Shown: one piece after another, positions 1 through 5,507 of the stretch | Layout of the letters: the number at the start of each line of letters is the position of its first letter | How positions within the stretch are numbered: the stretch's first letter is position 1 | IMG/VR virus record: IMGVR_UViG_3300034045_000042 | Location: 1-5,507 of that record | Length of the DNA stretch: 5,507 nucleotides | Reading direction: 5' to 3' (one strand) | Origin: a virus | Program-made: the position numbers and the translations under genes | Notes under the pieces: model-generated | The model's database searches: none | Told to the model about the DNA's origin: nothing | The model's input: only the letters and a program-made list of their open reading frames with translations

Positions 1-94
1 TTTCAGTTTTCGGTGATTATTGTCGCGATCTTATAGAAGTTGTTGACGGTCAATTTCACAATTATGGTGGCGAACGACCATTTTCTAAAAAAGA
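1..94. repeat. Terminal direct repeat, copy 1 (circular-closure overlap)
   Basis: Base-by-base comparison shows it is identical to 5414..5507. Confidence 0.95.
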
Positions 95-1067
95 TCATTA
101 TTTGCAATACGAAAATTGGCAAAATGAACAAGGCCAGCGTGTCTATTTCGTGGTTGATGAAGCGCATCTGGCAATGGGTGCAGGTTCATGTGATAAAGAA
201 TTAAAAGAGTTTTTCTCGATGCACCGGCATTATGGTTTTGACATTCTTTTGTTGACTCAGAATTTTCGAAAAATTGATAGAGACGTTAGAGATATGATTC
301 AAATCGGCTATCGTGCGATTAAAAAAAGCATGATAGGTCAAGACGATAAATATATTCTTAAAGTTCATGACGGCGCTAGTAGTTCAACTAGTTCAGTTGT
401 AAATACTTTTGAACGTGAGTATGAAAAGCGTTACTTTCCTTTTTATCAGTCTCACACTAAAAGTAATCAATCTATTAATGAAGCTACGACTAAAGATGTA
501 AAAAAATGGTATAAGCACCCTGCCATTATTCTTTCACCGTTTTTTATTTTTTTTGGTCTAGGTTTCCTTATTAATTCTGTTTCAGCTTTTAATCCCAATA
601 AAAAAATCGAACATGCTGAAAAGTCGTCTTCAACTTCACCAGTTGAAAAGTCGGCTTCAACTTCTCCAGTTGAGCAATCTTCTGCTAAAACTGCTTTAAA
701 AAAAGAATATAAAAATAATGATGATAATGATTTAATTTCTAAATCATTGAATGAATTGATTCTCGAAAGAGAAGTAAAACAGTCGAAAAATTACCACCCC
801 TTTTACAAAGTTAAATTATCTGTTTCGGGTTTTGCTGATTACTTAGATGTTAATCATCGAGTTAAAAAATTATGGATTACTGCCTCGCAAAACGGCCAAG
901 CAGTCTTTACTATTTCAACCCAAGATTTAATGCTTGCGGGCTATAAAGTTTTTGTATTATCTGAATGTTTAGTAAAAGTTGTTTTCTACGAATATTCTGA
1001 TTATTTAACTTGCGACGCACCAACACAAACAGTTAAATTTAACAACGAAGAAATTACTAGGGACTAA
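1..1067 (+). CDS. Zot/pI-like assembly ATPase, 3' portion. It is 5'-truncated by the window edge, the reading frame starts at nt 3, and it continues the ORF that begins at 5278.
   Basis: The frame is open from nt 3 (SVFGDYCRDL...) to the TAA at 1065..1067. It contains a Walker B-like YFVVDEAH and an HRHYGFDILLLTQN motif typical of Zot-family P-loop NTPases. A single TM segment (HPAIILSPFFIFFGLGFLINSV) is followed by a C-terminal domain of about 170 aa. The TTG start at 102 in the ORF track is an artefact of the window cut. Confidence 0.9.
   Translation, partial: SVFGDYCRDLIEVVDGQFHNYGGERPFSKKDHYLQYENWQNEQGQRVYFVVDEAHLAMGAGSCDKELKEFFSMHRHYGFDILLLTQNFRKIDRDVRDMIQIGYRAIKKSMIGQDDKYILKVHDGASSSTSSVVNTFEREYEKRYFPFYQSHTKSNQSINEATTKDVKKWYKHPAIILSPFFIFFGLGFLINSVSAFNPNKKIEHAEKSSSTSPVEKSASTSPVEQSSAKTALKKEYKNNDDNDLISKSLNELILEREVKQSKNYHPFYKVKLSVSGFADYLDVNHRVKKLWITASQNGQAVFTISTQDLMLAGYKVFVLSECLVKVVFYEYSDYLTCDAPTQTVKFNNEEITRD
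618..671 (+). repeat. 27-bp tandem direct repeat x2 inside the pI ORF, encoding EKS(S/A)STSPV twice
   Basis: gaaaagtcgtcttcaacttcaccagtt (618..644) is followed by gaaaagtcggcttcaacttctccagtt (645..671), with 2 mismatches. The repeat is in frame and lies just after the TM segment. Confidence 0.9.
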
Positions 1068-1083
1068 AATTCGAGCGCGTTAG

Positions 1084-1131
1084 AAAATTTAGGGGAGGGG
1101 GCCCCTCTGGGGAAGGGGTTCCATAAATTTT
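1084..1131 (+). other. G/C-rich structured intergenic element (nested hairpins or G-quadruplex motif). Candidate packaging signal or origin-type structure; function unknown.
   Basis: An AAAATTTA (1084..1091) / TAAATTTT (1124..1131) inverted repeat closes the segment GGGGAGGGGGCCCCTCTGGGGAAGGGGTTCCA. Inside it are a 13-nt near-palindrome GAGGGGGCCCCTC (1095..1107) and GGAA-GGGG-TTCC (1111..1122). There are four G-runs of at least 4 (1092-1095, 1097-1101, 1109-1112, 1115-1118) separated by loops of 1, 7 and 2 nt. Confidence 0.6.
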
Positions 1132-1163
1132 ATAACGTGCAACAAGGTAAGGTGTCACATTAC

Positions 1164-2288
1164 ATGCGTATTAATAATAAATATATAGATTCACATTTGC
1201 AAGCCGGTTACTTTATTGATTGGCTTACTGTATCTCAAGAATATAGCGAACCTATTCCTATTTTTTGCCAAGACATCACAAGAAAAATTGATGCAGATAC
1301 TGGCGAATTAAAGTACGAAACACGCACTTTTCGCCAAGAATCTGGCTCGTATGCGACTAGTATTAGCATTAAATCAGATGGCACTAGGCTCACCATTTCT
1401 GGTAACCCTAGCCGTTTTAACCGCCCTGATAATCTTTTCGGTTATACCTCTTTTGGTCAGTGCATTAATGTTTATAACGAATTATTATCAAAATTGTGTT
1501 TACCTGAATTAACTTATTCAGCTAATTTGATACCCGTTCAATCTAATACTGGTAAAATCCGCTTTAGTGGTGATGGTTGTCGTATTTCACAAGTGCACAT
1601 AACTAAAAATTTTTCAGTTGGTAAGGGTAATGAAAAACGTTTTATCAGGTCCTTAGGCTCTTTTGCTTATCGAAATAAAATGCCCTTTTTGTATCCAGAT
1701 GGTAACACTATTGATTGGTTGAAAGGTTCTCGTCGTTTATATATTAAGCTATATAACAAGTCTCAATCTTTAATAAGAGAACGTAAAAAACTTGAACGTT
1801 TATATAATGATGATGAATTGCTATATTATGACAATGTAATTGATTTTTGTATTGATGAGGGCGTTGTACGTCTTGAGTATGAATTTAAGTCGAATTATCT
1901 TAATGATAAATTTACGCCATTTCTAGGTTTTTTCGATGTTAATCAGTTACTTGATTTTAATTTTATTGAAGAAAAACTAAAGAATATGAAAACTAATGCA
2001 ACTGATTATTTATCAATAGCTGATTTACTTATAGAAAATGAGGTTTGTAAAACTCGTCAATCTGCTAATGCTACCCAGTCCTACTATATGATGTGGCTGA
2101 ATGGAATGGATATATCTAATGTTTTGAATCGTTCTCAATTTTATGTTCATAAAAAACGATTAAAAGCTATTGGTATTGATATTACTGTCCCCATGAATGT
2201 TTCTACATTACCAATTCGAGTTAGTAGACAACAAGAAATTTCAGTTAATGATTTAAATATTCCGTCTTGGTATCTTCGCGCAATCTAA
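1164..2288 (+). CDS. gpII-family replication initiation (nicking) protein
   Basis: Several blocks resemble Ff gpII as I recall it. IDWLT lies near the N-terminus. NPSRF..DNLFG matches SPAKVLQGHNVFG. ISQVHITKNF matches ISRIDATF. GVVRLEYEFKSNYL matches GLVRFEARIKTRYL. The C-terminal ...IPSWY... matches ...RPDWY.... I prefer the ATG at 1164, which has TAAGGTG (1148..1154) 9 nt upstream, over the GTG at 1137 given by the ORF track. Confidence 0.85.
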   Translation: MRINNKYIDSHLQAGYFIDWLTVSQEYSEPIPIFCQDITRKIDADTGELKYETRTFRQESGSYATSISIKSDGTRLTISGNPSRFNRPDNLFGYTSFGQCINVYNELLSKLCLPELTYSANLIPVQSNTGKIRFSGDGCRISQVHITKNFSVGKGNEKRFIRSLGSFAYRNKMPFLYPDGNTIDWLKGSRRLYIKLYNKSQSLIRERKKLERLYNDDELLYYDNVIDFCIDEGVVRLEYEFKSNYLNDKFTPFLGFFDVNQLLDFNFIEEKLKNMKTNATDYLSIADLLIENEVCKTRQSANATQSYYMMWLNGMDISNVLNRSQFYVHKKRLKAIGIDITVPMNVSTLPIRVSRQQEISVNDLNIPSWYLRAI

Positions 2289-2289
2289 T

Positions 2290-2318
2290 GGGACGGTCTA
2301 GTAACACGTCCCTTTTTT
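2290..2318 (+). terminator. Rho-independent terminator downstream of the replication gene
   Basis: Stem GGGACG (2290..2295) pairs with CGTCCC (2307..2312) around an 11-nt loop. It is followed immediately by TTTTTT (2313..2318) and starts 2 nt after the gpII stop codon. Confidence 0.7.
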
Positions 2319-2331
2319 CCGGAGTTCCGGA
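2318..2331. repeat. TCCGGA-GT-TCCGGA, two copies of a self-complementary hexamer (both direct and inverted repeat)
   Basis: Read directly from the sequence. It sits between the terminator T-tract and the stop codon of the minus-strand ORF. It could be a second small hairpin for convergent transcription or a protein recognition site. Confidence 0.4.
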
Positions 2332-2335
2332 CTTT

Positions 2336-2497
2336 TCATTTTTTTTCTTTCTTGTTTCTTAGCTCTCTTTCTTCTATAAGTATTTGAATTATTTCGTCAT
2401 TTGATAAAATTCTCCCGTAAATAGGGTATATCTCTATTTTTATCCTTTCTAGCTCGTTTTTTGTTTCTTCATAAACTCTGATTGTTGTCTGTTTCAT
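2336..2497 (-). CDS. Small ribbon-helix-helix (Arc/Mnt/CopG-like) transcriptional regulator, 53 aa
   Basis: My own translation of the minus strand gives MKQTTIRVYEETKNELERIKIEIYPIYGRILSNDEIIQILIEERELRNKKEKK*. The ORF is absent from the ORF track, presumably because it is below the length cut-off. The N-terminal beta-strand-like TTIRV is followed by a helix. YGRILSNDEIIQILIEE parallels P22 Arc NGRSVNSEIYQRVMESF. An AGGT lies 9 nt upstream of the ATG. This is the only minus-strand gene and it is divergent from the main promoter. Confidence 0.6.
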   Translation of the reverse strand: MKQTTIRVYEETKNELERIKIEIYPIYGRILSNDEIIQILIEERELRNKKEKK

Positions 2498-2525
2498 AAA
2501 TTTTACCTAATTTTTAAAAAAACTG

Positions 2526-2553
2526 TTGACAATTTACAAATTATACTTAATAT
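2526..2553 (+). promoter_or_regulatory. Sigma70-type promoter for the rightward operon
   Basis: A perfect -35 TTGACA (2526..2531) is separated by a 16-nt spacer from the -10 TAATAT (2548..2553). An A/T tract upstream (about 2508..2522) resembles an UP element. The promoter lies about 40 nt upstream of the first + strand gene. A perfect TATAAT on the minus strand (plus coordinates 2540..2545) lies inside its spacer. Confidence 0.65.
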
Positions 2554-2595
2554 AGACCGTATACATTGTATTTATTTTTTAACTAGGGCTATCTT

Positions 2596-2880
2596 ATGAA
2601 ACTTAATGTAATTGGTAAACGTTTTTGTACAGGCACTACAAAGCAAGGTAAACAATTTGATTTCGGTACTGTATATGTTCTTGAACCTCTTCAGGATTTT
2701 AAATCACCTAATTTCTCTACCTTTTCATCTTCTGGCTTTTCTGTTTCTGAAATCTCTTGTTCTAAAGATGTTATTAATCAATTACCAGCAGACGGCTATC
2801 CGCTTCAAGTTGATTTTATTCTTGATAATGAGCTTAAGAATGGCCAGTTAGTGCCAGTTATTAAGGGTGTTAAATTTTAA
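2596..2880 (+). CDS. Candidate gV-like ssDNA-binding protein (94 aa)
   Basis: It is the first gene after the promoter. Its size and position match inovirus ssDNA-binding proteins, and the composition looks beta-rich and Lys/Gly-rich. An AGGG lies 7 nt upstream of the ATG. I recognise no specific motif, so the call rests on synteny and size only. Confidence 0.45.
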   Translation: MKLNVIGKRFCTGTTKQGKQFDFGTVYVLEPLQDFKSPNFSTFSSSGFSVSEISCSKDVINQLPADGYPLQVDFILDNELKNGQLVPVIKGVKF

Positions 2881-3036
2881 ATGCTTTTAGTTGAGTCTGA
2901 CATTATGTTTCTTTGCAATCAATGCAAACATTTGTTCTCAATTAATCAACGTAAAACCGTTGAGCGTTTTGGCTTTGTTCTTTGCGCTTGTCCACGTTGC
3001 TTATCTGTGGATGTTCAAATTGCGTGGGGTCAATAA
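2881..3036 (+). CDS. Small zinc-ribbon protein (51 aa; CNQC...CACPRC)
   Basis: My own translation gives MLLVESDIMFLCNQCKHLFSINQRKTVERFGFVLCACPRCLSVDVQIAWGQ*. The ATG directly abuts the TAA of the previous gene, and the stop overlaps the next start (TAATG at 3034..3038). The two Cys knuckles, CxxC and CxCxxC, are about 20 residues apart. An alternative start is the ATG at 2905. Confidence 0.5.
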   Translation: MLLVESDIMFLCNQCKHLFSINQRKTVERFGFVLCACPRCLSVDVQIAWGQ

Positions 3037-3275
3037 TGGCGGTTTGTGTTTTTGCAAATTCTAATGACATTCTTGTATTGGATTCATCGCATGACCTTGC
3101 TACTTGTAGTATGGTTTTGCTTGAATCGAGTGATTACCATGATTTGGTTGATTACTCGCAACTTTCCTCTGGTGAAATTGCTACTTCTTTCGCTTGGGGT
3201 TTTAGTACTTATATGTTTTTTTGGTTTATGGGTTACGTTGTAAAAAATGCCCGTCAAATCATAAGACATATTTAA
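3036..3275 (+). CDS. 79-aa membrane protein with coat-like organisation (acidic N-terminal part, one TM, basic C-terminus). Candidate minor virion or cap protein.
   Basis: The ATG at 3036 overlaps the upstream stop (TAATG), and GGGG lies 6 nt upstream. The sequence reads ...SSDYHDLVDYSQLSSGEIATSFAWGFSTYMFFWFMGYVVKNARQIIRHI*. The TTG at 2982 in the ORF track would overlap the zinc-ribbon ORF and is less likely. Confidence 0.55.
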   Translation: MAVCVFANSNDILVLDSSHDLATCSMVLLESSDYHDLVDYSQLSSGEIATSFAWGFSTYMFFWFMGYVVKNARQIIRHI

Positions 3276-3305
3276 TTTTAATTTAAATTTTGTGAGGTAT
3301 TAATT

Positions 3306-3440
3306 ATGGCTGATATTCTAGCTGCTGTTGATTTAACTTCTGTCGCCACTTTCGTATCATCTGCTGGTGTATTGATCGTTGGCGTTGCTTTGGCGTACAA
3401 GGGCATTCATTTAGCTAAACGTGCTATTAATCGAGCATAA
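3306..3440 (+). CDS. Major coat protein (pVIII-like), 44 aa, with no signal peptide
   Basis: The sequence is MADILAAVDLTSVATFVSSAGVLIVGVALAYKGIHLAKRAINRA*. It has an acidic N-terminus (D3, D9), a single hydrophobic core and a basic C-terminus (K32, K38, R39, R43), which is the canonical inovirus coat layout. A strong SD, GAGGT (3294..3298), lies 7 nt upstream. An in-frame TAA at 3279..3281 excludes a longer precursor. Confidence 0.85.
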   Translation: MADILAAVDLTSVATFVSSAGVLIVGVALAYKGIHLAKRAINRA

Positions 3441-3442
3441 CT

Positions 3443-3535
3443 ATGTTGGCGGGTGTAATGCTCGCCCTCATTCATATACTTATTGTTATGTTGGGGGCAA
3501 TGTGTGCTAAAGAAGTTTGCAGGGGGTTTGGGTGA
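3443..3535 (+). CDS. Possible 30-aa hydrophobic protein (candidate pVII/pIX-like)
   Basis: The sequence is MLAGVMLALIHILIVMLGAMCAKEVCRGFG*. The ATG lies 2 nt after the coat stop, with no SD of its own. Its TGA overlaps the GTG start of the pIII-like gene (GTGA at 3532..3535). Size and hydrophobicity resemble the Ff pVII/pIX proteins (32-33 aa). A short ORF cannot be proven from sequence alone. Confidence 0.35.
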   Translation: MLAGVMLALIHILIVMLGAMCAKEVCRGFG

Positions 3536-4941
3536 TTCTTAATTGTATCAAAAAGGGCTTTATAACGGCTCTTTTTTTTGTGTCTTACAGCTCTATATCT
3601 GGTGTTATAGATGCACCATCCTCTGACCCAAAAGTCGTTTCTGGGTATATTCTCACTTGTACTAATTCTGCGTACGGTACAACTTCTATAGATATTGGGC
3701 TTGTGCCGTCCAAAACTAATGAAAATGGTTTATCTGGTTGTACATCTTGGTATATTAGTGAGATGACGCGAAAATTAATGTCGCACGGTTATTCATCTGT
3801 TTCTGTTCTTTCCGTTCAAGATTACACCGTCGTATTTGAAACAGAAACTGAATCCGGTTCCAAAAATACACAATCTGGTAATATTACATTTTTCTTTGGT
3901 TCTTATTCGTCTACTAAAACTTGTCCCAATGACACAAATATACAAGATTCTTATCCCCTAGATACAAATCAAGACGGCGAAATAGATCGTTGTGTTAATC
4001 CTGACATATTACCTATATATGACGATTGTTCCATTAATGACGTATATAACGTATCTGTTACTGATTCACGTGCTTGCTACACCAAACCTAACGGCTCTAA
4101 GTGTGCTGTTCAAGCTGTTTCCATTGGCGGTTCTTCTGTATATATGGGCGCAGAGGGTAACTGTTATGTTAATGATGAGCAATTAAATGATATTACAGCT
4201 AATCCTATTAATATTACCGAACCTGACCCTGATTTAAATAATTGTACTGATAATGGCGGTCTTTTAGCGTGTGCAGAAGATCCAAATAACGTTTGTGAAA
4301 ATGCTGGTTCTGTTGATTCTAACACTGCCCTTTCTTGTAATGCGCAATGTGGTTTTGTAAATGGTCAATTCTTATGCTTTGATGTTGATTCTGATTCTGA
4401 CGGTATCCCTGATTATTCTGATCCTGATATGATTAACACTGATACTGATACTGGCACTGATACTGGTACTGATACTGATACTGGTACTGATACTGATACT
4501 GGTACTGATACTGGTACTGATACTGGTGGTGTTGTTGTTGGTAATGATGGTAATGTTATTGTTAATGTTCCTGATACAGACCTTTCCCCAGTTGTTGATG
4601 CTATTAAAAAATTAAATGGTACTCGCACCGATGCTGATACTAATGTTTCTAATGGTTTAACATCTTTCTGGGAGTCCGAATATCCTGATGGTTTTAACGG
4701 TTTGCTCGATCAACAAATTACACAATTTAAATCTACTAGATTTTTTACTTTTTTAGATTCTTTTAATGCGTCTATTCCCGCGGGTTCTGAATATGATAAT
4801 TCATTCTGCTTTAATTTGGGTAAGTTAGGCAATTTCGGTTGCCATTCGCTTGATGTTCCGTCCTATGTTTGGTCAGCAATAAGAATTTTTATTCTCATTA
4901 CTTCGGCTTTTGCATGTCGTAAAATTATTTTTGGGGGTTAA
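3532..4941 (+). CDS. pIII-like minor coat / host-adsorption protein
   Basis: I prefer the GTG at 3532, with AGGGGG (3521..3526) 5 nt upstream; the alternative is the TTG at 3517. It begins with a signal-peptide-like N-terminus (MILNCIKKGFITALFFVSYSSISG). A Cys-rich N-terminal region with 14 Cys follows, then a 30-aa TD/TG repeat linker. The C-terminal domain has a two-Cys loop (FCFNLGKLGNFGC) followed by a TM anchor (VWSAIRIFILITSAFACRKIIFGG). This matches the architecture of Ff g3p. Confidence 0.8.
   Translation: MILNCIKKGFITALFFVSYSSISGVIDAPSSDPKVVSGYILTCTNSAYGTTSIDIGLVPSKTNENGLSGCTSWYISEMTRKLMSHGYSSVSVLSVQDYTVVFETETESGSKNTQSGNITFFFGSYSSTKTCPNDTNIQDSYPLDTNQDGEIDRCVNPDILPIYDDCSINDVYNVSVTDSRACYTKPNGSKCAVQAVSIGGSSVYMGAEGNCYVNDEQLNDITANPINITEPDPDLNNCTDNGGLLACAEDPNNVCENAGSVDSNTALSCNAQCGFVNGQFLCFDVDSDSDGIPDYSDPDMINTDTDTGTDTGTDTDTGTDTDTGTDTGTDTGGVVVGNDGNVIVNVPDTDLSPVVDAIKKLNGTRTDADTNVSNGLTSFWESEYPDGFNGLLDQQITQFKSTRFFTFLDSFNASIPAGSEYDNSFCFNLGKLGNFGCHSLDVPSYVWSAIRIFILITSAFACRKIIFGG
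4438..4527 (+). repeat. Hexanucleotide tandem repeat, 15 units of ACTGAT/ACTGGY, encoding (Thr-Asp/Thr-Gly)15
   Basis: Read directly from the sequence. The units are actgat x9, actggt x5 and actggc x1, all in frame within the pIII-like ORF, with nearly uniform codon choice. Confidence 0.95.
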
Positions 4942-4942
4942 A

Positions 4943-5272
4943 ATGCTAGATTTTCTCGGCGATAAACTATTTTATTTATTTGATACTCTTAAGGATTTTT
5001 TATATAGACTGGTTTTAACTATTTATGATATTCAAAAAGATTTGTTTTTGTGGATTTTCGAACAAGTATCAACTGGCGTGATTTATCTTGTGGATGGTCT
5101 TGGTTACTTGTTCGATGGCTTGAATATTACTCAATACATATCAGCAATACCACCACAGACTGCTTATATTATGAATCTTATCGGCTTTGGTGAGGCGATG
5201 GGTATGATAATCACTAGCTTAACTATTCGCATGTTATTACAGTTAATACCTTTTACTAGGTTAGGGAGTTAA
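4943..5272 (+). CDS. pVI/Ace-like minor coat membrane protein (109 aa)
   Basis: The ATG at 4943 has GGGGG (4933..4937) 5 nt upstream and lies 1 nt after the pIII stop. The protein is hydrophobic and sits between pIII and pI. Its C-terminal part, ...IPPQTAYIMNLIGFGEAMGMIITSLTIRMLLQLIPF..., resembles the ...LPPQ...RF(L/I)LRxIPF... tail I recall from CTXphi Ace / DUF2523-type proteins. The TTG at 4910 in the ORF track would overlap pIII and is less likely. Confidence 0.7.
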   Translation: MLDFLGDKLFYLFDTLKDFLYRLVLTIYDIQKDLFLWIFEQVSTGVIYLVDGLGYLFDGLNITQYISAIPPQTAYIMNLIGFGEAMGMIITSLTIRMLLQLIPFTRLGS

Positions 5273-5277
5273 GAAAA

Positions 5278-5507
5278 ATGGCTATTAATGGTATACAAGG
5301 TAAGCCGGGTGGCGGTAAATCTTATGAAGCTGTCGTAAATCATATAATCCCAACTATTACGCGAGATAGACGAAAAGTTGTTACTAATTTACCCTTGAAT
5401 GTTGAACATTTTGTTTCAGTTTTCGGTGATTATTGTCGCGATCTTATAGAAGTTGTTGACGGTCAATTTCACAATTATGGTGGCGAACGACCATTTTCTA
5501 AAAAAGA
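5278..5507 (+). CDS. Zot/pI-like assembly ATPase, N-terminal portion. It is 3'-truncated by the window edge and continues at nt 3 through the circular junction.
   Basis: The sequence starts MAINGIQGKPGGGKSYEAV..., giving a Walker A motif GKPGGGKS. The SD GGGAG (5264..5268) lies 9 nt upstream. 5278..5413 plus 1..1067 gives 1,203 nt, or 400 aa plus stop, with the frame preserved. Confidence 0.92.
   Translation, partial: MAINGIQGKPGGGKSYEAVVNHIIPTITRDRRKVVTNLPLNVEHFVSVFGDYCRDLIEVVDGQFHNYGGERPFSKK
5414..5507. repeat. Terminal direct repeat, copy 2 (circular-closure overlap)
   Basis: It is identical to 1..94. Confidence 0.95.

Follow-up and report, generated by a model that had tools for sequence, protein, structure and literature searches.

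The window, that is, the whole stretch of DNA that was analysed, is 5,507 nt long and comprises an entire JGI contig from a marine-type metagenome. Its features are as follows.

1..94, no strand: terminal redundancy, 5' copy, inside pI and the same as 5414-5507
1..1067, +: rest of the 400-aa pI/Zot, with Walker B YFVVDE at aa 94 and a transmembrane segment at aa 218-242
1075..1140, +: intergenic hairpin directly 3' of pI; AGGGGG-CCCC-TCT-GGGG-AAGGGG (1096-1117) forms its G-rich core
1164..2288, +: gpII rolling-circle replication initiator, 374 aa (PF05144, PF05155, phrog_702 E 2e-74); alternative GTG start at 1137
2290..2331, +: two GC hairpins 3' of gpII (sequence, fold, terminator scan)
2336..2497, -: 53-aa ORF, putative regulator or repressor going by its position alone (phrog_2503 E 4e-6, function not known)
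2526..2553, +: best-scoring sigma-70-like promoter in the window, TTGACA-16-TAATAT, 10/12 matches, 43 nt upstream of ssb
2596..2880, +: candidate ssDNA-binding protein (ssb), gpV/RstB analogue, 94 aa (RstB-like phrog_929 E 4e-9; position)
2881..3036, +: zinc-ribbon-like ORF (zn51), 51 aa, CxxC...CxCxxC with cysteines 12, 15, 35, 37 and 40; abuts ssb and overlaps the start of p79
3036..3275, +: p79, conserved small protein of the structural module (phrog_2924 E 5e-12; same position in relatives)
3306..3440, +: major coat protein, 44 aa, without signal peptide (phrog_3354 E 5e-21 over 44/44 residues)
3443..3535, +: p30, 30 aa, hydrophobic throughout
3532..4941, +: pIII-like adsorption/termination protein, 469 aa from GTG 3532 (C-terminus phrog_31956 E 1e-29); TTG at 3517
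4910..5272, +: pVI-like minor coat protein, 109-120 aa (PF10734 DUF2523, 30.5 bits vs cut-off 22.1; phrog_974 and the Ace-like phrog_306)
5278..5413, then nt 1 onward, +: N-terminal 45 codons of pI/Zot assembly ATPase, joined in frame, with Walker A GKPGGGKS at aa 8
5414..5507, no strand: terminal redundancy, 3' copy; nt 1-5413 make up the genome unit

Replication, coat and assembly genes

A sequence-only reading of this DNA had proposed searches of gpII against gene II/X-type family models and of pI against the Zot family, and both gave matches. gpII scored 47.8 against PF05144 (cut-off 21.7) and 57.9 against PF05155 (cut-off 25), and the JGI annotation has the same 374-aa product. pI matched Zot PF05707 over residues 7-199 (E 1.7e-24, 86.8 bits vs cut-off 20.3) and phrog_197 from end to end (E 6e-72). 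A pI/Zot-type ATPase is the only universal inovirus marker (Roux 2019, PMC6813254), and these matches, the P-loop and the single transmembrane segment show that the window encodes such an ATPase. A Ser/Thr/Pro-rich stretch of pI is encoded by a 27-nt repeat at nt 617-673, which has one extra unit in contigs L017 and L026.

Downstream of gpII, GGGACG..CGTCCC with T6 behind it resembles an intrinsic terminator, and TCCGGAGTTCCGGA comes next. The 53-aa ORF lies on the (-) strand, as inovirus repressors usually do (ICTV, PMC8491893), and ORFs with the same position and orientation are found in L018-L021, L027 and L028. Its AF2 model is a helical hairpin (pLDDT 84.5), for which no PDB match was found. 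A perfect TATAAT on the (-) strand (2545-2540) falls within the spacer of the promoter at 2526-2553 and may drive this ORF. The ssb ORF shares 42-47% identity with its counterparts in L018 and L019, of which the L018 one shows a faint match to PF07459 CTX_RstB. The AF2 model of the window's ssb is all-beta with low confidence. These data indicate that the replication initiator and ssDNA-binding protein expected of Inoviridae are both encoded, the assignment of ssb being weaker than that of gpII. The 51-aa zinc-ribbon ORF gave weak, sub-threshold Pfam matches (HypA, zf-DNL, Zn_ribbon_8); it was not called by JGI and has no homologue in the relatives.

The coat protein has an acidic N-terminus (D3, D9), a hydrophobic core and a basic C-terminus (K32, H35, K38, R39, R43). 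It is 54-59% identical to CoaB of the Vibrio phages VGJ, VEJ and Vf33 and of Pseudomonas phage 17897, and it stayed below threshold against Pfam PF25631 (14 bits vs 27). The phrog_3354 match, the charge layout and the CoaB identity mark it as the small major coat protein typical of Inoviridae. A Pf3-like coat was also considered; BLASTP with a Pf3 coat query gave no alignment at E <=100, and the likeness is limited to length and the missing leader. An ORF corresponding to p30 is conserved by tblastn between coat and pIII in L002, L003, L014-L016 and L027, and p30 may be a minor coat protein like pVII or pIX. The pIII-like protein contains a (TDTG)n linker derived from a 6-nt repeat (4438-4525) and a C-terminal membrane anchor; over its C-terminal 100 aa, relatives share 39-55% identity with it.

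The earlier statement that, apart from pI, gpII and the coat layout, most of the proteins lack ties to named families was not borne out, as ssb (phrog_929), pVI (PF10734), p79 (phrog_2924), the C-terminus of pIII (phrog_31956) and the (-) strand ORF (phrog_2503) all have such ties. The profile matches for gpII, coat, pI and others agree with its view that the closed unit holds replication, coat and assembly genes. The gene set is complete for an inovirus except for the pIV secretin, which is absent.

Closure of the genome unit

Nucleotides 1-94 recur without a mismatch at 5414-5507, and no longer exact overlap exists between the two ends. This is the sole long direct repeat in the window, the others being short tandem repeats within genes; chance cannot account for an exact 94-nt match in 5.5 kb. 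Joining the ends (5278..5413 plus 1..1067) gives 1,203 nt, or 400 codons and a stop, with no internal stop codon; the joined pI starts with an ATG preceded by GGGAG, with an upstream in-frame stop at 5257. Contig L026, assembled independently from another JGI sample (3300034044), matches 4864->5413->1->1305 along its entire length of 1,883 nt at 96.9% identity and crosses the 5413/1 join without interruption. Three more contigs (L017, L006 and L007) together cover 103-4298 at 98.6-99.8% identity; no independent contig of such close identity spans nt 4299-4863, around the pIII repeats. Thus the claims that the window closes on itself and that the pI/Zot ORF split by its edges rejoins in frame into 400 aa were both upheld. 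The terminal redundancy, the restored pI frame and L026 together point to a circular genome, as in Inoviridae.

We asked whether the closure could be an assembly artefact, either a chimera or a fragment bounded by the 94-nt repeat within a larger genome. The overlap length is unusual, differing from the 123- and 127-nt overlaps of related contigs. Against this, the repeat lies inside one gene, the join restores a full-length pI that is colinear with hundreds of homologues, L026 crosses the join in another sample, and the gene order agrees with that of related closed circles. In all relatives at the 55% identity level, pVI->pI is unbroken across the join position. An artefact is scarcely credible on these data and is already close to refuted.

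A more serious alternative is that the contig came from a head-to-tail tandem prophage array in a bacterial chromosome, like that of CTXphi, or from a rolling-circle concatemer, in which case the 5,413-nt unit would still be right and the free circle would not. Tandem copies would be expected to give the terminal repeat and the join-spanning contig equally well, and the divergent (-) strand regulator is typical of temperate, integrating inoviruses (PMC8491893). One relative, L016, is integrated in Pseudoalteromonas rubra, and two others, L001 and L023, adjoin integrases. In contrast, a Pfam scan of the window found no integrase, and none of the five contigs of this phage (the window included, from at least three assemblies) has flanking host DNA. 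No dif-like XerCD site stood above shuffled controls: the best match to E. coli or V. cholerae dif was 17-18/28, and 18/28 compares with a null mean maximum of 17.7 (17.1-17.7 over the shuffled controls), although the dif of the host may differ. We consider a tandem origin unlikely.

It was also asked whether the unit might depend on a helper phage, as a defective or satellite filamentous element would. Its very small size, the missing pIV secretin and the small ORFs zn51 and p30, which have no assigned function, would fit such an element. On the other hand, the genes for replication, ssb, major and minor coat proteins, pIII, pVI and pI are all intact, and the lack of pIV is common in the relatives examined, phiAFP1 among them. 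Known satellites such as RS1 lack morphogenesis genes. A satellite is very unlikely in our judgement.

Taken together, these results make it highly probable that the window is one complete 5,413-nt unit of an uncultivated inovirus (Tubulavirales, Inoviridae-like), of which 95% is coding. The join, L026 and the gene set support the initial proposal of a whole circular replicon or a head-to-tail junction rather than a fragment. Most likely, the sequenced template was the circular replicative form or virion ssDNA, and assembly overran the start by 94 nt.

Relatives and mosaic origin

Among deposited phages, the best matches reach only 33-35% identity in pI, at most 38% in gpII and 54-59% in the coat protein, and nucleotide matches cover at most 3% of the genome. 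Among the closest are the Vibrio phages VGJphi, VEJphi and Vf33 (Villovirus), fs1 (Fibrovirus) and the V. cyclitrophicus phages PQ1892xx/PQ1893xx, which share the 44-aa coat type (54-59% identity) and, in general, the modular layout. All of these lack pIV, as does the window. Their pI (33-35% identity over 96% of its length) and gpII (38%) also match those of the window. They differ in being larger (6.1-8 kb). Several of these phages integrate through XerCD/dif, whereas a dif-like site was not found in the window. The ICTV guideline for a genus is >50% amino-acid similarity in both pI and CoaB (PMC8491893). With pI at 33-35% and coat at 54-59%, measured as identity where the guideline speaks of similarity, the window falls in no established genus of Inoviridae, pI being far under the guideline, and the comparison suggests that it belongs to a genus not represented among deposited phages.

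Alteromonas phage phiAFP1 (5,859-5,986 nt) is likewise a small inovirus of marine Alteromonadales (PMC9769780). It resembles the window in its gpII-family Rep (35% identity), (-) strand regulator, coat of similar size and Zot-like pI. In phiAFP1, however, the regulator sits upstream of rep instead of between rep and ssb, identity in pI falls to 25% and G+C is 41%.

To our knowledge, Ralstonia phage PE226 (NC_015297, 5,475 nt) has the smallest classified Inoviridae genome, and the window unit is 62 nt smaller; PE226 is unrelated in host and sequence and high in G+C. It is described as a hybrid, with the replication module of one lineage and the structural and assembly modules of another (PMC4471427). 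Classified Inoviridae span 5.5-10.6 kb, 7-15 proteins and 40.5-60.7% G+C (ICTV, PMC8491893). The unit has 10 ORFs, within that range, and lies outside the other two, being 1.6% under the lower size bound and having 34.4% G+C, although these ranges describe the members and are not diagnostic. The placement of this genome at the small end of inovirus sizes was thus confirmed. Roux 2019 (PMC6813254) puts inovirus genomes at about 5-15 kb, and hundreds of circular inovirus contigs of that size are known.

We compared the window with two sets of uncultivated relatives. The first consists of inoviruses and prophages of Colwellia and Pseudoalteromonas, including a Colwellia MAG (JAWUXK010000075, L014), Pseudoalteromonas sp. 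NBT06-2 contig224 (L015), the IMG/VR UViGs L001-L005 and OJIR01001532 (L008). These have the same order p79-coat-p30-pIII(C-terminus)-pVI-pI, with 49-61% identity in pI and 45-73% in coat (about 55-60% for the morphogenesis module), a G-rich hairpin motif on the + strand, and size (about 5.4-6.6 kb) and low G+C (35-40%) near those of the window. Their replication module is unrelated and lacks homologues of gpII, the regulator, ssb and the zinc-ribbon ORF; other Rep types are used, for example Rep_1 PF01446 in L011. Pseudoalteromonas phage f327 (6,114 bp) belongs to the same group in terms of ecology (PMC4817708).

The second set, L018-L021, shows the opposite pattern. L019-L021 (JGI Ga0209395, Ga0209396 and Ga0105356) are 6,513-nt circles in three rotations with 123-127-nt terminal repeats, and L018 is an ENA contig. 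Their gpII (48-53%) and ssb (42-47%) are similar to those of the window, with a small (-) strand ORF between the two, and the order pI-gpII-reg(-)-ssb-coat-pIII-pVI of L019-L021 is identical. In contrast, their coat protein of 72-77 aa has a signal peptide, and tblastn from the window does not reach their coat, pVI and pI because of divergence; they are about 1.1 kb larger, with extra small ORFs between pI and gpII, and lack the G-rich motif after pI.

Homologues of gpII and ssb were thus found only in L018-L021, and those of p79 through pI only in L001-L016, L027 and L028. This distribution indicates that the genome is a recombinant, one lineage having supplied the morphogenesis genes and a second the gpII/ssb replication module. 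In the Colwellia MAG and in Pseudoalteromonas genomes, pI is 49-57% identical to that of the window, and the probable host is a marine member of the Alteromonadales with low G+C, similar to Colwellia or Pseudoalteromonas.

Proposed life cycle and the hairpin after pI

The structural and replication genes all lie on the T-rich strand, where AT skew falls to -0.3. From the known biology of the families involved, the following cycle can be proposed. The T-rich + strand, which carries all genes but one, would be the packaged strand of an ssDNA phage. The single promoter at 2526-2553 would drive a near-genome-length operon (ssb, the zinc-ribbon ORF, p79, coat, p30, pIII, pVI, pI and gpII) that would end at the hairpin and T-run at 2290-2318. 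An overlapping promoter would transcribe the gene of the 53-aa protein in the opposite direction, and this protein is the probable switch or repressor. gpII would nick the + strand for rolling-circle replication, and the RstB-like protein would coat the progeny ssDNA. The membrane ATPase pI would thread the DNA, probably marked for packaging by the hairpin at 1075-1140, through the envelope while the leaderless 44-aa coat protein replaces ssb. Because no pIV secretin is encoded, a host secretin would have to be used, and because there is neither an integrase nor a dif-like site, the phage is probably episomal.

The hairpin after pI is the most stable of the circle (DNA fold -18 kcal/mol, z -4.9), and its GGGAGGG-stem-GGGAGG also fits the canonical G-quadruplex pattern in the window phage. 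Relatives of the morphogenesis lineage each have a single copy of a related motif, always on the + strand. Against a motif model built without the window, the site of the window scored weakly (18 bits, E 0.19). The element is a candidate packaging signal or (-) strand origin.

A bolder proposal joins several of these points: that this is the smallest autonomous Inoviridae-type genome described (5,413 nt, 10 genes, no secretin or integrase), that it represents a new low-G+C marine genus, and that the hairpin is a lineage-specific packaging signal that travels with the morphogenesis module and allows it to pair with at least three unrelated replication modules. As a joint claim we find this rather doubtful. 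The genome is an ordinary addition to a well-known virus family, slightly smaller and more A+T-rich than the named inoviruses; it leaves the understanding of inoviruses unchanged and shifts their quoted lower size and G+C limits slightly. Its practical value is modest: abundant uncultured marine filamentous phages gain a complete and very compact reference genome, and there is now a clean case of module swapping, in which one morphogenesis cassette occurs with replication cassettes of the gpII, Rep_1 and other types. The conserved, strand-specific hairpin is a testable packaging-signal candidate that would be useful if such phages become vectors for marine Alteromonadales.

Closure of the 5,413-nt unit

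The window begins and ends with the same 94 nt, the longest exact terminal overlap, so the unit is 5,413 nt long (G+C 34.4%, with a T-rich + strand, 37% T). Apart from this pair, a repeat scan of the window revealed short intragenic tandem repeats but no long direct repeat. Joining 5278..5413 to 1..1067 produced a 1,203-nt open reading frame (ORF) of 400 codons plus a stop, with an ATG start preceded by GGGAG and an in-frame stop 21 nt upstream. The window corresponds to a complete JGI contig, as JGI lists the 374-aa gpII product on a contig whose length is exactly 5,507 nt.

Exact-protein look-ups yielded four near-identical, independently assembled contigs from two other JGI samples.

Near-identical contigs, by window position
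103-2843: L017, 98.6% identity
1609-3555: L006, 99.6% identity
3195-4298: L007, 99.8% identity
4864 to 5413, then 1 to 1305: L026, 96.9% identity

All 1,883 nt of L026 aligned to the circular permutation, so this contig crosses the join without a break; it encodes an intact 409-aa pI. The four contigs tile all of the unit except 4299-4863, a repeat-rich part of pIII, and none contains non-phage sequence. Neither pIII (469 aa) nor pVI (109 and 120 aa) had an identical product on record. Every relative that shares the morphogenesis genes carries pVI and then an unbroken pI, colinear with the joined window. Three relatives that share the replication module (L019-L021) are 6,513-nt units from three samples, in three rotations, with 123-127-nt terminal repeats and the window's gene order. 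A chimera or repeat-bounded fragment was excluded by the near-identical contigs and the relatives' gene orders. The earlier sequence-only reading that the window closes on itself was thus confirmed by the identical ends, the pI ORF restored in frame and the passage of L026 through the join. Its interpretation as a complete circular inovirus-like genome is supported by the gene set, the tiling contigs and the gene order of the relatives, with the caveat that a free circle and a head-to-tail tandem array yield identical contigs and are not told apart by them.

Integration would fit the divergent (-) strand gene, typical of temperate inoviruses (PMC8491893), and the state of some relatives, one of which is integrated (L016) and two of which adjoin integrases (L001, L023). 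Against it, the window encodes no integrase, and a dif/XerCD site scan of the unit gave scores at chance level, with no dif-like site above shuffled controls.

The sequence-only reading also placed the genome at the small end of known inoviruses, and this held. At 5,413 nt it is 62 nt shorter than the PE226 record (5,475 nt) and lies below the lower bound of the ICTV profile for classified Inoviridae (5.5-10.6 kb, 7-15 proteins, 40.5-60.7% G+C; PMC8491893), a bound that probably reflects PE226; its G+C content is about 6 points below the ICTV range. Roux et al. 2019 reported inoviruses of about 5-15 kb and 922 circular metagenomic contigs (PMC6813254), and contigs of 5.4-5.7 kb are common among the relatives of the window phage. 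The genome was therefore correctly identified as complete, yet it is of the expected inovirus type. We rejected L001 (5,127 nt) as a smaller complete relative; it has an integrase, no detected coat gene and no terminal repeat, and is therefore probably a fragment.

Gene content and control region

Genes were called by Pfam and PHROG scans, hydropathy and motif checks, and conservation in relatives. Ten genes cover 95% of the circle.

Genes of the unit
5278-1067, +: pI/Zot; PF05707, phrog_197 (E 6e-72), Walker A and B, one transmembrane segment
1164-2288, +: gpII; PF05144 and PF05155, phrog_702 (E 2e-74)
2336-2497, -: 53-aa ORF (reg53); phrog_2503, a family of unknown function
2596-2880, +: candidate ssDNA-binding protein (ssb), 94 aa; phrog_929, RstB-like (E 4e-9)
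2881-3036, +: zinc-ribbon-like ORF (CxxC...CxCxxC), 51 aa; zinc-ribbon Pfam matches, sub-threshold only
3036-3275, +: p79; phrog_2924
3306-3440, +: major coat protein, 44 aa, without leader; phrog_3354 (E 5e-21)
3443-3535, +: p30, hydrophobic; ORF kept in relatives
3532-4941, +: pIII-like; C-terminus phrog_31956, (TDTG)n linker, C-terminal anchor
4910-5272, +: pVI-like; DUF2523, PF10734

The earlier statement that most of the proteins had no named family falls, since eight of the ten genes have Pfam or PHROG matches and only the zinc-ribbon-like ORF and p30 lack any; pI matched the Zot family and gpII the gene II/X family models. The Pfam and PHROG scans found neither a pIV secretin nor an integrase among the ten genes. 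The window contains no tRNA gene, and Rfam gave 0 matches at E <= 1. The zinc-ribbon-like ORF exactly spans the interval from ssb to p79, and its stop overlaps the p79 start; it has no JGI call and no homologue in either related lineage.

PDB sequence searches with the ssb candidate and reg53 returned nothing meaningful. A single-sequence AF2 model of reg53 was a two-helix hairpin (pLDDT 84.5), and a ribbon-helix-helix reading is unsupported because all Foldseek E-values against the PDB were above 2; the AF2 model of the ssb candidate (pLDDT 45.8) was too low for use. reg53 is the most variable gene between samples (96% amino-acid identity). L006 and L017, from two other samples, carry the same five substitutions in this gene and its 3' flank (2332, 2344, 2355, 2396 and 2423), and the flanking gpII and ssb show 100% protein identity to the window.

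Two genes contain tandem repeats. In the periplasmic linker of pI (617-673), a 27-nt repeat is present in 2.1 copies and encodes a 9-aa unit rich in Ser, Thr and Pro; L017 and L026, from two other samples, have one extra copy, giving a pI of 409 rather than 400 aa. The repeat is polymorphic in copy number. In pIII, about 15 copies of the hexanucleotide ACTGAT/ACTGGT (4438-4525) encode a (TD/TG)n linker, a counterpart of the Gly-rich linkers in Ff pIII; this repeat gave spurious blastn matches to Staphylococcus plasmids. L007 ends at 4298 and L026 begins at 4864, and since independent contigs stop on either side of the repeat, the region probably interrupts assemblies.

We infer that the phage follows the steps of the Ff/CTX paradigm (PMC8491893). 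gpII would nick the + strand and start rolling-circle replication, and export would have to use a host secretin, since none is encoded. The strongest sigma-70-like site, TTGACA-16-TAATAT, lies at 2526-2553 (+), 43 nt upstream of ssb. From ssb onward, each gene as far as pI and gpII abuts or overlaps the one before it, and a GC hairpin followed by T6 lies directly 3' of gpII. One long operon may thus run from this promoter through ssb, pI and gpII and end at that hairpin. A perfect TATAAT on the (-) strand (2545-2540) lies within the spacer of the same promoter and could serve reg53 as part of a compact divergent switch; the overlap suggests that the two putative promoters are mutually exclusive.

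Two lineages of relatives

Megablast with the complete unit as query gave no match among 50,697 phage records, and in sensitive blastn against deposited phages the matches covered only 3% of the unit. Plasmid blastn matches were to a Pseudoalteromonas Zot gene and low-complexity repeats. The closest deposited phages were Vibrio inoviruses for pI (33-35% identity), Vibrio cyclitrophicus phages (38%) and Alteromonas phiAFP1 (35%) for gpII, and VGJ, VEJ, Vf33 and Pseudomonas phage 17897 for the coat (54-59%); the Pf3 coat did not align with that of the window.

Among uncultivated sequences, p79, coat, p30, the pIII C-terminus, pVI and pI matched IMG/VR UViGs, a Colwellia sea-ice MAG and several Pseudoalteromonas genomes, with pI identities of 49-61% in the morphogenesis-lineage relatives. 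The window's gpII, ssb and regulator have no homologue in these relatives, whose Rep proteins are of other types, e.g. Rep_1. A gpII scan of IMG/VR found no relative. L018-L021 share gpII (48-53%) and ssb (42-47%) with the window, and tblastn did not detect their coat, pVI or pI, which are too diverged. With the window, gpII, the regulator and ssb are common only to L018-L021, and p79 through pI only to L001-L016, L027 and L028. This module-wise split indicates that the genome is, as judged from gene comparisons, a recombinant of two lineages and a clean mosaic. Such a make-up is a known filamentous-phage pattern, of which PE226 is an example (PMC4471427). In the second set of relatives, the replication cassettes joined to this morphogenesis cassette are of at least two other types: Rep_1, and a Rep without assignment that is accompanied by a PF02303 gene-V-type ssb.

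The ICTV genus guideline requires >50% similarity in pI and CoaB (PMC8491893), and no genus among deposited phages fits the window by it, the guideline being in similarity and our figures in identity. The phage would group with uncultured Colwellia and Pseudoalteromonas viruses and probably represents a new genus relative to cultured phages. The relatives point to a host among low-G+C marine Alteromonadales.

A hairpin motif downstream of pI

The most stable hairpin of the circle (1075-1140; -18 kcal/mol, z -4.9) lies directly 3' of pI, the last morphogenesis gene. In Ff, the packaging signal comes after gene IV, likewise the last gene for morphogenesis, and the hairpin could be the packaging signal of the window phage. 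We compared the region by regex scan and covariance models, as the variable loop was not registered by MAFFT. The morphogenesis lineage shares a motif of [R]GGG, a GC stem of 4-5 bp around a 2-5-nt loop, and (G)AGGKG, with a GGGAGGG-stem-GGGAGG form. It occurs once per genome, only on the + strand and usually <=60 nt from the pI stop, the exceptions being L004, L011 and the integrated L016.

Motif sites
window 1092-1120, +, inside hairpin 1075-1140
L001 1914-1943, +
L002 8611-8638, +
L003 1980-2007, +
L008 1948-1977, +
L009 11159-11187, +
L010 1687-1716, +
L011 408-439, +
L014 3159-3186, +
L015 4788-4816, +
L016 4632-4661, +
L028 5311-5341, +

The regex scan found 13 sites, against about 0.25 in shuffled loci. 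A covariance model from three copies found the others, all on the + strand; 96% of alignment cells were paired, against 39-63% in slid controls, and the stem shows compensatory changes (CCCGC/GCGGG to CCCAC/GTGGG). A second model, built without the window, had its sole window match at 1092-1120, a weak one (18 bits, E 0.19 over 169 kb). The gpII-lineage loci L018-L025 have no copy, so the motif travels with the assembly genes, not the replication genes. The motif is independent of Rep type and specific to the morphogenesis lineage. Because it follows the assembly genes, a role as packaging signal fits better than one as replication origin, and we regard it as a candidate packaging signal. The window G-tracts fit the canonical G-quadruplex pattern, which is not kept by all relatives.

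In the integrated relative L016 (4632-11158, Pseudoalteromonas rubra S2676), the pI stop is about 6.5 kb downstream of the motif, which sits at the prophage end opposite pI. This places the att break between pI and the motif; we found no convincing direct repeat at the prophage flanks. In the window, the 15-nt GTTYCATAAATTTTA occurs once in each non-coding control region, at 1118-1132, in the 3' arm of the hairpin, and at 2491-2505, where it covers the (-) strand ORF's start codon. Chance alone would give a 14/15 match at some place in a genome of this size, but hardly one that falls in both of the short intergenic regions, and the sequence may be a shared protein-binding site.

What the first reader, a model, noticed from the sequence alone, without database searches (positions are those of the whole stretch)
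1084..1131. G/C-rich island between pI and gpII that fits both a canonical G-quadruplex motif and a nested-hairpin fold
In an otherwise AT-rich genome this 48-nt intergenic segment stands out. An 8-bp stem (AAAATTTA/TAAATTTT) encloses GGGGAGGGGGCCCCTCTGGGGAAGGGGTTCCA. That core holds two small GC hairpins (GAGGGG-G-CCCCTC and GGAA-GGGG-TTCC). It also holds four G-runs of at least 4 with loops of 1, 7 and 2 nt, which fits the G4+N1-7 quadruplex consensus. The two folds are mutually exclusive. The + strand of an inovirus exists as naked or coated ssDNA, so such a structure can actually form. In Ff, hairpins in the intergenic region serve as the packaging signal and minus-strand origin. This is the best candidate here for such a cis element, and a G4 in that role would be unusual. 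It also sits directly upstream of the replication gene. There it could attenuate read-through from pI or overlap a weak promoter (TGGGGA-N17-TATAAC, with TATAAC at 1131..1136).
Basis: partly seen in the sequence, partly recalled or inferred. Interest (0 to 1): 0.7.

Follow-up and report, generated by a model that had tools for sequence, protein, structure and literature searches.

The report
Conserved G-rich hairpin after phage gene I
The G-rich island is the tip of a 66-base hairpin that recurs, always on the viral strand just after the assembly gene, in many filamentous phages; it most resembles the hairpin where phages IKe and M13 start copying their single strand, and its textbook G-quadruplex motif is real but not shared by most relatives.

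Summary
The sequence is exactly as described, and it is not a chance feature. It holds the only G4 motif in the 5,413-nt circular genome. The real inverted repeat is longer than reported (1075-1140) and is the most stable local fold in the genome.

It belongs to an apparently undescribed family of hairpins. These are found downstream of gene I (zot) in about half of 137 related inovirus loci, always on the + strand. Named phages Vf12 and Vf33 carry it, and fs1 and VGJ carry divergent copies. Each member has a long stem that differs between phages but always pairs. The stem is capped by a conserved tip: purine tract, C-run/loop/G-run mini-hairpin, purine tract.

A canonical G4 motif occurs in only 2 of 67 distinct members, though the GGGGAGGGG...GGGGAGGGG tip recurs in three lineages.

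The closest annotated element is the first stem-loop of the IKe/Ff minus-strand origin, with 14 of 16 tip bases identical to IKe. The plus-strand origin maps elsewhere, at 2290-2331.

Best reading: a complementary-strand origin hairpin (about 0.4). Main rival: a packaging signal (about 0.3). Neither has been tested by experiment.

The parts
1075..1091 (+). 5' arm of the outer stem (GCGCGTTA-G-AAAATTTA)
   Evidence: Inverted repeat I1. It is paired in the DNA fold, with P(1084-1131) = 0.99 and P(1075-1140) = 0.90. In relatives this arm has no conserved sequence but always pairs with its partner.
1092..1101 (+). 5' purine tract GGGGAGGGGG (G-runs 1 and 2). It corresponds to the family's (R)GGAGGG(R) tract and to the 5' G bulge of the IKe/M13 minus-origin stem-loop.
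   Evidence: Covariance-model alignment, family listing, and IKe and M13 folds.
1102..1112 (+). Apical mini-hairpin CCCC-TCT-GGGG as aligned to the family (G-run 3). In the thermodynamic ensemble of this particular sequence the C-run pairs mainly with G-run 4 instead.
   Evidence: Model R1, built without the window, aligns these columns to the family's inner stem. GGGGGCCCCTCTGGGG (1097-1112) matches IKe 6353-6368 with 2 mismatches.
1113..1123 (+). 3' purine tract AAGGGGTTCCA (G-run 4). TCC 1120-1122 can pair with GGA 1094-1096.
   Evidence: The family equivalent is (G)AGGTG(N)CC.
1124..1140 (+). 3' arm of the outer stem (TAAATTTT-A-TAACGTGC).
1164..2288 (+). Gene II (rolling-circle replication initiator). 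It starts 24 nt after the hairpin, and AAGGTG at 1149-1154 could serve as its ribosome-binding site.
   Evidence: Pfam Phage_CRI and G2P_X_C. Homologues align from about residue 14 of the ATG-1164 product.
2290..2331 (+). Putative plus-strand origin. It comprises the hairpin GGGACG-GTCTAGTAACA-CGTCCC (2290-2312) and the inverted repeat TCCGGAGTTCCGGA (2318-2331). It is context for the finding, not part of the G-rich element.
   Evidence: The module is conserved just after gene II in Rep relatives, with compensatory stem changes: AATGCGG/CCGCATT and GGGAGG/CCTCCC. It has the same 6-bp stem and 11-nt loop as the M13 nick hairpin GTCCAC-GTTCTTT^AATA-GTGGAC, where the nick lies at T5780^A5781 (PMC5405960).

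Best explanation
The G/C island is the tip of a 66-nt hairpin (1075-1140) that forms only in the single-stranded + strand. It belongs to a widespread family of inovirus hairpins placed downstream of gene I. I propose it is the complementary (minus)-strand origin hairpin, the counterpart of the first stem-loop of the Ff/IKe minus-strand origin.

Proposed mechanism: after the viral strand enters the cell and is coated by host SSB, the long stem snaps back and stays as naked duplex. The conserved G-run/C-run/G-run tip is then recognised by a conserved host enzyme, which makes the primer that converts the single strand into the replicative form. In Ff that enzyme is RNA polymerase holoenzyme.

In this minimal genome it is the only long hairpin, so it may also serve as the assembly start (packaging) signal.

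Shown here: the fold potential, strand specificity, position, conservation of the tip, compensatory variation of the stem, the resemblance to the IKe/M13 origin hairpin, and a plus-strand origin located elsewhere.

Inferred: recognition by a host polymerase, priming, and any packaging role.
For: 1. A model of the tip built from 12 other phages, without the window, finds exactly one site in the window: 1090-1124 on the + strand, 22.6 bits, E = 0.0055.
2. Across 137 loci chosen only for gene I homology, 74 sites scored E < 1, all on the gene I strand.
3. A 19-base DNA pattern found 82 stretches in IMG/VR. Of these, 68 have a gene I homologue on the same strand and none has one only on the opposite strand.
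4. The flanks form long stems in nearly all of 67 distinct members. Cognate flanks pair at -13.9 kcal/mol against -5.3 for non-cognate pairs (p = 4e-33), although flank identity is only 29%.
5. The IKe GenBank record annotates 6333-6385 as a minus-strand origin stem-loop. Its tip GGGGGCCCCTTTGGGC is the only match in IKe to the window's GGGGGCCCCTCTGGGG, with 2 mismatches and 0 of 200 shuffles matching. The IKe and M13 hairpins share the architecture: an AT-rich stem, a 5' G bulge and a C-run/T-loop/G-run tip.
6. The tip is conserved in phages of Pseudoalteromonas, Colwellia, Vibrio, Photobacterium, Rheinheimera, Alcanivorax, Variovorax and Acidovorax, with gene I identity down to 27%. This fits a host-machine target better than a phage-specific protein.
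7. In Vf12 the element lies downstream of a canonical terminator, which argues for a DNA-level role.
8. It is the most stable local fold in the genome. The plus-strand origin is accounted for at 2290-2331.
Against: - No second hairpin like Ff/IKe hairpin [C], which carries the primer start in Ff (my own knowledge), follows the element in the window.
- The family models do not reach the IKe or M13 hairpins at any useful E-value. The link therefore rests on the window-type tip and on shared architecture.
- The outer stems carry no conserved -35/-10-like sequence, so an Ff-style promoter mimic is not evident.
- Ff and IKe lack the 3' purine tract.
- The position directly after the last morphogenesis gene is that of the Ff/IKe packaging signal.
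- Close Rep relatives lack the element.
- No experiment exists for any member.
Confidence: 0.4

Rival explanations
1. Packaging (morphogenetic) signal. The hairpin stays uncoated in the complex of + strand and gene V-type protein. It protrudes at one end and is recognised by gene I protein and the small tip proteins to start extrusion, as hairpin [A] does in Ff and IKe.
For: - It lies immediately after the last morphogenesis gene, as the Ff and IKe signals lie after gene IV. IKe's is annotated at 6141-6196, and f1's is at 5511-5564 per the bioRxiv preprint 10.1101/2023.12.30.573655.
- It is a long imperfect + strand hairpin of similar size.
- It travels with the gene I module, not the Rep module (against 34-36 and 43).
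- It is the only long hairpin in the genome.
- Packaging signals of non-Ff inoviruses are largely unmapped.
Against: - It shows no sequence likeness to the Ff, IKe or Xanthomonas signals.
- Known signals differ between phage groups, whereas this tip is conserved across very distant hosts and down to 27% gene I identity.
- The best annotated match is an origin hairpin, not a packaging hairpin.
Confidence: 0.3
2. A functional G-quadruplex/hairpin switch. The four G-tracts fold into a quadruplex in the single strand, and that form rather than the hairpin tip is what is recognised, for example by the gene V-type protein.
For: - The window has a canonical motif with a G4Hunter score of 1.89.
- The quadruplex is the predicted minimum inside the outer stem.
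- The tip GGGGAGGGG-CCCC-NNN-GGGGAGGGG recurs in three lineages with very different gene I proteins.
- Many members (e.g. L030, L017, L046) read GG(G)-A-GGG...GGG-A-GG(G), that is 1-nt side loops with a long central loop; I did not count them.
- Ff gene V protein is reported to bind G-quadruplexes (PMC9231167).
Against: - Only 2 of 67 distinct members have a canonical motif, and 20 of 67 do if a 12-nt central loop is allowed. Roughly a fifth have just two G-runs of three or more G.
- The C-run always competes for a G-run.
- The IKe and M13 counterparts have too few G-tracts.
Confidence: 0.1
3. An RNA-level element. It would act as a terminator, attenuator or 3' stabiliser at the end of the gene I transcript, or as an operator controlling gene II translation.
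For: - The pattern scan lists 1098-1122 plus ATAAATTTTA as terminator-like.
- As RNA the hairpin folds at -30 kcal/mol.
- No promoter was found for gene II, so read-through is likely.
- The apical loops are often of the GNRA, UUCG or CUUG type.
- In Ff, gene V protein represses gene II through an operator in the gene II mRNA (PMC5405960).
Against: - The scan finds 5 terminator-like sites where shuffles give 3.6.
- There is no consistent T-run after the stems.
- Vf12 has a separate canonical terminator upstream of the element.
- The downstream gene differs among members.
- No Rfam family matches.
Confidence: 0.08

Closest known systems
First stem-loop of the Ff/IKe minus-strand origin (IKe 6333-6385, as annotated in NC_002014; M13 about 5623-5671, called hairpin [B] from my own knowledge)
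   Same: - It is a + strand intergenic hairpin with an AT-rich stem (CTAAATCG/CGATTTAG).
- It has an unpaired 5' G-run and a C-run/T-rich loop/G-run tip.
- The IKe tip GGGGGCCCCTTTGGGC differs from window 1097-1112 at 2 of 16 positions.
   Different: - Ff and IKe have a second hairpin that carries the primer start. The window has none.
- Ff and IKe lack the 3' purine tract.
- In Ff and IKe the origin lies just upstream of the plus-strand origin. Here gene II lies between them.
- The family models do not detect the Ff or IKe hairpins.
Ff/IKe packaging signal (hairpin [A]; f1 5511-5564, IKe 6141-6196)
   Same: It is the first intergenic structure after the last morphogenesis gene, and it is a long imperfect hairpin on the + strand.
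   Different: There is no sequence or tip similarity. The function has been tested only for Ff and IKe.
Unannotated hairpin in Vibrio phages Vf33, Vf12, VALG_phi8, K04M1, V5 and FR1, with divergent copies in fs1 and VGJ
   Same: These belong to the same family. The Vf12 site 4662-4700 scores 22.6 bits, the same as the window. The records carry no annotation there. The fs1 and VGJ copies read GGAGGGGCCC-ACT-GGGAGGAC.
   Different: - The Vibrio copies lie about 150 nt after gene I, behind a terminator.
- In Vf12 and fs1 they sit a few nt upstream of the hairpin CCCCCG-AAKCTGTATYA-CGGGGG, which looks like a nick hairpin.
- Most are not canonical G4 motifs.
Xanthomonas inovirus packaging signal (phiLf-UK nt 332-357; Yeh et al., bioRxiv 2023)
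   Same: It is a short G/C-rich + strand hairpin that has been shown to drive packaging.
   Different: It has a different sequence (CGCGGGCC-TCTACAACC-GGCACCGTG). It has no long outer stem, lies inside gene II, and works in either orientation.

Membership tests
Post-gene-I G-rich-tip hairpin family (defined here) | Tip consensus: purine tract, C-run/loop/G-run hairpin, purine tract | tested here: met
   Model R1, built without the window, hits 1090-1124 on the + strand at 22.6 bits, E = 0.0055. It is the only hit in the window. R2 gives 25.2 bits, but its training set included the window.
Post-gene-I G-rich-tip hairpin family (defined here) | Lies on the gene I (viral) strand, downstream of gene I | tested here: met
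   The tip model match begins 23 nt (stem 8 nt) after the gene I stop. All 74 family hits are on the + strand. Of 82 pattern hits, 68 have gene I on the same strand.
Post-gene-I G-rich-tip hairpin family (defined here) | Long outer stem maintained by compensatory change | tested here: met
   The window has a 17-bp stem. Across the family, cognate flanks pair at -13.9 kcal/mol against -5.3 for non-cognate pairs, p = 4e-33.
Ff/IKe minus-strand origin | Stem-loop with a 5' G bulge and a C-run/T-loop/G-run tip (first hairpin) | tested here: met
   The IKe site 6353-6368 has 2 mismatches in 16 and 0 of 200 shuffles match. Folds are and the alignment.
Ff/IKe minus-strand origin | An adjacent second hairpin carrying the primer start | tested here: not met
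   Only a weak 4-bp fold follows at 1147-1163. No other strong hairpin lies nearby.
Ff/IKe minus-strand origin | Statistical sequence and structure homology of the family to the Ff and IKe hairpins | tested here: not met
   R1 and R2, run with filters off, give no hit at the IKe or M13 hairpins.
Ff/IKe minus-strand origin | Primer synthesis on the SSB-coated single strand by host RNA polymerase | not testable with these tools
   This needs in vitro priming or a test of rifampicin sensitivity of the conversion from single strand to replicative form.
Ff/IKe packaging signal | Long + strand hairpin directly after the last morphogenesis gene | tested here: met
.
Ff/IKe packaging signal | Sequence likeness to the Ff or IKe signal | tested here: not met
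   There are no model hits. The IKe 6141-6196 sequence is unlike the window element.
Ff/IKe packaging signal | Needed in cis, and in one orientation, for encapsidation | not testable with these tools
   This needs a transducing-particle assay.
Canonical intramolecular G-quadruplex | Four G-tracts of at least 3 with loops of 1-7 | tested here: met
   The quadruplex is the predicted minimum with ViennaRNA's quadruplex term.
Canonical intramolecular G-quadruplex | G-tracts conserved in homologues | tested here: not met
   2 of 67 members are canonical, and 20 of 67 if a 12-nt central loop is allowed. About 13 of 67 (roughly a fifth, my count from the listing) have only two G-runs of three or more G.
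Canonical intramolecular G-quadruplex | K+-dependent folding | not testable with these tools
   This needs CD, UV melting or polymerase-stop assays.
Intrinsic (rho-independent) terminator | G/C hairpin followed directly by a T-run | tested here: inconclusive
   The window is listed by the scan, but the scan is no better than shuffles (5 sites against 3.6). The family has no consistent T-run. Vf12 has a separate terminator upstream.
Xanthomonas inovirus packaging signal | Stem consensus GGX(A/-)CCG(C/T)G with T and C in the loop | tested here: not met
   No CCG(C/T)G occurs in 1075-1140.
XerCD dif-like attachment site | A TTATGTTAAAT-type XerD arm with a partner arm | tested here: not met
   The window has no intergenic match with 2 or fewer mismatches. 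Relatives carry one 50-100 nt after the hairpin.

The most novel reading that the evidence does not exclude
The conserved tip is a hairpin/G-quadruplex switch built into a filamentous-phage origin or assembly hairpin. The two purine tracts (GG(G)AGGG...GGGAGG(G), with 1-nt A loops and a long central loop holding the C-run) would fold into a quadruplex in the single strand. Flipping between the two forms would decide whether the strand is primed for replication or captured for packaging, for example through a gene V-type protein that prefers quadruplexes. The window, L074/L160 and L158/L161 would be the strongest four-layer versions.
Probability: 0.1. Interest if true: 0.8.

Novelty: new variant of a known kind. 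Interest (0 to 1): 0.6.

Why it matters
Outside Ff and IKe, and a recent Xanthomonas preprint, the cis signals that let filamentous phages copy and package their single strand are essentially unmapped. This analysis gives a concrete, testable candidate shared by many marine, Vibrio and betaproteobacterial inoviruses, including culturable ones (Vf33, Vf12, VALG_phi8, fs1). It comes with a searchable signature and a link to the IKe/Ff minus-strand origin hairpin.

If the link holds, the tip of that classic hairpin, not only its promoter-like stems, would be an ancient recognition feature. The signature could also be used to orient and annotate inovirus genomes and prophages. The four-tract versions offer a natural system for testing whether a G-quadruplex forms and matters in a viral single-stranded DNA genome.

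Tried and rejected
- Megablast of the genome against GenBank phages found no match.
- A gene II search of IMG/VR found no relatives, and the exact 27-mer was not found there.
- Rfam gave nothing at E <= 1.
- Rep relatives at 48-53% identity (L001-L008) lack the element and have extra small ORFs instead. Conservation therefore had to be sought through gene I.
- MAFFT alignments of mixed tip types were out of register. I used a gapless seed of 12 sequences instead.
- Covariation within the inner stem is uninformative because the stem is almost invariant: 5 double changes.
- The metagenome scan for the four-tract tip returned mostly G+C-rich contigs with no gene I homologue. Only a few were convincing hairpins (L249/L260, L264, L265, L266).
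- Models R1 and R2 did not detect any hairpin in M13, IKe, If1, Pf1, Pf3, CTXphi, VfO3K6, phiLf-UK or phiAFP1.
- A dif-like site and the second conserved post-gene-I element of relatives are both absent from the window.
- Literature searches found no description of the motif. The Higashitani papers on the f1 minus-strand origin are not held.
- I considered a triplex reading of the G-run/C-run/G-run arrangement and rejected it on strand polarity and linker length. This is reasoning only.

Full report
**The genome.** The window is a complete circular inovirus genome of 5,413 nt with a 94-nt terminal overlap. It has about 34% G+C.
- Gene I (Zot family) runs from 5278 across the junction to 1067.
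- Gene II (Phage_CRI plus G2P_X_C) runs from ATG 1164 to 2288.
- A gene V-sized ORF, two small ORFs, gene VIII, gene III and gene VI follow.
- A reverse 53-codon ORF (2336-2497) and a strong promoter-like site (2526-2553) lie in the second intergenic region.
- The finding lies in the 96-nt gap between gene I and gene II.

**The observation.**
- It is the only quadruplex motif on either strand, and four of the nine runs of four or more G in the genome sit here.
- Only 6 of 2000 dinucleotide-preserving shuffles have any G3+ motif, and none has four G4+ runs within 30 nt. The G4Hunter score is 1.89.
- The inverted repeat is longer than reported, at 1075-1094 with 1121-1140. It is the longest in the genome.
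- As DNA the region folds at -19.8 kcal/mol, z = -6.1. It is the most stable 80-nt window of the genome, z = -5.0.
- Two other metagenome contigs from different samples carry the identical sequence, so they add no variation.

**Relatives.**
- The closest gene II relatives (48-53% identity) do not have the element. Between gene I and gene II they have small extra ORFs and a different conserved stretch.
- Gene I relatives do have it. Phages with 53-59% identical gene I proteins carry AGGAGGG(R)-CCCGC-loop-GCGGG-AGGTG(N)CC right after the gene I stop.
- I collected 137 further loci by gene I homology from IMG/VR and GTDB genomes.
- A strict pattern found the motif within 60 nt of the stop in 56 of the 135 loci (stage-1 and stage-2 loci plus the window) whose gene I stop and downstream DNA were readable; two further matches lay about 160 nt downstream.
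- A covariance model built from 12 of these, without the window, finds one site in the window (1090-1124, + strand, 22.6 bits, E = 0.0055) and one in Vibrio phage Vf12.
- Over the 137 loci the model gives 74 sites at E < 1, every one on the gene I strand.
- A 19-base pattern searched blind in IMG/VR gives 82 stretches, mostly on contigs of 4.5-15 kb. Of these, 68 have a gene I homologue on the same strand and none has one only on the other strand.
- Hosts named in the records include Pseudoalteromonas, Colwellia, Rheinheimera, Photobacterium, Vibrio, Alcanivorax, Variovorax and Acidovorax.

**Anatomy of the family.**
- DNA folding of 67 distinct members gives, in nearly all, one long hairpin. 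An outer stem of about 10-25 bp encloses a purine-rich internal loop and a small G/C hairpin at the tip.
- The outer stems share no sequence (29% identity), yet cognate arms pair at -13.9 kcal/mol against -5.3 for arms taken from different phages (p = 4e-33). That is compensatory evolution.
- The inner stem is almost invariant (CCCG/CGGG), so it shows little covariation: 88.9% of cells paired and five double changes.
- Variants of the inner stem do occur, such as CCCAC/GTGGG, CCGC/GCGG and CCCTCC/GGAGGG.
- The apical loops are of the stable kinds: GAA, GCAA, CTTG and TTCG.

**How the window fits.**
- The family alignment puts CCCC-TCT-GGGG (1102-1112) at the tip, GGGGAGGGGG on the 5' side and AAGGGGTTCC on the 3' side.
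- For this sequence, nearest-neighbour folding prefers pairing of the C-run with the fourth G-run (P = 0.8).

**The quadruplex.**
- With ViennaRNA's quadruplex term and DNA parameters, a four-layer G4 inside the outer stem is the predicted minimum (-40.3 against -18.0 kcal/mol).
- It is not a family feature. A canonical motif occurs in 2 of 67 members (the window and L074). Four G3+ tracts occur in 20 of 67 if the central loop may reach 12 nt. Roughly a fifth have only two G-runs of three or more G.
- The symmetrical tip GGGGAGGGG-CCCC-NNN-GGGGAGGGG does recur in three lineages whose gene I proteins are only 24-34% identical to the window's.
- A metagenome scan for this tip returned mostly unrelated G+C-rich DNA.

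**What it is not.**
- *Plus-strand origin.* Directly after gene II lies GGGACG-GTCTAGTAACA-CGTCCC followed by TCCGGAGTTCCGGA. Rep relatives keep both, with compensatory stem changes. The form, a 6-bp stem with an 11-nt loop ending T^AA, matches the M13 nick hairpin, where the nick is T5780^A5781 (PMC5405960).
- *General terminator.* The terminator-like call in the window is no better than chance. The stems are not followed by T-runs. In Vf12 a canonical terminator lies between gene I and the element.
- *Promoter.* The proposed promoter did not meet the scan's threshold.
- *Other known elements.* There is no Rfam match, no dif-like site, and no likeness to the Xanthomonas packaging hairpin.

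**Closest known element.**
- The IKe record annotates a morphogenetic signal (6141-6196), two minus-strand origin stem-loops (6333-6385 and 6410-6438) and the viral-strand origin.
- The first minus-origin stem-loop reads CTAAATCG-TGGGG-GCCC-CTTT-GGGC-CGATTTAG. Its tip GGGGGCCCCTTTGGGC is the only place in IKe that matches window 1097-1112 within two mismatches, and no shuffle of IKe gives a match.
- The M13 counterpart (5623-5671) has the same build but a more diverged tip.
- The family models do not reach these hairpins. The link therefore rests on the window-type tip and the shared architecture, not on a family-wide statistic.
- The Ff and IKe packaging hairpins resemble the element only in position and size.

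**Judgement.** The element is a conserved structure of the single-stranded phase.
- I favour a complementary-strand origin hairpin (0.4), for three reasons. The only annotated element it resembles in sequence is one. Its tip is conserved across hosts and phage protein families, as a target of a host enzyme would be. In Vf12 and fs1 (and in L074) it abuts a nick-hairpin-like structure, much as the Ff minus-strand origin abuts the plus-strand origin.
- A packaging signal is the main rival (0.3), because of its position and because it is the only long hairpin in this small genome. A dual role is possible.
- A working quadruplex (0.1) and an RNA-level role (0.08) are less likely.
- About 0.1 remains for something not considered.

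**Novelty.** I found no annotation of the element in GenBank phage records that carry it and no description in the searchable literature. That library lacks most older phage papers. I rate it a new variant of a known kind of element, of moderate to good interest.

Noticed in passing
window 2290-2331: A putative plus-strand origin lies directly after gene II. It has the hairpin GGGACG-GTCTAGTAACA-CGTCCC and the inverted repeat TCCGGAGTTCCGGA. Both are conserved with compensatory stem changes in Rep relatives L001-L006, and the form matches the M13 nick hairpin.
   Followed up: partly
window 1-94 and 5414-5507: A 94-nt terminal overlap shows the contig is a complete circular genome of 5,413 nt. 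Gene I spans the junction (5278 to 1067).
   Followed up: yes
window 2336-2497 (- strand) and 2526-2553 (+ strand): A reverse 53-codon ORF begins MKQTTIRVYEETKNELERIK, which looks ribbon-helix-helix-like, although Pfam gives no hit. It faces the best promoter-like site in the genome (TTGACA-N16-TAATAT) upstream of the gene V-like ORF. This may be a repressor/operator module.
   Followed up: no
window 2881-3036: A 51-codon ORF has two CxxC pairs (a zinc-ribbon look, with weak sub-threshold HypA and zf-DNL hits). It sits where Ff has the small tip-protein genes. It could be a nucleic-acid-binding partner of a cis signal.
   Followed up: no
L002 910-1010, L003 5940-6050, L005 2560-2660, L016, L022-L025, L042-L050 (downstream of gene I): Many relatives carry a second conserved post-gene-I element, roughly AGC(A/G)TCGC(A/G)GA..AACTTCTTTGTT....TTAGCTTGCGAT..GGGGAGT, often with a GCGAAGC mini-hairpin. 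It occurs both with and without the G-rich hairpin. The window lacks it. Its function is unknown.
   Followed up: partly
L026, L029, L031, L038, L100 (50-100 nt after the hairpin): These loci carry dif-like sites (AACAACCCATAAATTACGTTATGTTAAAT). Several prophage contigs end there, which suggests XerCD integration in those relatives. The window has no such site.
   Followed up: partly
L157 (Vf12) 4708-4730; L275 (VfO3K6) 5340-5362; L156 (fs1) 3595-3619; L160: The hairpin CCCCCG-AATCTGTATTA-CGGGGG has a 6-bp stem and an 11-nt loop, like the f1 nick hairpin. In Vf12 and fs1 it follows the G-rich hairpin within about 10 nt; VfO3K6 has the nick-like hairpin but no typical G-rich hairpin before it. 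It is a likely plus-strand origin in these Vibrio phages and is unannotated in GenBank.
   Followed up: no
window 4435-4525: Gene III contains a run of ACTGATACTGGT-type repeats encoding (TD/TG)n. This is probably a flexible linker between the domains of the adsorption protein.
   Followed up: no
window 613-680; L010: Gene I has a short internal duplication (KSSSTSPVEKSASTSPVE). A 97% identical variant from another sample is 9 residues longer (409 against 400 aa).
   Followed up: no
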